DNA of 64,000 bases from an uncultured Ignavibacteriaceae bacterium (GTDB lineage Bacteria; Bacteroidota; Ignavibacteria; UBA10030). Made by a program: the position numbers and the translations under genes. The DNA is taken from assembly GCA_964534125.1 (NCBI GenBank), contig CAZHOJ010000002.1:68696-132695 (forward strand), read 5' to 3'. This document shows positions 1 through 64,000 of the stretch, piece by piece (within the stretch, counting starts at the first letter, position 1; the number at the start of each line of letters is the position of its first letter). The notes under the pieces are model-generated. The model was not told where the DNA came from. It did not search any database and saw nothing but the letters and a program-made list of their open reading frames with translations.

Positions 1-32
1 GGAGACAATGAGTCCGGAAGGCAGGATGGTGC

Positions 33-3000
33 TCACGAACGTAAGGGGCTCTTGCCGCTGAACAGGATACGAAAGGTCTTGATCTCGAACGGCTTCAGGC
101 GTACAGCCATCCGACCCTTCCTCGCGGTCAGAGATTTCTGGTCCTGTTCGAGAAGGTCACACTCCGCTACGTAGGTGGGTGCCTTGAAGAGGCTCAGTAT
201 GCAGTCGGTCGCAAGGCCGTGGGCTTCGTACATCCTGACGACATACCCTTTCCCATCCTCTGCCCGCTTGAAGGCGGTGATGACCACGCCCGGCTTGTTG
301 ACCGAGAACATGGTGTCGAGCGGCTTCTTCGGACGTCCCGGGAGAACGAGAGGCGCCACATTGAAGGCTCGCGCCTCGGCGACGACCTTTCCGTTCCGCC
401 AGCTTCCCGGAAAAGGATAGAGGGCGTACCGGAACTGGTGCTCGCCCTGGTCGATGACCACATTGTCCGTGAGATGCCACGGCTCCAGGGGATGAGGATA
501 GCGAGGAGACCGGATGAGCGAGAGCCGGAGCGTATGGTCCTTGCAGTCGTACGCGTACTTTGAATCGTTCAGGATCGCCGCGCCGTATTTATTGTCGCTC
601 AACGCTGCCCATTGCTGGGCCGGAACCTCGTACTTGGCCTTGTCCGCTGGTATCTTCGAACGGTTCGGACGCTCGATGGTCCCGAACTGGATCTCATATG
701 CTGCTGACGTTGTGCGCGGGGCGAGCGGGAAGGCGACCTTGAGGAACGTATGTTCTTCCTTCCATCGAACCGTCGTATCGAAATCGATGCGCGAGGTCCG
801 GTGATACATGTGGATGGTCTGCCGGATGGTCGACCCGTTGGGCGACCGGTACTCCTGCAGGACGGTGACCCTCAGCGGCCCCTCCTCGGTTATCTTCGTT
901 CCCTTCATCTCGAACAGGTCGAGACGATGGCGATCGAGGTCCGGAGCCATCTCCCACGCTTCCCAATCCTTTGGAACGTCCCTGAACGTCTGGAAGAGAT
1001 TCCCCCGCTTGCCCTTATGCAGTATGTCCTTCTTGAGCTTCTTGTCGAAGACCGCGCTCAGGCCCCCCTTGTTGTCGAATCGCACGCGCAGGGTGGGAGA
1101 TTCGATCGCCCGCGCTGAGATCTTCCAGTCGGACGGGATCTCTGAAGCCTGCCCCTCAGCTGTCCGGACGCACACGATCACGGAACCAGACCCGTCGAGG
1201 TATGGAACGTACAGAAGCAGTCGTGTGGAGGTCTTCTCTCTCGCCAGGACCTGGTGCTCGATCACTTTCCCGTCGTGATCGGTCACCTCGAACGCAGGGC
1301 CAGCCAGCGGGACATCGACCTCGACATACGCATCACGCGGGGATGAGAGAGGATTCAGGATCGTGAACCACGACTCGGTCCGGGACCTTTTTTGCGGCGC
1401 GAGCAGTGCACGCGTGTTGCGCTGGATGATCAGGTTTGCTGAAGCGCGAACGCGCTCGACCTCAGCTTCAATATCCTCACGGGCCTCTTTGATGAAGGTG
1501 CCCGGGACGATATCGTGGAACTGGTTCAGAAGAAGGCCTTTCCAGGCGCTATCCAGTTCGCCCACCGGATACAGTGTGCGTTGTACGCCCGGAAGCAGGT
1601 CGGTCATGCAACTGAGGACCTCGGCGATATACAGGGCGTGTTCGAGCTCGCGGTTCGCCTTCTTGAGCCAGGCATGCGTGGTATAGGTCCCGCGATGCTT
1701 CTCGAGATACAGCTCTCCATTCCAGGTCGGGAATGCTGACGCGTGTTCTTCAAGCTCTTTGAAGAACCTGCCTGGCGTCGACATGCTCGTGCGGGGGAGG
1801 CCGGGAACGTTCCTGTATACCTCCAGTGATTCGATCTGCTCAGGAGTGACTCCGCCGCCTCCGTCCCCGTATCCAAACGTCTGCATGGCCGGGGGTGTGC
1901 CGTCATCTTCATCGAGCTCTTTGGCGGAAGCAAGGAGATCCTGCGGACGGAGGCTCGCCTCGAGACCGAGCATCGGGACATAGGAAAGGACCCGTGTGCC
2001 ATCAATGCCCTGCCAGTGGAACGCCGTATGGGGAAACTTCGTCGTGTCATTCCACCGCAGTTTGGTCGTGAAGAAGTACTTGAACCCGGACTTCCGGAGG
2101 ATCTGGGGAAGGGACCAGGTGTAGCCGAACGTGTCTGGCAACCAGAAGACGTCGGATGAGGTGCCGTACTCGGTCCTGAAGTATGCCGACCCGTGCAGGA
2201 TCTGGCGGATGAGTGATTCACCCGAAGGAATGTTGCAGTCAGGCTCGACCCATGTCCGTCCTACCGCCTCCCAGCGGCCATCAGAGATAGCCTGCTTGAT
2301 GGAGGAGTGGATCTGCGGGTACGCCTTTTTCGTCAGGTCGTACAGGACTGCCTGGCTCTGGGAGTAGGTGAAGTCCGGGTATCGCTCGAGCATCCGGAGT
2401 GCGGTCGAGAACGTCCTCCCTGATTTCCGGACAGTCTCGGCCAGCTGCCACAACCAGACAACGTCCAGGTGTGATTGTCCAACGGCATGGATGGAGCCCC
2501 GGATCGTCGTGTAGAATTCGTCTCCAAGGGCCCCCCGCAGAAATGCCACGCCGCGTGCGATGGCGTTAGGATATTCGTCGCTCTTCGGGTCGTAGTACTT
2601 GACAAAGATCAGGGCCCGCCGGATGATCTCGCGTACCCGTGCAAGAGCGTCAGACCTGGGATCGAGCTGTCCTTCAAGGTCGCGCAGCGTCATCAGGGAG
2701 GTGCGGTATGTCCTGACGGATTGATTGACCTCGACCAGCTCGGCGATCTCGAACAGGTGCTTGTCACGCGTCCGCCCGGGATACGCCTCCACGGCGATCT
2801 GGAGCTGCTGGTTCCGGCGCGCCTTGTCGAAAATGATAGCTTCAGTGTGGTGCTTGTCGAAGCCCTGAAGCGGCTGGCCGTTGACGAACACAAGGGCCTC
2901 GGGCATGTTCAGCCGGATCCCGACGGTCTTTCCTGACAGCTCATCAGGCAGCATCACCTGGGTCCGGAACCAGACGGTGCGGTCATATTTCCCCCACTCG

Positions 3001-3161
3001 AAGGGGATGCGGATCTCTGCAAATCCCTTTTCCTTGAACGCGCTCTTGGCGCCTCCAGCGATGTCCCCCTCTTTCATCCTCCAGTCGAGAAGAGGAAAGC
3101 GCTGAGGATAGATCGCCTCTTCGATGGAGGGGAGGGTCTGTTCAAGAAGGTCGTTCGCCAT
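33..3161 (-). CDS. Glycoside hydrolase family 38 alpha-mannosidase (start placed at MANDLL; the ORF-track N-terminal extension to 3284 looks non-coding)
   Basis: GH38 N-terminal catalytic signature HAVGQSHLDVVWLW followed by a long GH38 central and C-terminal body; more than 1000 aa as expected for the family. Confidence 0.85.
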   Translation of the reverse strand: MANDLLEQTLPSIEEAIYPQRFPLLDWRMKEGDIAGGAKSAFKEKGFAEIRIPFEWGKYDRTVWFRTQVMLPDELSGKTVGIRLNMPEALVFVNGQPLQGFDKHHTEAIIFDKARRNQQLQIAVEAYPGRTRDKHLFEIAELVEVNQSVRTYRTSLMTLRDLEGQLDPRSDALARVREIIRRALIFVKYYDPKSDEYPNAIARGVAFLRGALGDEFYTTIRGSIHAVGQSHLDVVWLWQLAETVRKSGRTFSTALRMLERYPDFTYSQSQAVLYDLTKKAYPQIHSSIKQAISDGRWEAVGRTWVEPDCNIPSGESLIRQILHGSAYFRTEYGTSSDVFWLPDTFGYTWSLPQILRKSGFKYFFTTKLRWNDTTKFPHTAFHWQGIDGTRVLSYVPMLGLEASLRPQDLLASAKELDEDDGTPPAMQTFGYGDGGGGVTPEQIESLEVYRNVPGLPRTSMSTPGRFFKELEEHASAFPTWNGELYLEKHRGTYTTHAWLKKANRELEHALYIAEVLSCMTDLLPGVQRTLYPVGELDSAWKGLLLNQFHDIVPGTFIKEAREDIEAEVERVRASANLIIQRNTRALLAPQKRSRTESWFTILNPLSSPRDAYVEVDVPLAGPAFEVTDHDGKVIEHQVLAREKTSTRLLLYVPYLDGSGSVIVCVRTAEGQASEIPSDWKISARAIESPTLRVRFDNKGGLSAVFDKKLKKDILHKGKRGNLFQTFRDVPKDWEAWEMAPDLDRHRLDLFEMKGTKITEEGPLRVTVLQEYRSPNGSTIRQTIHMYHRTSRIDFDTTVRWKEEHTFLKVAFPLAPRTTSAAYEIQFGTIERPNRSKIPADKAKYEVPAQQWAALSDNKYGAAILNDSKYAYDCKDHTLRLSLIRSPRYPHPLEPWHLTDNVVIDQGEHQFRYALYPFPGSWRNGKVVAEARAFNVAPLVLPGRPKKPLDTMFSVNKPGVVITAFKRAEDGKGYVVRMYEAHGLATDCILSLFKAPTYVAECDLLEQDQKSLTARKGRMAVRLKPFEIKTFRILFSGKSPLRS

Positions 3162-3364
3162 TTTTGCTCGAAAAAGGGGCTTTTTCCGGAAAATTTTGGA
3201 GGAAGATAAGGAATCTGCGAGTCCGCCGCAAGCATATTCGTCATAGGGCCACCAGATTGCATGTTGCGAGGGCTTCGTGTACATTTGCCCGTTTCATGCA
3301 TCTCTCGCGACTACGTTCCTGATCCTTTCACACCCATAAGCTTTCCTTCCCGACCAGAGGTCAC

Positions 3365-5125
3365 ATGGAAATTCTTGATTGGAGCATTGTCCTCGTCTAC
3401 TTCGCGCTGAGTGTGGCCATTGGACTCTATTACGCCAAAAGGGCGGGGAAGGACATCGGAGAGTTCTTCCTCTCCGGTCGGAATCTCCCCTGGTGGCTTG
3501 CCGGCACATCGATGGTCGCCACGACATTCGCCGCTGATACGCCGTTGGCTGTCACAGAGCTCGTGGCAAAGAACGGGATCGCAGGCAATTGGCTGTGGTG
3601 GAACTTTCTGTTCGGGTCGATACTGACGGTGTTCTTCTTCTCGCGGCTCTGGAGGCGTGCCGGCATTCTCACGGATGTCGAGTTCGTGGAATTGCGCTAT
3701 GCAGGGAAGCCTGCGGCCTTCCTCCGCGGGTTCAGGGCCCTCTACCTTGGGCTCTTTATTAACTGTGTGATCATGGCGTGGGTGAACGTGGCCATGGCCG
3801 CCATCCTCGAGGGGATGTTCGGCGTCCCTGCGGGGCAGGTCATGATCTATATTATCATAGCCATGATCATCACCGCCATCTATTCGGCCACATCCGGCAT
3901 GTGGGGTGTCGCCGTGACCGACGCATTCCAGTTCGTCCTGGCGATGGGGGGAACGATAGCGCTGGCCATTGTCGTCCTCGACCTTCCCCAGGTGGGGGGC
4001 GTTGCAGGCCTGCGCGCGCAGTTGCCCGAGTGGGCGCTGCTGTTCACCCCGAAGATCGGCGATATTTCTGTATCAGATGGGGCGGGCGGTGTTCTCGCCC
4101 TTTCTGCGGGCGCGTTCATGGCGTTCATCGGGGTCCAATGGTGGGCATCATGGTATCCCGGGGCCGAACCCGGCGGCGGTGGCTACGTCGCCCAACGGAT
4201 GATGTCTGCGAAGGACGAGCGACATTCATTGTTCGCGACGCTCTGGTTCACGATTGCACACTACTGTTTGCGCCCGTGGCCATGGATCCTCGTGGGGCTG
4301 GCGACGCTCATTCTCTATCCGGACCTTTCAGAAGCAGATAAGAAGCTCGGATATGTCTACGCCATGCGGGACTTCCTTCCGAGCGGTCTGAAGGGTGTTC
4401 TCGTCGCCTCGTTCTTCGCCGCATATATGTCGACGATCGCAACGCAGCTCAATTGGGGCACATCATATGTCGTGAACGATTTCTATAAACGGTTCGTCGC
4501 ATCGGATGCCCCTCAAAAGCGTCTCGTGCTCGTCTCGCGTATCACGACGATCGTGGTCATGGTGACATCGCTCTTCGTGACGCAGATCATCGACACTATC
4601 TCGGGCGCATGGACATTCATCATCGAGGCGGGGGCGGGGCTGGGGCTCGTCCTCATTCTTCGCTGGTTCTGGTGGAGGATCAATGCGTGGTCTGAGATCA
4701 CGGCCATGCTGGTCCCTCTGGCAACCTATGCTGTCATCGTCACATTCACTGACCTTGTCTTCCCTACCTCCTTGTTCATCATCGTAGGGATCACCACTGT
4801 CTCGTGGTTGACAGTGACGATGCTCACCACGCCGGTCCCGGAAGAAAAATTGCTGTCGTTCTATCGCAGAGTCCATCCCGGTGGGCTCGGCTGGAAGAAT
4901 ATCGCCGCAAAGGCGCCTGATGTGCGGGGCGACGCCGATTTTGGGGCATTAGCCATCAGTTGGGTGATCGGTGTCGTGATGGTCTATTCAGCCCTTTTTG
5001 GGATTGGATATGTCATTTTTGGGGATACCATCCAGGGTTCGGTCTTCCTTGGGCTCGCAGTATTGTGCGCATATGCCATGAATCGAACGATGAAGCGCAT
5101 CGGATTCACGGCTCTCGTCAAGTAA
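3365..5125 (+). CDS. Sodium:solute symporter family (SSF) transporter
   Basis: Thirteen or more hydrophobic segments; N-terminal SSF motif GR(N)LPWWLAGTSMVAT.FAADT; divergently transcribed from the GH38 gene. Confidence 0.85.
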   Translation: MEILDWSIVLVYFALSVAIGLYYAKRAGKDIGEFFLSGRNLPWWLAGTSMVATTFAADTPLAVTELVAKNGIAGNWLWWNFLFGSILTVFFFSRLWRRAGILTDVEFVELRYAGKPAAFLRGFRALYLGLFINCVIMAWVNVAMAAILEGMFGVPAGQVMIYIIIAMIITAIYSATSGMWGVAVTDAFQFVLAMGGTIALAIVVLDLPQVGGVAGLRAQLPEWALLFTPKIGDISVSDGAGGVLALSAGAFMAFIGVQWWASWYPGAEPGGGGYVAQRMMSAKDERHSLFATLWFTIAHYCLRPWPWILVGLATLILYPDLSEADKKLGYVYAMRDFLPSGLKGVLVASFFAAYMSTIATQLNWGTSYVVNDFYKRFVASDAPQKRLVLVSRITTIVVMVTSLFVTQIIDTISGAWTFIIEAGAGLGLVLILRWFWWRINAWSEITAMLVPLATYAVIVTFTDLVFPTSLFIIVGITTVSWLTVTMLTTPVPEEKLLSFYRRVHPGGLGWKNIAAKAPDVRGDADFGALAISWVIGVVMVYSALFGIGYVIFGDTIQGSVFLGLAVLCAYAMNRTMKRIGFTALVK

Positions 5126-5283
5126 CACGGGATGGATCCATCCCGGCAGGGCGTCGGGGCCACTCAGTGATGTTCGCCACGTATCGTGCGGATCACGCAG
5201 GAACCTCCGATGGTTGGAGGTACTGAACCGGATGCCACACGAGAAGAAGTTAAAAGCTCAAAACTGCGTTGTTTTTGGGCATT

Positions 5284-5291
5284 TATCTTTG
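5284..5291 (+). promoter_or_regulatory. FCB/Bacteroidetes-type -7 promoter element TATCTTTG upstream of the receiver-domain gene
   Basis: Exact match to TAnnTTTG about 29 nt upstream of the ATG at 5320. Confidence 0.4.
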
Positions 5292-5319
5292 TAGGTTCTC
5301 TCCGCATACTGTAAGGAAT

Positions 5320-5724
5320 ATGCCGTACACGGTTCTCATAGCGGACGACGACGAAGGACAGCGAAAATCGCACGGATTCGCGCTGGAAGTCGCCACAGCC
5401 ATAGTGGAAGACGAGATCGCGATCGTCGAAACGGCGAACAGTGTCGAGACCTTCCAGCAGATCAAGTCCAACCATTTCGACCTCATCATTCTGGACAACG
5501 ATTTCAAGGACCTGAACCTCAAAGGTCACCTTCCCGGCATTGCCCTTTTGCAGCTCGCGAAACGAGAGGGTCCGAATAAAAAGACGCCAACCTTCTTCTG
5601 CAGCGCAGATGCCTACGATACACTTAAGACAATGGTTGAGAAGTTCGGCGGAATCTATCTGCCGAAAGTAGGCTACGATATCGAGAAGGTTGCACAGCTG
5701 TTCGCCGAAGTCCTGAAGAAGTAG
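5320..5724 (+). CDS. Stand-alone response-regulator receiver (CheY-like) domain protein
   Basis: VLIADDDE...D..ILD...LP pattern typical of REC domains; no output domain; no adjacent histidine kinase. Confidence 0.6.
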   Translation: MPYTVLIADDDEGQRKSHGFALEVATAIVEDEIAIVETANSVETFQQIKSNHFDLIILDNDFKDLNLKGHLPGIALLQLAKREGPNKKTPTFFCSADAYDTLKTMVEKFGGIYLPKVGYDIEKVAQLFAEVLKK

Positions 5725-5886
5725 TCCCTCAGCAGATACCTGTTTCTCTTCTCAGTGTAGCACTCCACTTGCCTCGTCGTGTCCGTTTGTGATTCCTTCG
5801 GACGGATCGCTGTATCCACTTCCCTCGGTTGACCTTTCCTTCTGAAACTTCTACATTCGTGGTGTAACGTCGTACGGATATCTGTC

Positions 5887-6360
5887 ATGTATGAACGAAC
5901 GCTCCACTCAGCTGTACGGTATCTCGCAACGGTACCGCGGCACACCGTTCCGATACGGGACCTGTGGGATGCGGTCACAAAGGAATCCAGGGCCTCGAAC
6001 ATCGAGGAGTGTGCACTTCCCGATTTCGCTGCGCTCCTCGAGGCGGACGCACGTTTCGCTATCCTCGAGAACGGATTCGATCCAGAGGAGATCGACCTCG
6101 ATCTGATGGACGATGAGGGAAGGGAGTTGCTCGACCTCGGATTCTCACCGCTATGCCTCGTCACCCTCCGGCGCGAGCCGGAAGGAGAAGACTCCGAGGA
6201 GATGCCGAGCATCGTGCACAAGCATTTCTCGGAGACGAAGCCGCTGAAAGTACCGGGCGATCGTTCATCGAACGGTCGGACACGACGTTCACGTCCCAGG
6301 AGGGGTTCTTCGGACGCTTCACGGACGAAGAAACAAGGCGCACGGCGCCGCCGCGCATAA
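5887..6360 (+). CDS. Hypothetical protein with acidic core and Arg/Lys-rich C-terminal tail
   Basis: ORF fills the gap before prmC; protein-like composition (acidic stretch EEIDLDLMDDEGRELLDLGF), whereas the overlapping minus-strand ORF is Arg-rich antisense-like. Confidence 0.45.
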   Translation: MYERTLHSAVRYLATVPRHTVPIRDLWDAVTKESRASNIEECALPDFAALLEADARFAILENGFDPEEIDLDLMDDEGRELLDLGFSPLCLVTLRREPEGEDSEEMPSIVHKHFSETKPLKVPGDRSSNGRTRRSRPRRGSSDASRTKKQGARRRRA

Positions 6361-6363
6361 GGT

Positions 6364-7266
6364 ATGTTCGAAACTTCCACCCGCAGGTGGACCGTCCGGG
6401 ACCTGATGAAGGTCTCTATCGACTATCTCACGCGGAAGGGGATCGATGAGGCTCGATTGACCGTCGAGCTCCTGCTCTCGCATGCGCTCGAGTGGCCGCG
6501 GCTCAGATTGTATACCCATCATGACCTTCCGTTGGCGGAAGACGAACTGCAGCGTTTCCGTTCGCTCTTGCGCCGGCGCTTGTCGCAGGAACCAGTGCAG
6601 TACATCATCGGCGAGGCGCACTTCATGGGGCTGCAATTCCATGTCGATGAGCGGGTATTGATACCGCGCCCCGAGACGGAGACGCTCGTCGAACAGGTCA
6701 TCCTCTGGTGCAAGGAACAGGAAACGGGGCGTGTCCTTCGCTTGCTGGATATCGGAACGGGTTCAGGGAACATTGCTCTGTCATGCGCGAAGTTCGTGAA
6801 GGACCTGCATGTCACATGTGTCGACAACAATGCGGGACCGCTGGATGTCGCTTGGACGAACGCAGAACGCCATGGTGTTCGGGATAGGGTCGTGGTGAGG
6901 GAGTGGGACATGACGCAGGAGGTTCCGGTGGAGCTTCGGCATTCCTTCGATATCGTCGTTTCCAATCCCCCCTATGTCCCGCTTGCCGAATGGGAGCATC
7001 TGCTCCCCCATGTGCGTGACGCAGAGCCCCAGCGCGCATTGACGGATGGAGGAGATGGATTTCATTTTCATCGGAGGATCGTGGGCCTTGCGTTCGACCT
7101 GTTGGCGGTCGATGGACCAGTCATGCTGGAGGTCGGCGACAGCCAGGCAGATGAGGTCGCGCGCATCATGAAGCAGGCCGGGGCGATGAGCGTCCTGGTG
7201 ACAGAAGACCTTTCGCGGGTCCCACGCATCGTCACAGGCCATTTCTCAAAGGCCTCTTTACAATAG
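6364..7266 (+). CDS. prmC: Release-factor glutamine N5-methyltransferase PrmC (HemK)
   Basis: SAM-MTase motif LDIGTGSG and the substrate-binding NPPY motif (VVSNPPYV). Confidence 0.9.
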   Translation: MFETSTRRWTVRDLMKVSIDYLTRKGIDEARLTVELLLSHALEWPRLRLYTHHDLPLAEDELQRFRSLLRRRLSQEPVQYIIGEAHFMGLQFHVDERVLIPRPETETLVEQVILWCKEQETGRVLRLLDIGTGSGNIALSCAKFVKDLHVTCVDNNAGPLDVAWTNAERHGVRDRVVVREWDMTQEVPVELRHSFDIVVSNPPYVPLAEWEHLLPHVRDAEPQRALTDGGDGFHFHRRIVGLAFDLLAVDGPVMLEVGDSQADEVARIMKQAGAMSVLVTEDLSRVPRIVTGHFSKASLQ

Positions 7267-7269
7267 ACC

Positions 7270-7737
7270 ATGAAAGCAGTTCTCCAGCGGGTCTCCTCAG
7301 CGAGCGTTCAGGTCGACGGCAACATCGTCGGAAGCATCTCTGCCGGCCTGCTGGTGCTCCTGGGTATAAAGAAAGAGGATGCGGACACTGACGCGGAGTC
7401 GCTTGCCCAGCGGTGTTCCGTCCTCAGGGTCTTTGCGGACGATCAGGGGAAAATGAACCTCTCCGTCCGGGACATGGGAGGCCAGATTCTCGTCGTATCA
7501 CAGTTCACGCTGTATGGCGACACCAGGAAGGGGACCCGCCCCAGCTACTCCAATGCAGCGCCCCCTGATGAGGCAGAGCGCCTGTACGATCTGTTCGTGG
7601 CCCAGCTGAAGGACCTTCTCGGCGCCGAGAAGGTGAGAACAGGCGTATTCGGGGCCATGATGCAGGTAAGCCTCGTGAATGACGGTCCGGTCACTGTTAT
7701 GGTCGAGACCCCGCCGGGGGGAGCATCGCCGTCGTGA
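7270..7737 (+). CDS. dtd: D-aminoacyl-tRNA deacylase
   Basis: Classic Dtd sequence MKAVLQRV...SQFTLYGD...NDGPVT; about 150 aa. Confidence 0.9.
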   Translation: MKAVLQRVSSASVQVDGNIVGSISAGLLVLLGIKKEDADTDAESLAQRCSVLRVFADDQGKMNLSVRDMGGQILVVSQFTLYGDTRKGTRPSYSNAAPPDEAERLYDLFVAQLKDLLGAEKVRTGVFGAMMQVSLVNDGPVTVMVETPPGGASPS

Positions 7738-8660
7738 AGGTGTTCCTGCTGTTCCTTGACGGCGTCGGCATCGGGACGAAGGACCCCGATGTCAATCCGT
7801 TCTTTCGGGCATCATTGCCGGCTTTGCGGAGTCTTTTCGGGGGAGAGATCCCGCACGCTGACAGCCCGGTTCAGCAAGGGCCCTCGGCCATCGGGTTTGG
7901 CGTGGATGCGAACCTCGGCGTGGACGGTTTGCCACAGAGCGGGACAGGGCAGGCGACGATCTTCACCGGGGAGAATGCCGCGCGGAAGTTTGGCAGACAC
8001 TTCGGTCCGTTCCTCCCAAGCGACCTTAAGCCGATGGTCACCGAGCGGAGCATGTTCGCGCACGTCCGACGAAGCGGAAGGTCTGCTGTATTCGCCAATG
8101 CATTTCCGCAGCGCTACTTCGATTATACGAACGGAGGCACACGTCGGCTCTCCGCTCTTGTGTTCTCCGCTGTTTCGGCAGGAGTGCCGCTCCTCTCCGC
8201 CGACGACCTCGCACGTGACCAGGCCGTCTCTGCAGATTTTCTCCGCGACCGATGGCCGGAGCTCGGCCATCCCGAGGTTGCCCCTGTGTCAGCTCACGAC
8301 GCAGGTCTCCATGCGGCACGACTGGCCGCACAGAACGATCTGACAGTCTTCGACTACTGGCTCCCGGACCACACCGGTCACAGGCAGAACATGCCGAACG
8401 CCGTGCGTGTGCTCGAGAACCTGGACGCGTTCCTGGACGGTCTCGTCCGGAACATCGATGTGCAGCACGTCACAGTCCTTGGCATCAGCGACCATGGGAA
8501 TGTCGAAGACCTGAGTACGAAAGCACATACTCGTAATCCGGCATTTTCTTTTCTTGTGGGGAGGAGGCGTGACGAAGCGCAGCGGATCAGCTCGCTCACC
8601 GACGTCGCGCCGTTCGTGTACGAGTGCCTCAACGTTCCAATGCCATCCAAAGGGGGGTAG
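7734..8660 (+). CDS. Alkaline-phosphatase-superfamily metalloenzyme (phosphopentomutase / cofactor-independent PGM-like)
   Basis: N-terminal LFLDGVGIG metal-binding region and C-terminal ISDHGN motif; GTGA overlap with the dtd stop. Confidence 0.6.
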   Translation: MKVFLLFLDGVGIGTKDPDVNPFFRASLPALRSLFGGEIPHADSPVQQGPSAIGFGVDANLGVDGLPQSGTGQATIFTGENAARKFGRHFGPFLPSDLKPMVTERSMFAHVRRSGRSAVFANAFPQRYFDYTNGGTRRLSALVFSAVSAGVPLLSADDLARDQAVSADFLRDRWPELGHPEVAPVSAHDAGLHAARLAAQNDLTVFDYWLPDHTGHRQNMPNAVRVLENLDAFLDGLVRNIDVQHVTVLGISDHGNVEDLSTKAHTRNPAFSFLVGRRRDEAQRISSLTDVAPFVYECLNVPMPSKGG

Positions 8661-11035
8661 CAGCAAGGCCTGCCGTCCGTATCGCGGTCCTTCTTGCTGC
8701 CGGCATCTTCATCGCACAGGAAGCACAGCTCCCTGCGGCGATGTGGTACGCCGTCTTCCTCTGTAACGCCCTCCTTGCGTTCATCTTCTCATCATTCTGG
8801 CGCGCCCCGTCCGGCCAGACACGGCACCATGGTATGCTCCGGGACGGTTCGTACAATACCTCGATACTCTGTCTCGGTGCAACGCTCCTTGCCGTCACCG
8901 GGCAGAACGATGCCAGACATCGGCTTGACCCGCCCTATCCGGACTATCCTGTGCAGGCATGGGGTTGGGTCGCAACTCCCCTCAATCCCACCCGGACGGG
9001 CCACTCTTTTGTTCTGGCCACGGATTCTATCGTATCTCCCGGATGGATGGACAGGAGCGAGAGGGACGTGGTGGTCTACGTCGGTTCGCGCGTGGCCGGT
9101 CGACGGCCGCTTCCCGGTACGAGGATCGCTCTCGCCGGCACGCTTGAGCGGTTCCCCCGTGCCCGTAATCCCGGTGAGCACGACTATGGCGTCACGCTGG
9201 ATGTGCTGGGCATTTCCGGCGTCCTCAGGGGAACATCGTGGGTCATAGACACGACCGTATCGATCGGACCTCTGCAGAGCGTCGTTGGATCGATCCAGGA
9301 CAGATTATACCGCTGGATCGACGCGCTGCACCCGGGTGAACACGGATCGTTCGTCAAGGGCATTATTCTCGGGTACCGCGCTGATCTGCCGGAGGATCTT
9401 AAGGAGGCCTTCATGCTCACCGGTACGGTGCACATCCTTGCCGTATCCGGCTCGAACGTCGCCCTCATTGCCCTCATCGTCATGGTGTGTTCGGGATTCC
9501 TCCGGGTCGGACGCGTTATCAGGGTCGGGCTCACCATCGCAGGTATGCTCTTTTATATGATGGTCACGGGTGGTGGGCCGTCGATCACCCGGGCCACCAT
9601 CATGGGGATCACAGTCGTGCTCCTCACATTCCTGCCGCGTCGCGGAGATGTTATCCAATCACTGGGAGTCTCGGCAACCATCCTGCTCCTGCTCGATCCC
9701 CGGAACCTCTTCGACGCCGGATTCCTGCTTTCGTTCGCGTCTGTGATCTGGATCGTAACGGGCAACGATGCCCTCCAACGTTTCATCAGACGGATGCCGG
9801 AAGAGTTCAGGGAATCCCCCGGGGTCCGCTCAGCACTCCAGTTGTGCGGTGTCTCCCTCCTCGCTCAGCTCGGGACAATTCCCGTGTCGGCGTTGTTCTT
9901 CGGCCAGATATCCCTCATATCTGTCTTCGCCAATCTCCTTGTTGTTCCGCTGTCGGCGATCGTCTTGCTCCTTGGAGTGGCTGAGCTGTCGTTCTACGGG
10001 ATGCTGCCCGTGCTTGCCTCGCCATACGCAGCTGCGAATGGTCTGGTGATAGATGTTCTCTTGGGGTTCGTGCGCCTTGTCTCCCAGGTGTCATTCGCAT
10101 CTGTCGAGATCCATCTTGGTGGGCTCGCCGAAGCGGTCCTGCTCTACTGCGTCTTTGTCGCGGTGGTGTGGTGGTCTATCACACGTGTCCGGAACACCGC
10201 CATACTCGCCGGCGTTCTTTGCCTGAATCTGATGGTGTGGCCCGCAGCGCTCAGGCCGCCTGGCGGCAGCTTCGAATGGATCGCAGTCGATGTCGGTCAG
10301 GGGGATGCTCACATCGTCAGGACCCCCGAGGGCAGGACCATGCTCATCGATGCAGCTCCTCAGGAACGCACTGCCGAACGGACACTGCTTCCGGTTCTCG
10401 AACATCTGGGGGTCGATGAGATCGATCTCCTGGTCATTTCACACCCCCATTGGGATCATATCGCAGGACTCGGTGTGTTGCTCGACCATGTTCCCGTCCG
10501 TACATTGGTCCTCACAGACTCTGTCAGCCTTCGGGAAGACGTGCTGGAGAGCATCGACGCGAAAGGGATACTCGTTCTCCGGGCGCGGACTGGTGACGTC
10601 CTGCCGTTCGGCTCCGGGGTTCGATGCTACGTCCTTCACCCGGGTATCGTCCGTCCGTGGGAGGGGTGGAACAACAATTCGCTCGTCCTTTCGGTGCGTT
10701 ATGGCAGTACGGGCGTCCTGTTCACGGGAGATCTGGAGGAAGAGGGAGAAGAAGTTGTCGTTGCCAGATACGGTGATTTTCTGCGGAGCGACCTCTTGAA
10801 GGCCGGCCACCATGGCAGCAGCACATCCACGAGCCCCGTGCTGCTCGGGGCTGTTCAGCCGGCAGATGCGATCGTGTCGGTCGGTTGGAGGAATCGGTTC
10901 GGACATCCTTCTCCTGAGCGTGAAGCGCTCCTGCGGGACCGCGATGTCGGGATCCACAAAACGTCCGAGCAGGGTGCGCAATGGTGGCGAAGCGATGGGT
11001 ATGTGTGGGACCATGCATCCTGGACACTTCACTGA
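8624..11035 (+). CDS. comEC: DNA internalisation competence protein ComEC/Rec2 with C-terminal metallo-beta-lactamase domain
   Basis: Polytopic membrane core plus MBL motifs VDVGQGDA, HPHWDH, KAGHHGS; the start overlaps the upstream gene by about 37 nt, so the true start is uncertain. Confidence 0.85.
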   Translation: MPQRSNAIQRGVAARPAVRIAVLLAAGIFIAQEAQLPAAMWYAVFLCNALLAFIFSSFWRAPSGQTRHHGMLRDGSYNTSILCLGATLLAVTGQNDARHRLDPPYPDYPVQAWGWVATPLNPTRTGHSFVLATDSIVSPGWMDRSERDVVVYVGSRVAGRRPLPGTRIALAGTLERFPRARNPGEHDYGVTLDVLGISGVLRGTSWVIDTTVSIGPLQSVVGSIQDRLYRWIDALHPGEHGSFVKGIILGYRADLPEDLKEAFMLTGTVHILAVSGSNVALIALIVMVCSGFLRVGRVIRVGLTIAGMLFYMMVTGGGPSITRATIMGITVVLLTFLPRRGDVIQSLGVSATILLLLDPRNLFDAGFLLSFASVIWIVTGNDALQRFIRRMPEEFRESPGVRSALQLCGVSLLAQLGTIPVSALFFGQISLISVFANLLVVPLSAIVLLLGVAELSFYGMLPVLASPYAAANGLVIDVLLGFVRLVSQVSFASVEIHLGGLAEAVLLYCVFVAVVWWSITRVRNTAILAGVLCLNLMVWPAALRPPGGSFEWIAVDVGQGDAHIVRTPEGRTMLIDAAPQERTAERTLLPVLEHLGVDEIDLLVISHPHWDHIAGLGVLLDHVPVRTLVLTDSVSLREDVLESIDAKGILVLRARTGDVLPFGSGVRCYVLHPGIVRPWEGWNNNSLVLSVRYGSTGVLFTGDLEEEGEEVVVARYGDFLRSDLLKAGHHGSSTSTSPVLLGAVQPADAIVSVGWRNRFGHPSPEREALLRDRDVGIHKTSEQGAQWWRSDGYVWDHASWTLH

Positions 11036-11053
11036 TCGGAATACGGAGCGAGC

Positions 11054-12703
11054 ATGACTGAAGAAGAAATTCAGGCACGGCGTGAGCGATGGGAGAAAGA
11101 GACGCGGGATCCGTCACTTCGCGGCAAGTCGGTCGACCCTGAAGCCTTCAGGACTGATTCCGGCATACCGGTCGAGGAGGTCTACGCATTCTTTTCGGAC
11201 CCCGAACTTGCGCGAACAGGGTTCCCCGGTGAGTTCCCCTTCACGCGTGGCGTTCATCCCACGATGTATCGGGGGAGGCCGTGGACGATGCGGCAGTATG
11301 CGGGATTCGGGACCGCTGAGGAATCGAACAAACGGTACAGATACCTCATCGACCATGGTACAACAGGGTTGTCTGTTGCATTCGACCTCCCGACGCAGAT
11401 AGGGTATGATTCGGACCATGCCATGGCCGAAGGGGAGGTGGGGAAGGTCGGCGTTGCCATCGATTCCATCGACGACATGCGTCGCCTGTTCGACGGCATC
11501 GCTCTGGACAAGGTTTCCACTTCTATGACCATCAATGCGACTGCGCCCATCCTGCTCGCGCTCTATGTTGCACATGCGCAAGGACAGGGGATTGAACCGG
11601 GCGCCCTGTCCGGGACGGTACAGAACGATATTTTGAAGGAATACGCTGCCCGCGGCACCTACATATTCCCCCCGGCACCCTCCTTGCGGTTCGTCACGGA
11701 TGTCTTTGAATGGTGCAGCGGGCACATGCCACGATGGAACACCATATCGGTGAGCGGATACCACATCCGGGAAGCTGGTTCAACCGCGGTGCAGGAGCTT
11801 GCCTTCACGCTCGCAAATGCGATCGCCTATGTCCAGTCCGCAGTCGATCGCGGTCTTGATGCCGATGTGGTGGGGAAGCAGATCTCCTTCTTCTTCAATG
11901 CGCACAACACCTTCTTCGAGGAGGTCGCGAAGTTTCGTGCTGCACGCCGGTTGTGGGCGCACATCATGAAGGACCGTTTCGGCGCACAGCGGCCGGAGAG
12001 CATGAAGCTCCGGTTCCATGCGCAGACCGGCGGCTCGACCCTCACAGCACAGCAGATCGACACGAACGTCGTGCGTGTGACCATCCAGGCTCTTGCGGCC
12101 GTGCTCGGCGGATGCCAATCGCTGCATACGAACTCCCGCGATGAGGCTCTCGCCCTGCCGACGGAAGATTCCGCGCGTCTGGCGCTTCGCACCCAGCAGG
12201 TCATCGCGTATGAGACGGGAGTGACGCACACGGTCGATCCGCTCGGGGGTTCGTTCTTCGTTGAGTCCCTCACCGATGAGATGGAACGGCACGTCCTCGA
12301 ATACCTGGACAAGATCGACGGGATGGGGGGGGCGGTGCGGGCCATCGAGAAGTCCTTCATTCAGAGCGAGATCGCCGCAAGCTCATATGCGTACCAGAAG
12401 AGCATTGAACAGGGGAGCAAGACCATCGTCGGCGTCAATGCGTTCACGATGGAAGAGGACGTTCGGCCTGAGCTTCACACGATAGATCCGTCCCTCCAGA
12501 AGCGGCAGATCGAACGGGTACGTGCTCACAGGGAGCAACGTAATGCAAGGGCATGGGAAACGTCCATGAAGGAGGTCCGGGAATGTGCGGTTGAGGGGAG
12601 AAACCTCATGCCTGCCTTGATTCCAGCGGTGATCGCCGGGGCAACAGTCGGAGAGATATCCGGCGTGCTTCGGGAGGTCTGGGGCGAGTACGACGGGGGC
12701 TGA
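11054..12703 (+). CDS. Methylmalonyl-CoA mutase family, catalytic (large-subunit) domain only
   Basis: [30 protein letters not shown]...[11 protein letters not shown] signature of MCM/ICM catalytic TIM barrel; the 549 aa lack the C-terminal B12-binding domain. Confidence 0.9.
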
Positions 12704-12763
12704 TTTTGTCGGCCCCTTTTTGCACCTTTCAGGAGAGAGTGAAAGGAGGCCATAGCGCACGTT

Positions 12764-14686
12764 GTGACTGCATGGGGAATGACATCCTGCCGCGTCATTC
12801 CTCGACCACACCGAAGACGATCCTGCGTCTGGAGTACGGTACGCACCGCATCCGTGCGTACACATGCGGCTCTGGTGCTCACGCTGGTCGTGTACGGGCT
12901 CCTGCCGGGTCAATCCGAGCGGATGGCTGTCGAGGGAAGCATTCAGCTCGACGACGCGAGCGTTCCCCGGGACGCGCACATCCGCGTCCTGCGCCCTGAC
13001 GGATCGGTCGCCCGCACCATCTCCCCATATGCCTCGAATCCCTCACGGTTCGGCGTTCGGTTCAGCGCACAGGATGGGTTCCTTCCCGGCGACTCCATGT
13101 CCTTTCGCATCGTTCTTTCGGAACGTGATTCGTTCCCGGCCCGCATCGCCGGCTCTCCATTGTACTACCAGCCGTCGCCTCCACAGGAGCTCGCCGTCAG
13201 CCGCATTCTGCTCTTCCGGAACCACCTTCCCGTGATCCGGCGGCCGCTGCCCGATACGGTGATCAACGAACAGGACTTCTTCCGGTTCAAGATCACTGCG
13301 CAGGACGCAGACGGTGATCGACTGATACACCGTTTCGTCTCAGCTGCCCCCGGTGCTTATATCGACTACCGCAACGGATATATCACATGGACGCCCGGGT
13401 ATGATCAGGCGGGCACATACGAATTCGTCATCGGTGTCGCAGATGATATGGAAGAGGCGTTCAGCCGGGCGTCCCGCATCGTCGTCCGCAATCTCAACCG
13501 GCCACCCCGCATCGTCGGGCAACCGGAGGACCGGATAGTCCAGGAAGGTGAGGTGCTGACCGTTCACATCGATGCTGTCGATGAGGACGGAGACTCTCTG
13601 AGCTATTATCTGCTCGAGAACGAGTACAAGGCCTCGTTCTACAGCCCGAACGGTGTCTTCAATTGGCCGCTCGATCACTCATCGGCCGGCGGCTATCAGT
13701 TCATCTGCGTCATATCGGATGGCGAGATCTCCGACACATCCTTCCCGTTCCGTGTCCTGGTCCAGAACACGAACCGCAGTCCTGCGTTCCGGACATCGCT
13801 GTTCGATACCATCGCAGTTGAAGGAGAGATGCTCCAGTACGGGTATGAGGCAGAAGATCCCGATGGAGATCCGGTGTACTATGCCCTCGAGTTGGCCCCC
13901 GAGGGCGTCAACTTGACTCCCGAAGGTCACCTCAGCTGGACGCCCGCGTTCGACCAGGCAGGATCGTACATCATCATCGTCAGCAGCTCCGACGGGTCTG
14001 CCGCATCAGAATCTGTCGCCCGGGTCACTGTGCTGAACAGGAACAGACGGCCTGCGTTCGTTCAGCCTGTCATCCCGATCGTCCGGAGGAACCCCACGTA
14101 CTATGAAGGATCGTACATCGAGCTGACGTGGCCATCCGCTCAGGACCCGGATGCCGATGATACGCTCCGTTACTCGATGCGGCTGATGGGGAGGGACCTT
14201 GATACGACATTTACGGACATTGCAGATACGAGCCTGGGATTCCTCGGAGGAGGGGTACTGGGGAGCGGCAACGAATTCCGCTGGATGGTCACCGTGACCG
14301 ATGGGTATGAGTCGGTCGTCCTGCGGGATACCTCATCATTCCGTCTTGTCCCGCGCCCGGCGGTCCTGACGGAGGAACCGACCGTCGGTGATGTTCAGTT
14401 CTCATTTGCTCTGGGACCGGGATCATCCGAATCTAACTCGTCAGCCACGGCCATTACCTACTCGCTCGCGGAGAGGAGTGATATCGTGCTTGCAGTGTAT
14501 ACGATGCTCGGGGAGAGGATCGTGACGCTGGAGGAGGGGGAGCGGGACGCTGGAACATATCAGGCCCTGTTCGATGCAGCAACACTTCCAAGCGGTATCT
14601 ACATGTTCAAACTGGAGGCACATCCCCTCGAGGGGAACCGGCTGCGCGATTTCGTCAGCACGCGCAGAATGGTTCTGGTGAGATGA
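12764..14686 (+). CDS. Secreted protein with repeated cadherin-like / putative-Ig (dystroglycan-type) domains and a T9SS C-terminal sorting domain
   Basis: Signal peptide, at least four repeats carrying D(A/E/P)DGD Ca-binding-like motifs, and a C-terminal about 80 aa Por_Secre_tail-like segment (DIVLAVYTMLGERIVTL...GIYMFKLEA). Confidence 0.75.
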   Translation: MTAWGMTSCRVIPRPHRRRSCVWSTVRTASVRTHAALVLTLVVYGLLPGQSERMAVEGSIQLDDASVPRDAHIRVLRPDGSVARTISPYASNPSRFGVRFSAQDGFLPGDSMSFRIVLSERDSFPARIAGSPLYYQPSPPQELAVSRILLFRNHLPVIRRPLPDTVINEQDFFRFKITAQDADGDRLIHRFVSAAPGAYIDYRNGYITWTPGYDQAGTYEFVIGVADDMEEAFSRASRIVVRNLNRPPRIVGQPEDRIVQEGEVLTVHIDAVDEDGDSLSYYLLENEYKASFYSPNGVFNWPLDHSSAGGYQFICVISDGEISDTSFPFRVLVQNTNRSPAFRTSLFDTIAVEGEMLQYGYEAEDPDGDPVYYALELAPEGVNLTPEGHLSWTPAFDQAGSYIIIVSSSDGSAASESVARVTVLNRNRRPAFVQPVIPIVRRNPTYYEGSYIELTWPSAQDPDADDTLRYSMRLMGRDLDTTFTDIADTSLGFLGGGVLGSGNEFRWMVTVTDGYESVVLRDTSSFRLVPRPAVLTEEPTVGDVQFSFALGPGSSESNSSATAITYSLAERSDIVLAVYTMLGERIVTLEEGERDAGTYQALFDAATLPSGIYMFKLEAHPLEGNRLRDFVSTRRMVLVR

Positions 14687-15495
14687 TCATGTCCTATCCC
14701 CGCGCTACCACGTCCACATTGAAGTCCCTGCGGTCTCTGAAGCGGAAAGGCCCACGGGCGGAAACGGGGCTTTTCCTCGTCGAAGGTCCGAAGCTCATCC
14801 GGGAAGCGTTCGCTGCCTCATGGGAGATAACGTCCCTGCTCGTTGTGCCCGCAGAAATGTCGCGGCACGATGCGATACGTGATGTTCTCGCTGACGCTGA
14901 GGCCGCAGGCATCGTCGTTCAGCAGTGTGCGCCGAAGGACATGGCCTCCATCTCTGAGACAGAGCAATCGCAGGGCATCCTTGCGACGGTACATAAGCGT
15001 CAGTCCCGGATGATGGACATCCCCGAGGAGGCGCACATCATCCTTGCGCTCGATGGCGTTCAGGACCCCGGCAACGTCGGGACGTGCATCCGGTCAGCAG
15101 CCTGGTTCGGGGCCGCCGGTGTGGTCCTAGGGGCGGGGTGTGCATCCCTGTTCAACGACAAGACCATCAGGGCCTCGGCAGGCTCCATCTTTCATCTTCC
15201 TTGCGTCGAAGACAATGACCTCGCAGGCATCCTCCGTGGCAAGAGGTCGCAAGGATATCACGTCATCGGTGCGGATGGGCACGCACCCCGGCTGTACACC
15301 GAATTGTCCGAGTGTCATCGTCTGGTTCTCGTCCTTGGAAGCGAGGCCGCAGGCCTGTCTCCGGATGTTCGTGCATCGGTTGAGACACTCGTCTCCATCC
15401 CGCGTCAGGGCCATGGGGAATCGTTGAATGTCTCGATCGCCGGATCTATCATCCTCGCGCATTGTGCGCACTTCCACGGCAGCGGAGAGCTATGA
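14683..15495 (+). CDS. TrmH/SpoU-family RNA 2'-O-methyltransferase (RlmB-like)
   Basis: SpoU methylase motifs LVEGPKLI, LDGVQDPGNVGT.IRSA, LVLGSEAAGLS, SLNVS. Confidence 0.85.
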   Translation: MIMSYPRATTSTLKSLRSLKRKGPRAETGLFLVEGPKLIREAFAASWEITSLLVVPAEMSRHDAIRDVLADAEAAGIVVQQCAPKDMASISETEQSQGILATVHKRQSRMMDIPEEAHIILALDGVQDPGNVGTCIRSAAWFGAAGVVLGAGCASLFNDKTIRASAGSIFHLPCVEDNDLAGILRGKRSQGYHVIGADGHAPRLYTELSECHRLVLVLGSEAAGLSPDVRASVETLVSIPRQGHGESLNVSIAGSIILAHCAHFHGSGEL

Positions 15496-16424
15496 ATCTG
15501 ATCGCGGGATTTTCCGTCGGCCACTGGACCAATGCGGACGCGTGCACAGGGTGTACCGTCATTCTCTGTCCTCCGTCGACCGTAGCGAGCTGCGAGGTGC
15601 GCGGTAGTTCTCCGGGAAGCCGTGAGCTTGCACTGCTTGCGCCCGACAAAAAACTGAATGAGGTCCACGCGCTGCTGTTGACCGGTGGAAGCGCGTTCGG
15701 CCTTGCGGCGGCGGATGGTGTCGTCCGTTGGCTTGAAGAGCACGACCGCGGATATCAGACCCCCTGGGGAAAGGTTCCGATCGTTCCTGCAGCGGTCATT
15801 TTCGATCTGAACCTGGGGCCGTGGAACGTTCGTCCCGGCCCGGCGGAGGGATATGCGGCATGTGAGTCGGCAACGAACGACATCAGGACCCAAGGGAACA
15901 TCGGTGCCGGGTGCGGTGCGACGGTCGGGAAATGGAACGGGATGGAAAACAGGATGAAGGGTGGATTCGGATGCTCAGAGGTCCGGAAGGAGACCCTCAT
16001 TGTCCAGGCATGTGCGATCGTGAACGCCGTCGGCGACGTGCTCGCGCCGGATGGGACCATCATTGCCGGAGCCCGAACAGGCGATGGAGGCTTTGCCGCA
16101 ACGGTGCGCGATGGGCGCATGCCCGCCGCCAAAGGCACAGCCGATCTGACGAACACAACGCTCGTCGCGATCATGACCAACGCGCGCCTCGACAAGCGCG
16201 ACTGTTTCCGGGTGACGCAGCGGGTCCATGACGGATTTGCACGTGCCATCGTGCCCGTGCACACCTCCTACGACGGGGATGTCTCGTTCGTCCTGTCGAA
16301 CGGTAACGTGGAGGCAGACCTCGATATGGTGGCGGAGGAAAGCGCGCGTGTCGCTGCAGAGGCGATACGGAATGCGGTCACCGCAGCGACACCGCTTGCA
16401 GGAGTTCCTGCCGCACGCGGGTGA
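15492..16424 (+). CDS. Peptidase family S58 (DmpA/L-aminopeptidase D-Ala-esterase-like)
   Basis: N-terminal GFSVGHWTN..GCTVIL and GSxxG segments typical of DmpA/ArgJ-fold Ntn-hydrolases; ATGA overlap with the upstream stop. Confidence 0.7.
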   Translation: MNLIAGFSVGHWTNADACTGCTVILCPPSTVASCEVRGSSPGSRELALLAPDKKLNEVHALLLTGGSAFGLAAADGVVRWLEEHDRGYQTPWGKVPIVPAAVIFDLNLGPWNVRPGPAEGYAACESATNDIRTQGNIGAGCGATVGKWNGMENRMKGGFGCSEVRKETLIVQACAIVNAVGDVLAPDGTIIAGARTGDGGFAATVRDGRMPAAKGTADLTNTTLVAIMTNARLDKRDCFRVTQRVHDGFARAIVPVHTSYDGDVSFVLSNGNVEADLDMVAEESARVAAEAIRNAVTAATPLAGVPAARG

Positions 16425-16969
16425 TGTCAGAAGCTGGAATCGGGAGCGAAACCGGCGTATATTGGCACCTCGAACATTGCTCACCACTTCGATCTCGTCG
16501 CTCATTGCCAGTCTTCACATCGGAATTTGTTGAGGTCATCGTCTTTCGCCGCAAGGGAAGGCAGTTGTCCTTCCTGTTGCTGAAGAGGTCCACGAACGAG
16601 AAGCCGTATCCAGGTATCTGGCAGGTCGTCAGCGGCAGGCGGCGACGGTCGGAGCGCCCCGTCAGCACAGCTATCCGGGAGGTCCGCGAAGAGACCGGCG
16701 CTGCACCTGTCGGGCTCTGGGTCCTGCCGTTCGTGAACACTTTCTATGCGCCAGCGGGTGATGCTGTCCATGTCGTACCGACCTTCGCAGCAGAGGTTCG
16801 GTCCGCAGCGAAGATCAGGCTCTCGGGGGAGCATGACGACTACGCCTGGGTATCACGCCGCGTCGCAGGTTCCCGCGTACAATGGCCGGCACACCTGACG
16901 ATGATGGACCTTGTTCGAACGTATGTTCTGAAGCCGAAAAGCGCCGTGCATCGCATCGCCGTTCCATGA
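16421..16969 (+). CDS. NUDIX hydrolase
   Basis: Nudix box G(R)x5Ex7REVREETG (SGRRRRSERPVSTAIREVREETG); the start may be further downstream. Confidence 0.8.
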   Translation: MMSEAGIGSETGVYWHLEHCSPLRSRRSLPVFTSEFVEVIVFRRKGRQLSFLLLKRSTNEKPYPGIWQVVSGRRRRSERPVSTAIREVREETGAAPVGLWVLPFVNTFYAPAGDAVHVVPTFAAEVRSAAKIRLSGEHDDYAWVSRRVAGSRVQWPAHLTMMDLVRTYVLKPKSAVHRIAVP

Positions 16970-16972
16970 TCT

Positions 16973-17902
16973 GTGAAAGGAGTATCTGTGAGTCTTCTCG
17001 TCGTCGGTTCTGTTGCCCTTGATTCTGTCGAGACACCGTTCGGGAAGGTCAATGATGCCCTGGGAGGCTCAGCGACCTACATCTCGACCTCCGCAGCTTT
17101 CTTTACCACGCCTGTTCGCGCCGTCGGCGTGGTGGGTGGGGACTTTCCAAAGGAATACCTCAGGTTCCTCGAAGAACGCGGGATCGACCTGGACGGCATT
17201 CAGGTGGTGCAGGATGGAAAGACCTTCCGCTGGTCGGGCCGGTATCATTATGACCTCAATAACCGCGACACGCTCCTCACGGAACTCAATGTGTTCAGCG
17301 AGTTCGACCCGCAGATCCCGGACTCCTACCGGAAGAGCGCTTACGTGTGCCTGGGAAATATCCATCCGGACCTGCAGCGAAAGGTGCTCGAACAGATCGA
17401 GCGTCCTCGGCTTGTCGTCGGCGACACGATGAATTACTGGATTGAGACGACCCCGAAAGAGCTGGAACGGACGCTGTCCGTCATCGACGTTCTCATTCTC
17501 AACGATTCCGAAGCGCGGCTGCTGGCGAAGGAGCCGAGCCTCATCAAGGCTGCCCGCATCATCCGTTCGATGGGGCCGAAGACAGTGATCATCAAGAAGG
17601 GAGAGCACGGTGCGCTTCTGGTGACCGAATCGACGACCTTTTCGGCGCCGGCGTATCCCCTCGAGACGCTGTATGATCCAACCGGTGCCGGTGATTCATT
17701 CGCCGGAGGATTCATCGGATGGCTCGCGAAGACCGAGGACCTCTCAGATGAGAACCTCAAGCGCGCGGTCATCTACGGAAGCGCCCTCGCTTCCTTCTGC
17801 GTCGAGAAGTTCAGCGTTGACGGGCTTCGTGACCTGTCGACCCTGATGATCCAGGACCGATTCCGTGCCTTCCTGCAGCTGTCCAGATTTGACGAAGCAT
17901 AG
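16973..17902 (+). CDS. PfkB-family carbohydrate/nucleoside kinase
   Basis: C-terminal DPTGAGDSFAGGF anion-hole motif and N-terminal VGS.ALD motif of the ribokinase family. Confidence 0.85.
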   Translation: MKGVSVSLLVVGSVALDSVETPFGKVNDALGGSATYISTSAAFFTTPVRAVGVVGGDFPKEYLRFLEERGIDLDGIQVVQDGKTFRWSGRYHYDLNNRDTLLTELNVFSEFDPQIPDSYRKSAYVCLGNIHPDLQRKVLEQIERPRLVVGDTMNYWIETTPKELERTLSVIDVLILNDSEARLLAKEPSLIKAARIIRSMGPKTVIIKKGEHGALLVTESTTFSAPAYPLETLYDPTGAGDSFAGGFIGWLAKTEDLSDENLKRAVIYGSALASFCVEKFSVDGLRDLSTLMIQDRFRAFLQLSRFDEA

Positions 17903-18932
17903 AACCTACGACCCGCTCTCCTGGCGCGATGGTACGGTACGATATCTCGACCAGGTGCTCCTTCCTCACACGGTATCCTACTCCGAGACGTCACGGTACG
18001 AGGACATCGTCGGGGCGATCCGATGTCTGTCCATCCGAGGTGCGCCGCTCATAGGTATTGCGGGGGCGTATGCTGTCGTGCTTGTAGCCCGTCAGCACCC
18101 CGATGATCGGTCGGCATTCGTTCATGCGGTGGAGCAGATCGCGAACGCACGCCCGACAGCTGCGAATCTGCGGTACGCAGTCGACCGTCTCCTTCGAAGG
18201 CTCGGCGATGAAGAGCCGGGGAGCGATCGCGGTGTTTCCATTCTGCTCACCGAAGCGCAACGGATCCATGACGAGACCCGGGCAGCAGATGAGGCCATCG
18301 CCCACGGGGGCGCTTCCCTGCTGAGGGAGCCGTCAGGCATCCTGACGATCTGTAACACAGGACCGCTTGCCACAGGCGGCCATGGAACGGCTTTCGGAGT
18401 CATCGAAGAAGCGTGGCGTCGGGGGATGGTCCGTGAGCTGTATGCATGCGAGACACGTCCGCTCCTGCAGGGAGCACGCCTTACGATGTGGGAGCTTCGG
18501 CAGGCCGGTATTCCCGGCATCCTGGTCCATGACAGCGCAGCGGGGACGCTCTTTCTTGAGAGGCGGATAGACGCCGTGATAGTCGGAGCTGACCGCATTG
18601 CAGCGAACGGCGACACGGCAAACAAGGTCGGCACGTATGTCCTCGCCTGCCTGGCGGACCGGCATCGGGTGCCATTCTATGTGGCAGCACCCTCGTCCAC
18701 CATCGACGGGAAAACACCTGACGGAACGGGCATTCCCATCGAAGAGCGCAGCCCGGCTGAGGTGGTCACCTTTGCCGGACAGCAGACGGCCCCCGAGGGC
18801 ACGTCCGTTCGATCGCCAGCCTTCGACGTTACTCCGAATGCCCTGATAACCGGGATCATCACAGAAAGGGGCGTCTTCCGGCCGCCATATGACTTTCGCA
18901 GTGCTGGCGTCGCGCCGCCGGGAACATCATGA
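17865..18932 (+). CDS. mtnA: Methylthioribose-1-phosphate isomerase (eIF-2B alpha/beta/delta family)
   Basis: W.DG.V..LDQ..LP N-terminus and IGADRIA.NGDTANK.GT core of MtnA/eIF2B. Confidence 0.8.
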   Translation: MPSCSCPDLTKHRTYDPLSWRDGTVRYLDQVLLPHTVSYSETSRYEDIVGAIRCLSIRGAPLIGIAGAYAVVLVARQHPDDRSAFVHAVEQIANARPTAANLRYAVDRLLRRLGDEEPGSDRGVSILLTEAQRIHDETRAADEAIAHGGASLLREPSGILTICNTGPLATGGHGTAFGVIEEAWRRGMVRELYACETRPLLQGARLTMWELRQAGIPGILVHDSAAGTLFLERRIDAVIVGADRIAANGDTANKVGTYVLACLADRHRVPFYVAAPSSTIDGKTPDGTGIPIEERSPAEVVTFAGQQTAPEGTSVRSPAFDVTPNALITGIITERGVFRPPYDFRSAGVAPPGTS

Positions 18933-19741
18933 AACGGCGTATCGTCAAAACAGAGGCCGTCGTTCTGAAACGTATGGACTACCTGGAATCCTCCAGGATC
19001 GTCACGCTGTTCACGGAAGAGGAGGGGAAGATCTCCGTTCTCGCAAAAGGGGCCCGGGCGAAGAACAACCGGTTCGGCTCCTCTCTCGAACCCGGCACGG
19101 TTGTCCAGGTGGTGTATTATACCAGGCCCAGCCGTGAGCTCCAGACACTGACCCAGGCCGACATCGTCGAACGGTCGAGGAAAATGACGGAGTCCATGGC
19201 CACGTTGACCACGGCGCTCCACATGCTCGACCTGGCCCATGCTGTCACGGACACTGGGCACCGGCATCCGGAGGTATATCGTTTGCTTGTGGAAGCGCTG
19301 CGTGCGGTAGGTGCAGGGCAGGGCCGGTTGCCTGCGATACTCCTTGGATACAGGCTGAAGCTGATCCATCTCTCCGGATTGTCGCCCGGATTACACGAAT
19401 GTGTCCGGTGCGGCAGGGTCCTTGTGGTGTCCGGCGAGCGGGCACAGGTGGCGTTCGATGTCCGTGCAGGCGGTGTGTTGTGCTCTTCGTGCGCGGCGGG
19501 CGCGGGCGATGACCGCATGGAGCATCCAGCTGCCGGAGGCGGTAGGATCCGGTTATGGAATGACAGGATCACCGTGCTCAGATCGTTGCTCGAATCTGAT
19601 ATCGGCGCATATTCCGACGACCTGGTCCCTGCGGGATACTGGAACGAACTCGACGGTGTTCTGCGTTCATATGAAAGGTATCACCTGCTGCACAGCAGGA
19701 CCCTGAAGACTGAATCTATGGTCAGAGAATTCATTGTGTAA
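18929..19741 (+). CDS. recO: DNA repair protein RecO
   Basis: OB-fold N-terminus (EAVVLKRMDYLESSRIVTLFT) and C4 zinc motif CVRCG...CSSC. Confidence 0.85.
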   Translation: MKRRIVKTEAVVLKRMDYLESSRIVTLFTEEEGKISVLAKGARAKNNRFGSSLEPGTVVQVVYYTRPSRELQTLTQADIVERSRKMTESMATLTTALHMLDLAHAVTDTGHRHPEVYRLLVEALRAVGAGQGRLPAILLGYRLKLIHLSGLSPGLHECVRCGRVLVVSGERAQVAFDVRAGGVLCSSCAAGAGDDRMEHPAAGGGRIRLWNDRITVLRSLLESDIGAYSDDLVPAGYWNELDGVLRSYERYHLLHSRTLKTESMVREFIV

Positions 19742-19757
19742 CGAAGGAGCAGTTCCC

Positions 19758-21281
19758 ATGTCAACAAAATCGATTCTCATGTCGGTTCTCCTCGTCTCGG
19801 TCGGCATCCTGTTCGGTGTGGTGCTCGTCTCAGGACTGAAGGGAGTGGGTGTCACATTCGCTCAGCCGGATGTCACGCTCGGGTCAGGGAAGCAGCCGGT
19901 CGATCCGCACCCGACCCTCCTGACGATGAATGAGGTCTACAAGTCGATCTCCGACGCCACGACGCCGTCTGTCGTGTACATCACCGTCCGCTCCGAGGCG
20001 AGGGATGACCGGAGCATGGAATTCTTTCATCGGTTCTTTGGGCCGGACACAAGAGTCCCGCAGCAGAGCCCGTCGTTCGGGGCAGGCTCGGGCGTCATTC
20101 TGACGAAGGATGGATACATCCTCACGAACAACCATGTCGTGGAGGATGCCGCAAATGACGGGATCAAGGTCCGCCTCTTCGACACGCGCGAATATCAGGC
20201 GAAGCTCATCGGTCGTGACCGGTACACGGACCTCGCGGTCGTCAAGATCGACGCCGATGACCTTCCAATGGCATACCTCGGGAACTCTGATGATGTCGAG
20301 GTCGGCCATGTGGTGTTTGCGTTCGGCAATCCCCTCGGTCTCACGTCGACGATGACGCAAGGTATCATCAGTGCGCTTGGCCGTCAGATCCGCATCATCG
20401 ACGATGAGAACACCGGCTATGGCATCGAGAATTTCATCCAGACCGATGCGGCGGTGAATCCCGGGAACAGCGGCGGCGCCCTCGTCGACATCACTGGATC
20501 GGTCGTCGGCATCAATACGGCGATCGCCACGACGAATGCGAGGTATCAGGGCTACAGTTTCGCTATCCCCATCAACCTCGCGCGCAAGGTCGCGAACGAC
20601 ATCATCAAGTACGGGACGGTCCGCCGCGGGTTCATCGGCGTCCAGATCCAGACAGTGGATGCTGTGACAGCGAAGGCACAGGGGCTCGGCAAGGCCCGTG
20701 GTGTCATTGTCCAGGGAGTGAACGAGGGGAGCGCGGGCGAGGAGGCAGGACTGAAGCTCGGCGACATCATTCTGAGCGTCGATGGGCGTGAGGTCAACAC
20801 GGCAAACGCCCTGCAGAGCGTCATCGCAAGCCGGTATCCTGGTGAGACTGTGGTACTGAAGGTCTTCCGTGACCGCAAAGAGATCGAGAAGAAGGTCACA
20901 CTGAAGCTCCGTGAGGAAGAGGAGGAGGTCGCGGCATCGGGAGTCGAGGAGACGCCATCTGCGAAACCGGAGCCGTCCCGCACGGAGAAGGCGGAGATCA
21001 AGGACCTCGGCATGACAGTGATCTCTCTGGACAAGGATGCAAAGCAGGCGTACGACACTGAGACCGGGGTCCTGGTCGAGGGAGTCGAGCAGTTCGGGCC
21101 CGCCGGGACGCGTGGGATCGCACGCGGTGATGTCATCCTCTCCGTTGGAGATCGGACGCTCCGCGACCCGAAAGAATTGAGCGGGATCGTCAAGGATATG
21201 GAACCGGGGGACGCAGTCATGTTCCGCGTCAAGCGTGCGGACAAGCGGGTCTACTATATCGCGGTCGAAAAACCGCATTAG
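19758..21281 (+). CDS. htrA: HtrA/DegP-family periplasmic serine protease with two PDZ domains
   Basis: Trypsin-like triad context (H..D..GNSGGAL) followed by two PDZ-like segments; signal anchor at the N-terminus. Confidence 0.9.
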   Translation: MSTKSILMSVLLVSVGILFGVVLVSGLKGVGVTFAQPDVTLGSGKQPVDPHPTLLTMNEVYKSISDATTPSVVYITVRSEARDDRSMEFFHRFFGPDTRVPQQSPSFGAGSGVILTKDGYILTNNHVVEDAANDGIKVRLFDTREYQAKLIGRDRYTDLAVVKIDADDLPMAYLGNSDDVEVGHVVFAFGNPLGLTSTMTQGIISALGRQIRIIDDENTGYGIENFIQTDAAVNPGNSGGALVDITGSVVGINTAIATTNARYQGYSFAIPINLARKVANDIIKYGTVRRGFIGVQIQTVDAVTAKAQGLGKARGVIVQGVNEGSAGEEAGLKLGDIILSVDGREVNTANALQSVIASRYPGETVVLKVFRDRKEIEKKVTLKLREEEEEVAASGVEETPSAKPEPSRTEKAEIKDLGMTVISLDKDAKQAYDTETGVLVEGVEQFGPAGTRGIARGDVILSVGDRTLRDPKELSGIVKDMEPGDAVMFRVKRADKRVYYIAVEKPH

Positions 21282-21305
21282 AAATGGCTTGAATGATTCA
21301 TCCAG

Positions 21306-21337
21306 GCGGCGCGGCACTGTCCGCGCCGTTTTTTTTG
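21306..21337 (+). terminator. Rho-independent terminator after htrA
   Basis: GC-rich hairpin GGCGCGG-cactgt-CCGCGCC followed by T9. Confidence 0.7.
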
Positions 21338-21384
21338 CTTGAAGACGAGCCAGAAGCAGACTACTTTTGGTCTATGACCCTCGA

Positions 21385-22566
21385 ATGGACACAGGCGTGA
21401 TACGGTATCTTACAGCAGGCGAATCTCACGGACAGGCCCTCGTTGGCATCGTCGAAGGCTTGCCTGCCGGTGTGCCTCTCTCAGAGACATATATCAACGA
21501 CCATCTCGCCCGACGGCAGATGGGGTATGGACGGGGCGGACGTATGCGCATCGAGAAGGATGCCGTCCGTATCATATCTGGCGTGCGTCATGGCAGGACG
21601 ATCGGATCTCCAATAGCCCTTCTCATTGAGAACAAGGACCATGAGCGCTGGCTTGCGAGTATGAGCATCGCTCCCGTCAGGGGATGGTCTGAACGTGTCG
21701 AGGTCCCGCGGCCGGGTCATGCAGATTATGCCGGTGCATTGAAGTACGGGTTCGATGATATCCGGAACGTCATAGAAAGGGCGAGCGCGCGGGAGACCGC
21801 CATGCGGGTTGCCTGTTCATGTGTGGCAAAGCGGTTTCTTGAAGAGTGCGGTGTCACCATCGGAAGCCACGTCGTGAGCATCGGCAAGGTCTCCGAAGAA
21901 TCCTCTCCACGAAAGCTCACCACGTTGCGGCGCACAGTCGGACGATACCGGGATGGCTCCTCACTGTCCCGCAGCGCCGACATCTCGGCCGTGCGGATGC
22001 TGACCACCGCTGGCACTCGTGCGGCTACGGCTGAGATCAGGCTGATGAAAAAGCGGGGAGATACGCTCGGCGGGATCTTCGAAGTGCGTGTCTACGGCCT
22101 TCCTGTCGGGCTGGGAAGCTATGTCCACTTCGACAGGAAGCTTGACGGTCTGCTTGCGCAGGCGTTGATGTCTGTCCACGCCATCAAGGGCGTCGAGATC
22201 GGACACGGATTCAGGGCAAGCGCCCAGCCTGGATCTGTCGTCCACGATGCCTTCGGCGTCCGGAGTGGTGGCGTACGCCGCCGGACGAACAACGCCGGTG
22301 GTCTGGAGGGTGGCATGACGAACGGCGAGGTTCTCGTGCTGAGAGCCGCGATGAAGCCCATTTCGACGCTTGCCAGACCCCTTCCATCCGTCAATATTCG
22401 CACGCAGCGTCCGGATCCCGGCCGATATGAACGTTCGGACGTCTGTGCTGTGCCTGCCGCATCTGTCATTGGCGAGTGTGTCGTTGCCCCCGTCCTTGCA
22501 CAATCGCTCCTCGAGAAATATGGTGGCGATTCCCTTCGGGAACTGAAAAAGCGACTTCCTCGGTGA
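21385..22566 (+). CDS. aroC: Chorismate synthase
   Basis: YLTAGESHG N-terminus, G.RSSARETA.RVA and downstream AroC motifs. Confidence 0.9.
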   Translation: MDTGVIRYLTAGESHGQALVGIVEGLPAGVPLSETYINDHLARRQMGYGRGGRMRIEKDAVRIISGVRHGRTIGSPIALLIENKDHERWLASMSIAPVRGWSERVEVPRPGHADYAGALKYGFDDIRNVIERASARETAMRVACSCVAKRFLEECGVTIGSHVVSIGKVSEESSPRKLTTLRRTVGRYRDGSSLSRSADISAVRMLTTAGTRAATAEIRLMKKRGDTLGGIFEVRVYGLPVGLGSYVHFDRKLDGLLAQALMSVHAIKGVEIGHGFRASAQPGSVVHDAFGVRSGGVRRRTNNAGGLEGGMTNGEVLVLRAAMKPISTLARPLPSVNIRTQRPDPGRYERSDVCAVPAASVIGECVVAPVLAQSLLEKYGGDSLRELKKRLPR

Positions 22567-22639
22567 AGCCCCTCCTTGCTTCGCTCCTCACGGCCTCTCA
22601 TTCTTGACTCTCTAGGCGGTATCTCCTATATTTTTTGCA

Positions 22640-22647
22640 TATCTTTG
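22640..22647 (+). promoter_or_regulatory. FCB-type -7 element TATCTTTG (a sigma70-like TTGACT lies at 22601-22606) upstream of the HNH gene
   Basis: Exact TAnnTTTG match in the 195-nt intergenic region. Confidence 0.4.
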
Positions 22648-22649
22648 GG

Positions 22650-22667
22650 ATAGTGCTCAAGCACTAT
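22650..22667. promoter_or_regulatory. Perfect 8-bp inverted repeat ATAGTGCT-ca-AGCACTAT, operator-like, immediately downstream of the -7 element
   Basis: Seen directly; sits at the predicted transcription start of the HNH gene. Confidence 0.4.
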
Positions 22668-22761
22668 TTGAGCCGAAAGCCCTAACCCCCTTAGAAGGAA
22701 ACCTGTCTTCAGCGCTTACGCAGGCGGAAACGGTCACGATACGCTCCATTCCAGCAAGGTA

Positions 22762-23250
22762 TTGGTGCTGAATCATAACTACGAGCCTCTCAGCGTGTGC
22801 AACGTTCGAAAGGCCGTGGTCCTGCTGTGGTTGGGTAAAGCGGAGCTCGTCGCCGCACTTGACGGCAGAAAACTGAGGTCGGTGTCACGGACCATGCCGT
22901 TCCCCAGTATCGTCCGGCTGTCGTTCTACGTACGCGTTCCCTACAAGAAGATCGTCCTTTCCCGCAAGAACATCATTCGCCGGGACGGTCACCAATGCCA
23001 GTATTGTGGCAAGGGTGATGTCACGTTGACCGTCGATCATGTGATCCCGAAGTCCAAGGGAGGTACGGATGCATGGGAGAATCTCGTGGCCGCCTGTGTG
23101 CAGTGTAACAACAGGAAGGGGGACAGGACGCCGTCCGAGGCCGGCATGAAGCTCCGCCGGAAACCGATCCGCCCGAGCCATGTGATGTTCATTAGGCATT
23201 TCGTCGGGATCGTGGACGACAACTGGAAGCCATATCTTTTCATGAACTGA
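22762..23250 (+). CDS. HNH endonuclease-family protein (stand-alone)
   Basis: HNH motif C.YCG....T.DH..P.S.GG...W.NLV..C..CN..K. Confidence 0.8.
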
Positions 23251-23341
23251 TCGTGCTGCACAGTGTTCCGTTGGTGGACGGTGTGCATACAGGGAGACGA
23301 CTGCACTGACAGCTCCAGGGAAAAAGACTATCCTCAGCGGC

Positions 23342-24292
23342 ATGCGCCCCACTGGTCGCCTTCATATCGGGCACCTCGTTGGAGCGCTCGAGAACTGGGT
23401 CGCGCTTCAGGATGAGTTCCGGAACTACCACCTCATCGCAGACTATCATGCGCTGACGACGAATCCCGACTCGAGAGACCTGGCGCAGAATTCCATCGAA
23501 CTGATGATCGATTGGCTTGCCTCCGGGCTCGATCCGGTGAAGAGCCCGATGTTCAGGCAATCGCAGATCAAACGGCACGCTGAGCTGAACCTGATCTTCG
23601 GCATGCTCATCACGGTGCCCCGCCTCGAGAGAAACCCGAGCCTCAAAGAGCAGGTGAGGGACCTTCATATCGAGACGATGACCTTCGGTCACCTGGGGTA
23701 TCCGGTCCTGCAGGCTGCCGACATCCTCCTGTATAGGGGTGACGTCGTGCCGGTCGGGGAAGACCAGCTGCCGCATATCGAGATCACGAGGGAGATCGCT
23801 CGCAGGTTCAACACGCAGTATGCAGCGGTCTTCCCGGAGCCGGAGGGTCGTGTGACGTCATTCCCGCGGCTTCCGGGACTCGATGGCAAGAAGATGAGCA
23901 AGTCGCTCGAGAACACGATCCTTCTGTCCGATGGGCCGGAGGAGATCGGCACAAAGATGAGGACGGCCATCACGGACCCGCAGAAGGTCCGGCGAAATGA
24001 CCCGGGGCGTCCCGACATCTGTCTCGTCTTTGCGTATCACCAGAAGTTCAATCCGTCAGAGGTCGGGGACATTCGAAGCGGCTGCGAGAGCGGCGCGCTC
24101 GGTTGCGTCGAGTGCAAGAAGACGTGTGCAACGCGTATTGCGGATGCGCTCGGACCCATCCGTGAACGACGGAAACACTACGAAGCACATAGGGGAGACG
24201 TTCTCGATATTCTCGCGGATGGGGAGAAGCGTGCGCGAACGGTCGCCGAGAATACGATGGCAGATGTGCATACTGCGATGGGCATAGGATGA
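23342..24292 (+). CDS. trpS: Tryptophan--tRNA ligase (the true start may lie upstream at the in-frame CTG at 23306, see findings)
   Basis: Class I aaRS HIGH-type motif (RLHIGHLVG) and KMSKS; conserved upstream residues KKTILSG are in frame but lack an ATG/GTG/TTG. Confidence 0.9.
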   Translation: MRPTGRLHIGHLVGALENWVALQDEFRNYHLIADYHALTTNPDSRDLAQNSIELMIDWLASGLDPVKSPMFRQSQIKRHAELNLIFGMLITVPRLERNPSLKEQVRDLHIETMTFGHLGYPVLQAADILLYRGDVVPVGEDQLPHIEITREIARRFNTQYAAVFPEPEGRVTSFPRLPGLDGKKMSKSLENTILLSDGPEEIGTKMRTAITDPQKVRRNDPGRPDICLVFAYHQKFNPSEVGDIRSGCESGALGCVECKKTCATRIADALGPIRERRKHYEAHRGDVLDILADGEKRARTVAENTMADVHTAMGIG

Positions 24293-24299
24293 ACGGCCG

Positions 24300-25031
24300 G
24301 TGCCGAACGAATATTCCATAAAGCTCAACGACTTCGAAGGTCCCCTCGACCTGCTGCTCTTCTTCATCAAGCGGGACGAGCTGGATATCTATGATATCCC
24401 TATCGCACGCATCACGAAGGAGTTCCTCGGGTATGTCAACTTCATGAAAGACCTGGACCTCGAGATCGCTGGGGAGTTCGTTGTGATGGCTGCGGAGCTG
24501 ATGCAGATCAAGGTCAGAATGCTGCTGCCCCCCGAAGGGAATCCCGCGGACGATGAGGACACCGATCCAAGGGCCGACCTCGTGAAGAGGCTCGTCGAGT
24601 ACAAACGCTTCAAGGAGGTCTCAGACGGGATGCGGGTGCTCGAGACGGAGGCCGCGCTTCTGGCGCCTCGCGGGTACCGGTCGGCCGACGAGGTCCGCTA
24701 TCCGCAGGACAGCACAGACGACCTCGTCAAGGACGTCAGTCTGTTCGATCTGATCGGCTCGTTCCAGTTCGCCATCGACAGAATGCCGAAGCGTCAGGTG
24801 CATGAGATCGTCCGTATCAATGTCACCATCGATGAGATGATCGATCATATCCATCAGATCTTCGCCAAACGGTCCGAAATAACCTTCGGCGAGCTGGTGG
24901 CGGAGTTCCGGGACCGGATACGGCTCGTGGTGACGTTCCTTGCCATCCTTGAGGTCGTGCGGTCCCGTGTCATTATCGTGCGGCAGTTCGAGCCCTTCGG
25001 TGAGCTCTCACTTGTCAAGAATGTGGCCTGA
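24300..25031 (+). CDS. scpA: Segregation and condensation protein A
   Basis: N-terminal F.GPLDLLL.LI....LDI..I.I..IT.QFL ScpA signature. Confidence 0.85.
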   Translation: MPNEYSIKLNDFEGPLDLLLFFIKRDELDIYDIPIARITKEFLGYVNFMKDLDLEIAGEFVVMAAELMQIKVRMLLPPEGNPADDEDTDPRADLVKRLVEYKRFKEVSDGMRVLETEAALLAPRGYRSADEVRYPQDSTDDLVKDVSLFDLIGSFQFAIDRMPKRQVHEIVRINVTIDEMIDHIHQIFAKRSEITFGELVAEFRDRIRLVVTFLAILEVVRSRVIIVRQFEPFGELSLVKNVA

Positions 25032-26161
25032 TGCAGGAACGCGTCGACATAGAACAGGAGAAGCAGGACGCAGCCGAGCAGGTGCCCCAGGCGCTTCTCG
25101 TCCCGTCAGGGATGAAGAACCTGGTGGAAGCTCTGGTGTTCGCGGCCTCTGAACCGCTGACGATCCGGCAGCTGAAGGCGATCTATGAGTTCAGCGCTCC
25201 CCAGGGGAGCGGGGAAGAGCGCCACATCGAGTCGGACGATCTGCGTGAGATCATCACGACGCTGAACAGGGAATACGAGCGCGACGACAGGCCGTACAGG
25301 ATCATCCGCATCGCCGGCGGGTACCAGTTCGCGACGCTCCGCGACTATGCAGATTGGCTCGGGAAGCTCCGCCGGGAACAGTCGAGGAAGAAGCTTTCCC
25401 AGTCCGGCATCGAGACCCTGGCCATCATTGCCTACAAGCAGCCGGTCACCAAGGCCGAGGTCGAATCGATCCGGGGTGTCAACTGCGACTATGTCATGAA
25501 GACGCTCCTGGAAAAAGAGCTCGTACGCGTGACGGGCCGGGCTGAAACGGTCGGACGGCCGCTGTTGTACGGAACGTCGAGAGAGTTCCTCGTCCACTTC
25601 GGCCTGAACGAAATCACAGACCTGCCGCGCCCACGGGAGATCGAGGAGATCCTCGGCGAAACGCAGTTCGAGACAGAGCGCCGTATGCTCGAGGCACAGC
25701 AGGCGGCAGACAAGCTGAAAGAAGAAGAGGACTTCAAGTCCCGGCTTCCCCATATCCCGAAGCGTCGGTCGGATCTGGATGACCTCCCCGTGGAACTCTT
25801 CCCGCGCAAACGGCCGACAAGCCTTGAGCTTCGGGATGGCGACGGGCTTCCGTTCGACGACGATGAGGATTCCGGGGAGACAGCCGCGGAGGCAAAAAAA
25901 CCGGAACCATCTGTCCCGGAGCGAAAGCGAATATCTGCATCACCCGTCGTCCCCCGCACCATTTCTGTATCTGCCACGGAACCTGCTTCCGGGCATTCAC
26001 CGCACTCGGCCGAACCCGTCGATCGCCCCCCCGCAACAGCGGAAGGTGTGTCAGCCTCCGGGAAGCCGCTCACGCCTCGATCCGATGACGAGGCTCCCAC
26101 ATCACGGTGGCGATCATGGAAGGAAAAGATCCAGGGCTTCATTCGAAAACTGTTCGATTGA
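25031..26161 (+). CDS. scpB: Segregation and condensation protein B with about 170 aa low-complexity C-terminal extension
   Basis: LVEALVFAASEPL... tandem winged-helix ScpB core in residues 20-200, then a Pro/Ser/Glu/Arg-rich tail. Confidence 0.8.
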   Translation: MQERVDIEQEKQDAAEQVPQALLVPSGMKNLVEALVFAASEPLTIRQLKAIYEFSAPQGSGEERHIESDDLREIITTLNREYERDDRPYRIIRIAGGYQFATLRDYADWLGKLRREQSRKKLSQSGIETLAIIAYKQPVTKAEVESIRGVNCDYVMKTLLEKELVRVTGRAETVGRPLLYGTSREFLVHFGLNEITDLPRPREIEEILGETQFETERRMLEAQQAADKLKEEEDFKSRLPHIPKRRSDLDDLPVELFPRKRPTSLELRDGDGLPFDDDEDSGETAAEAKKPEPSVPERKRISASPVVPRTISVSATEPASGHSPHSAEPVDRPPATAEGVSASGKPLTPRSDDEAPTSRWRSWKEKIQGFIRKLFD

Positions 26162-26904
26162 ATCGGTTCCTGGCGATGGCAGGACTCGGCTCCCGCCGCA
26201 AGATGGACGAATACATCTCCGAAGGCAGGGTCGCGCTCAACGGTTCGCCCGTCCTGTCGCTCGGGGTGCAGGTCCGCCCCGGCAAGGATGTCGTCACGGT
26301 CGATGGCATGACTGTCGAACTCTATCAGCGGGATGTCTATGTCCTGCTCAACAAGCCGAAGGATTGTATCACCACTCTTTCGGATGAGAGGGGAAGGACC
26401 ACCATCCTCGATTACGTCCACGTCAAGCAACGCATCTTCCCAGTCGGCCGACTGGACCGGAACACGACCGGAGTCCTCCTGCTCACGAACGATGGTGAAC
26501 TCACGAACGCGCTGTTGCATCCCCGCGGTGAGATCGAACGGGTCTATTCTGTCACGGTCTCGGAAAAGATACAGGAGACGGACCTGCGGGAGCTTCGGAA
26601 AGGTGTCCGGCTCGAGGATGGCATCGCGCGGCCAAAGGAGATCGTCCGGGTCGATACGAAGAAGGTCATGGTGACGCTCACGGAAGGGCGGAACCGGGAG
26701 GTCCGCCGTATGTTCGAGGCGAAGGGGTATGATGTCAGGCAGCTCGACCGGGTCTCGTATGCCGGAATCACCGCATCGGGTCTGCCCCGCGGTACCTGGC
26801 GATTTCTCACGCGGGACGAGGTGCGCCACCTCAGAAGGGTGAGCGGACGTGAGGAGCGTCCGGAACCCAAACCGAAACTGGCACAACGGCGGAAGAAGAA
26901 ATGA
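26107..26904 (+). CDS. Pseudouridine synthase, RsuA/RluB family, with N-terminal S4 domain
   Basis: S4 motif LNRFLA.AG.GSRR and catalytic GRLD..T.G.LLLTNDG. Confidence 0.85.
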   Translation: MAIMEGKDPGLHSKTVRLNRFLAMAGLGSRRKMDEYISEGRVALNGSPVLSLGVQVRPGKDVVTVDGMTVELYQRDVYVLLNKPKDCITTLSDERGRTTILDYVHVKQRIFPVGRLDRNTTGVLLLTNDGELTNALLHPRGEIERVYSVTVSEKIQETDLRELRKGVRLEDGIARPKEIVRVDTKKVMVTLTEGRNREVRRMFEAKGYDVRQLDRVSYAGITASGLPRGTWRFLTRDEVRHLRRVSGREERPEPKPKLAQRRKKK

Positions 26905-28445
26905 CGGACGGGCGACGACAAAGCGGTATCCTGCTCCATCTCACGTCCCTGCCCGGTCCGTACGGCACGGGTGACCTCGGTGAGACAGCGTACCATTTTA
27001 TCGACTGGCTCATCGCTGCCGGGCAGTCGTGGTGGCAGATGCTGCCGGTGGGGCCCCCGGGCATGGCGAACTCCCCGTATATGTCATTGTCGGCATTCGC
27101 CGGCAGCCCTATGCTCGTCGACATTGGCGGACTCGTCAGGAAGGGATGGCTGTCGGCGAAGGACCTCTCCGATGTCCCGGCTGGCGATTCACATCGTGTT
27201 GCATACGACCGGATCATTCCCTGGCGCGCTTCCATTCTCCGCAAAGCAGCTGATGCATTCTTCGCAGGCAGGGGAGAGCAGGACACGACGGGATTTGATG
27301 AGTTCTGCGGCGACCATGCCGCATGGCTCGACGATTTTGCTCTCTTCAAGGTCCTCAGCGATGCGTATGCCGGAAGACCCTGGTCTCAGTGGCCGGCTGG
27401 GATCCGGTCGAGAACGGCGAACGAGCTTCAGAAGGCACGCGAGGATCATCGCCATGCGATCCGCACACAGCAGTTCGTTCAATGGCGCTTTTATGAGGGA
27501 TGGAAATCTCTCCGTGCGTATGCTGCATCAAAAGGGGTCTCCATCATGGGGGACCTCCCGATCTTCGTCGCGCACAACAGTTCCGACGTGTGGTCACATC
27601 AGGACCTTTTCTTCCTTGACGACAAGGGCGATCCGACGGTCGTTGCAGGGGTCCCCCCGGACTACTTCAGCGTCACAGGGCAGCGCTGGGGCAATCCTCT
27701 GTATCGCTGGGATGTGATGAAGCGGTCGGGCTATGCCTGGTGGAAACAGCGCGTTCGGGCGAGCCTGGAACTGTTCGACCTTGTCCGCATCGACCATTTC
27801 AGGGGCTTCGAGGCGTTCTGGGAGATCCCGGCGGCCGAGAAGACCGCAGTGCACGGCCGATGGGTCCCGGGCCCGGGTATCCCGTTCTTTCGCGCCCTCA
27901 AGCGGGCCATTGGCGAGCTTCCCATCGTTGCGGAGGACCTTGGCGTCATCACTCCTTCGGTCGTGGAGATGCGCGATGCGTTCGGGCTCCCGGGAATGAA
28001 GGTGCTCCAATTCGCATTCGCCGGCGGACCGGAGAACGGCTTCCTTCCGCACAATCACACACCGAATGCGGTCGTCTACACCGGGACGCATGACAACGAT
28101 ACGAGTGTGGGATGGTACGCCGATGCGACCGAGCACGAACGGGACTTCGCGAGGAGGTACTTCCAGACCGACGGCGTGGAGATGAACTGGACGCTCATTC
28201 GTGCGGCGCTCCAATCGGTCGCAACCCTCGCACTCGTCCCGATGCAGGATGTCCTCGGTCTTCCGGGCGTCCACAGGATGAACACGCCGGGTACGACGGA
28301 CGGGAATTGGGAATGGCGATTCACCTGGGATATGGTGCATGACCATCATGCGAAGAGGCTCTATGAGATGACAGCTATCGCGGGAAGATGTCCTGCCGAC
28401 AGGCTGTCCCTTGTGCCATACCCGGCAGGCAAAGTGCAACCGTAG
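26901..28445 (+). CDS. malQ: 4-alpha-glucanotransferase (amylomaltase, GH77)
   Basis: GILLHLTSLPG.YG.GDLG N-terminus and GH77 catalytic segments (DHFRGF, GTHDN). Confidence 0.9.
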   Translation: MTDGRRQSGILLHLTSLPGPYGTGDLGETAYHFIDWLIAAGQSWWQMLPVGPPGMANSPYMSLSAFAGSPMLVDIGGLVRKGWLSAKDLSDVPAGDSHRVAYDRIIPWRASILRKAADAFFAGRGEQDTTGFDEFCGDHAAWLDDFALFKVLSDAYAGRPWSQWPAGIRSRTANELQKAREDHRHAIRTQQFVQWRFYEGWKSLRAYAASKGVSIMGDLPIFVAHNSSDVWSHQDLFFLDDKGDPTVVAGVPPDYFSVTGQRWGNPLYRWDVMKRSGYAWWKQRVRASLELFDLVRIDHFRGFEAFWEIPAAEKTAVHGRWVPGPGIPFFRALKRAIGELPIVAEDLGVITPSVVEMRDAFGLPGMKVLQFAFAGGPENGFLPHNHTPNAVVYTGTHDNDTSVGWYADATEHERDFARRYFQTDGVEMNWTLIRAALQSVATLALVPMQDVLGLPGVHRMNTPGTTDGNWEWRFTWDMVHDHHAKRLYEMTAIAGRCPADRLSLVPYPAGKVQP

Positions 28446-28463
28446 CATGGGGAAAATGGACCG

Positions 28464-29993
28464 ATGACGAAGGAACAGGATACACATGCGTCCGGGGCAG
28501 CAGAGGACCTGAACGATCAGATGCAGCGGCGCCGGCATGAACTGGCGGAGCTGAGGGCACAGGGTATCGAACCATACCCGTACGCGTTCGATCGTACTGA
28601 TACTGCGACGGATATCCTCACGCGATTCTCGGATGATGCGCCGCAATGGACGGTCTCTGTGGCCGGACGGATCGTGGCGATCCGCAGAATGGGCAAGGCA
28701 TCGTTCTTCCACCTGCAGGACCACACTGGCAAGATTCAGATCTACCTGAAGCGCGATGACCTCGGAGAGGCATACGCCGCGTTCCGGCTGTATGACCTGG
28801 GGGATATCGTAGGGGTCAGGGGATATGTGTTCCGCACGCGAACGGGTGAGATCAGCGTCCACGCAACGGACCTGATGCTCCTCTCGAAGTCGCTTCGGCC
28901 GCTCCCGGTGGTGAAAGAGCGCGTCGACGAAAACGGGAACCGCATCGTGTTCGACCCGTTGTCCGACAAGGAACTCCGGTACCGCCAACGGTATGTGGAC
29001 CTCATCGCGAATCCCCCCGTCAGAGAGGTGTTCGTTAAGCGCGCACAGATCACCAGCGCGATGCGGAGCTTCCTCGATGAACGTGGCTTCCTTGAGGTCG
29101 AAACACCGGTCCTCCAGCCACTCTACGGTGGCGCGTCAGCCCGTCCGTTCATGACGCACCACAATGCCCTCGACATCGACCTGTTCCTCCGCATCGCCGA
29201 TGAGCTCTACCTGAAGCGTCTCATCGTCGGAGGTTTCGAGGCGGTGTATGAGATCTCGAAGGACTTTCGCAACGAGGGGATGGACCGGAGCCACAATCCG
29301 GAGTTCACGATGCTCGAACTCTACATCGCCTACAAGGATTACTTCTGGATGATGGACCTTGTGGAGGAATTGTTCCGCTCGGTCGCGGAGAAAGTGAACG
29401 GCACGCACGTCCTGACCGTGGGAGGCACGCAGATCGACCTTTCAAAACCTTGGAAGCGCGTGCCCATCCTTGATGCTATCCGGGAAGAAACGGGTGAGGA
29501 CCTCTACGGGAAGAATGCATCGGAGGTCCGGGCCGCCGCCAAACGGCTCGGCATCGGGACCGACGGAGGTGCCAGCCTGGGCGCGCTGATCGACACCATC
29601 TATTCGGACCGTGTTGAACCGAAACTTCAGGAGCCGACATTCGTTCTGGACCACCCGGTCGAAATGTCCCCGCTCGCAAAACGGCATCGGTCGAAGCCCG
29701 GGCTTGTCGAACGGTTCGAGGGGATCATCCTCGGTAAGGAAATGTGCAACGCCTTCTCCGAACTGAACGATCCGCTCGATCAGCGGAGCCGGTTCGAGGA
29801 GCAGATGACGATGCGTTCGCGTGGAGACGAGGAAGCACAGCCCTTCGACGAGGACTTCCTTCGCGCGCTCGAGTATGGCATGCCGCCGACAGCCGGCCTT
29901 GGTATCGGTGTGGACCGGTTTGTGATGCTGATGACGGGGCAGGAATCCATCCGGGATGTCATCCTGTTCCCCCAGATGAAACCGGAGCGATGA
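28464..29993 (+). CDS. lysS: Lysine--tRNA ligase, class II
   Basis: OB anticodon-binding domain followed by class II motifs (FLEVETP, ..[21 protein letters not shown]). Confidence 0.9.
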
Positions 29994-30048
29994 TCAAGGT
30001 ACCGGACATGGATCTTGTGGAAGGGACATACTGTCCAATGAGATCGTC

Positions 30049-30669
30049 ATGAGCCGTGTAGGTGCCGCATGCCTGGTCGCATTGGCAGGAGTCCTGATCG
30101 GGGGGTGTGACGAACATCTTCCTCCTGCGAACGATCCGAACAAGCTTCTGGCAGGCCAGCTCAGTGCTGCTTACGTTCTGACGTCAACCCAGAATGTCAT
30201 TGCCCTGCGCTTGACGATCTACAATATATATGAGGAGGTTGTCGAAGGGAGCACTGCGTTCGATGGGAACCTCACACTTTCACTGCTCAGCGATCCGGCC
30301 GTGACCAGGACATACGACCTGGGGTCGCTGGGGGTCCAGTTTGCAAGGGACTACAATCCCTCGACCCGGTTTCTCCGGCTCATGCCGGGTGATTCCATTG
30401 CCTTCCTTGTGAATTTCAATTTTGTGGATGACAGAGGTCTGCACTTCACGGATATCCTCAACTACTATCCCGATCCCCTTTGTCCGGATCGCGAGGCAAC
30501 GCCGCCACAGACGTACATCGTCCGGGCCGAAGTGTCCGTCTTTCCGCGCATCTCGAAGGTCGTTCCGTCTCCGGTCCTCTATAATCTCTGCCATGTGACA
30601 CAATGGATTCATCCGAACAACTGTCCGACTGTGAACGGACCATTGGATGTTTGTGCCCGGCCACGGTAA
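30049..30669 (+). CDS. Hypothetical lipoprotein
   Basis: Lipobox LIGGC at residues 17-20; immediately upstream of a TonB-dependent receptor gene. Confidence 0.5.
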   Translation: MSRVGAACLVALAGVLIGGCDEHLPPANDPNKLLAGQLSAAYVLTSTQNVIALRLTIYNIYEEVVEGSTAFDGNLTLSLLSDPAVTRTYDLGSLGVQFARDYNPSTRFLRLMPGDSIAFLVNFNFVDDRGLHFTDILNYYPDPLCPDREATPPQTYIVRAEVSVFPRISKVVPSPVLYNLCHVTQWIHPNNCPTVNGPLDVCARPR

Positions 30670-30691
30670 GACTGCAGGAGGCGTTATTTCT

Positions 30692-33211
30692 ATGCGCATC
30701 GCCGTAGTGTGTCTTTTCTGTCTTGTCGCATTTCAAAACGGATCGGCGCAGACCCTTGGTATCATCGAGGGGCTCATCGTCAATCAGGCGACAGAGGAGG
30801 GGCTTGCAGGAGCGAACGTGAGGGTGGAGGGGACCCACTGGGGGGCTGTGTCGGACCCGGAGGGACATTTTGTTGTTCGGTTCATCGTCCCCGGGTCGTA
30901 CACACTGCGCACCACCTATCTGGGATACCGGGAGGTCATCACGAGGGATGTGGTTGTGAATCCCGGAACACGGACGCACGTGCGCGTCGAGCTGGAGGAG
31001 ACGACTCTCGACATGGATCCGGTGGAAGTCATCGCCGTGCGGCCGCTCATCCAGAAGGACCAGGCAACGACGACCTTCAACATCAGCATCGAAAAGCTGG
31101 CATCGCTGCCGGTCTCGTCCGTGAACGAGGTCCTCTCCCTGCAGCCCGGGACGACGCAGGAGGGAAACGTACGGGGAAGCAAGGCGTTCGCGACCGTGTA
31201 TGCCGTCGATGGGTTGACGACATCCGATCTTATTGCGGGTGGGCCGGCACTCAGCCTGCCGCGCAGCGCCATTGCAGGAGTGTCGATACACACCGGCGGC
31301 GTCGAGGCGGAGTTCGGGAACTCCCAGTCCGGCATCGTCAACGTTCTCACGCGCTCAGGCACAGAGTCGCAACAGTATCATCTCCGCTATGAGCGGGATT
31401 CCTGGCTCCCTATGAAGACGTTCCGCCAGCACTCCCATCTCTCCGAGATCGAGATGTCCCTGAGCGGCCCTGTGGTGAGCGACCGCCTTACCTATGTTGC
31501 GTCGGCCGCCTACCACACCGAGGATTCGCAGTGGTGGCAGGACTTCGAGGGTCAGGTGGATTCTCCGGTGATCCAGGAGCTCAACGGTTTCGCCAAGGTC
31601 GAGTTCCTGCCGGGCGAGACGCACAAGACCACGCTCCAGCTTCTCTATACAGGGCGGACGTGGCGGGATTACGAGTTCTCCTGGCGATACAACCTCGGTG
31701 GGCTTCCGGCAAGATCGAAACATGGTCTCCGTGCTGTGCTCACGCACAACTGGACGCCCATTCCAAGGCTCCTTCTCTCGCTGACCACTTCGTTCTTCGG
31801 GCAGCAATCGAAGATCGGGACCGGTAGGAAGGACGACCTTTCCTTCGACCCGTACGAATATGATTTCTTCATGCGCTATGTCGTCGCAGGGAAGCGCGAC
31901 TGGTGGGCAGACACGAAACAGGGGATTGGGACCGTCCGGTTCGACGGGTCGCTCGACGCGGGTGGGGGACACCTGATCAAGGCCGGGGCCGAATTCTCGA
32001 TGTTCGACCTGACCTCGACAGTCGTCAAGACAGAACCACAGGTCAGCTACTATGGGAAGCCGCTGCCGCTCGAACCACCCATCAATACCAGCTACTCGTA
32101 CGGCTACAAGCCGAGGTCGGGGAGTGCCTATCTGCAGGATAAGGTCCAGATCGCGACAGAGGGCTCCATTCTGAGTGTCGGCGTGCGATATGATTTTCTT
32201 GATCCGACCGCACGACGCCCGCTCCTCGAATTTGTCCCTCTGGGAGGGAATGAGTACGAAGAGAATGTCGTCGGATACACTTCCGCCAGGGTCAAACACA
32301 TCGTGAGCCCTCGGCTGTCGTACACGGCACCTTTCAGCGAAGACGGATATGTTTTCGTCAACTACGGACATTACGTTCAGTTCCCGCTGTTCGACTATCT
32401 CTACGGGGGCTTGCACCCTCTGCAGATCAGGCAGGGGACGAAGAACATCCAGGCAGCAAATCCTGATCTCGATCCGGAACGGACGGTCTCATGGGAGATC
32501 GGCGTCAAGCACAGCGTTGCGAACCAGGCATTCGCATCGTTCACGTACTTCCGGAAGAGCATGAAGAACCAGATCGATGCGAAGACGCTCATCCCCTTCG
32601 ACAGTAAGACCGGGGGGGATTACGGCTTCGCCAGCTATGTCAACAATGCCGAGGCGAAAGCGGAAGGGGTGGAGATCCTCGTCTCGAAGGAAGTGGGCCA
32701 GGGCGTACGTGGGACCATCTCGTATACCTTCATGAAGACGGAGGGGGTCGGAGAAACATCAGATGAGAGCATTCTCCTCGCTCAATGGGGATTCACTCCT
32801 CCGGCGCACGCATACCCGCTGTCCTGGGACCAACGGCATGCAGTCAAGGCCGAGGGTGAGATCCTTCTGTTCGGTCTCGTCCGAAGCCACGTCGTGGCCC
32901 TCTACAACTCCGCGCACCCCTACACGTACTACCCCACGCGCGACGGATTCACGCCGCTCGATTCGACGAGAGTGTTCATCATCAACAACGGGCGGATGAA
33001 GGATTTTCTGCTCATCAACGCAAAGTTTACTGTGACGGTCGACCTCGGGTCAGACCGGTCCATGATGATTTTCGCGGATGCCAGGAACCTTCTGAACACA
33101 CGTAACGTACGATGGATGGACTCAAATGGCAGGATCGGCGGCGAGTTGGGTGATCCGAGTGCATACTACGAGCCTCGGAGAGTGCGGCTCGGTTTTGAGG
33201 TACAATGGTAG
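30692..33211 (+). CDS. TonB-dependent outer-membrane receptor with N-terminal CarboxypepD_reg-like domain
   Basis: Signal peptide, CarboxypepD_reg segment (G.V.D..T.EGL.GANV...GT..G..SD..G.F), plug and about 600 aa beta-barrel ending in aromatic W. Confidence 0.85.
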   Translation: MRIAVVCLFCLVAFQNGSAQTLGIIEGLIVNQATEEGLAGANVRVEGTHWGAVSDPEGHFVVRFIVPGSYTLRTTYLGYREVITRDVVVNPGTRTHVRVELEETTLDMDPVEVIAVRPLIQKDQATTTFNISIEKLASLPVSSVNEVLSLQPGTTQEGNVRGSKAFATVYAVDGLTTSDLIAGGPALSLPRSAIAGVSIHTGGVEAEFGNSQSGIVNVLTRSGTESQQYHLRYERDSWLPMKTFRQHSHLSEIEMSLSGPVVSDRLTYVASAAYHTEDSQWWQDFEGQVDSPVIQELNGFAKVEFLPGETHKTTLQLLYTGRTWRDYEFSWRYNLGGLPARSKHGLRAVLTHNWTPIPRLLLSLTTSFFGQQSKIGTGRKDDLSFDPYEYDFFMRYVVAGKRDWWADTKQGIGTVRFDGSLDAGGGHLIKAGAEFSMFDLTSTVVKTEPQVSYYGKPLPLEPPINTSYSYGYKPRSGSAYLQDKVQIATEGSILSVGVRYDFLDPTARRPLLEFVPLGGNEYEENVVGYTSARVKHIVSPRLSYTAPFSEDGYVFVNYGHYVQFPLFDYLYGGLHPLQIRQGTKNIQAANPDLDPERTVSWEIGVKHSVANQAFASFTYFRKSMKNQIDAKTLIPFDSKTGGDYGFASYVNNAEAKAEGVEILVSKEVGQGVRGTISYTFMKTEGVGETSDESILLAQWGFTPPAHAYPLSWDQRHAVKAEGEILLFGLVRSHVVALYNSAHPYTYYPTRDGFTPLDSTRVFIINNGRMKDFLLINAKFTVTVDLGSDRSMMIFADARNLLNTRNVRWMDSNGRIGGELGDPSAYYEPRRVRLGFEVQW

Positions 33212-33373
33212 TGAGGTCCGGAATCCCCTGTGAGCGGCCGCACGGGCCTTTTTGGTATTTCAGTCGAATTCGCGTATTTTATATACTTATACATTTCCGG
33301 AACCCCCAGGGCTCCCGGAAACGCATCTGACCATGATGCCGCCCCGTTGCGGTGCAGAAGGAGGCGAAGCAGT

Positions 33374-35011
33374 ATGAAGCGGCGATTCTCCGTTTCGACA
33401 GTCGTTGTCATCGTCGTTCTCAGCCTTGCAGCAGGCATGAGCATCGAAAAGCTCGTGTCGGCAGACAACATTTTTGAGCAGTTGTCAAAGCTGAAGGACG
33501 TCCTCAGCCTGACTGAGAAGAACTATGTCGAGGATGTCGATATCAAGGAACTGACCGAGGAAGCCATCAAGGGCATGCTGAATACCCTTGATCCGCACAG
33601 TGTCTATATCCCGGCCCGCGCGTTCAGGAGGGTCGAGGAAGAGTTCCGCGGAAAATTTGAGGGAATTGGCGTCTCTTTCCGGGTCATCCGCGACACGATC
33701 ACGGTCGTCGAGCCGGTCGGCGGCGGCCCATCCGCGCAGCTTGGCATTCTGTCGAATGACAGGATTATCATGATCAATGATTCTTCGTCGGTCGGCTTTA
33801 CGGACGAGAAGGTCATGGCAACCCTCCGGGGCCCAAAAGGGAGCAAGGTCAAGGTGACGATCCGGCGGCCGGGTGTGGAACGGCTCCTGGAGTATGAGAT
33901 CATCCGGGATGAGATCCCGCTCTACAGTGTCGATGCCGCCCTCATGGTCACGCCCGACATAGGGTATGTCCGCGTGAACCAGTTCAAGGAGACCACGGCG
34001 AACGAGATGGCGCGTGCCCTCGCAAAGCTACGCCAGGAGGGGATGCGCAACCTCATTCTCGACCTCCGGATGAACGGGGGCGGGTACCTTGATCAGGCCT
34101 TCAGAATGGCAGACTTTTTCCTTGACGGTGGTTCGCCGGAAAGCCCGAGGAAGATCGTCTACACGAAGGCCAGGCGCAAGGAGCTTGAGGAGACATTCTT
34201 TGCACGGTCTGGAGACCAGTACGAGAAGCTTCCGATCGTGATCCTTGTGGACCACGGTTCTGCGAGCGCCAGTGAGATCGTCGCCGGTGCCGTGCAGGAC
34301 TGGGACAGGGGACTCGTCGTCGGTGAGACCACCTTCGGGAAAGGCCTTGTGCAGCGTCAGTACACGCTGGCCGATGGGTCGGCGTTCAGGCTGACGATCG
34401 CACGATACTACACCCCGTCGGGCCGGCTGATCCAGCGCCCGTACGAGGGAAAGGAACGCTCGGAGTACCATACGGAAGCATACGAAAGGGATGAGGAGGA
34501 GGGCGACGATATCGACCACAGGAAAGAGGTGGCGAAGGATTCGACAGCGGAGGTGTTCATGACCGCCGGTGGGCGTCCTGTGCTCGGCGGCGGTGGCATT
34601 GCACCCGATTATGTCGTGAAGCCGGCGAAGGTGACCGAACTGTTCTCGACGATCGCCCGCAGGAACCTTTTCTATGATTATGCGAAGTTCTACATGGAAG
34701 GCCCGGGGCTTTCCCTCCGCAAGCGGTACACGAACGGCGTGATGGCGTTCCAGTCGGGGTACTCGGTCTCCCCTGACATGGTTGCGAAGTTCCGCTCTTT
34801 CATCAGCGAGCAGGGAGTGACGCTCGACGACAAGCAGTTCGAAGAGGACCGTCGATTCATCGAGACGCGCCTGAAAGCTCAGGTCGCACAGACGCTGTAC
34901 GGATATGAAGGCTGGATAGCCGTCATGATGGAGGTCGATGAGCAATTCCAGAAGGCGATCACGCTGTTCCCCGAAGCGCGAAAGATCGCTCGCCTTGAGA
35001 CGGTGGAGTAA
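33374..35011 (+). CDS. S41-family C-terminal processing peptidase (CtpA/Tsp-like) with PDZ domain
   Basis: S41 motifs LDLR.N.GG.L and DHGSASASEI.AGA (Ser/Lys dyad region); N-terminal signal anchor; start taken at MKRRFSV, ignoring the ORF-track upstream extension. Confidence 0.85.
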   Translation: MKRRFSVSTVVVIVVLSLAAGMSIEKLVSADNIFEQLSKLKDVLSLTEKNYVEDVDIKELTEEAIKGMLNTLDPHSVYIPARAFRRVEEEFRGKFEGIGVSFRVIRDTITVVEPVGGGPSAQLGILSNDRIIMINDSSSVGFTDEKVMATLRGPKGSKVKVTIRRPGVERLLEYEIIRDEIPLYSVDAALMVTPDIGYVRVNQFKETTANEMARALAKLRQEGMRNLILDLRMNGGGYLDQAFRMADFFLDGGSPESPRKIVYTKARRKELEETFFARSGDQYEKLPIVILVDHGSASASEIVAGAVQDWDRGLVVGETTFGKGLVQRQYTLADGSAFRLTIARYYTPSGRLIQRPYEGKERSEYHTEAYERDEEEGDDIDHRKEVAKDSTAEVFMTAGGRPVLGGGGIAPDYVVKPAKVTELFSTIARRNLFYDYAKFYMEGPGLSLRKRYTNGVMAFQSGYSVSPDMVAKFRSFISEQGVTLDDKQFEEDRRFIETRLKAQVAQTLYGYEGWIAVMMEVDEQFQKAITLFPEARKIARLETVE

Positions 35012-35026
35012 GGACCGAACGACACA

Positions 35027-35860
35027 GTGATCGTTCTCCTCATCGCACTGATCGCCGGCTCGCCTCACGCGGTGGGGTCCGGCACCGAGGCTCGGTCGGC
35101 TGCCATCGTGCAGGCTCAACCCGATGAGCCTCCGTTGCTGCAGGTCGGTGAAGAGCTCGAGTATATCGTACGATATTCGTTCTTTGATATCGGCAGGATC
35201 CGGTTCCGCATCATCTCCAAGGAGACCCATGCGAACAGGCCGGTGTATCGCGCCGCTGTCTACATGGACTCCGACCCAAGTCTTGGGTGGCTGCTCAATG
35301 TGCATATCCGCTTTTACGGGCTGATGGATTCTCTCATCTTCTCCCATACGTGGCTATCGGAGGATAGCACGGCGAGCGATGTCTCATTTCGGTCGATGCT
35401 CTTCGATTATTCCCGGAATCAGATGCTGTTTACGAAGGGGAATCGGACGTTGGATGGTTTCACGACCGTCACGCAGAGGGATACTGTCGAGATCTCCGGA
35501 CCGTCACAGGACGGGATGTCCCTGTTCTTTTTCGCACGCGAATATGTTCGGTCGTCATGGAAAGTGGATGTTCCCACGTTCATGGACACCAGGGAAGAGC
35601 AGGCACGTATACGATTCACCGGTGAGCGAAGGTCGGTCAGGATCGAGGCAGTTCCGTACCCGATCGAGACAATGTATCTCGACGGCACCGCAGACTTTGT
35701 CGGAGTGTTCGGCGTGACGGGAGATTATGAGGGATGGTTCACCAATGATGCTGCCCGCATCCCTGTTTTCGCAAAGATGAAAGTGGTGCTTGGAAGCGTG
35801 GAAGTAGAGCTTGTCAAATGGACACGGAAGGGTTGGAGTCCCCCCCCGTATGTCAGGTAG
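35027..35860 (+). CDS. DUF3108-like hypothetical protein (secreted)
   Basis: Signal peptide and N-terminal GEELEYIVRY..FDIGRI.F. pattern recalled from DUF3108 family proteins of Bacteroidetes. Confidence 0.45.
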   Translation: MIVLLIALIAGSPHAVGSGTEARSAAIVQAQPDEPPLLQVGEELEYIVRYSFFDIGRIRFRIISKETHANRPVYRAAVYMDSDPSLGWLLNVHIRFYGLMDSLIFSHTWLSEDSTASDVSFRSMLFDYSRNQMLFTKGNRTLDGFTTVTQRDTVEISGPSQDGMSLFFFAREYVRSSWKVDVPTFMDTREEQARIRFTGERRSVRIEAVPYPIETMYLDGTADFVGVFGVTGDYEGWFTNDAARIPVFAKMKVVLGSVEVELVKWTRKGWSPPPYVR

Positions 35861-36389
35861 CGGACCGACTGTCCTTGCGTTCGGAGAGAAGACTCCTGAC
35901 ATTCACCCCAGCGTCCGGATCGCAGATGGTGCTCGGATCCTGGGGGACGTCGTGATAGGTCAGGGGAGCAGCGTGTGGTACAACGCGGTCATTCGCGGCG
36001 ATGTTCACCGGGTGCGGATAGGCGAACGGGTGAACGTCCAGGACAACGCGGTCCTGCATGTGACCCACGATACCGCGCCTCTGCTGATCGGTGACGATGT
36101 TACGATCGGCCATGGAGCGATCGTGCACGGGTGCACTATCGGGAACGGATGTCTCGTCGGAATGGGGGCCATCGTGCTCGATGGAGCTCACATAGGGAAC
36201 AGCTCCCTTGTTGCCGCCGGTAGCATGGTGAGGCAGCACATGAAAGTGCCCGAAGGTGTCCTCGTCGCCGGACATCCGGCGGTCGTGAAGCGGGACCTGA
36301 CACGGCAGGAGCGGGAAGATCTGGCCGCATCTGCAGCGCGCTACGCGGGGTACGCTCACATCTACATTCATACCAATCAGGAGCCCTGA
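35850..36389 (+). CDS. Gamma-class carbonic anhydrase-family / hexapeptide-repeat (LbH) protein
   Basis: Left-handed beta-helix hexapeptide repeats and H..H metal-ligand spacing typical of gamma-CA/YrdA/PaaY. Confidence 0.8.
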   Translation: MSGSGPTVLAFGEKTPDIHPSVRIADGARILGDVVIGQGSSVWYNAVIRGDVHRVRIGERVNVQDNAVLHVTHDTAPLLIGDDVTIGHGAIVHGCTIGNGCLVGMGAIVLDGAHIGNSSLVAAGSMVRQHMKVPEGVLVAGHPAVVKRDLTRQEREDLAASAARYAGYAHIYIHTNQEP

Positions 36390-36393
36390 GCTC

Positions 36394-37293
36394 ATGAAGC
36401 TTACATTTTGGGGTGTGCGAGGTTCCATCCCAACCCCCGGAAATCACACGGTACGGTACGGGGGGAATACCCCATGTCTCGAACTTCGGCTCGACGACGA
36501 CAAGCTCATCATCTTCGATGCGGGAACAGGGATCCGCAGTTTCGGGGATTTCCTGTTGTCCAAGGGAGAGTCGATCAAGGCCCATCTGCTTATCACACAC
36601 CCGCACTGGGACCATATCCAGGGCTTTCCGTTCTTCAAGCCGGCGTTCATCCCGGGGAATGAACTGACGATCGTCGGCACAGAGCGCCCTGAGAAGTCGT
36701 TGAGCGAGATCATCGCGGAACAGATGAACAGGATCTATTTTCCGGTCCAGCTCCACGATCTGAAGGCCAAGATCAAGTTCGTCCCCATACGTGAAGAGGG
36801 GGAGATCCAGATCCACGAAGCCAAGGTCACATACATGTATGTGAACCACCCGGGCTTCACGGTGGGATACCGCGTGGAGTACAAAGGAAAGACCCTCGTG
36901 TATATCAGCGACAACGAGCCATTCGACCAGGAGGCCGCGAAGGGGCTGACGAACTTTGAAACGAGCGTCAAAGAACTGTTCATGGATGTCGAGGGCGACC
37001 CCAACCAGCGGGTGTTCGACTTCTGCAGTGGCGCGGATGTCCTCATCCACGACGCAACCTACTCTCCGGAGGAATACATCGACAGGATCGGCTGGGGGCA
37101 TTCTGATTATCTGTTCACGCTTCGCGTTGCGGCAGAGGCTGACGTGAAGCGGTTGTACCTGTTCCATCACGACCAGAACCACAGCGACGAGAAGGTCGAC
37201 GACATCCTGATGAAATCCCAGCGGGAGGTCAAGAACAGGGGCTATAACTTTTCGTGCGAAGCGGCCATCGAGAACACAACGATCACGATCTAG
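36394..37293 (+). CDS. MBL-fold metallo-hydrolase
   Basis: HxHxDH motif (ITHPHWDHIQG) and downstream His/Asp ligands. Confidence 0.8.
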   Translation: MKLTFWGVRGSIPTPGNHTVRYGGNTPCLELRLDDDKLIIFDAGTGIRSFGDFLLSKGESIKAHLLITHPHWDHIQGFPFFKPAFIPGNELTIVGTERPEKSLSEIIAEQMNRIYFPVQLHDLKAKIKFVPIREEGEIQIHEAKVTYMYVNHPGFTVGYRVEYKGKTLVYISDNEPFDQEAAKGLTNFETSVKELFMDVEGDPNQRVFDFCSGADVLIHDATYSPEEYIDRIGWGHSDYLFTLRVAAEADVKRLYLFHHDQNHSDEKVDDILMKSQREVKNRGYNFSCEAAIENTTITI

Positions 37294-37311
37294 AGGCCGG
37301 ACACAGGGTTC

Positions 37312-37803
37312 ATGAGCGCATTGCTGACTGCAAAGGATCTGAGGAAAATAGAGAAAGTCCTCGGCGTCGAGCCGAAGCGGTCGAAAGGTCTCGTCCGATT
37401 CGAGATCGCTGCCGCACAATCTGCGCGATCGCTTGCGCTCGAGATACACGATGAGGTCAGGATCGGCAGGCGAAAAGGTCCCCTCGTGACGGTCTATACG
37501 CAGAGTGCCCATCTTCAACTGCATTTCTGCACAGGGTATGTGGCGAGCGATTTCCTCGGAGAGGTGACGTTCGTCGGCGAATCACAGGGCATTCTCTCTG
37601 GCCTGACGATCGAACGTGAAGGCGGTTGTTCGTTGTATGCGAACGTCGATCGGTCCGTCCTGTCCGGAGATTTTACGAAGTTGGGACCAGAAGTGATGTT
37701 GTCCGGAGTCGCGTTGTCACTGGTCGAGGATATCCTGCCGGCTCCAAAAGGACCCAAACGCGTCAGACGCGAAGGAAAGCGGAAGGCACACAAACGCGCG
37801 TGA
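37312..37803 (+). CDS. Hypothetical protein, stop overlaps the ybeY start
   Basis: ORF occupies the whole gap between the MBL hydrolase gene and ybeY; its stop TGA overlaps the ybeY GTG; no recognisable motif; Lys/Arg-rich C-terminus. Confidence 0.45.
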   Translation: MSALLTAKDLRKIEKVLGVEPKRSKGLVRFEIAAAQSARSLALEIHDEVRIGRRKGPLVTVYTQSAHLQLHFCTGYVASDFLGEVTFVGESQGILSGLTIEREGGCSLYANVDRSVLSGDFTKLGPEVMLSGVALSLVEDILPAPKGPKRVRREGKRKAHKRA

Positions 37804-38246
37804 AGAGAACCGCAGCGAACCGCGTCAGCATCTCCAATCTGCATCGTTTTTTGCGATTTTCGCCCCGGGAAACCTCGAGGCTGGTCCGGCGTGTTCTCAA
37901 GGGAGAGGGCGCACGGGGCTGGACCCTCGGCGTCGCTCTTGTCGACGATGGGCGAATGAGGGCACTGCATGCACGTTACCTCGGAGGCCGGCGTACGACG
38001 GATGTGCTTTCCTTCGTGTATGACGATGCCGTTTCGAAGGAAGGAGAGGTCGTCGTCTGCCTGGATCAGGCGAGGCGGCAGGCCCCCGAGTACGGAGCAA
38101 CGTATTCAGAGGAAGTGGCGCGGCTTGTCATGCACGGTGTGTTGCACCTGCTCGGATACGATGACCATCGCCCGAAGCTGCGGGCGGTGATGAAGGAACG
38201 TGAGGACACGTATGTGAGGGAGGCATATGCACGAACGCGTCGTTGA
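37800..38246 (+). CDS. ybeY: Endoribonuclease YbeY (rRNA maturation factor)
   Basis: Zinc-binding H..H.....H motif HGVLHLLGYDH near the C-terminus; GTG start overlapping the upstream stop. Confidence 0.85.
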   Translation: MKRTAANRVSISNLHRFLRFSPRETSRLVRRVLKGEGARGWTLGVALVDDGRMRALHARYLGGRRTTDVLSFVYDDAVSKEGEVVVCLDQARRQAPEYGATYSEEVARLVMHGVLHLLGYDDHRPKLRAVMKEREDTYVREAYARTRR

Positions 38247-38676
38247 ACTTCTGGTATACCTGATGGGAGAGCTGCGCTCACAAGGGCAGTTCGGGGACCT
38301 CGACGTCCCTGCGCTCGTACGGCAAGGGTATACTGACGCTGAGATTACGACTGCATTTGCGTGGCTGTTCGATGCGCTCGAGACACGCGGACGCGAACGA
38401 GGAAAGACCAGGGAGGAAGGCTCTGTGAGGATCCTTCATCCGGTCGAGCTCTCCGTGCTCAAACCCGAGGGGTACGGGTACCTGCTGCAATGTTTCGAGC
38501 TGGCCATGCTCTCTTCGGAGGAGGTCGAGCTGGTGATCGAGCGCCTCATGATGTCGGGCATCAGTGAGGCGAACATGGACGATGTGAAGCGGGTCATCGC
38601 GTCGGTCCTTTTTGAAACTGACCGGCCGGAAGAGGGCGGATATACCGTGCTCGGACCAAAGGATTCAATACACTAG
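38227..38676 (+). CDS. smg: Smg protein (DUF494 family)
   Basis: Collinear similarity to E. coli Smg (VVELLVYLMGEL vs MFDVLMYLFETY; LHPVELSVLKPEGYGYLLQCFEL vs [22 protein letters not shown]) and conserved position immediately upstream of topA. Confidence 0.65.
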   Translation: MHERVVELLVYLMGELRSQGQFGDLDVPALVRQGYTDAEITTAFAWLFDALETRGRERGKTREEGSVRILHPVELSVLKPEGYGYLLQCFELAMLSSEEVELVIERLMMSGISEANMDDVKRVIASVLFETDRPEEGGYTVLGPKDSIH

Positions 38677-38681
38677 GATAC

Positions 38682-40940
38682 ATGGAAAAATCTCTCGTTA
38701 TCGTAGAATCGCCGTCGAAGGCGAAGACCATCAATAAGTTCCTCGGCAAGGAGTTCCACGTCGAGGCGTCGGTGGGGCACATCAAGAACCTCCCGAAGAG
38801 CAAGCTCAGCGTGGATATCGAAGAGGATTTCGGCGTTGTCTACGAGACCATCAGCGGCAAGGAAGAGGTGGTCGAGAAGCTCCGGAAGCACGCCAGCACT
38901 GCGAAGGCGGTGTACATCGCAACCGACCCTGACCGCGAGGGGGAGGCCATCGCCGCTCATATCGCAGACGAGCTCAAAGGGTCGAATGAGAACATCAAGC
39001 GCGTCCTGTTCCATGAGATCACCGAGACCGGGGTGAAGGATGGGATGGACCATCCGAAGAAGATCCAGACCAACCTCGTGCTCTCGCAACAGGCCCGACG
39101 GGCGATGGACCGTATCGTTGGATACCAGATCTCACCGTTCGTCTGGAAGACATTCTTCTACGGCCTCTCGGCCGGGCGTGTGCAGACAGTGGCCCTGAGG
39201 CTGATCTGCGAGCGGGAGAAGGCGATACGGGCGTTCGTTCCCGAAGAGTACTGGTCGGTGGTCGGCGAGTTCGAAGCGCCGGGAGGAGAGACCTTCCTCG
39301 CAAAACTCTCGAAGATCGGCGGCAAGGACCCGAGGATCTCCCACGAGGACGGCGTCAAGGAACTTCTGGGCAGGATCAGGGAAGGATCCTTCCGCATCGA
39401 TGGCATCCAGAAGAAGCCGGTCAAACGAAATGCGCCGCCGCCGTTCATCACGAGCACGCTCCAGCAGGAGGCCGCTCGCAGGCTTCGATTCTCTGCGAAG
39501 CGGACCATGACGCTCGCACAGAAGCTGTACGAGGGGATCGATCTCGGCGATGAAGGTCTCACCGGACTGATCACGTACATGCGCACGGACTCCACGCGTC
39601 TGAGCGAAGAGGCCGTGGCCCATGCGCGCGAGTACATCTACGAGAACTACGGCAAGGAGTATCTCCCGAAGGAGCCCAAGCAGTACCGGAAGAAGAAGGC
39701 CTCGCAGGATGCCCACGAGGCCATCCGTCCGACGAGCATGGCGCATACACCCAAGTCGGTCAGGAAGCATCTTGAGAAAGACCTGTTCGCTCTCTATGAG
39801 CTCATCTGGAACCGTTTCGTCGCATGCCAGATGTCTCCCGCACAGTTCGAGCAGATGTCGGTCGATGTGAGCGATGGCACGCATCTGTTCCGGGCGACGG
39901 ACCAGATCCCCGTGTTCAGAGGGTTCCTGACGGTCTATGATGATACGGTCGACGAGGATGCGCCCGAGGAAGATGACAGCGACCCCACGTCCAAGATCCC
40001 GGCAAACCTGCGTCAGGGGGATCCGACGCGCCTCGCAGACCTGCTTCCGAGGCAGCATTTCACGAAGCCGCCGGCGAGATTCACCGAGAGCAGCCTTGTC
40101 AAGGAGCTCGAGTCGCTCGGCATCGGCCGGCCGAGCACGTATGCGCTCATCGTCTCGACGGTCATTGACCGGAAGTATGTCGAACAGAAGGACCGGCGCC
40201 TGTTCGCCAGCGAACTCGGCATGGGGGTCAACGAAATTCTCGTGGAGAACTTCCCGAAGATCTTCAGTGCACGCTTTACGGCGCAGATGGAGGAAGAGCT
40301 CGAGACCATCGCCACAGGCAAGAATGAGTACCTGACGGTGATGAGGGACTTCTATGGCCCCTTCAGCTCAGCACTGGAGAAGGCCTCAGAGCGCGCATCA
40401 GCCATCAAGAAATCCCTCATCGAAAAGACCGACGAGGTCTGTGATGTCTGCGGAAAATCCATGGTGATCAAGTGGGGCAGGAACGGCCGCTTCATGGCCT
40501 GTACGGGGTATCCGAAGTGCAAGAATTCCCGGCCCCTTGCGGAAGAGTTGGAAAAGATGCAACATATCACGGGAGAGAAATGCGAACTGTGTGGTGGCGA
40601 TATGGTCGTGAAGGGGGGGCGGTTCGGAACATTTCTCGGGTGTTCGAACTATCCGTCCTGCAAGAACACCAAGCCGATCACCATCGGCATCAGCTGTCCA
40701 AAATGCAAGGATGGAGGATTGGTCGAACGCAAGACGAAGAAGGGCAAGCGGACCTTCTACGGGTGTTCCAAATACCCGGAATGCGATTTCGCTTCGTGGG
40801 ACAAGCCGTTGAACGAACAATGTCCGACGTGCGGGCACACGTTCCTGGTCGAGAAGACTACCCAGGCCCGGGGCACGCACGTCATCTGCCCGTCGTGCAA
40901 GACCATTCGAGAAGAAAAGGACGTCGCACGCTCAGCCTGA
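38682..40940 (+). CDS. topA: DNA topoisomerase I with C-terminal zinc-ribbon repeats
   Basis: TOPRIM (VIVESPSKAKTI), active-site region, and three C4 zinc ribbons (CDVCG...C, C.LCGG...C, CPKC...C). Confidence 0.95.
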   Translation: MEKSLVIVESPSKAKTINKFLGKEFHVEASVGHIKNLPKSKLSVDIEEDFGVVYETISGKEEVVEKLRKHASTAKAVYIATDPDREGEAIAAHIADELKGSNENIKRVLFHEITETGVKDGMDHPKKIQTNLVLSQQARRAMDRIVGYQISPFVWKTFFYGLSAGRVQTVALRLICEREKAIRAFVPEEYWSVVGEFEAPGGETFLAKLSKIGGKDPRISHEDGVKELLGRIREGSFRIDGIQKKPVKRNAPPPFITSTLQQEAARRLRFSAKRTMTLAQKLYEGIDLGDEGLTGLITYMRTDSTRLSEEAVAHAREYIYENYGKEYLPKEPKQYRKKKASQDAHEAIRPTSMAHTPKSVRKHLEKDLFALYELIWNRFVACQMSPAQFEQMSVDVSDGTHLFRATDQIPVFRGFLTVYDDTVDEDAPEEDDSDPTSKIPANLRQGDPTRLADLLPRQHFTKPPARFTESSLVKELESLGIGRPSTYALIVSTVIDRKYVEQKDRRLFASELGMGVNEILVENFPKIFSARFTAQMEEELETIATGKNEYLTVMRDFYGPFSSALEKASERASAIKKSLIEKTDEVCDVCGKSMVIKWGRNGRFMACTGYPKCKNSRPLAEELEKMQHITGEKCELCGGDMVVKGGRFGTFLGCSNYPSCKNTKPITIGISCPKCKDGGLVERKTKKGKRTFYGCSKYPECDFASWDKPLNEQCPTCGHTFLVEKTTQARGTHVICPSCKTIREEKDVARSA

Positions 40941-41845
40941 CTCCAGATGACCGAGGGGCATTTCGCGAGGCTGTGTCAGGGTTTCTCGCGTATCTCGCTG
41001 ATGAACGGAGATACTCTGCTCACACCCTTCGCGCGTATGAGCATGACCTCCGGTCCCTGGTTGTGGCTGCAGACCGCCAAAAGCGGCCCCTTGCTGCTGT
41101 GGACCGGGATTTCCTCCGTGAGCGTATCGGGGAGATGTACGATGCCGGAAAAGCCCCGACGACGATCGCCCGCACCATCGCAACCTACCGTTCCTTCTTT
41201 CGTTACCTGACGAAGAGGGCATCTCTGCCGTCAAATCCTGCTCGTGAGCTGCGCCAGCCTAAGAAGCCGAAACGACTTCCGCATGTCGTCGAGGCCGGTG
41301 CCATGCAACGGCTGCTCGATTCCATGGATACATCGACACTTGCAGGGACCCGCGACGCCGCTCTCCTCGAGCTGCTCTATGGAGGCGGACTTCGGTTGAG
41401 GGAGGTCCTCTCCCTTCGGCCGGTGGATATCGACGCAGGGCAAGGGACAGTACGGGTGACAGGAAAAGGGAACAAACAGCGCATCGTACCGGTCGGGCGG
41501 AAGGCCTGCCAGGCCCTCGAACGGTACGTCGCACAGTGTGGGGCGGCCGGACGTATCGCTGCACAGAATGAGGTCATCTTCCGGACAGACAAAGGGAAGC
41601 CGTTGTATCCGCACTACGTGCAGCGTGTCGTACGCCGTGAGATCAGCAGGGTCTCCGAGATCGAGAAGAAGAGCCCCCATGTCCTGCGGCACACCTTCGC
41701 AACGCATATGCTCGACCGCGGAGCGGACCTGCGTGCCGTGAAGGAATTGCTCGGTCATGCGAGCCTTTCGACGACGCAGGTGTATGCGCATGTGTCATCA
41801 TCCAGACTCAAGAACGTCTACCAACAATCACATCCAAAGGCCTGA
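40937..41845 (+). CDS. xerC: Tyrosine recombinase XerC/XerD family (start codon uncertain: in-frame CTG at 40937 or GTG at 40973)
   Basis: Core-binding domain followed by catalytic R...K...HxxRHT...LGH..L.TTQ.Y; no canonical start between the topA stop and the conserved N-terminus. Confidence 0.85.
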   Translation: MTPDDRGAFREAVSGFLAYLADERRYSAHTLRAYEHDLRSLVVAADRQKRPLAAVDRDFLRERIGEMYDAGKAPTTIARTIATYRSFFRYLTKRASLPSNPARELRQPKKPKRLPHVVEAGAMQRLLDSMDTSTLAGTRDAALLELLYGGGLRLREVLSLRPVDIDAGQGTVRVTGKGNKQRIVPVGRKACQALERYVAQCGAAGRIAAQNEVIFRTDKGKPLYPHYVQRVVRREISRVSEIEKKSPHVLRHTFATHMLDRGADLRAVKELLGHASLSTTQVYAHVSSSRLKNVYQQSHPKA

Positions 41846-41899
41846 ACAACACACTGCCGACCCGAACGGTTCTTCCAGGATCCATAAAGGAACAACGCT

Positions 41900-42232
41900 A
41901 TGAGAACGACAGTCACATCCCGGCACTTCAAGGCTCATCAGTCGCTTGTCTCATACTCGGAGGATTCGCTGGACTCGCTCACCCGTTTCTATGACGGTAT
42001 CATCAAGTCGGAGGTCATCCTCAGCTATGAGCGGGCCCGCAACAGCACGAAGATCGCAGAGGTGAACATTCATGTGTACAACGCCATCCTGACCAGCAAG
42101 TTCGAGTCGGACGATTTCTTCAAATCGGTGGATGGGGCAGTGGAAAAGCTTCGAAGGCAAGTGAAACGGTACAAGGAAAAACTGCGCCAGCGGGACCGGA
42201 GTGACATCCGCCGTGTGCGCGCAAAGGTCTGA
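41900..42232 (+). CDS. hpf: Ribosome hibernation-promoting factor / RaiA (short form)
   Basis: MRTTVTSRHFKAHQSL... beta-alpha-beta-beta-beta-alpha pattern of the S30AE family; 110 aa. Confidence 0.85.
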   Translation: MRTTVTSRHFKAHQSLVSYSEDSLDSLTRFYDGIIKSEVILSYERARNSTKIAEVNIHVYNAILTSKFESDDFFKSVDGAVEKLRRQVKRYKEKLRQRDRSDIRRVRAKV

Positions 42233-42247
42233 ACGGAAGGTCCTGCC

Positions 42248-43258
42248 ATGTCCATTGGGAACGTGAAAGAAACGCAGAAGGAGTCCGTGACCGTTGGATT
42301 CCTCTATGAATCCAACAGGGAGCGTCTGAGGCTGATGGCCTTGAATGGTGACGTCGGCTTCAAGCGCGAGGTCACCGACAAGAACCTGCACCGGCCGGGT
42401 CTGGCTCTCGCAGGGTACGTGGAGTTGTTCACGTACAACAGGGTACAGATCTTCGGGAACACCGAGATCCGGTATCTGAGCCATCTCACGCTTGACGAGC
42501 GGAAGAAGGCGTTCGGACGCCTCATGGACTTCGACCTGCCGTGCATCGTGATCACGAACAACAATACGCTCGACCCGGAGCTCATCTCCCTGGCGACGAA
42601 TCATGGCATCAGCGTTTTCCAGTCGTCGCTCGAGACCACGAAGTTCGTATACTTCCTGTCGGATTTCCTGGACGACCAGTTCGCTCCCCAGGCGGCGGTG
42701 CACGGGTCCTTCATCGATGTCTACGGCATCGGGGTCCTGCTCACGGGCCGCTCTGCCATCGGAAAGAGCGAGGTCGCCCTCGATCTGGTCGAACGTGGGC
42801 ATCGGCTCGTTGCTGACGACGTCGTCCTCGTCACCAGGAAGGGAGAGGGGATCCTCATGGGGGCCGGATCGGACATGGTCAAGCACTTCATGGAGATACG
42901 GGGACTCGGCCTCATCGATGTCCGTTCCATTTTCGGTATCCGTTCCATCCGATTCCAGAAACGGGTTGAGATGATCGTTCAGCTGGAGGAATGGCACCCG
43001 GATGGTGAGTATACGCGCACCGGGCTTGACCATGAGACGACAACCCTGATGGGCGTTGAGCTGAACTACATACGGCTGCCCATTTTCCCCGGCAAGAACA
43101 TCACCGTGATTGTCGAGGTCATTGCCATGGACTACCTCCTGAAGCACTATGGGTATAATGCGGCCAAAGAGTTCACAAAGCGGCTGGATTCTGCCATTGC
43201 CGACAGGGCCCGGGGAGGAAAGCGCGTCATCGACTATTTTGAACACGATTTTGAATGA
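42248..43258 (+). CDS. hprK: HPr kinase/phosphorylase
   Basis: Walker A GxSGxGKSE (GRSAIGKSE), LVADD, and C-terminal HprK signature region. Confidence 0.9.
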   Translation: MSIGNVKETQKESVTVGFLYESNRERLRLMALNGDVGFKREVTDKNLHRPGLALAGYVELFTYNRVQIFGNTEIRYLSHLTLDERKKAFGRLMDFDLPCIVITNNNTLDPELISLATNHGISVFQSSLETTKFVYFLSDFLDDQFAPQAAVHGSFIDVYGIGVLLTGRSAIGKSEVALDLVERGHRLVADDVVLVTRKGEGILMGAGSDMVKHFMEIRGLGLIDVRSIFGIRSIRFQKRVEMIVQLEEWHPDGEYTRTGLDHETTTLMGVELNYIRLPIFPGKNITVIVEVIAMDYLLKHYGYNAAKEFTKRLDSAIADRARGGKRVIDYFEHDFE

Positions 43259-43269
43259 TCAGGTTGTCC

Positions 43270-43298
43270 TTGACAGACGGGCCGAATTTATCTATTTT
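43270..43298 (+). promoter_or_regulatory. Sigma70-like promoter (TTGACA-17 nt-TATTTT) upstream of the M23 peptidase gene
   Basis: Hexamers seen directly at 43270-43275 and 43293-43298. Confidence 0.3.
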
Positions 43299-43345
43299 CA
43301 GCAAACTCTGAGGACCGACAGGTCAAACGTCCGGTTCCTTGCGGT

Positions 43346-44332
43346 ATGTACGTGCCAGACCGAATGACAAAGCTCCATAAATATTCGCAACGCTCGCTCT
43401 CCTACGCCGAACTTCCCTGGGCCCGGACAAAGCTCTTTGTGTCCGGCGCGCTGGTTGGCGTGCTCGTGGTCATCGGCATCCTCGAGATCAATGGCAGGAT
43501 GGGTGACACGCTTGGCCTGGGCTTCACGCGGACAGATCTTCTGATCCAGGAGAATGCCATCCTTCGGGGGCAGATCGCATCTGTCAATGACCGCATCGCC
43601 ATGCTCCAGGACAACCTGGAGCGTATCAATGAGAAGGGGAACCATCTCAGGCTGCTCATGGACCTCAACAGAGTTCCGGAGGACATCCGGCAGGGGGGCA
43701 TCGGCGGTACACGGCTGGACGTGGATTTCAACACATCCCTGGATGTCAGCGATGAGCTCAACACCTTGCGTCGGTCCATGACCAAAGCGGAGCGGGAATT
43801 GCAGGTCCAGTTCACGAGCTACCGGGAGATAGCGGACAAATATACGGAGAACAAGGAGCGGTTCGTGCGCCTTCCGGCGATCCGTCCGATGAACGGCTAC
43901 TATAGCCGCCAGGGCCCGCGTGTACGGCTGCATCCGATCCTCAATATCTACCGCCGGCATGAGGGGATCGACATCGCGAACGATGTCGGCACTCCGATCT
44001 ATGCGCCGGCTGATGGTGTAGTGGAGTTCACCGGCCGTCACGGCGGATATGGTATCGCGGTGGAGATCAACCATGGCTATTCGTACAGGACGCTCTACGG
44101 TCACCTCTCGAAAGCACTTGTGCGGGAAGGCCAGCAGGTGAAACGCGGCACGCTGATTGCGCGCTCTGGGAACACCGGACTTTCCAGCGGGCCTCACCTG
44201 CATTACGAGGTCCGGAAAAACGGCGTCCCGCAGAACCCGCTCGATTATTTCTTCGATGACATCGACTTTATCGCGGAAGCAGGAACGCCATTGCCGAACG
44301 AGGCGATGGAAAACCTGTATATCGAGGATTGA
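43346..44332 (+). CDS. M23-family metallopeptidase (LytM/lysostaphin-like) with N-terminal coiled coil
   Basis: HxxxD and HxH zinc motifs (HEGIDIA...D; GPHLHYEV); membrane anchor plus coiled-coil region. Confidence 0.85.
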   Translation: MYVPDRMTKLHKYSQRSLSYAELPWARTKLFVSGALVGVLVVIGILEINGRMGDTLGLGFTRTDLLIQENAILRGQIASVNDRIAMLQDNLERINEKGNHLRLLMDLNRVPEDIRQGGIGGTRLDVDFNTSLDVSDELNTLRRSMTKAERELQVQFTSYREIADKYTENKERFVRLPAIRPMNGYYSRQGPRVRLHPILNIYRRHEGIDIANDVGTPIYAPADGVVEFTGRHGGYGIAVEINHGYSYRTLYGHLSKALVREGQQVKRGTLIARSGNTGLSSGPHLHYEVRKNGVPQNPLDYFFDDIDFIAEAGTPLPNEAMENLYIED

Positions 44333-44335
44333 AGC

Positions 44336-44560
44336 ATGATCTGGACAATCGAACTGGCATCGTATCTTGATGATGCGCCATGGCCAGCGACAAAGGAAGA
44401 GCTGATCGACTATGCGATGCGAACGGGGGCCCCGGCCCAGGTGGTTCAGAACCTCGAGGAACTTGAGGACACTGATGAACCATACGAGAGCATCGAGGAG
44501 ATCTGGACTGATTATCCCACCGATGAGGATTTCTTTTTCGAGGACGAGAAGGATTATTGA
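44336..44560 (+). CDS. Small acidic protein, DUF2795-like
   Basis: 74 aa; motif L..aPWPATKEELIDYA...GAP..VV.NLEEL recalled from DUF2795; very acidic C-terminus. Confidence 0.45.
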   Translation: MIWTIELASYLDDAPWPATKEELIDYAMRTGAPAQVVQNLEELEDTDEPYESIEEIWTDYPTDEDFFFEDEKDY

Positions 44561-46682
44561 CCGGAACATCCTCGGTGGCCGTTCTCCGGCTGCCGATACA
44601 TGGCGTCGGGCCCAGTGCAGTCGTACTGGGCCTTTTTCTTTTCTTTCGCACCGTCTGATCCGCATCGCTGCCCTGCTTCTCTGCGTCGCTGCTGGTGCTG
44701 AAGCTCAGTCCCGGCGGGAGGTCAGTGGGATAGATTTCGATGGGGCAGTGAGCTTCTCCGAGAAGCAACTGCGGGATGTCATCCGGTCGCAGGAAACCCC
44801 GTGGGTGGTCTGGCAATGGCTCTACACCATCAGCGAGAACTTCGGCTCTCCCCCTGCATATGCCGATCCGCTGACGATCGACGGCGATGCAGAATCGCTT
44901 CGCCGGTTCTACGAGAATCAGGGATTCTTTCGGGCGACCGTCCGGCCGGAGGTGATCCCCGACAACGACGCAGCGGTCATCCGGTTCACCATTTCCGAGG
45001 GCGTGAGGGCAGTTGTGGACTCCGTCACGTTGCGGGGGATCGACGGATTGCCGCAGCCGGTGAGGGAGGAACTTCTCCAGGAACCGCTCATTACCGCTGG
45101 CGACCCGTTCGTCTATCCCCTTGTGGAGGACGAGTTCCGTCGGCTCCTGGCTGTCATGACGAACAACGGATTCGTGAACGTCAAAGTGCCGCGCAAAGAG
45201 GCGATCGGCCATGACAATGCGAGCAGCTTCTGGGTCCTGTTCGAGTTCGACCCCGGATTGCAGCACAAGTTTGGCGATGTGACGATCCTTCACGACACGA
45301 CATCTGCCGAAAGGATCGAAGATGGGGTCATCCTGCGTCACCTCGATTTCGGACCCGGGGATACCTACAGTGAAATCCGCAAGCAGGAGTCGGAACGGCA
45401 GCTCAACAGACTCGGTGTCTTCGATGCGACCCGGGTGGAGATAGCGGGACAGGTCAGCCTGGACAGTCTCGTGTCGGTCCCCATGGAAGTGACCGTGCGG
45501 ACCCGTGCATTCCAGGAACTGAGACCGGAGATCGGTTTCAATGATGAGGATAACCAGTTCAATGCTCTCGTCGGACTCGGATACAATCATCGCAACTTCT
45601 TCGGGGGGGCGAGGAACTTCAACACGTCGTTCCGCTATAGTCTTCGGTCGATAGCGAATGCCAGGTTCGACCGCCTCTTCAGTGGAGAAGGATTGCGGGA
45701 TAGTACGCTTGTATCGAAGGCTGAGTTCTCCGTCCAGCTCACGCAGCCGTATTTCTTCAGTAACAAGATCAGCTTGACGAGCTCCATCTCCGCGATTCTC
45801 GATAAACGGAAGACCGTCTACATCCCGATCCTGCGCGGCAAGGTCGGGACGGTCGCTCAGACGGCGATGTACACGCGTTTCCTCGCGGATTGGAACCTTG
45901 AGTGGATCGACCCGAAGAGCGTGACCACGAGCCAGGACACTGTGCTCGGGGACCTGTATGAAAAGCAGTTCAACTCTATCCTGACCCTGACGCTCCGTTC
46001 GGACCACAGGAATGACCTGTTCAATCCCTCAGGCGGATACATTCACACGATCGTCGTCGAAGAGGCCGGACTCATGCCGAAGCTGTACTCCGCTGCGGGG
46101 GGAAAGCCGCTTCCCTACTCACAGTACTACAAGCTCATCCTTCTGGGCCAATGGTACTGGCCGGGCAGCAGCACAGGTAGGGTCGTCTTCGCGGCGAAGT
46201 CGCAGTTCGGATTCGCCCAGCGCTTCGGCGAATCGCCGAATGATGTTCCCATCACGCGAAAGTTCTATTCGGGCGGAAGTGGTAGTGTCCGCGGCTGGAA
46301 GGCCCGGGAGCTGGGGGTCGTGGATCGCCCGGAGTACGGCGGCAATGCGGTGCTCGAAATGAGCGCCGAGACGCGGTTCCGTCCGTTCGAGAGCACAGAG
46401 GACGTCCTCTTTCTGGATCCCTCGAAAATTGCCTTCACCCTGTTCGCAGACGCCGGCAATATCTGGCAGGAGGTCGGCAAGATGCGGCCGGACCAGCTGG
46501 CTGCTGCAGCCGGCATCGGTTTCCGGTACAACACAGTCGCCGGCCCGATCCGTATCGATTTCGGTCTCAAGGTCTACGATCCGCTCGCTGCCGAAGACCG
46601 GCGATGGATATCATCCAAGAAATTCTTCTCCGAAACGCTGGCCGGCGGCGTGATCCATCTGGGGATAGGACATGCGTTCTAG
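44523..46682 (+). CDS. Omp85/BamA-family outer-membrane protein (POTRA repeats plus bacterial-surface-antigen beta-barrel); start uncertain, CTG at 44655 would give an ideal signal peptide
   Basis: POTRA-like segments, C-terminal barrel with terminal aromatic (HAF); no ATG/GTG/TTG in frame between 44561 and the signal peptide. Confidence 0.8.
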   Translation: MRISFSRTRRIIDRNILGGRSPAADTWRRAQCSRTGPFSFLSHRLIRIAALLLCVAAGAEAQSRREVSGIDFDGAVSFSEKQLRDVIRSQETPWVVWQWLYTISENFGSPPAYADPLTIDGDAESLRRFYENQGFFRATVRPEVIPDNDAAVIRFTISEGVRAVVDSVTLRGIDGLPQPVREELLQEPLITAGDPFVYPLVEDEFRRLLAVMTNNGFVNVKVPRKEAIGHDNASSFWVLFEFDPGLQHKFGDVTILHDTTSAERIEDGVILRHLDFGPGDTYSEIRKQESERQLNRLGVFDATRVEIAGQVSLDSLVSVPMEVTVRTRAFQELRPEIGFNDEDNQFNALVGLGYNHRNFFGGARNFNTSFRYSLRSIANARFDRLFSGEGLRDSTLVSKAEFSVQLTQPYFFSNKISLTSSISAILDKRKTVYIPILRGKVGTVAQTAMYTRFLADWNLEWIDPKSVTTSQDTVLGDLYEKQFNSILTLTLRSDHRNDLFNPSGGYIHTIVVEEAGLMPKLYSAAGGKPLPYSQYYKLILLGQWYWPGSSTGRVVFAAKSQFGFAQRFGESPNDVPITRKFYSGGSGSVRGWKARELGVVDRPEYGGNAVLEMSAETRFRPFESTEDVLFLDPSKIAFTLFADAGNIWQEVGKMRPDQLAAAAGIGFRYNTVAGPIRIDFGLKVYDPLAAEDRRWISSKKFFSETLAGGVIHLGIGHAF

Positions 46683-46694
46683 GAGCCACTGAAG

Positions 46695-47819
46695 ATGGCC
46701 TGGTCGGATGTCATAGGACAGGAGCGGGCGAAGGATATTCTCAGGCGCTCCATCGCGAACAAGCGTGTGGCGCATGCGTACCTGTTCCACGGGAGAGCGG
46801 GAGTGGGGAAGGACGCGCTCGCACTCGAGTTCGCTCGTACCCTCCAGTGCATGGCGGGCGGGGATGAAGCCTGCGGTGAGTGCAAGAGCTGCCGTCTCGC
46901 AGCGGAGCTCAAGCATCCGGACGTGCGCATCATCGTCCGGTTGCCCTCCGCACGGAATGAACAGGCCGGTGACGATCCCTTCGCCAACCTGGGGGACGAG
47001 GTGATAGCAGCATTCAAGGACGAGATGGCTGCGAAGGCACGCGATCCGTATTATCCCATCAGCCTGCCGAAGGCGCAGGTCATTCGCATCAACAGCATCC
47101 GCCACATCAGGCGGGAAGCCGCCAGGTCGCCTGTTGAGGGCCGGTACAAGATCTTTCTCATCCTCCAGGCTGAGGATATGAATCAGGAGTCCTCGAACGC
47201 GCTGCTCAAGACGCTCGAGGAGCCCCTCCCGAATGCGCTGCTGCTACTGACGAGCACGTACCCACAGCAACTCCTTCCAACGATCGTGTCGCGGTGCCAG
47301 CAGGTGGAGTGCTCGCGGCTCGGCGATGATGAGATCGCCCTCGCCCTTCAGAGGAGGGAGGGATGTTCAGAGGACGAGGCGGTGACAGCGGCCCGTGCGT
47401 CTGACGGGAGCTATGGGATCGCGCGGACACTGCTTCAGGGTGACGTGGAAGAGGAACGGGCAACCGCCGTGGAATTTCTCAGGTTCGCGGTGGGCCAATC
47501 GTTCGTGAAACTTTCGGAAGTGGTCGAGACCATCGTCCGTGAGAAGGACAGGCAAGGCATCGAAGCATGGCTGAAGCTCCTCCAGGCTTGGATACGGGAG
47601 ACCTATCTCGTTCAGCAGGGCTCTGTGCGTCAAGGCATCATCGAGGATGATGCGCGCACACGACTCCTCCAGCGATTTCCTCGCGCCGCACTCGACCTCT
47701 CCATCGACTGCGTTGAGCGTGCAATTGCCGATACCCGCAGAAATGTGTACCTTCCTGTCATCCTGAACTCTCTTGCGCACGAGCTCCGACAGCACATCGC
47801 ATCCCCCCGGCAGGCATGA
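46695..47819 (+). CDS. holB: DNA polymerase III delta-prime subunit
   Basis: AAA+ clamp-loader fold with degenerate Walker A (GRAGVGKDALA), zinc module C..C..C..C and SRC-like motif. Confidence 0.85.
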   Translation: MAWSDVIGQERAKDILRRSIANKRVAHAYLFHGRAGVGKDALALEFARTLQCMAGGDEACGECKSCRLAAELKHPDVRIIVRLPSARNEQAGDDPFANLGDEVIAAFKDEMAAKARDPYYPISLPKAQVIRINSIRHIRREAARSPVEGRYKIFLILQAEDMNQESSNALLKTLEEPLPNALLLLTSTYPQQLLPTIVSRCQQVECSRLGDDEIALALQRREGCSEDEAVTAARASDGSYGIARTLLQGDVEEERATAVEFLRFAVGQSFVKLSEVVETIVREKDRQGIEAWLKLLQAWIRETYLVQQGSVRQGIIEDDARTRLLQRFPRAALDLSIDCVERAIADTRRNVYLPVILNSLAHELRQHIASPRQA

Positions 47820-49873
47820 CCCGCACCGCTGATACCATACTCATCACGGCAGCATTGCCGTACGCCAACGGCTACATCCATTTGGGGCACCTGGCGGGTG
47901 CATACCTCCCTGCGGATATGTATGCGAGATACCAGCGGTCAGCCGGCAGGGCCGTTCTCTTCCTCTGCGGGTCGGATGAACACGGCGTGGCCATCACGGT
48001 CAGCGCCGAGCAGGAAAAGACCACTCCTCAAGCCATTATCGACCGCTATCATCCTGACAATCAGGCGTCCTTCAGCGCGTTCGGCATGAGCTTCGACCAC
48101 TATTCGAGGACCTCGATACCGCTGCATCATGAAACGGCCCGGGAATTCTTTGTGTCATTCCACCGGAACGGTACCCTGCGGGAACGGGAGGAACAGCAAC
48201 TGTTCTGCGCGACCGACAAGATGTTCCTGGCGGACAGATACGTGGAGGGCACCTGCCCCGTGTGCGGGCACGCTGAGGCGAGGGGCGATCAGTGCGAGCA
48301 ATGCGGCAGCTGGCTGAACCAGACGGAGCTGAAGGACCCCGTGTGCAGGTTATGCGGTTCAAAGCCGGTCATCCGAAGCACCACCCACTGGTATTTTCCC
48401 CTGAACGCTTTCCAGCAGCGACTCGAAGCCTACATCGCGGAACGTGATGCGCGCGATGGCTGGAGGGAGACGGTCAAGCGGTATTGCCAGAGCTGGTTCA
48501 CCGGCGGACTGCAGGAGAGAGCGGTGACGAGGGACCTGTCGTGGGGCGTACGTGTGCCGGTCAAAGGCTACGAGAACAAGGTCATCTATGTCTGGTTCGA
48601 TGCTGTCCTGGGATACATCACAGCCGGGAAGGAATGGGCGGCAGCTGCGGGAGATCCTGATGCATGGAAATCCTATTGGCAGAACGAGGATACAAAGTAT
48701 GTGGCATTCATCGGGAAGGACAATGTCGTCTTCCACTGTATCGTCTTTCCGGCGATGCTGATGGCCTGGAATGACCATGAAAAAGAACGCTACGTCCTGC
48801 CGGAAAATGTCCCCGCGAACGAGTTCCTGAATCTCGAAGGCGAGAAGTTCTCAAAGAGCAGGGGGTGGGGGATCGACCTGCGGGATTTCCTTCGTTTCTT
48901 CCCCGCCGATTATCTGCGCTACGCGCTCGCTGTGAATCTCCCGGAGACCAAGGATTCGGATTTTTCCCTCGCCGACTTCATGGCACGTATCAACAATGAA
49001 CTGGCGGACAGTGTGGGCAACTTCGTCAACAGGACGACCACGTTCGTGCAGCGGAACTTTGAAGGGCGGGTGCCGGAGGCGGGGGATGGCGACGACCGGG
49101 ACAAGGTCTTTGTACGTCTGCTGGAGGATGCACCTGGTCGCATCGGTTCGCTGTATGAATCGTACAGGTTCCGGGATGCTGTGAACGAAACGATAGCGGT
49201 AGCACGTGCGGCGAACAAGTATTTCAACGATGGCGCGCCATGGAAACGTATCGCGTCAGATCGGCCGGCTGCTGCGACCACACTGCGAAACTGCCTGCGG
49301 GCAGTCCATACGCTTTCGGTCCTGCTGCATCCGGTAGTGCCGGGTATCGCCGGCAGGATGAGGATGGGACTCGGTTTCCCTGCCACGGAGAAGCCTGCGC
49401 CCTGGAGCGGTGGGGGAGACGATCCGTTCGGAACGGACCATCGCATCGGTACGCCGGAGGTCCTGGTACCAAAGATCGAACAGAAGGATATAGACGCTAT
49501 GACTGACGCACGTGCGGGAACGGACGGCACACAGACATCCATGGAAAACGTCATCACCATCGATGACGTGACGAAGGTCGACCTCCGCGTGGCGACAGTA
49601 CTTGAGGCTGAAGCAGTGCCGAAATCGAAGAAGCTCATTCGTCTCTCGATCGACCTCGGAACGGACAAAAGGCAGATCGTCGCCGGGATCGCACAGCATT
49701 ATGCTCCGGAGTCCCTGCCCGGAAAACGTATCATCGTTGTCGCCAACCTCAAACCGGCAAAGCTGATGGGGTACGAGTCCCAGGGGATGTTGCTCGCCGC
49801 CCACGGGGAGGACGGTACCTTGACGCTCGTCACAACGGAGGGCGTCGTCCCGGCGGGATCGAAGATCAGGTGA
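47816..49873 (+). CDS. metG: Methionine--tRNA ligase with C-terminal EMAP/tRNA-binding domain
   Basis: HIGH-type motif (YIHLGHLAG), zinc knuckle C..C...C..C, KFSKS and C-terminal OB domain. Confidence 0.95.
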   Translation: MTRTADTILITAALPYANGYIHLGHLAGAYLPADMYARYQRSAGRAVLFLCGSDEHGVAITVSAEQEKTTPQAIIDRYHPDNQASFSAFGMSFDHYSRTSIPLHHETAREFFVSFHRNGTLREREEQQLFCATDKMFLADRYVEGTCPVCGHAEARGDQCEQCGSWLNQTELKDPVCRLCGSKPVIRSTTHWYFPLNAFQQRLEAYIAERDARDGWRETVKRYCQSWFTGGLQERAVTRDLSWGVRVPVKGYENKVIYVWFDAVLGYITAGKEWAAAAGDPDAWKSYWQNEDTKYVAFIGKDNVVFHCIVFPAMLMAWNDHEKERYVLPENVPANEFLNLEGEKFSKSRGWGIDLRDFLRFFPADYLRYALAVNLPETKDSDFSLADFMARINNELADSVGNFVNRTTTFVQRNFEGRVPEAGDGDDRDKVFVRLLEDAPGRIGSLYESYRFRDAVNETIAVARAANKYFNDGAPWKRIASDRPAAATTLRNCLRAVHTLSVLLHPVVPGIAGRMRMGLGFPATEKPAPWSGGGDDPFGTDHRIGTPEVLVPKIEQKDIDAMTDARAGTDGTQTSMENVITIDDVTKVDLRVATVLEAEAVPKSKKLIRLSIDLGTDKRQIVAGIAQHYAPESLPGKRIIVVANLKPAKLMGYESQGMLLAAHGEDGTLTLVTTEGVVPAGSKIR

Positions 49874-49881
49874 TGCCAGTC

Positions 49882-49915
49882 TTTGCATAGCAGTCCGGGA
49901 GTATGTATATTTTTG
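49882..49915 (+). promoter_or_regulatory. FCB-type promoter (-33 TTTG at 49882-49885; -7 TATTTTTG at 49908-49915) dedicated to the TIR-like gene
   Basis: Motifs seen directly, 22 nt apart, about 70 nt upstream of the ATG at 49988. Confidence 0.45.
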
Positions 49916-49987
49916 AAGCCGCTTCCTCCCTGCCCGCTCGATGCCGCATCACCGGCACGCGACCAGGATGACAGTGTAACATACCAG

Positions 49988-50857
49988 ATGTCAGAATCGA
50001 TCATACGGCAACTTGAAGATCTCGTCACGCGCGGGGCAGACCTCGTGCCTCTCGGGGGCTTCGATTTCTCGGGGTACAACGCCCGGTTGCAGGAGAAATA
50101 TGCCGAGTGGCGGAAATCCTGCCTCGAAGCTCTCGAAGCTGCGGGTCCGATAGCCTTCCCGTATAAAACAAAGATCCTCGGCGACCAGAATGGCGGGTAT
50201 TTCTACCAGTCCTCTGCACAGCTCATCCATAATTGTACGCGGGAACTGTATGAGAAGCTCAAGAGCTCGCCCGACCTCGCGTCGGCGCCTGCACAGGCAG
50301 ACCAGGACCAGGTCGCTGCACCATCCGGTGCTCCCGCCACGGCGACGAGAGTCGTCGGTGCGCGTGTCCTGAAACCGCCTCCGAAAAGGTCCGCTCCTGA
50401 CGCAGCACCCGCTCCATCACCCTCGCAGCAGCCGGCAGCTTCCACCCCCGCGACAGGCTCATCGGCTGTCGGCAACAAAGTGTACGTCATTGCGGAGGAG
50501 AACGATCCGCTCAGGGCTCAGTTGAGCACGTTCCTCGCCGAGATTGGCCTCGAGGAGATCGATGTAAGCCGGACGCATGGCCAGATGCTCGATCTCGATG
50601 CCTTCCAGCTCCAGAATGATGTCGGCTATGCATTCTTCATCTTCAACAGCGAGGACCTGTCCTACGCTATGTTCGAGCTTGGACATTTCGTGGGGAAGTT
50701 GGGAAAGGGGAAGGTGTCGGTGCTTCACATGAGCGACGTCAATTTCCCGAAGAACGTTCCGGGTGTTCTTGCGAAACCCATTGTCGTCAAGCTTGAGGAA
50801 TCGAGCCTCGCGATCATGAAGGAGCTCAAAGCGGCGGGGTACAAGATCAGCTTCTGA
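49988..50857 (+). CDS. Protein with novel N-terminal domain, Pro/Ala/Ser-rich linker and C-terminal TIR-like (CAP12/PycTIR-type, COG4271-like) nucleotide-binding domain
   Basis: C-terminal about 125 aa follow the COG4271 pattern KV(F/Y)(I/V)....(E/D)...........L......DFAIFV.T.DD.....NV.FELG.F.G.LG...V..L (here KVYVIAEEND...DVGYAFFIFNSEDL...NAMFELGHFVGKLGKGKVSVL); start chosen at MSESII because of the promoter position. Confidence 0.6.
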   Translation: MSESIIRQLEDLVTRGADLVPLGGFDFSGYNARLQEKYAEWRKSCLEALEAAGPIAFPYKTKILGDQNGGYFYQSSAQLIHNCTRELYEKLKSSPDLASAPAQADQDQVAAPSGAPATATRVVGARVLKPPPKRSAPDAAPAPSPSQQPAASTPATGSSAVGNKVYVIAEENDPLRAQLSTFLAEIGLEEIDVSRTHGQMLDLDAFQLQNDVGYAFFIFNSEDLSYAMFELGHFVGKLGKGKVSVLHMSDVNFPKNVPGVLAKPIVVKLEESSLAIMKELKAAGYKISF

Positions 50858-50886
50858 AAGGCCGCAGGACGGTTCGTTCGTCGAAG

Positions 50887-50928
50887 AAACACAAAGGGCG
50901 CCCGAGAACGGAGCGCCCTTTGTGTTTT
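50887..50928. terminator. Bidirectional rho-independent terminator between convergent genes
   Basis: Perfect 15-bp stem AAACACAAAGGGCGC / GCGCCCTTTGTGTTT with 11-nt loop, flanked by an A-run and a T-run. Confidence 0.8.
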
Positions 50929-50943
50929 CAACCTGGCCGGCCG

Positions 50944-51873
50944 TCAGGGATTGGCGTTGTCCACCAGAGCGGCCATGTTCTCGTAGAAGATCTTTTTGAT
51001 GCTCGGGATGGGCATACGCATTTCCTGGACAAGTTTCAGTTGATTATCCACGATATCGTATCTGTATCCGCGAGGGAGCATACCGCTGTCGGAGCCAAAG
51101 AGGATGCGGTCCGGCGTGAAGACCTCAACGGCCCTCTGGAAGACCCGGCGCAGGTCAGGTTTCGAAGGATGCTCGTTGATCCAGCTGTTCGACCCGGCGG
51201 TATCGACATGGACGTTCTTGCAGGCCGCCCCTACCTCCAGCAGTTCCTCCCACCGACCGGCGCCGAAGTTCGGAACGATGAACTGGATACCCGAGAATTT
51301 CTTTGCGACCGGTATAAGGTCCTTTGGATTCCCGAACGCGTCATTCGTGACCGTCGGTACACCCGCGAAATCTCGGGAACGCATGATGAGCTTTCCGAAG
51401 TGCACAAAAACAAGGCCCTTCACTTCCTGTACCAGATTATACAGTGGGTACAACCATTCGTCGTTGACCGGTATCTGGTAGAAACTGGGATAGAGGAGGA
51501 TCCCCTTCAGTTTGTCCTGCCTCAGTCTCTTCTCTGCGTTCTCCATCAGGAGGTTCGAGTTCGGATCGACGAGGAACATCCCAGAGAACCTTGTCGGATG
51601 CGCCTGGACCGCCTTGACGACGGAGTCCTCATCGCCGGGCATGCTTGCGAACAGCATGAGCCGCTCGAGCTTCCATTTGTCGATGATATCGATCCAACGC
51701 TTCGCCAGCTGAACAGGATCGTCCCCGGGGATCTCTATGTGTCCCTTGGCGGCGATATTGCGCAGTTCGGTATTGATGTCCGCTCTGTTCGGCTTCTGCT
51801 TGACCAGGTACTTGAAGTACGTGTTCGAATAGAAGTGAACATGTGCATCGAATATCTTGAAGAGGCCAATCAT
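50944..51873 (-). CDS. Amidohydrolase-2-family TIM-barrel metal-dependent hydrolase
   Basis: N-terminal FDAHVHFY metal ligands and the amidohydrolase_2-like pattern across about 300 aa. Confidence 0.7.
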   Translation of the reverse strand: MIGLFKIFDAHVHFYSNTYFKYLVKQKPNRADINTELRNIAAKGHIEIPGDDPVQLAKRWIDIIDKWKLERLMLFASMPGDEDSVVKAVQAHPTRFSGMFLVDPNSNLLMENAEKRLRQDKLKGILLYPSFYQIPVNDEWLYPLYNLVQEVKGLVFVHFGKLIMRSRDFAGVPTVTNDAFGNPKDLIPVAKKFSGIQFIVPNFGAGRWEELLEVGAACKNVHVDTAGSNSWINEHPSKPDLRRVFQRAVEVFTPDRILFGSDSGMLPRGYRYDIVDNQLKLVQEMRMPIPSIKKIFYENMAALVDNANP

Positions 51874-52574
51874 CAGTTCTCAGGTGTATCGGGTGGTACG
51901 CTTGCCTCGTGCAGTGTCACGATGCCTGCGGTGAGATGTGTCCATCGTATGTTCGTGAATCCTGCTCCGGTCAGTTCAGCACAGAAGGCTTCTGCTCCGG
52001 GGAACTCCATCACTGTGCCCGGTAGATATGCATAGGCATCTTTGTGTCCCGAAACCAGACCTCCCACGCGGGGGAGCAGCCGCTGGAAGTACGGCATGTA
52101 AACGCGCCGGAACATGCCTTCCGGCCTGGAGAAGTCGAGTATGCGCACACCTCCGCCGGGACGCAACACCCTGCGGATCTCACTGAGCCCTCTTGCGCGG
52201 TCGGAAAAATTCCGAACGCCGAAAGCTACGAGCACGAGGTCGAACGATCCGTCCCTGAAGGGGAGTGCTTCTGCAGCCCCTTCGATCAGCGCATACGGAT
52301 ATCCGCCGAGCTTTCCACGGACCCGGGTAAGCATCGCGCGGGAGAGGTCCACTCCAACTAGCCGCTCCGGAGTGAGGTCCATCGCCGCACGCATGACATC
52401 GCCGGTTCCGGTGGCGACATCCAGGATGCGCGCACGCGTGAACTGGCGGCACGAAGATATGATCCTGGATCTCCAGCGTTGGTCGATTCCCAGGCTCAGG
52501 ACCCGGTTCAGCAGGTCATACCTGTGAGCTATCCTCTCGAACAGATTTCGGACTTCTCCGTGCGAATAGCCCAT
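51873..52574 (-). CDS. ubiE: Class I SAM-dependent methyltransferase, UbiE/MenG (demethylmenaquinone/ubiquinone) family
   Basis: RYDLLNRVLSLG...WR, VLDVATGTGD, RPGG...ILDFS motifs; start taken at MGYSHGE. Confidence 0.8.
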   Translation of the reverse strand: MGYSHGEVRNLFERIAHRYDLLNRVLSLGIDQRWRSRIISSCRQFTRARILDVATGTGDVMRAAMDLTPERLVGVDLSRAMLTRVRGKLGGYPYALIEGAAEALPFRDGSFDLVLVAFGVRNFSDRARGLSEIRRVLRPGGGVRILDFSRPEGMFRRVYMPYFQRLLPRVGGLVSGHKDAYAYLPGTVMEFPGAEAFCAELTGAGFTNIRWTHLTAGIVTLHEASVPPDTPEN

Positions 52575-52673
52575 TGTGTGCAAAAAAAGAAAGGAAAATA
52601 TACACATCAGGAAGAGGAATTCCAATCAGCCCCGGATTGATTCTCCTCAGGGGGTATCGTAGATTCGTGACGT

Positions 52674-53171
52674 ATGCGCCCAGTCCTCGCCTGTTTCGTC
52701 GTCCTTCTTTCCCATGGTTGCGATTCTGGACTTGAACCCCCGCCCCCGGAGCCGGGAATCGGTGGAGAGATCCAGTTCGTGTCATCATCGTGGCCACCGG
52801 CGGATAGCCTGGCCGGTCTCTGGCTGTTCGCCTCGCGTGAATACCCGCTGGACTCTGCCCGGGTCGTTGCGGGTGTTCTCGTCGAACCCCGTTTCATCTA
52901 CCTGTATCCGTCGATCTCTGAGTCGCTTCCGCTCTATGTGGACCGTGTAGAGTTCGAATTCCCGCTTGAGCCGGGAACGTACAAATATGTAGGGGTCATT
53001 CAACAGCTTCGTCCTCAGCTTCTTGTCTCGAACTTCAGGGTCGTCTCGATGCTGAGCGTCCCTGGTGTCGATAGTCTGCCGCGCTCCGTGGTCATCGGTC
53101 CTGAGACCTTCATCGGTGGATTCCGTTTGACCGTGGATTTCATGAATCCGCCTGCACAGCCCTTCCTATGA
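52674..53171 (+). CDS. Hypothetical lipoprotein
   Basis: Lipobox LSHGC; ATGA-overlapped with the downstream TonB-dependent receptor. Confidence 0.5.
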   Translation: MRPVLACFVVLLSHGCDSGLEPPPPEPGIGGEIQFVSSSWPPADSLAGLWLFASREYPLDSARVVAGVLVEPRFIYLYPSISESLPLYVDRVEFEFPLEPGTYKYVGVIQQLRPQLLVSNFRVVSMLSVPGVDSLPRSVVIGPETFIGGFRLTVDFMNPPAQPFL

Positions 53172-55351
53172 AGAGAATCGCGATCCTGACCGCTCTGATG
53201 CACGTCGTTCTCCTCTGTGGTTGGGGCCAGGAGACGTTGCGGGGGAAGGTCCTCGACGCACGGACAGGAGAGCCGCTTGCCGGCATCACGGTGTGGCTTC
53301 CGGATGAACAACGGGGAACGACGACCTCCGCTGACGGAACATTTATACTCCCGGGGACTCAAGCGGTGGACCCTCGTCTCCGGATCCAGGCGCTTGGATT
53401 CAGGACGAAGGATGCCAGGCTCTCCGACCTGGACCGGGAGGACGGTATGGTCATCGTGCGCCTCTCTGAATCTCCCATTCTGCTCAATGAGACCGTCATC
53501 ACAGCAGGACGGAGAGAACAATCCCTTCTGTCCGTGCCTGTCTCGGTATCTACGATCAGGGCGGATGAGCTCACGGACCGTATCGGGGTCACGCTGGACG
53601 AACCGCTTCGGTATGTCAGCGGTGTCCATGTGATGGATGACCAGATCAACATCAGGGGGTCGAGCGGATACAGCCGCGGCGTCGGTAGCAGAGTGTTGTT
53701 GCTGTTCGACGGAATCCCCCTTCTCACAGGTGACACCGGAGAGATTATCTGGGAGATGATCCCCGTTGACCAGGTTGACAGGGTGGAGGTCGTCAAGGGA
53801 GCGGGATCCGCATTGTACGGGTCCGCAGCGCTGGGGGGCGTCATCAATATCATCCCGATGAGGATCCCGGATGGTATCCGCGTCGGAGCACGGATCAGCG
53901 GTGCCATGTACAGCCAACCGGTGTATGACGAATGGAGATGGTCGGACCGTGCAAGGTCGTTCACGCAGGTGTCGCTGCTCTCTTCGTACAGCGGAGCATC
54001 GTGGGGGACACTCTTCTCGTTCGCGGGATGGATGGATGAGAGCCATCGCAAGAACGATGCGATGCACAGGTATGCATTCTATAACAGGACTCGCGTGGCC
54101 CTCAGCGATGTCTGGTCTGCCGGCATCACGGGACACTACGTCCGTCGGAGGGGAGGGAACTTCTTCTGGTGGAAGAGCCTGCGTTCTCCGCTGGTCCCGC
54201 CCGACGACTATGCGTCCAGGCAGGTCTTGTCGGACAGGGGATTCGTATCTGTGACAGCCCGGGGGGTGCATAGTGACAAGGCGGTCTCGTTCGTGCGGCT
54301 GCAATACTTTGCGAACGCTTGGTCTGACGAGGATGTGGGGATCGTTACGACCGAAGCACGCTCAGGCCGCCTGCTGTCCGAGGCCCAGCTGACGCTTGAG
54401 GTGGCTGACAGGCACCATCTCATCGTCGGTGCCACCGGGTATCTTGACAGGGTCTGGTCGAATATTTTCGGGACGCATCCCGGAGTCGGGGCCGCAGGAT
54501 TTCTTCAGGGTGAGGTGGCCATGACACGTTCGCTCGACATCTCGGTCGGTGTGAGGCTCGATTGGCAACAGGTCTCCGGCCTGGCCTCCGGATCGCAGGT
54601 CGACCCGAGGGTCGGCGCAGTGTACCGGATATCTGACGACCTTTCGCTTCGTGGATCGGTTGGGACCGGATTCCGGTATCCGTCCATCGGCGAACTGTAT
54701 ACTTCCATCTCGACAGGTTTCGGAGGCGTGAATGTTGTTCCCAATCCGCATCTCAAGCCGGAGACGAGCATCTCGGTCGAGGGCGGTGTGCGTTATCAGT
54801 TCTCTCCCGGCGGATCCTTTGATGTGGCAGTGTTCCAATCGACATATGAGGGGCTCATCGAGGCTGCCGTCGATGCGCAGCAGCTCGTCATCAGGTTCGA
54901 CAATGTTGAGCGTGCCCGCGTCCGTGGCGTCGAGATGCTGGCCGAGCATTCGCTCTTTGACGGGCTCCTGTCGTTCCGGGCCGGTTATACATACATCGAT
55001 CCCCGTGACCTGGAAACGAAGACGGTGCTGCGCTTCCGGCCGCAGCATGTCGGGATCTTCGGGGCATTCGCTCATCTGGAGGACCTTGAGCTGTCGGCTG
55101 ACTATCGGTATGTGAGCAGGATCGAGACGATAGATGCGAACCTTGTCACCGTCGCGGATATCAGGGACGGCGATGCCCGGACGGATATCCATACCGTGAA
55201 CCTGCGCGCATCCGTCACGATCGGTGCATTCGGTGTCCCCCTCCGGGCCGCGGCCGAGGTCCGGAATCTGACGAACCATCAATACGTGGAGCTCCTGGCG
55301 AACCTGGCGCCTCCGCGGACATATCTGCTGATGCTGGAGGTGCTGCTGTGA
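53168..55351 (+). CDS. TonB-dependent outer-membrane receptor with N-terminal CarboxypepD_reg-like domain
   Basis: Signal peptide, G.V.D..TGEPLAG.TV.....GT.T..DG.F domain, plug, barrel ending in an aromatic residue. Confidence 0.85.
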   Translation: MKRIAILTALMHVVLLCGWGQETLRGKVLDARTGEPLAGITVWLPDEQRGTTTSADGTFILPGTQAVDPRLRIQALGFRTKDARLSDLDREDGMVIVRLSESPILLNETVITAGRREQSLLSVPVSVSTIRADELTDRIGVTLDEPLRYVSGVHVMDDQINIRGSSGYSRGVGSRVLLLFDGIPLLTGDTGEIIWEMIPVDQVDRVEVVKGAGSALYGSAALGGVINIIPMRIPDGIRVGARISGAMYSQPVYDEWRWSDRARSFTQVSLLSSYSGASWGTLFSFAGWMDESHRKNDAMHRYAFYNRTRVALSDVWSAGITGHYVRRRGGNFFWWKSLRSPLVPPDDYASRQVLSDRGFVSVTARGVHSDKAVSFVRLQYFANAWSDEDVGIVTTEARSGRLLSEAQLTLEVADRHHLIVGATGYLDRVWSNIFGTHPGVGAAGFLQGEVAMTRSLDISVGVRLDWQQVSGLASGSQVDPRVGAVYRISDDLSLRGSVGTGFRYPSIGELYTSISTGFGGVNVVPNPHLKPETSISVEGGVRYQFSPGGSFDVAVFQSTYEGLIEAAVDAQQLVIRFDNVERARVRGVEMLAEHSLFDGLLSFRAGYTYIDPRDLETKTVLRFRPQHVGIFGAFAHLEDLELSADYRYVSRIETIDANLVTVADIRDGDARTDIHTVNLRASVTIGAFGVPLRAAAEVRNLTNHQYVELLANLAPPRTYLLMLEVLL

Positions 55352-56166
55352 AGGTTGCAAACGGCTTCATTGATTCACACGTACATCTCGCGCATGAGGA
55401 TTTTGCCCCTGACCGGGCCGAGGTCATCGACCGGGCACGGCAGAACGACGTCAGAGGATTCATCGTTCCTGCGACGGATGTGAGATCGACAGAGGCGTGC
55501 CTGACGCTCTCCGCTTCGGAGGAGGGTGTCGTCATCGCAGCCGGCATCCATCCGCATGATGTTGCCAGGGCGGCATCCGGCGACATCGCCAGGATCGCGT
55601 CGCTCGCCCGGGAAAAAGCCGTCGTCGCCATCGGTGAGATTGGCCTCGATTATCATTACGACTTTTCCCCCCAGGACCTGCAAAAGCGCTGCTTCGCCGA
55701 GCAGCTCTCAGTTGCATCGGACCTCTCATTGCCAGTTATCGTTCATACACGTGAGTCGATCGATGATGCGATCACGATCGTGAGGGACCATGTAGCCCGT
55801 CATCCCCGGTGGTGCGACGACGGGCATGGGGGCCGCCGTGGTGTTTTTCATTGCTTTACAGGAACAGAGGTCCAGGCGCGCGCCCTCTTTGAGCTCGGTT
55901 TCTATGTCTCGTTCCCGGGCATCCTGACGTTCAAACGATCTCCTGTGGTCGATCTCTTTCGAGCGTTCAGCATGGAGCGGGTCCTGCTGGAAACAGACGC
56001 CCCATACATGGCCCCCGTGCCGATGCGGGGGAAGCGGAACGAGCCATCGTTCATGGTCCACACCGCTGAGAAGATGTCGGAGTTGTCAGGGAGACCGCTG
56101 GGGGAGATCGCTGAGATCACCCGCAGGAATACTATTCATCTGTTCGGACTGGACGACAATGCCTGA
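55348..56166 (+). CDS. tatD: TatD-family metal-dependent hydrolase (DNase)
   Basis: DSHVHL, HPHD, GEIGLDYHY, ETDAPY motifs. Confidence 0.9.
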   Translation: MKVANGFIDSHVHLAHEDFAPDRAEVIDRARQNDVRGFIVPATDVRSTEACLTLSASEEGVVIAAGIHPHDVARAASGDIARIASLAREKAVVAIGEIGLDYHYDFSPQDLQKRCFAEQLSVASDLSLPVIVHTRESIDDAITIVRDHVARHPRWCDDGHGGRRGVFHCFTGTEVQARALFELGFYVSFPGILTFKRSPVVDLFRAFSMERVLLETDAPYMAPVPMRGKRNEPSFMVHTAEKMSELSGRPLGEIAEITRRNTIHLFGLDDNA

Positions 56167-56854
56167 ACTTCCTTCGCTGTTCGACATCCTCGGACCGATT
56201 ATGATCGGGCCGTCGAGCTCACACACGGCGGGTGCCAGCCGGATCGGACTCATCGCGCGGCAGCTGCTCAGGGAGAGGCCCGCCAGGGCTGCGATCACCC
56301 TGTACAATTCGTTCGCAAAGACGCACAAAGGCCACGGTACGGACAAGGCCATTATCGGCGGGATCCTGGGATTCCGGCCCGATGACCTGCGGATACGCGA
56401 CGCATTCGGTCTTGGCAAGCAGGCCGGCCTTGAATGGACATTCTCCTTCGTCAGCGACCCGGCGCATTATCACTCGAACACCGCCCGCATCCGGCTCGCG
56501 GGAAATTCCGGGACAGGCATTGAGATCGTGGGTGTGTCGCTGGGCGGCGGGAGGATCCGTATCAAAGAGCTCGAGGGTTTCGCCGTGGATTTCAATGCGC
56601 AGGTCCACACTCTCGTCATCATTGCTGACGACATCCCGGGCAGCATCAGGAACATCAGCGGGGCGATCGCTGATGAGGGGGCGAACATCGCACACATGTA
56701 CGTGTCCCGCACGGCGAAGCGCGCGAGCATGGTGATCGAGCTTGACCATGCGCTGAGCGATGCCGCGGTGCAGAAGATCCAGAGCTTGTCATGGATACAC
56801 TTCTCGCGGCTGCTGACGCCGCTGGAAGGCGATTCATCGATGTACGACAAATAG
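56159..56854 (+). CDS. sdaAB: L-serine dehydratase (4Fe-4S type), beta subunit with ACT-like domain
   Basis: N-terminal F(D)ILGP.MIGPSSSHTAGA motif; C-terminal ACT-like segment. Confidence 0.85.
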   Translation: MPELPSLFDILGPIMIGPSSSHTAGASRIGLIARQLLRERPARAAITLYNSFAKTHKGHGTDKAIIGGILGFRPDDLRIRDAFGLGKQAGLEWTFSFVSDPAHYHSNTARIRLAGNSGTGIEIVGVSLGGGRIRIKELEGFAVDFNAQVHTLVIIADDIPGSIRNISGAIADEGANIAHMYVSRTAKRASMVIELDHALSDAAVQKIQSLSWIHFSRLLTPLEGDSSMYDK

Positions 56855-56865
56855 GGGATGACGTC

Positions 56866-57756
56866 ATGGAATTCCGATTGCTGCAGGATATAGCGGACTA
56901 CTGCGCAGAGCACAGGGTGTCGATCCCGGAGGCGATGCTGGCCTACGAGGAGAGCGAGAAGGGAAGGACAAGGGATCAGGTATATGGACAGCTCAAACAC
57001 ACCCTCCTTGTCATGGAGGAGTCCGTCGATCAGGGACTGACACAGCAGCTTATCACGCCAAGCGGCATGCTCGATAACTGGGCGAAGAAGGTCTATGAAA
57101 GTCCGGTGGAGGTCCTCGGACCGAGGCTCAAAAAGGCGGCGGCTCGTGCGATCGCGGTGGGAGAAGTGAATGCATGCATGGGCCGGATAGCTGCTGCACC
57201 GACGGCCGGCTCGGCTGGCATCATGCCCGCGGTCCTCGTCACCATGATCGAGGAGCATGCTGTCGGTCGTGACAAATGTCTGGACGCTCTGCTCGTTGCC
57301 GCAGCTGTCGGATTGATCTTCGCACGGAATTCATCGTTTGCCGGGTCGGAGGCAGGATGCATGGGCGAGACCGGAAGTGCAGCCGCAATGGGGGCTGCAG
57401 CGATCACCTTTCTGCTTGGGGGAAGCAATGAGCAGATCCTTGAGTCAGTGGGTTTCGCACTGAAGGCGTCGATGGGATTGGTGTGCGATCCTGTCGGCGG
57501 TCTGGTCGAGGAGCCGTGTACCACGAGGAACGCGGTCGGTGTTGCCAATGCATTCATCTCAGCGCAACTGGCACTATCGGGGATTAGGAGCCTCATCCCT
57601 GCCGATGAGGTCATCTTCGCAACGAAAGAAGTAGGGGATCTCATGTCGCCCCGGCTGAAGGAATCCGGCCAGGGCGGACTGGCAAACACGAAGACGGCAC
57701 GTGAGATCCAGAAAAGGGTCTTCAGGTCCGAGAAGGAAAAGCCTGCGGGTATGTGA
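56866..57756 (+). CDS. sdaAA: L-serine dehydratase (4Fe-4S type), alpha subunit
   Basis: SDH alpha-subunit pattern (..GSAGIMPAV..., Cys ligands) directly downstream of the beta subunit. Confidence 0.85.
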   Translation: MEFRLLQDIADYCAEHRVSIPEAMLAYEESEKGRTRDQVYGQLKHTLLVMEESVDQGLTQQLITPSGMLDNWAKKVYESPVEVLGPRLKKAAARAIAVGEVNACMGRIAAAPTAGSAGIMPAVLVTMIEEHAVGRDKCLDALLVAAAVGLIFARNSSFAGSEAGCMGETGSAAAMGAAAITFLLGGSNEQILESVGFALKASMGLVCDPVGGLVEEPCTTRNAVGVANAFISAQLALSGIRSLIPADEVIFATKEVGDLMSPRLKESGQGGLANTKTAREIQKRVFRSEKEKPAGM

Positions 57757-58116
57757 GGGCACCTACGAAGGATTGCTACACTGAAGTAACGCCGACCTCT
57801 TGACTGTACTGCTTCTGCTTACGAGGTTTGGTGGGTAGGGAATGGCAGGGAAGTGGTCATCTGTGTCTATCCCGGCCGATCGGAAGCACATCTTCTGAGG
57901 GGAATGCAGCACGGTCCTGCACTGGGTTGGTGCAGTACCGGAACCGGCACATCTAGCAGGCTGCGGAAAAAGTCAGCCAAGTAGGTTTCGCGCAGCGCTC
58001 GCAGCGGGAGCAGCGAACGCAACGATCAAAATATCATCAAAAACCGTGGCGTGCGTGGCATATTTGACATTTCCTGAGCGTCGCGGTCGTTGCGCGAAAT
58101 GTTTTTCCGCAAGCTC

Positions 58117-59019
58117 CTAGTGCTCCATGTAGACCGACATGTGTTCCTGGTCCAGCTCACCGAGCATGAGAAAGACCGTCTGATCGTTGTAGCGTTTGAA
58201 CGATTCAGCGATCTCCTTGTTCTTTGCGTTGAAGAATTGACGCACGAACACACTGTTCGGATTCTGCAGCGAGCGGATCTGGGAAATGGACTGTATAGCT
58301 CGGAGCATATTGTCGAGCGCCCGTTGAGTGTTCGTGGCGAGAAGGTCGATCCCTTCGAAATGATACTGTGTGAAGGCGTCGTGGAGCATGCTGTACCGGG
58401 GATTGGTAAGTTCCTCCGCCATACCATATCGGTTGTACGCTGAGCTCGAGAATTTCCATTCGGCCCCTGATGTCGAGTTGCTCCCAAGCTCACAGATGTT
58501 GAACGCCTTCTGAAAATACCTGGTCCCCGCGTTGGGCATGTAGGTCTCCAGGTCCAGCCCGATGATCAGGTAGGCGTAGAAATCCAGGAAATCTGTGAGC
58601 GGATCGGATGCAAAGTCGTCCTGGCGCATGCGCTGGCCAGGCTGATACTCGATCTCCCATTTTTCGTCAAGGACGCGGAGAATGGGTGATGTTCTCGACG
58701 TCTTCTCATCGTTCTCGTACACCATCCGCTGGCTGCCGATGAAGACCTGCAGGACGTATCGCTTCTCACCGCTCGGTCGTTGAAAGAAGAAGTCGAAGGT
58801 ACACTGGATCCGTTCGCCCAGCAGGTCCTCTTCTGTGAACTTCGTGCCGTTGAGATATTGCTCCACGTCGTTCTTGAAATCCCGAAGGTAGTCCCGGAGC
58901 GCAGAGGGGATCGATTCAACATTGACACTGATGGTCGCTTCGAGCTCCTGACCAGGCAGATCAGGGAGAAGCGAGATGAGGAGGACAACGAGTGTGGCGA
59001 AGGCTCGGGCGGTTCTCAT
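58117..59019 (-). CDS. DUF4835-family protein (secreted)
   Basis: Signal peptide; collinear with the remembered DUF4835 pattern (QEL.ATISVNVE.I......L.DFKNDVE.YLN.TKFT......ERI.C.F........FL.FYAYLIIGLDLE.Y). Confidence 0.6.
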   Translation of the reverse strand: MRTARAFATLVVLLISLLPDLPGQELEATISVNVESIPSALRDYLRDFKNDVEQYLNGTKFTEEDLLGERIQCTFDFFFQRPSGEKRYVLQVFIGSQRMVYENDEKTSRTSPILRVLDEKWEIEYQPGQRMRQDDFASDPLTDFLDFYAYLIIGLDLETYMPNAGTRYFQKAFNICELGSNSTSGAEWKFSSSAYNRYGMAEELTNPRYSMLHDAFTQYHFEGIDLLATNTQRALDNMLRAIQSISQIRSLQNPNSVFVRQFFNAKNKEIAESFKRYNDQTVFLMLGELDQEHMSVYMEH

Positions 59020-59064
59020 ATCGGTCCAATATATGCAGAAGGTTTCCTGTCGGCAAGGAGAAGC

Positions 59065-59844
59065 ATGAGGCCGGTTATCCTCATAGCGTTGTTCGTTCTG
59101 ACCTCCAGCAGTGCTCTGGGTCAATGGGACGGACGAGGCGTCGCATTGATCGGCATGACCGGGGTCTGTGACACTACGCTCCGCATCGGCGGGGGGAATC
59201 CTGCGGCGGCTGCGTGGAGATCAGGCGGAGCCATCGGGGTGGGATTCCTCCCGGGACTTTTCGGATTGACGGAGCTCCGGCGATACGGGATGACAGGAGG
59301 GCTGACGATGGGGGGTTGGGGGGGAGAACTTCATCTCCTCAGGTACGGTGCGACACTTTTCAACGAGTCGTCCGGTTGGCTCTCGGTCGCTTGGATGATC
59401 GGTACGCATGTGAGCGCAGGTATCTCTATGAGGTACGTGAGGTGGTACGCAAAGGAATATGCGGCCGTTGAGGAGTGGGGTATAGGTGCAGGATTCCTCT
59501 TTCGTGACGGTCATACGAGTGTGGGGGTGCGGGCGCGGACGGTCGGTGGCGCATTCAGTGAGGCCGTCTATGAGCTCGACGCCGGACTTTCAGTCGAGGC
59601 AACACGATATCTTCTGCTCACAGCGGAGCTCAGCCAGAGGAAGGCCGAACCGGTGTTGCCGAGATATTCCATCATGCTGGGCCCGCTTCCCGAGGTCCGG
59701 ATGGTCCTGAGCTGGCAGGATGAGCCGCGTGCCATCGGCGTTGGGATCGTTCTCGCAGTGAGCGGCTTTGATGTGTCCTATGGAGCGAGCAGGCATTCAG
59801 TGTTGGGGTGGACGCATGGGATTGGTGTGCTATGGGCTTTCTGA
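59065..59844 (+). CDS. Putative outer-membrane beta-barrel protein (possibly PorP/SprF-like)
   Basis: AAGGAG RBS, signal peptide MRPVILIALFVLTSSSALGQ, Gly/aromatic-rich alternating segments, C-terminal ...WAF; contains an NPAAAAW motif reminiscent of PorP/SprF N-termini. Confidence 0.5.
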   Translation: MRPVILIALFVLTSSSALGQWDGRGVALIGMTGVCDTTLRIGGGNPAAAAWRSGGAIGVGFLPGLFGLTELRRYGMTGGLTMGGWGGELHLLRYGATLFNESSGWLSVAWMIGTHVSAGISMRYVRWYAKEYAAVEEWGIGAGFLFRDGHTSVGVRARTVGGAFSEAVYELDAGLSVEATRYLLLTAELSQRKAEPVLPRYSIMLGPLPEVRMVLSWQDEPRAIGVGIVLAVSGFDVSYGASRHSVLGWTHGIGVLWAF

Positions 59845-61489
59845 GAGGTTCCTGCTAAAGGGCCTGACTCGGATCATTGTGATCTCTCTCATCCTCCTGT
59901 TTCCTCTCCAGGGGCAGGTGTTGGATGAGGACCCTGTGGACGAGGATGACCTGAGGCTTCTGCTGGAAGAAGAGGACCTCAGGGAATACCGTCGTCCACT
60001 GTCGGGTCTGAAGGCCGATTCGCTCCTGTTCGACGTTCGGCTGCTCATGGGTATGACAATGCCTGACTCGCTCCTCCTACCACAGAAGATCGATTCGCTC
60101 GGGAATGATCCGCCACCACGTCGACCGATGGTGGTCCATGAAGGGATGGCAGAACATCGCAGTGTAACTCTCCGCACGGTAGTGACATGGACCTCTGATG
60201 TCCGTGAAGACGACATGTTCCGGAAGGACAGGAATCTGGTCCGCTGGGACACACGCAACTCGTCCGGGGAGGGGTCATTCGGGGAAATCGCTTTGAGCAC
60301 TCTCTCCACCGACCAGCGATCTACCTCGGCCACTCTGCAGTATGTAGGGAGAGAAGAGAGGTGGGAGGTGGCGGTGGGCCACCTCACCGACCGCGGAGCG
60401 ATCGGTCCCATCGCGGACAGCCGTCCGCTGCGGCTACGAAACACTGACCGTGCGACTCCAGCGGGCGACATCGACAGGCCATTCTCGAAGCCGTCATTCC
60501 TGAACGACGCATTCATGGTCACGGGGATCGGTGTCAAGGCCTGGCTTGGGGAGAGGACCCATGTCGTGGCGGTCGTCGGCCATGAGGATCTCGATCTGAG
60601 TGGAGCCATGGTAGGCAGGCTCGGGATGCTCTTCCATATGGGGGAGCGAGTATCCGTTGGCTCCGGGTTCGACATTTATGAGGGTGTCTCCAATACCCGC
60701 CAGGATTGGCTGGCACGGGTGACGCTTGACAGTTGGAGTGTGTGCGCAGCGGGTATCGTCGACCGATCTGCAGCTCCGTCGTACATCGTGAATGGATCAG
60801 TGCATCCGGGGCGTGAGATTCGGGTTGCAGTGACTGGGTGGCGGAAAGACGTCAGGGAGCCAATGCCCGGAACCGACTACGGTCTGACAGTCGTCTGTCG
60901 ATGGCGATTCGCCCCGTACCATTCACTTCATATGCAGTCGTCCGGCGCAGAATTCGCTCCGTTCGGCTCAGTGCGGCTGCAAAGATCGCTCGTTCGGCTC
61001 TCGATTGCGGGGAGGCTCAACAAAGAGCTTCAATGGACGTGCTCGATCCGGTCATCATCTGAAGAGGCACATGAGGAGGGGGGACTGACCGGCACCCGCC
61101 GCTTCGACTTCCTCGGGTCTGTCAGAAGGTCGCTCGGTTCATCGCTCTCGACGAATATCAGCTTCAGGCGCTCTGTCAGCGGCACATCTCCGATCGGGGC
61201 AGGATCATCGTCGCTGGACGTGCGTCTATATGGTACATTCGGGACATTTGCATGTGCAATGTGGATCGGAACATTCGATGCATCTCCGGGAATGACGCTG
61301 TGGGCCTCTCATCCGGGACTGATGCTCTGGCCGGTCTCCATCGCCTACGGAGGTTATGGATTTCATACCGGCACTTCTGTCAAGATCCGCCTGGGAGGAC
61401 GGGCAACACTCGCTGCATATGTCTCGCAGATCCGAAAGGACGGGAACAGCATGTTCCGGTCCAGCATCATGAGTGAAATTGGATTATAA
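59816..61489 (+). CDS. Hypothetical secreted protein (acidic N-terminal segment, no recognised domain)
   Basis: Signal peptide ...RIIVISLILLFPLQGQ, 550+ aa, protein-like composition; start placed at MGLVCY, overlapping the upstream gene by 29 nt. Confidence 0.45.
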   Translation: MGLVCYGLSERFLLKGLTRIIVISLILLFPLQGQVLDEDPVDEDDLRLLLEEEDLREYRRPLSGLKADSLLFDVRLLMGMTMPDSLLLPQKIDSLGNDPPPRRPMVVHEGMAEHRSVTLRTVVTWTSDVREDDMFRKDRNLVRWDTRNSSGEGSFGEIALSTLSTDQRSTSATLQYVGREERWEVAVGHLTDRGAIGPIADSRPLRLRNTDRATPAGDIDRPFSKPSFLNDAFMVTGIGVKAWLGERTHVVAVVGHEDLDLSGAMVGRLGMLFHMGERVSVGSGFDIYEGVSNTRQDWLARVTLDSWSVCAAGIVDRSAAPSYIVNGSVHPGREIRVAVTGWRKDVREPMPGTDYGLTVVCRWRFAPYHSLHMQSSGAEFAPFGSVRLQRSLVRLSIAGRLNKELQWTCSIRSSSEEAHEEGGLTGTRRFDFLGSVRRSLGSSLSTNISFRRSVSGTSPIGAGSSSLDVRLYGTFGTFACAMWIGTFDASPGMTLWASHPGLMLWPVSIAYGGYGFHTGTSVKIRLGGRATLAAYVSQIRKDGNSMFRSSIMSEIGL

Positions 61490-61525
61490 TGCGACCTCGA
61501 TAACCACCCAACGCCGGGTCTGCTC

Positions 61526-62929
61526 ATGAAGGTAAGATTCCTGCCGCTCGATGCCCTCCGGGGAATATCCATCTTTCTGATGATCCTCTCGAGTGCGATC
61601 CCCTTCGGCGTGCTTCCCGCATGGATGTATCATGCGCAGGTCCCTCCTCCTGGACATCTCTTCGATCCACAGATACCGGGCATCACGTGGGTCGACCTTG
61701 TGTTCCCGTTCTTTCTTTTCACCATGGGCGTTGCCATACCGTTCGCACTTCAGCGGAAGCGCGACCGGGGAGAGCCATCGGTTCGCATCATACTCCGATT
61801 AGCCGGCCGTGGCTTGTTGCTTGCGGCTTTCGCCATCTTTGATGAGCACATCCGTCCGCATCGGCTGAGCGCCACCCCTGATACCATGACGTGGTTGCTT
61901 TCGCTGCTCGGTTTCGTTCTCCTCTTTCCGATGTTCGGTGCCCGCCCACCTTTCCTGAGCCGCCGGCTGTGGCGCATGCTTCAGGCGGGAGGATGGGTCG
62001 GAGCGGCAATATTCATGGCCTCCATCACGTATCCGGATGGCACCGGCTTCCTCGTGGCCCGCAGGGATATCATCATTCTCGTGCTCGCGTACATGGCTGT
62101 TGCCGGTGGCATTGTCTGGCTTGCTGCTCGGGGATCTGAGCTTGTCCGGTGGGGAGTCCTCGGCGTCTACCTCGCGCTGCGCCTGTCTGCCCCCTCAGAA
62201 GGTTGGGTGCACGAGCTCTGGTCTGCGACATTCGATCCTGCATTGTTCCAGTTCCATTTCCTGAAATACCTGTTCATAGTCGTGCCGGGAACGATCGTTG
62301 GCGACAGGCTGCTGCGCTGGATGGCATATGACGCCGCTGAGCGGGTCCGCACAGAATGGAGTTCCTCCCGGTATGCCGGGATAGTCGCCATCCTGTCCTC
62401 TCTTGTTGTCATCACAGTCGTCGGCTTGTATGCGCGGCTCCTCTTTGAGACCGTCGTGTTCGTGTTTGTGCTTCTCGGGGTATTCCTGAATGTGGTTCCT
62501 TCATCACGTACGCCGTTCGAGATCACATTGCGCGGGATCCTGAACCTGGGATGGTATCTCCTTGTTCTTGGCCTCTGCCTTGAAGCATTTGAAGGTGGAA
62601 TAAGGAAGGACGATTCGACGCTCAGCTACTATGCCGTCACGACAGGCCTCGCTGTCTTCGCTCTCGGCATTGTGTGGGTGATGATGGATGTGTGGAAGGT
62701 CGCGCGCCCCTTCCGGACTCTCATCGGAGGAGGGCAGAATCCACTCGTTGCGTATTCCGCCATCAATAACTTCACACGACCGCTTCTCGGCTTGACGAGT
62801 ATCGGTCCAATCCTTTCGTCTGCATTCTCCACGCCCTGGATGGGAGTTGTCCTGGGCGTGATCATCACATGGTTCACTCTCTGGTTGGCCGCACTCTGCA
62901 CACGGGCGAAAATTCTGCTCAAGACCTGA
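61526..62929 (+). CDS. Heparan-alpha-glucosaminide N-acetyltransferase-like (DUF1624/DUF5009) polytopic membrane acyltransferase
   Basis: N-terminal R...LDALRGISIFLMIL motif and about 11 TM segments. Confidence 0.65.
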   Translation: MKVRFLPLDALRGISIFLMILSSAIPFGVLPAWMYHAQVPPPGHLFDPQIPGITWVDLVFPFFLFTMGVAIPFALQRKRDRGEPSVRIILRLAGRGLLLAAFAIFDEHIRPHRLSATPDTMTWLLSLLGFVLLFPMFGARPPFLSRRLWRMLQAGGWVGAAIFMASITYPDGTGFLVARRDIIILVLAYMAVAGGIVWLAARGSELVRWGVLGVYLALRLSAPSEGWVHELWSATFDPALFQFHFLKYLFIVVPGTIVGDRLLRWMAYDAAERVRTEWSSSRYAGIVAILSSLVVITVVGLYARLLFETVVFVFVLLGVFLNVVPSSRTPFEITLRGILNLGWYLLVLGLCLEAFEGGIRKDDSTLSYYAVTTGLAVFALGIVWVMMDVWKVARPFRTLIGGGQNPLVAYSAINNFTRPLLGLTSIGPILSSAFSTPWMGVVLGVIITWFTLWLAALCTRAKILLKT

Positions 62930-63015
62930 CGGCCCCCTTTCTCAGGTGTCAGAGTCCCTCCTGGATGCCACGTCGTCCATTGCCAACGAAACTTCCTTCA
63001 GAGCCAAAGCGTTCT

Positions 63016-63023
63016 TATATTTG
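63016..63023 (+). promoter_or_regulatory. FCB-type -7 element TATATTTG upstream of the redoxin gene
   Basis: Exact TAnnTTTG match about 40 nt upstream of the ATG at 63064. Confidence 0.35.
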
Positions 63024-63063
63024 ACAAATCATCGTCTTCACCCACATTTTCGGAGGATCTCCC

Positions 63064-63630
63064 ATGCGGCGCATTCTAATGGTCATGCTGGCCTTTTCTG
63101 CACTTGCCCTGACGGTCTCTGCCGATTCCGGCGACAAGATCAAGGATTTCACTCTGACCGACGTGCAAGGCACGGAGCACACTCTGTCAGATTACGCGGG
63201 CTCAAAGGCCATCGTTCTCATGTTCATTGCGACGCAGTGCCCGGTCTCGAATGCATACAATGAACGGATGGTCCGGCTCTATGAGGATTATAAGGACAAG
63301 GACGTGGTCTTTCTCGGTGTCAATTCGAACAAGCAGGAATCGGTCGAAGAGATCGTCGGTCATTCGAAGGAGCACGGTTTTGCATTCCCGGTCCTCAAGG
63401 ACCATAAGAATATGATCGCTGATGAGCTGAAGGCTTCTGTGACACCTGAGATCTATGTGGTCAACGGTGAGCTCGAACTCCTCTACCATGGACGTATCGA
63501 CGATTCGCAGCGTGAAGGAAAGGTCACAACGCAGGATCTTCGCACCGCACTGGACGAGATCCTGGCAGGCAAGAGCGTCACTGCGCCGGAGACGAAGGCC
63601 TTCGGGTGCACGATCAAAAGGGTGAACTGA
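63064..63630 (+). CDS. Thioredoxin-fold redoxin (AhpC/TSA or TlpA-like), secreted, single-Cys CPVS motif
   Basis: Signal peptide; F.L.D..G...LSDY.GK..VL.F.A..CP.S motif. Confidence 0.7.
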   Translation: MRRILMVMLAFSALALTVSADSGDKIKDFTLTDVQGTEHTLSDYAGSKAIVLMFIATQCPVSNAYNERMVRLYEDYKDKDVVFLGVNSNKQESVEEIVGHSKEHGFAFPVLKDHKNMIADELKASVTPEIYVVNGELELLYHGRIDDSQREGKVTTQDLRTALDEILAGKSVTAPETKAFGCTIKRVN

Positions 63631-63635
63631 GCCGC

Positions 63636-64000
63636 ATGGCCTTCCTGCTCCCCTCGCTCCTCCTCCTGATGATGTCCGCTCCACAGGGAGCGGGCGTGAC
63701 CTATCCTGAGTCCGCGGATCAGGTCGAGGCACGCGTCCAGCCCATCGGGAAAGGCTCCCTCGCTGCGCTCCTCTCAGAGCGCAATGGAAAGCCATTGCTC
63801 ATGAACGTGTGGGCTACGTGGTGTGCACCGTGTGTCGAAGAATTCCCTGATCTGGAGAGACTGCACCGCACGTATGGTCCGGAAGGACTTGATGTTGTGG
63901 TCGTATCAATCGACTACGAGGATGAGGTGACGTCGAAGGTCATACCATTCCTCCGGAAGATGGACGCCACAATGCCCGCTTACATCAATGCGTTTCCGAA
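63636..64000 (+). CDS. TlpA-like thiol:disulfide interchange protein (partial, runs off the window end)
   Basis: Signal peptide and thioredoxin active site WATWCAPC; no stop codon before the window end. Confidence 0.7.
   Translation, partial: MAFLLPSLLLLMMSAPQGAGVTYPESADQVEARVQPIGKGSLAALLSERNGKPLLMNVWATWCAPCVEEFPDLERLHRTYGPEGLDVVVVSIDYEDEVTSKVIPFLRKMDATMPAYINAFP

What the first reader, a model, noticed from the sequence alone, without database searches (positions are those of the whole stretch)
49874..50928. Autonomous TIR-like (CAP12/PycTIR-type) domain gene with an uncharacterised N-terminal domain, inserted between metG and a convergent amidohydrolase
The ORF at 49988-50857 has three parts: an about 95-aa N-terminal domain I cannot assign (MSESIIRQLEDL...ELYEKLKSS), an about 80-aa Pro/Ala/Ser/Gln-rich linker, and a C-terminal about 125-aa segment. 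The C-terminal segment follows the COG4271 'nucleotide-binding protein containing TIR-like domain' pattern, including the conserved FELG glutamate that is catalytic in TIR NADases. It is a self-contained unit with its own Bacteroidetes-type promoter (TTTG ... TATTTTTG), an about 70-nt leader and a perfect 15-bp bidirectional terminator. It sits in an otherwise housekeeping, tightly packed operon landscape. In known CBASS/Pycsar/Thoeris systems this TIR-like fold is an effector or signal generator paired with a cyclase or sensor; here no partner gene is present. That suggests either a single-protein defence/abortive-infection module whose sensor is the novel N-terminal domain, or a housekeeping nucleotide-signalling role not yet described.
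Basis: partly seen in the sequence, partly recalled or inferred. Interest (0 to 1): 0.75.

Follow-up and report, generated by a model that had tools for sequence, protein, structure and literature searches.

The report
Immune-type TIR-like protein fixed in menaquinone locus
The gene is real and its C-terminal half does resemble bacterial immune TIR enzymes, but it is not an inserted defence gene: it is an old, vertically inherited resident of the menaquinone (futalosine) gene cluster of an Ignavibacteria lineage, has lost most NAD-binding residues, and stays behind even when the neighbouring pathway genes decay.

Summary
The ORF at 49988-50857 (289 aa) and its three-part layout are confirmed. 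The N-terminal four-helix bundle and the C-terminal TIR-like domain are both modelled with high confidence, and the linker is disordered. The C-domain passes Pfam PF10137 (CAP12/PycTIR), and its closest solved structure is Cap12. E230 aligns with Cap12's catalytic E84.

The "inserted defence gene" reading fails. In about 100 related loci the gene always occupies the same slot, usually between an MqnE-fusion gene and MqnC in a futalosine menaquinone operon. The window shows a derived state: the mqn genes were deleted from this position, which happened at least five times independently, always sparing this gene. Both folded domains are under strong purifying selection (dN/dS about 0.08-0.09).

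The rare N-domain (39 cluster representatives in 1.84 billion) is shared with PADLOC's untested PDC-S35 candidates. Elsewhere it is fused to other TIR or nuclease domains, which points to an immune-type ancestry. The Cap12 NAD-contact residues are replaced, and one sub-clade lacks the glutamate.

Best reading: a domesticated PDC-S35-type protein with an unknown housekeeping role, possibly linked to menaquinone synthesis.

The parts
49988..50857 (+). CDS of the 289-aa two-domain protein, stop codon included
   Evidence: ORF and sequence. Start confirmed by alignment of 36 homologues. 509 homologues, the top 120 all full-length at 57-79% identity.
49988..50284 (+). N-terminal four-helix-bundle domain (residues 1-99), with conserved loops P21-x-G23-G24...G29-Y30-N31...Q35..Y38..W41-R42 and D66-x-N68...F72-x-Q74-x-S76
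50285..50467 (+). Disordered Pro/Ala/Ser/Gln-rich linker (residues about 100-160)
   Evidence: pLDDT below 50. Variable sequence and length. dN/dS 0.28. Canonical PDC-S35 relatives have only about 15-25 residues here.
50363..50386 (+). Conserved linker motif R126-V-L-K-P130-P131-P132-K133
   Evidence: R126, P130 and P131 in 88 of 88 main-clade sequences, P132 in 74 of 88, K133 in 82 of 88. Function unknown.
50468..50854 (+). C-terminal TIR-like (PF10137-type, flavodoxin-like) domain, residues 161-289. E230 is at nt 50675-50677.
49882..49915 (+). Bacteroidetes-type promoter-like motif TTTG-N21-TATTTTTG in the 114-nt metG-to-gene spacer
   Evidence: Unique match in the window, 0.09 expected. The sigma-70-style scan also flags 49882-49911. 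Not conserved in other class B loci, so it is plausible but unproven.
50887..50927 (.). Perfect 15-bp inverted repeat with an 11-nt loop between the convergent gene ends; likely a bidirectional terminator
   Evidence: The downstream 90 nt fold at -47.8 kcal/mol. The simple terminator scan missed it because its loop limit is 8 nt.
47816..49873 (+). metG (methionyl-tRNA synthetase), upstream neighbour; conserved anchor of the locus
   Evidence: tblastn synteny. Pfam tRNA-synt_1g and related families on orthologues.
50944..51873 (-). Convergent Amidohydro_2 gene whose start overlaps the ubiE stop; conserved partner of the locus
   Evidence: PF04909 79 bits, no NCBIfam model. 72-84% identical across loci. 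Its tree agrees with the tree of the TIR-like gene.
51873..52625 (-). ubiE/menG demethylmenaquinone methyltransferase; the one recognised menaquinone-biosynthesis gene remaining at this locus in the window
   Evidence: PF01209 179.5 bits; TIGR01934 218 bits against cut-off 158.

Best explanation
What it is (shown). The gene encodes a lineage-fixed, vertically inherited relative of the PDC-S35 type of single-protein TIR-like immune candidates. It has a rare four-helix N-domain, a disordered spacer and a PF10137 TIR-like domain. Its ancestral position is inside the futalosine (mqn) menaquinone operon, between the MqnE-VitK2_biosynth fusion gene and MqnC. The window shows a derived state in which the mqn genes were deleted from the locus. 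That left metG, this gene, and the convergent Amidohydro_2 and ubiE genes.

How it most likely works (inferred). It no longer acts as a Cap12-style NAD+-depleting suicide effector. The residues that hold the NAD+ diphosphate and ribose in Cap12, and the aspartate supplied in trans, are replaced, and the loop that carries two of them is deleted. I propose that the conserved pole of the N-domain bundle binds a conserved cellular ligand or partner. I further propose that the TIR-like domain works as a dimerising or binding module, tethered by the flexible spacer. Residual glycosidase chemistry through the invariant E230 is possible. The role would be housekeeping, accessory or regulatory: it arose in association with MqnE and MqnC but is not strictly dependent on them.
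For: Position. In 92 loci fetched by similarity the gene is always in the same slot. The upstream neighbour is the MqnE fusion in roughly 60 loci and metG in about 22. Neighbour identities were confirmed with NCBIfam equivalogs (MqnE 473.6 > 434.55; MqnC 467.5 > 428.1; MqnM 511 > 495.9). Distant relatives (N-domain 40-45% identical) lie in different outer contexts but still between the MqnE fusion and MqnC, with spacers of 5-30 nt upstream of the gene and up to 76 nt downstream.

mqn decay around an intact gene. MqnC is frameshifted in L002, L014, L049 and L086. There are 62-aa MqnC remnants in L059 and L060, MqnE-fusion remnants in L002 and L014, and a VitK2_b remnant in L069.

Independent losses. 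Monophyly of the mqn-free class has 0% bootstrap support. Each mqn-free lineage groups with mqn-bearing relatives at 87-100%. The gene tree agrees with the Amidohydro_2 tree.

Selection. dN/dS is 0.089 for the N-domain, 0.078 for the C-domain and 0.28 for the linker, and 0.07-0.11 between mqn-free genomes. Neighbouring enzymes give 0.05-0.10. GC3 is 0.68, within the neighbours' range.

Immune-type ancestry. The N-domain is shared with PDC-S35 members (P0152 225 bits; P0162 238 bits; P0147 covers profile positions 1-260). It is also fused to TIR_2-type, TIR-TM-type and DpnII/MboI REase domains.

Degenerate pocket. R78 becomes L224, N80 becomes Y226 (87 of 88), S10 becomes E170 (84 of 88), and the D110 position is variable. 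The HG motif and the roughly 20-residue RARQN loop are lost. The sub-clade P0134/P0135/P0139 has Ala in place of the glutamate, yet P0134 (L097), the one member whose context I looked up, sits in an intact operon.

No viral homologue. The single IMG/VR hit is a chimeric contig end.
Against: E230, F229, G232 and H233 are invariant in 88 of 88 main-clade sequences. That is what one expects if the glutamate is still catalytic. The N-domain's association with alternative effector domains is typical of active immune proteins, so an immune function cannot be excluded. Nothing measured here shows what the protein binds or does; the mechanism is inference from conservation patterns. I could not read whole genomes. 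It is therefore unknown whether mqn-free loci reflect loss of the pathway or relocation of its genes. It is also unknown whether some relatives lack the gene altogether. The unbiased sample is only three loci, all with MqnE fusions at least 75% identical to the query. The pocket mapping rests on an HMM alignment to one solved homologue at about 16% identity.
Confidence: 0.5

Rival explanations
1. It is still an active single-protein abortive-infection module of the PDC-S35 type. The N-domain senses an infection cue. The protein then oligomerises and the TIR-like domain destroys NAD+ or another nucleotide through E230. It simply happens to be fixed in this lineage.
For: Both domains are homologous to PDC-S35 candidates, and the N-domain is swapped among TIR and nuclease effector domains. 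PF10137 is above its cut-off and Cap12 is the closest structure. E230 is invariant in the main clade. No partner gene is needed for a single-gene system.
Against: The gene has uniform, vertically inherited synteny inside a biosynthetic operon, with upstream spacers of 5-30 nt. dN/dS is housekeeping-like, and the supposed sensor is the most conserved part. The NAD-contact residues and the trans-acting Asp of Cap12 are replaced and a loop is deleted. One operon-embedded sub-clade lacks the glutamate. There are no defence genes nearby and no true viral homologues. PDC-S35 itself is one of 145 untested candidates.
Confidence: 0.2
2. It is the missing N-glycosidase of this futalosine pathway. It would be a non-orthologous replacement of MqnB or MTAN that cleaves adenine or hypoxanthine from aminofutalosine or futalosine, using the glutamate of a TIR/nucleoside-deoxyribosyltransferase-like fold.
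For: The gene order MqnE(-VitK2 fusion), this gene, MqnC mirrors the pathway order MqnE, nucleosidase, MqnC. The triad survives rearrangements of the outer flanks. MqnB is defined as a PNP_UDP_1 protein (PMC3914697). From general knowledge, this fold superfamily includes N-glycosidases.
Against: The gene is kept intact, under purifying selection, in at least five lineages where the adjacent mqn genes are frameshifted, fragmentary or gone. A sub-clade within an intact operon has Ala instead of the glutamate. A helical domain plus a 60-250-residue disordered spacer is odd for a pathway enzyme. The housekeeping MTAN could lie elsewhere in these genomes; this was not testable. The family's nearest relatives are immune-type proteins.
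Confidence: 0.1
3. It is a neutral or selfish passenger: an inactivated defence-gene relic that persists only through its position in an essential operon.
For: The NADase pocket is degenerate. The gene sits in the middle of an operon, where deletion could be polar.
Against: dN/dS of 0.08-0.09 on both folded domains, with synonymous sites saturated. The gene is full-length in nearly all of about 100 loci, while flanking mqn genes decay around it. It is retained as a stand-alone gene after the operon is gone, as in the window.
Confidence: 0.03

Closest known systems
PADLOC PDC-S35 (untested single-gene phage defence candidate, predicted by guilt-by-embedding; bioRxiv 10.1101/2024.01.29.577857)
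   Same: The two-domain architecture is the same: this rare four-helix N-domain followed by a PF10137 TIR-like domain. The C-domain matches the PDC-S35 HMMs at E 2.6e-16. The N-domain matches PDC-S35 members by phmmer at E 1e-8 to 1e-3.
   Different: The linker is 60-80 residues (up to about 250 in relatives) instead of about 15-25. The HG motif and the RARQN loop are lost. PSD-x-x-G becomes PKN-x-P-G. The window protein aligns to the PDC-S35 profiles only over the C-terminal half. The genomic setting is a conserved menaquinone operon, not a defence system.
Cap12 (TIR-STING, CBASS NADase effector; PDB 7un8, 9lmq) and PycTIR (Pfam PF10137)
   Different: There is no STING or cyclic-nucleotide-binding domain, and no CD-NTase or cyclase among the neighbours examined. 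The NCBIfam Cap12 equivalogs score 12-15 bits against a cut-off of 450. The NAD+-contact residues S10, R78, N80 and D110 are not conserved.
MqnB futalosine hydrolase / MTAN (PNP_UDP_1, PF01048)
   Same: In relatives the gene occupies the operon position that corresponds to the nucleosidase step between MqnE and MqnC.
   Different: The fold and family are unrelated. The gene persists where the mqn genes have decayed, and one sub-clade lacks the candidate catalytic residue.
Thoeris ThsB / TIR_2-type bacterial TIR proteins
   Same: A related TIR superfold. The same N-domain is fused to such TIRs in P0148 and P0155.
   Different: The window protein has no hit to PF08937 or PF13676. No ThsA-like partner was seen among the neighbours.

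Membership tests
Pfam PF10137 CAP12/PycTIR TIR domain | HMM score above the curated gathering threshold | tested here: met
   26.4 bits for the whole protein and 29.9 bits for the C-domain, against a cut-off of 24.7. The margin is small.
Pfam PF10137 CAP12/PycTIR TIR domain | Flavodoxin-like TIR fold | tested here: met
Pfam PF10137 CAP12/PycTIR TIR domain | Conserved catalytic glutamate on helix alpha-C | tested here: met
   E230 aligns with SfSTING E84 and is invariant in 88 of 88 main-clade sequences. It is Ala in the related sub-clade P0134/P0135/P0139.
Active Cap12-type NADase | NAD+-pocket residues (SfSTING S10, R78, N80; D110 supplied in trans) | tested here: not met
   The equivalents are E170, L224, Y226 and a variable position (N, G, S or T). 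The loop that carries R and N is deleted.
CBASS Cap12 / Pycsar PycTIR systems | Cyclic-nucleotide sensor domain on the protein, and an adjacent CD-NTase or pyrimidine cyclase gene | tested here: not met
   The N-domain is a four-helix bundle with no STING or cNMP-binding match. NCBIfam Cap12 equivalogs score 12-15 bits against 450. The neighbours are metG, Amidohydro_2 and ubiE.
PADLOC PDC-S35 | Match to the PDC-S35 HMMs over the full length (N-domain plus TIR-like domain) | tested here: inconclusive
   The C-terminal half matches at E 2.6e-16 (profile positions 109-258 of 264). The N-domain is not aligned by hmmscan, but it is homologous to the N-domains of true members by phmmer.
PADLOC PDC-S35 | Embedded in or next to known defence systems; variable genomic presence | tested here: not met
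   The position is fixed in a menaquinone/metG locus in about 100 loci. By contrast the true member P0152 lies next to a putative N6 methyltransferase and near a transposase.
PADLOC PDC-S35 | Anti-phage activity | not testable with these tools
   The PDC systems themselves are described as 145 untested candidates.
MqnB / MTAN futalosine-pathway nucleosidase | PNP_UDP_1 (PF01048) fold | tested here: not met
   There is no PF01048 hit; the fold is TIR-like. MqnB is defined as a PNP_UDP_1 protein in PMC3914697.
MqnB / MTAN futalosine-pathway nucleosidase | Hydrolysis of futalosine or aminofutalosine to dehypoxanthinyl futalosine | not testable with these tools
   Only positional evidence is available: the gene lies between MqnE and MqnC in relatives.

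The most novel reading that the evidence does not exclude
An immune-type TIR module (PDC-S35 lineage) was exapted long ago into core metabolism as a previously unrecognised component of the futalosine menaquinone pathway of Ignavibacteria. It could carry out or gate the aminofutalosine-to-dehypoxanthinyl-futalosine step. It could couple the two radical-SAM enzymes MqnE and MqnC. Or it could sense a nucleoside or SAM-related metabolite through the conserved N-domain. Its persistence after local mqn loss would then reflect relocation of the pathway genes, or a second role.
Probability: 0.2. Interest if true: 0.85.

Novelty: new variant of a known kind. Interest (0 to 1): 0.6.

Why it matters
Bacterial TIR-like proteins of the CAP12/PycTIR type are known as NAD+-destroying immune effectors on mobile, patchily distributed loci. 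This one has behaved for a long evolutionary time like a core gene. It sits inside a vitamin-K2 (menaquinone) biosynthesis operon, is inherited vertically, is under strong purifying selection, and has a remodelled active site.

If the domestication reading holds, it is a clean bacterial example of an immune module recruited to a housekeeping role. That parallels what is discussed for eukaryotic TIR domains. It would also give a handle on the function of a rare, unstudied four-helix 'sensor' domain shared with predicted defence proteins.

If the pathway reading holds instead, it would add a new protein to the futalosine pathway, which is of interest as an antibacterial target.

There is also a practical caution. 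Defence-finder tools that score PF10137 or PDC-S35 hits would mislabel this conserved gene as an immune system in these genomes.

Tried and rejected
(1) MqnB-replacement idea. I raised it from the gene order and then demoted it. The gene outlives decaying mqn neighbours in at least five lineages, and a sub-clade in an intact operon lacks the glutamate.

(2) MTAN probe. 

(3) Viral link. The only IMG/VR hit (L093) matches just the last 130 nt of an AT-rich contig, and the upstream frame is full of stops. I judged it an assembly chimera.

(6) Promoter conservation. The Bacteroidetes-type motif is unique in the window but absent from the other class B loci. It cannot be called a conserved regulatory feature.

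(7) Literature. Searches for PDC-S35, for futalosine with TIR domain, and for futalosine with Ignavibacteria found no prior description.

(8) A first attempt at a bootstrapped tree timed out and was redone with a faster implementation.

Full report
**1. Observation**

The ORF is real. An open frame ends at 50857, and the ATG at 49988 gives a 289-aa protein beginning MSESIIRQLEDL. Thirty-six homologues all start at the equivalent residue. The mechanical TTG start at 49883 and the 314-aa database gene call (P0001) are therefore over-extensions.

AlphaFold2 with the family alignment confirms the three-part layout:
- A helical N-domain, residues 2-93, pLDDT about 90.
- A disordered stretch, about residues 100-160, pLDDT below 50.
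- A beta/alpha C-domain, residues 164-282, pLDDT about 90.

The 15-nt perfect inverted repeat at 50887-50901 / 50913-50927 is confirmed. The Bacteroidetes-type motif TTTG-N21-TATTTTTG at 49882-49915 is the only match in the 64-kb window (0.09 expected). It is not shared by related loci with the same gene order.

**2. The C-terminal domain**

Pfam PF10137 (CAP12/PycTIR TIR domain) is hit just above its cut-off: 26.4 bits for the whole protein and 29.9 for the domain, against 24.7. PADLOC's PDC-S35 models match better (E 2.6e-16), but only over the C-terminal half of the profile. The NCBIfam Cap12 equivalogs are far below threshold (12-15 bits against 450).

A profile of the family matches SfSTING at E 6e-9 and aligns the FELG glutamate (E230) with the VVFEFG glutamate. 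That residue is the catalytic E84 (PMC9402430).

**3. The active site is degenerate**

The SfSTING paper lists the NAD+ pocket:
- F6, W33, F37 and L47 stack the nicotinamide.
- S10, R78 and N80 hold the phosphodiester and ribose.
- E84 is catalytic.
- D110 is supplied in trans.

In 88 main-clade sequences, E230 (E84) and Y166 (F6) are invariant. R78 is replaced by Leu, Met or Ile. N80 is replaced by Tyr in 87 of 88. S10 is replaced by Glu in 84 of 88. The D110 position varies among N, G, S and T.

Canonical PDC-S35 proteins carry VFVIHGR, a loop TPDD...PRARQN, VIFELGYF and PSDYSG. Compared with them, this clade has lost the HG motif and the whole loop of about 20 residues. A related sub-clade (P0134, P0135, P0139) has LMALGY, with no glutamate at all.

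**4. The N-terminal domain**

It is rare. phmmer against 1.84 billion cluster representatives finds 39 proteins, and the domain is always N-terminal. The distant carriers are informative:
- P0147, P0152, P0156, P0158 and P0162 have the N-domain, a short linker and a canonical PF10137 domain. They are PDC-S35 members: P0152 scores 225 bits, P0162 scores 238 bits, and P0147 covers profile positions 1-260 of 264.
- P0148 and P0155 carry TIR_2, ThsB or TIR-TM-type TIR domains.
- P0150 carries a DpnII/MboI restriction-endonuclease domain (194 bits).

One N-terminal module on alternative effector domains is the usual signature of conflict systems. PDC-S35 itself is one of 145 untested candidates found by 'guilt-by-embedding'. 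The one true member whose context I read (P0152) sits next to a putative N6 methyltransferase, with a transposase nearby.

**5. Genomic context: not an insertion**

I examined 5 GTDB loci, 80 JGI metagenome loci and several exact-protein look-ups. In all of them the gene occupies the same slot.

The majority arrangement is: metG, MqnP (UbiA), UbiX, MqnM (UbiD), MqnE fused to a VitK2_biosynth domain, this gene, MqnC; then on the opposite strand Amidohydro_2, a VitK2_biosynth gene and UbiE. NCBIfam equivalog models confirm the identities: MqnE 473.6 > 434.55, MqnC 467.5 > 428.1, MqnM 511 > 495.9. Intergenic spacers around the gene are a few to about 50 nt.

More distant relatives (P0131, P0134, P0136) lie in quite different outer contexts, with Iso_dh/Dus/LysE or Fer4-CCG/T9SS-tail genes. 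They are still exactly between the MqnE fusion and MqnC.

All of that sampling was conditional on the gene being present. As a control I took three MqnE-fusion proteins chosen only for long contigs. All three are followed by a 259-280-aa PF10137 gene and then MqnC, and two of them again have different outer flanks.

**6. The window shows a derived, mqn-depleted state**

In the window and about 20 other loci, metG is followed directly by the gene (class B), or by a MenA-like UbiA prenyltransferase and then the gene. None of the mqn genes is present anywhere in the 64-kb window.

Intermediate stages of decay exist:
- MqnC carries real +1 or +2 insertions in L002, L014 and L086, and is frameshifted in L049.
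- Only a 62-aa MqnC remnant survives in L059 and L060.
- Remnants covering 13% of the MqnE fusion survive in L002 and L014.
- A VitK2_b remnant survives in L069.

The TIR-like gene is full-length in essentially every locus; only L005 shows a frame break.

I built trees of the gene, of Amidohydro_2 and of both concatenated. They agree with one another and reject a single origin of the mqn-free state. Class B monophyly has 0% bootstrap support, while each mqn-free lineage groups with mqn-bearing relatives at 87-100%. The mqn genes therefore left this locus at least five times, and the gene was spared each time.

*Ignavibacterium album* uses the classical men pathway (PMC3362086), so switching of the quinone pathway within the class is plausible. 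I could not read whole genomes, so I cannot say whether the mqn genes were lost or moved elsewhere.

**7. Selection**

Nei-Gojobori dN/dS over 73 pairs (80-97% identical) is 0.089 for the N-domain, 0.078 for the C-domain and 0.28 for the linker. Pairs of mqn-free genomes give 0.07-0.11, with synonymous sites otherwise saturated. Over the same genome pairs the neighbours give 0.054-0.097.

GC3 of the gene (0.68) lies within the range of its neighbours. No viral homologue exists; the single IMG/VR hit is a chimeric contig end. This is the behaviour of a native, constrained gene.

**8. Interpretation**

Shown:
- The gene is a vertically inherited, strongly constrained relative of PDC-S35-type TIR-like proteins.
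- It is anciently embedded between MqnE and MqnC.
- It persists when those genes go.
- It lacks most Cap12 NAD-contact residues.

Inferred: it has been domesticated to a housekeeping, accessory or regulatory role. The conserved pole of the N-domain bundle (P-x-GG...GYN...Q..Y..WR and D-x-NG-x-YFYQ-x-S) would bind a conserved ligand or partner. The TIR-like domain would act as a dimerising or binding module, possibly with residual E230-dependent chemistry.

I rate this at about 0.5. An active abortive-infection protein fixed in the lineage remains possible at about 0.2; the invariant E230 and the effector-swapping N-domain speak for it. A futalosine-pathway nucleosidase replacing MqnB or MTAN is attractive from the gene order. 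It is weakened by the gene's survival after mqn decay and by the glutamate-less sub-clade in an intact operon; I rate it about 0.1.

**9. Novelty**

I found no paper that links TIR-like proteins to the futalosine pathway or that describes PDC-S35 function. The protein is best filed as a new variant of a known kind: a long-linker, pocket-degenerate, operon-fixed branch of the PDC-S35/PF10137 family. Defence-annotation pipelines would probably mislabel it.

Noticed in passing
window 50944-51873 (-): A conserved Amidohydro_2 (PF04909) enzyme with no NCBIfam model. Its start codon overlaps the ubiE stop at 51873. It is 72-84% identical across loci, more conserved than metG, and in relatives it lies between MqnC and a VitK2_biosynth gene. 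This is a second unassigned, tightly conserved gene of the menaquinone cluster and could be a missing pathway step.
   Followed up: partly
In every locus inspected where the fusion is intact, the TIR-like gene follows it.
   Followed up: partly
L086 about 11762-11767; L002 about 7647-7650; L014 about 10792-10800: Three loci carry insertions (+1, +2, +1 nt) at the same short T-run in MqnC, around codons 266-268. Each breaks the frame, while both halves stay about 80% identical to intact MqnC. This could be recurrent pseudogenisation at a hotspot or something programmed; it is unresolved.
   Followed up: partly
L054 1325-2215; also L002, L014, L031, L049, L052, L086 (upstream of the gene) and L035 (downstream): A 297-aa UbiA-family prenyltransferase sits next to the TIR-like gene exactly in the loci where the mqn genes are decaying or gone. 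It is closest to MenA models but below their cut-offs (111 bits against 277). This suggests a switch of quinone pathway.
   Followed up: partly
window 50363-50386: An invariant R-x-x-x-P-P-(P)-K motif (RVLKPPPK) lies in the middle of an otherwise variable, disordered linker. It could be a short linear binding motif or an EF-P-dependent polyproline pause. It is absent from the more distant operon-embedded relatives.
   Followed up: partly
L043 11961-12554 (also L006, L017, L049, L086): A conserved 197-aa hypothetical protein with a hydrophobic N-terminus and no Pfam or NCBIfam hit directly follows MqnC in several loci.
   Followed up: no
L093 (IMG/VR UViG_3300025318_000307) 4358-4492: The last ~130 nt of an AT-rich 'viral' contig encode 45 residues of the Ignavibacteria gene at about 73-82% identity. 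The upstream frame is full of stops. This is probably an assembly chimera in the viral collection.
   Followed up: yes
L005 6291-6411 (MAG RIFCSPLOWO2_12_FULL_56_21): This is the only locus where the TIR-like gene shows a frame change, in the linker. The public annotation calls just a 90-aa fragment (P0121, OGU72745.1). It could be a sequencing error or a real disruption.
   Followed up: no
window 52674-55351 (+): A 165-aa hypothetical protein with no Pfam hit is followed by a TonB-dependent receptor and then tatD. This forms a conserved block downstream of ubiE in most related loci.
   Followed up: no
window 1-64000: The window is densely packed, almost every gene is on the + strand, GC is 58.8%, and there are no tRNA genes. 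The TIR-like gene shows no compositional anomaly (GC3 0.68 against 0.60-0.79 for most neighbours).
   Followed up: partly
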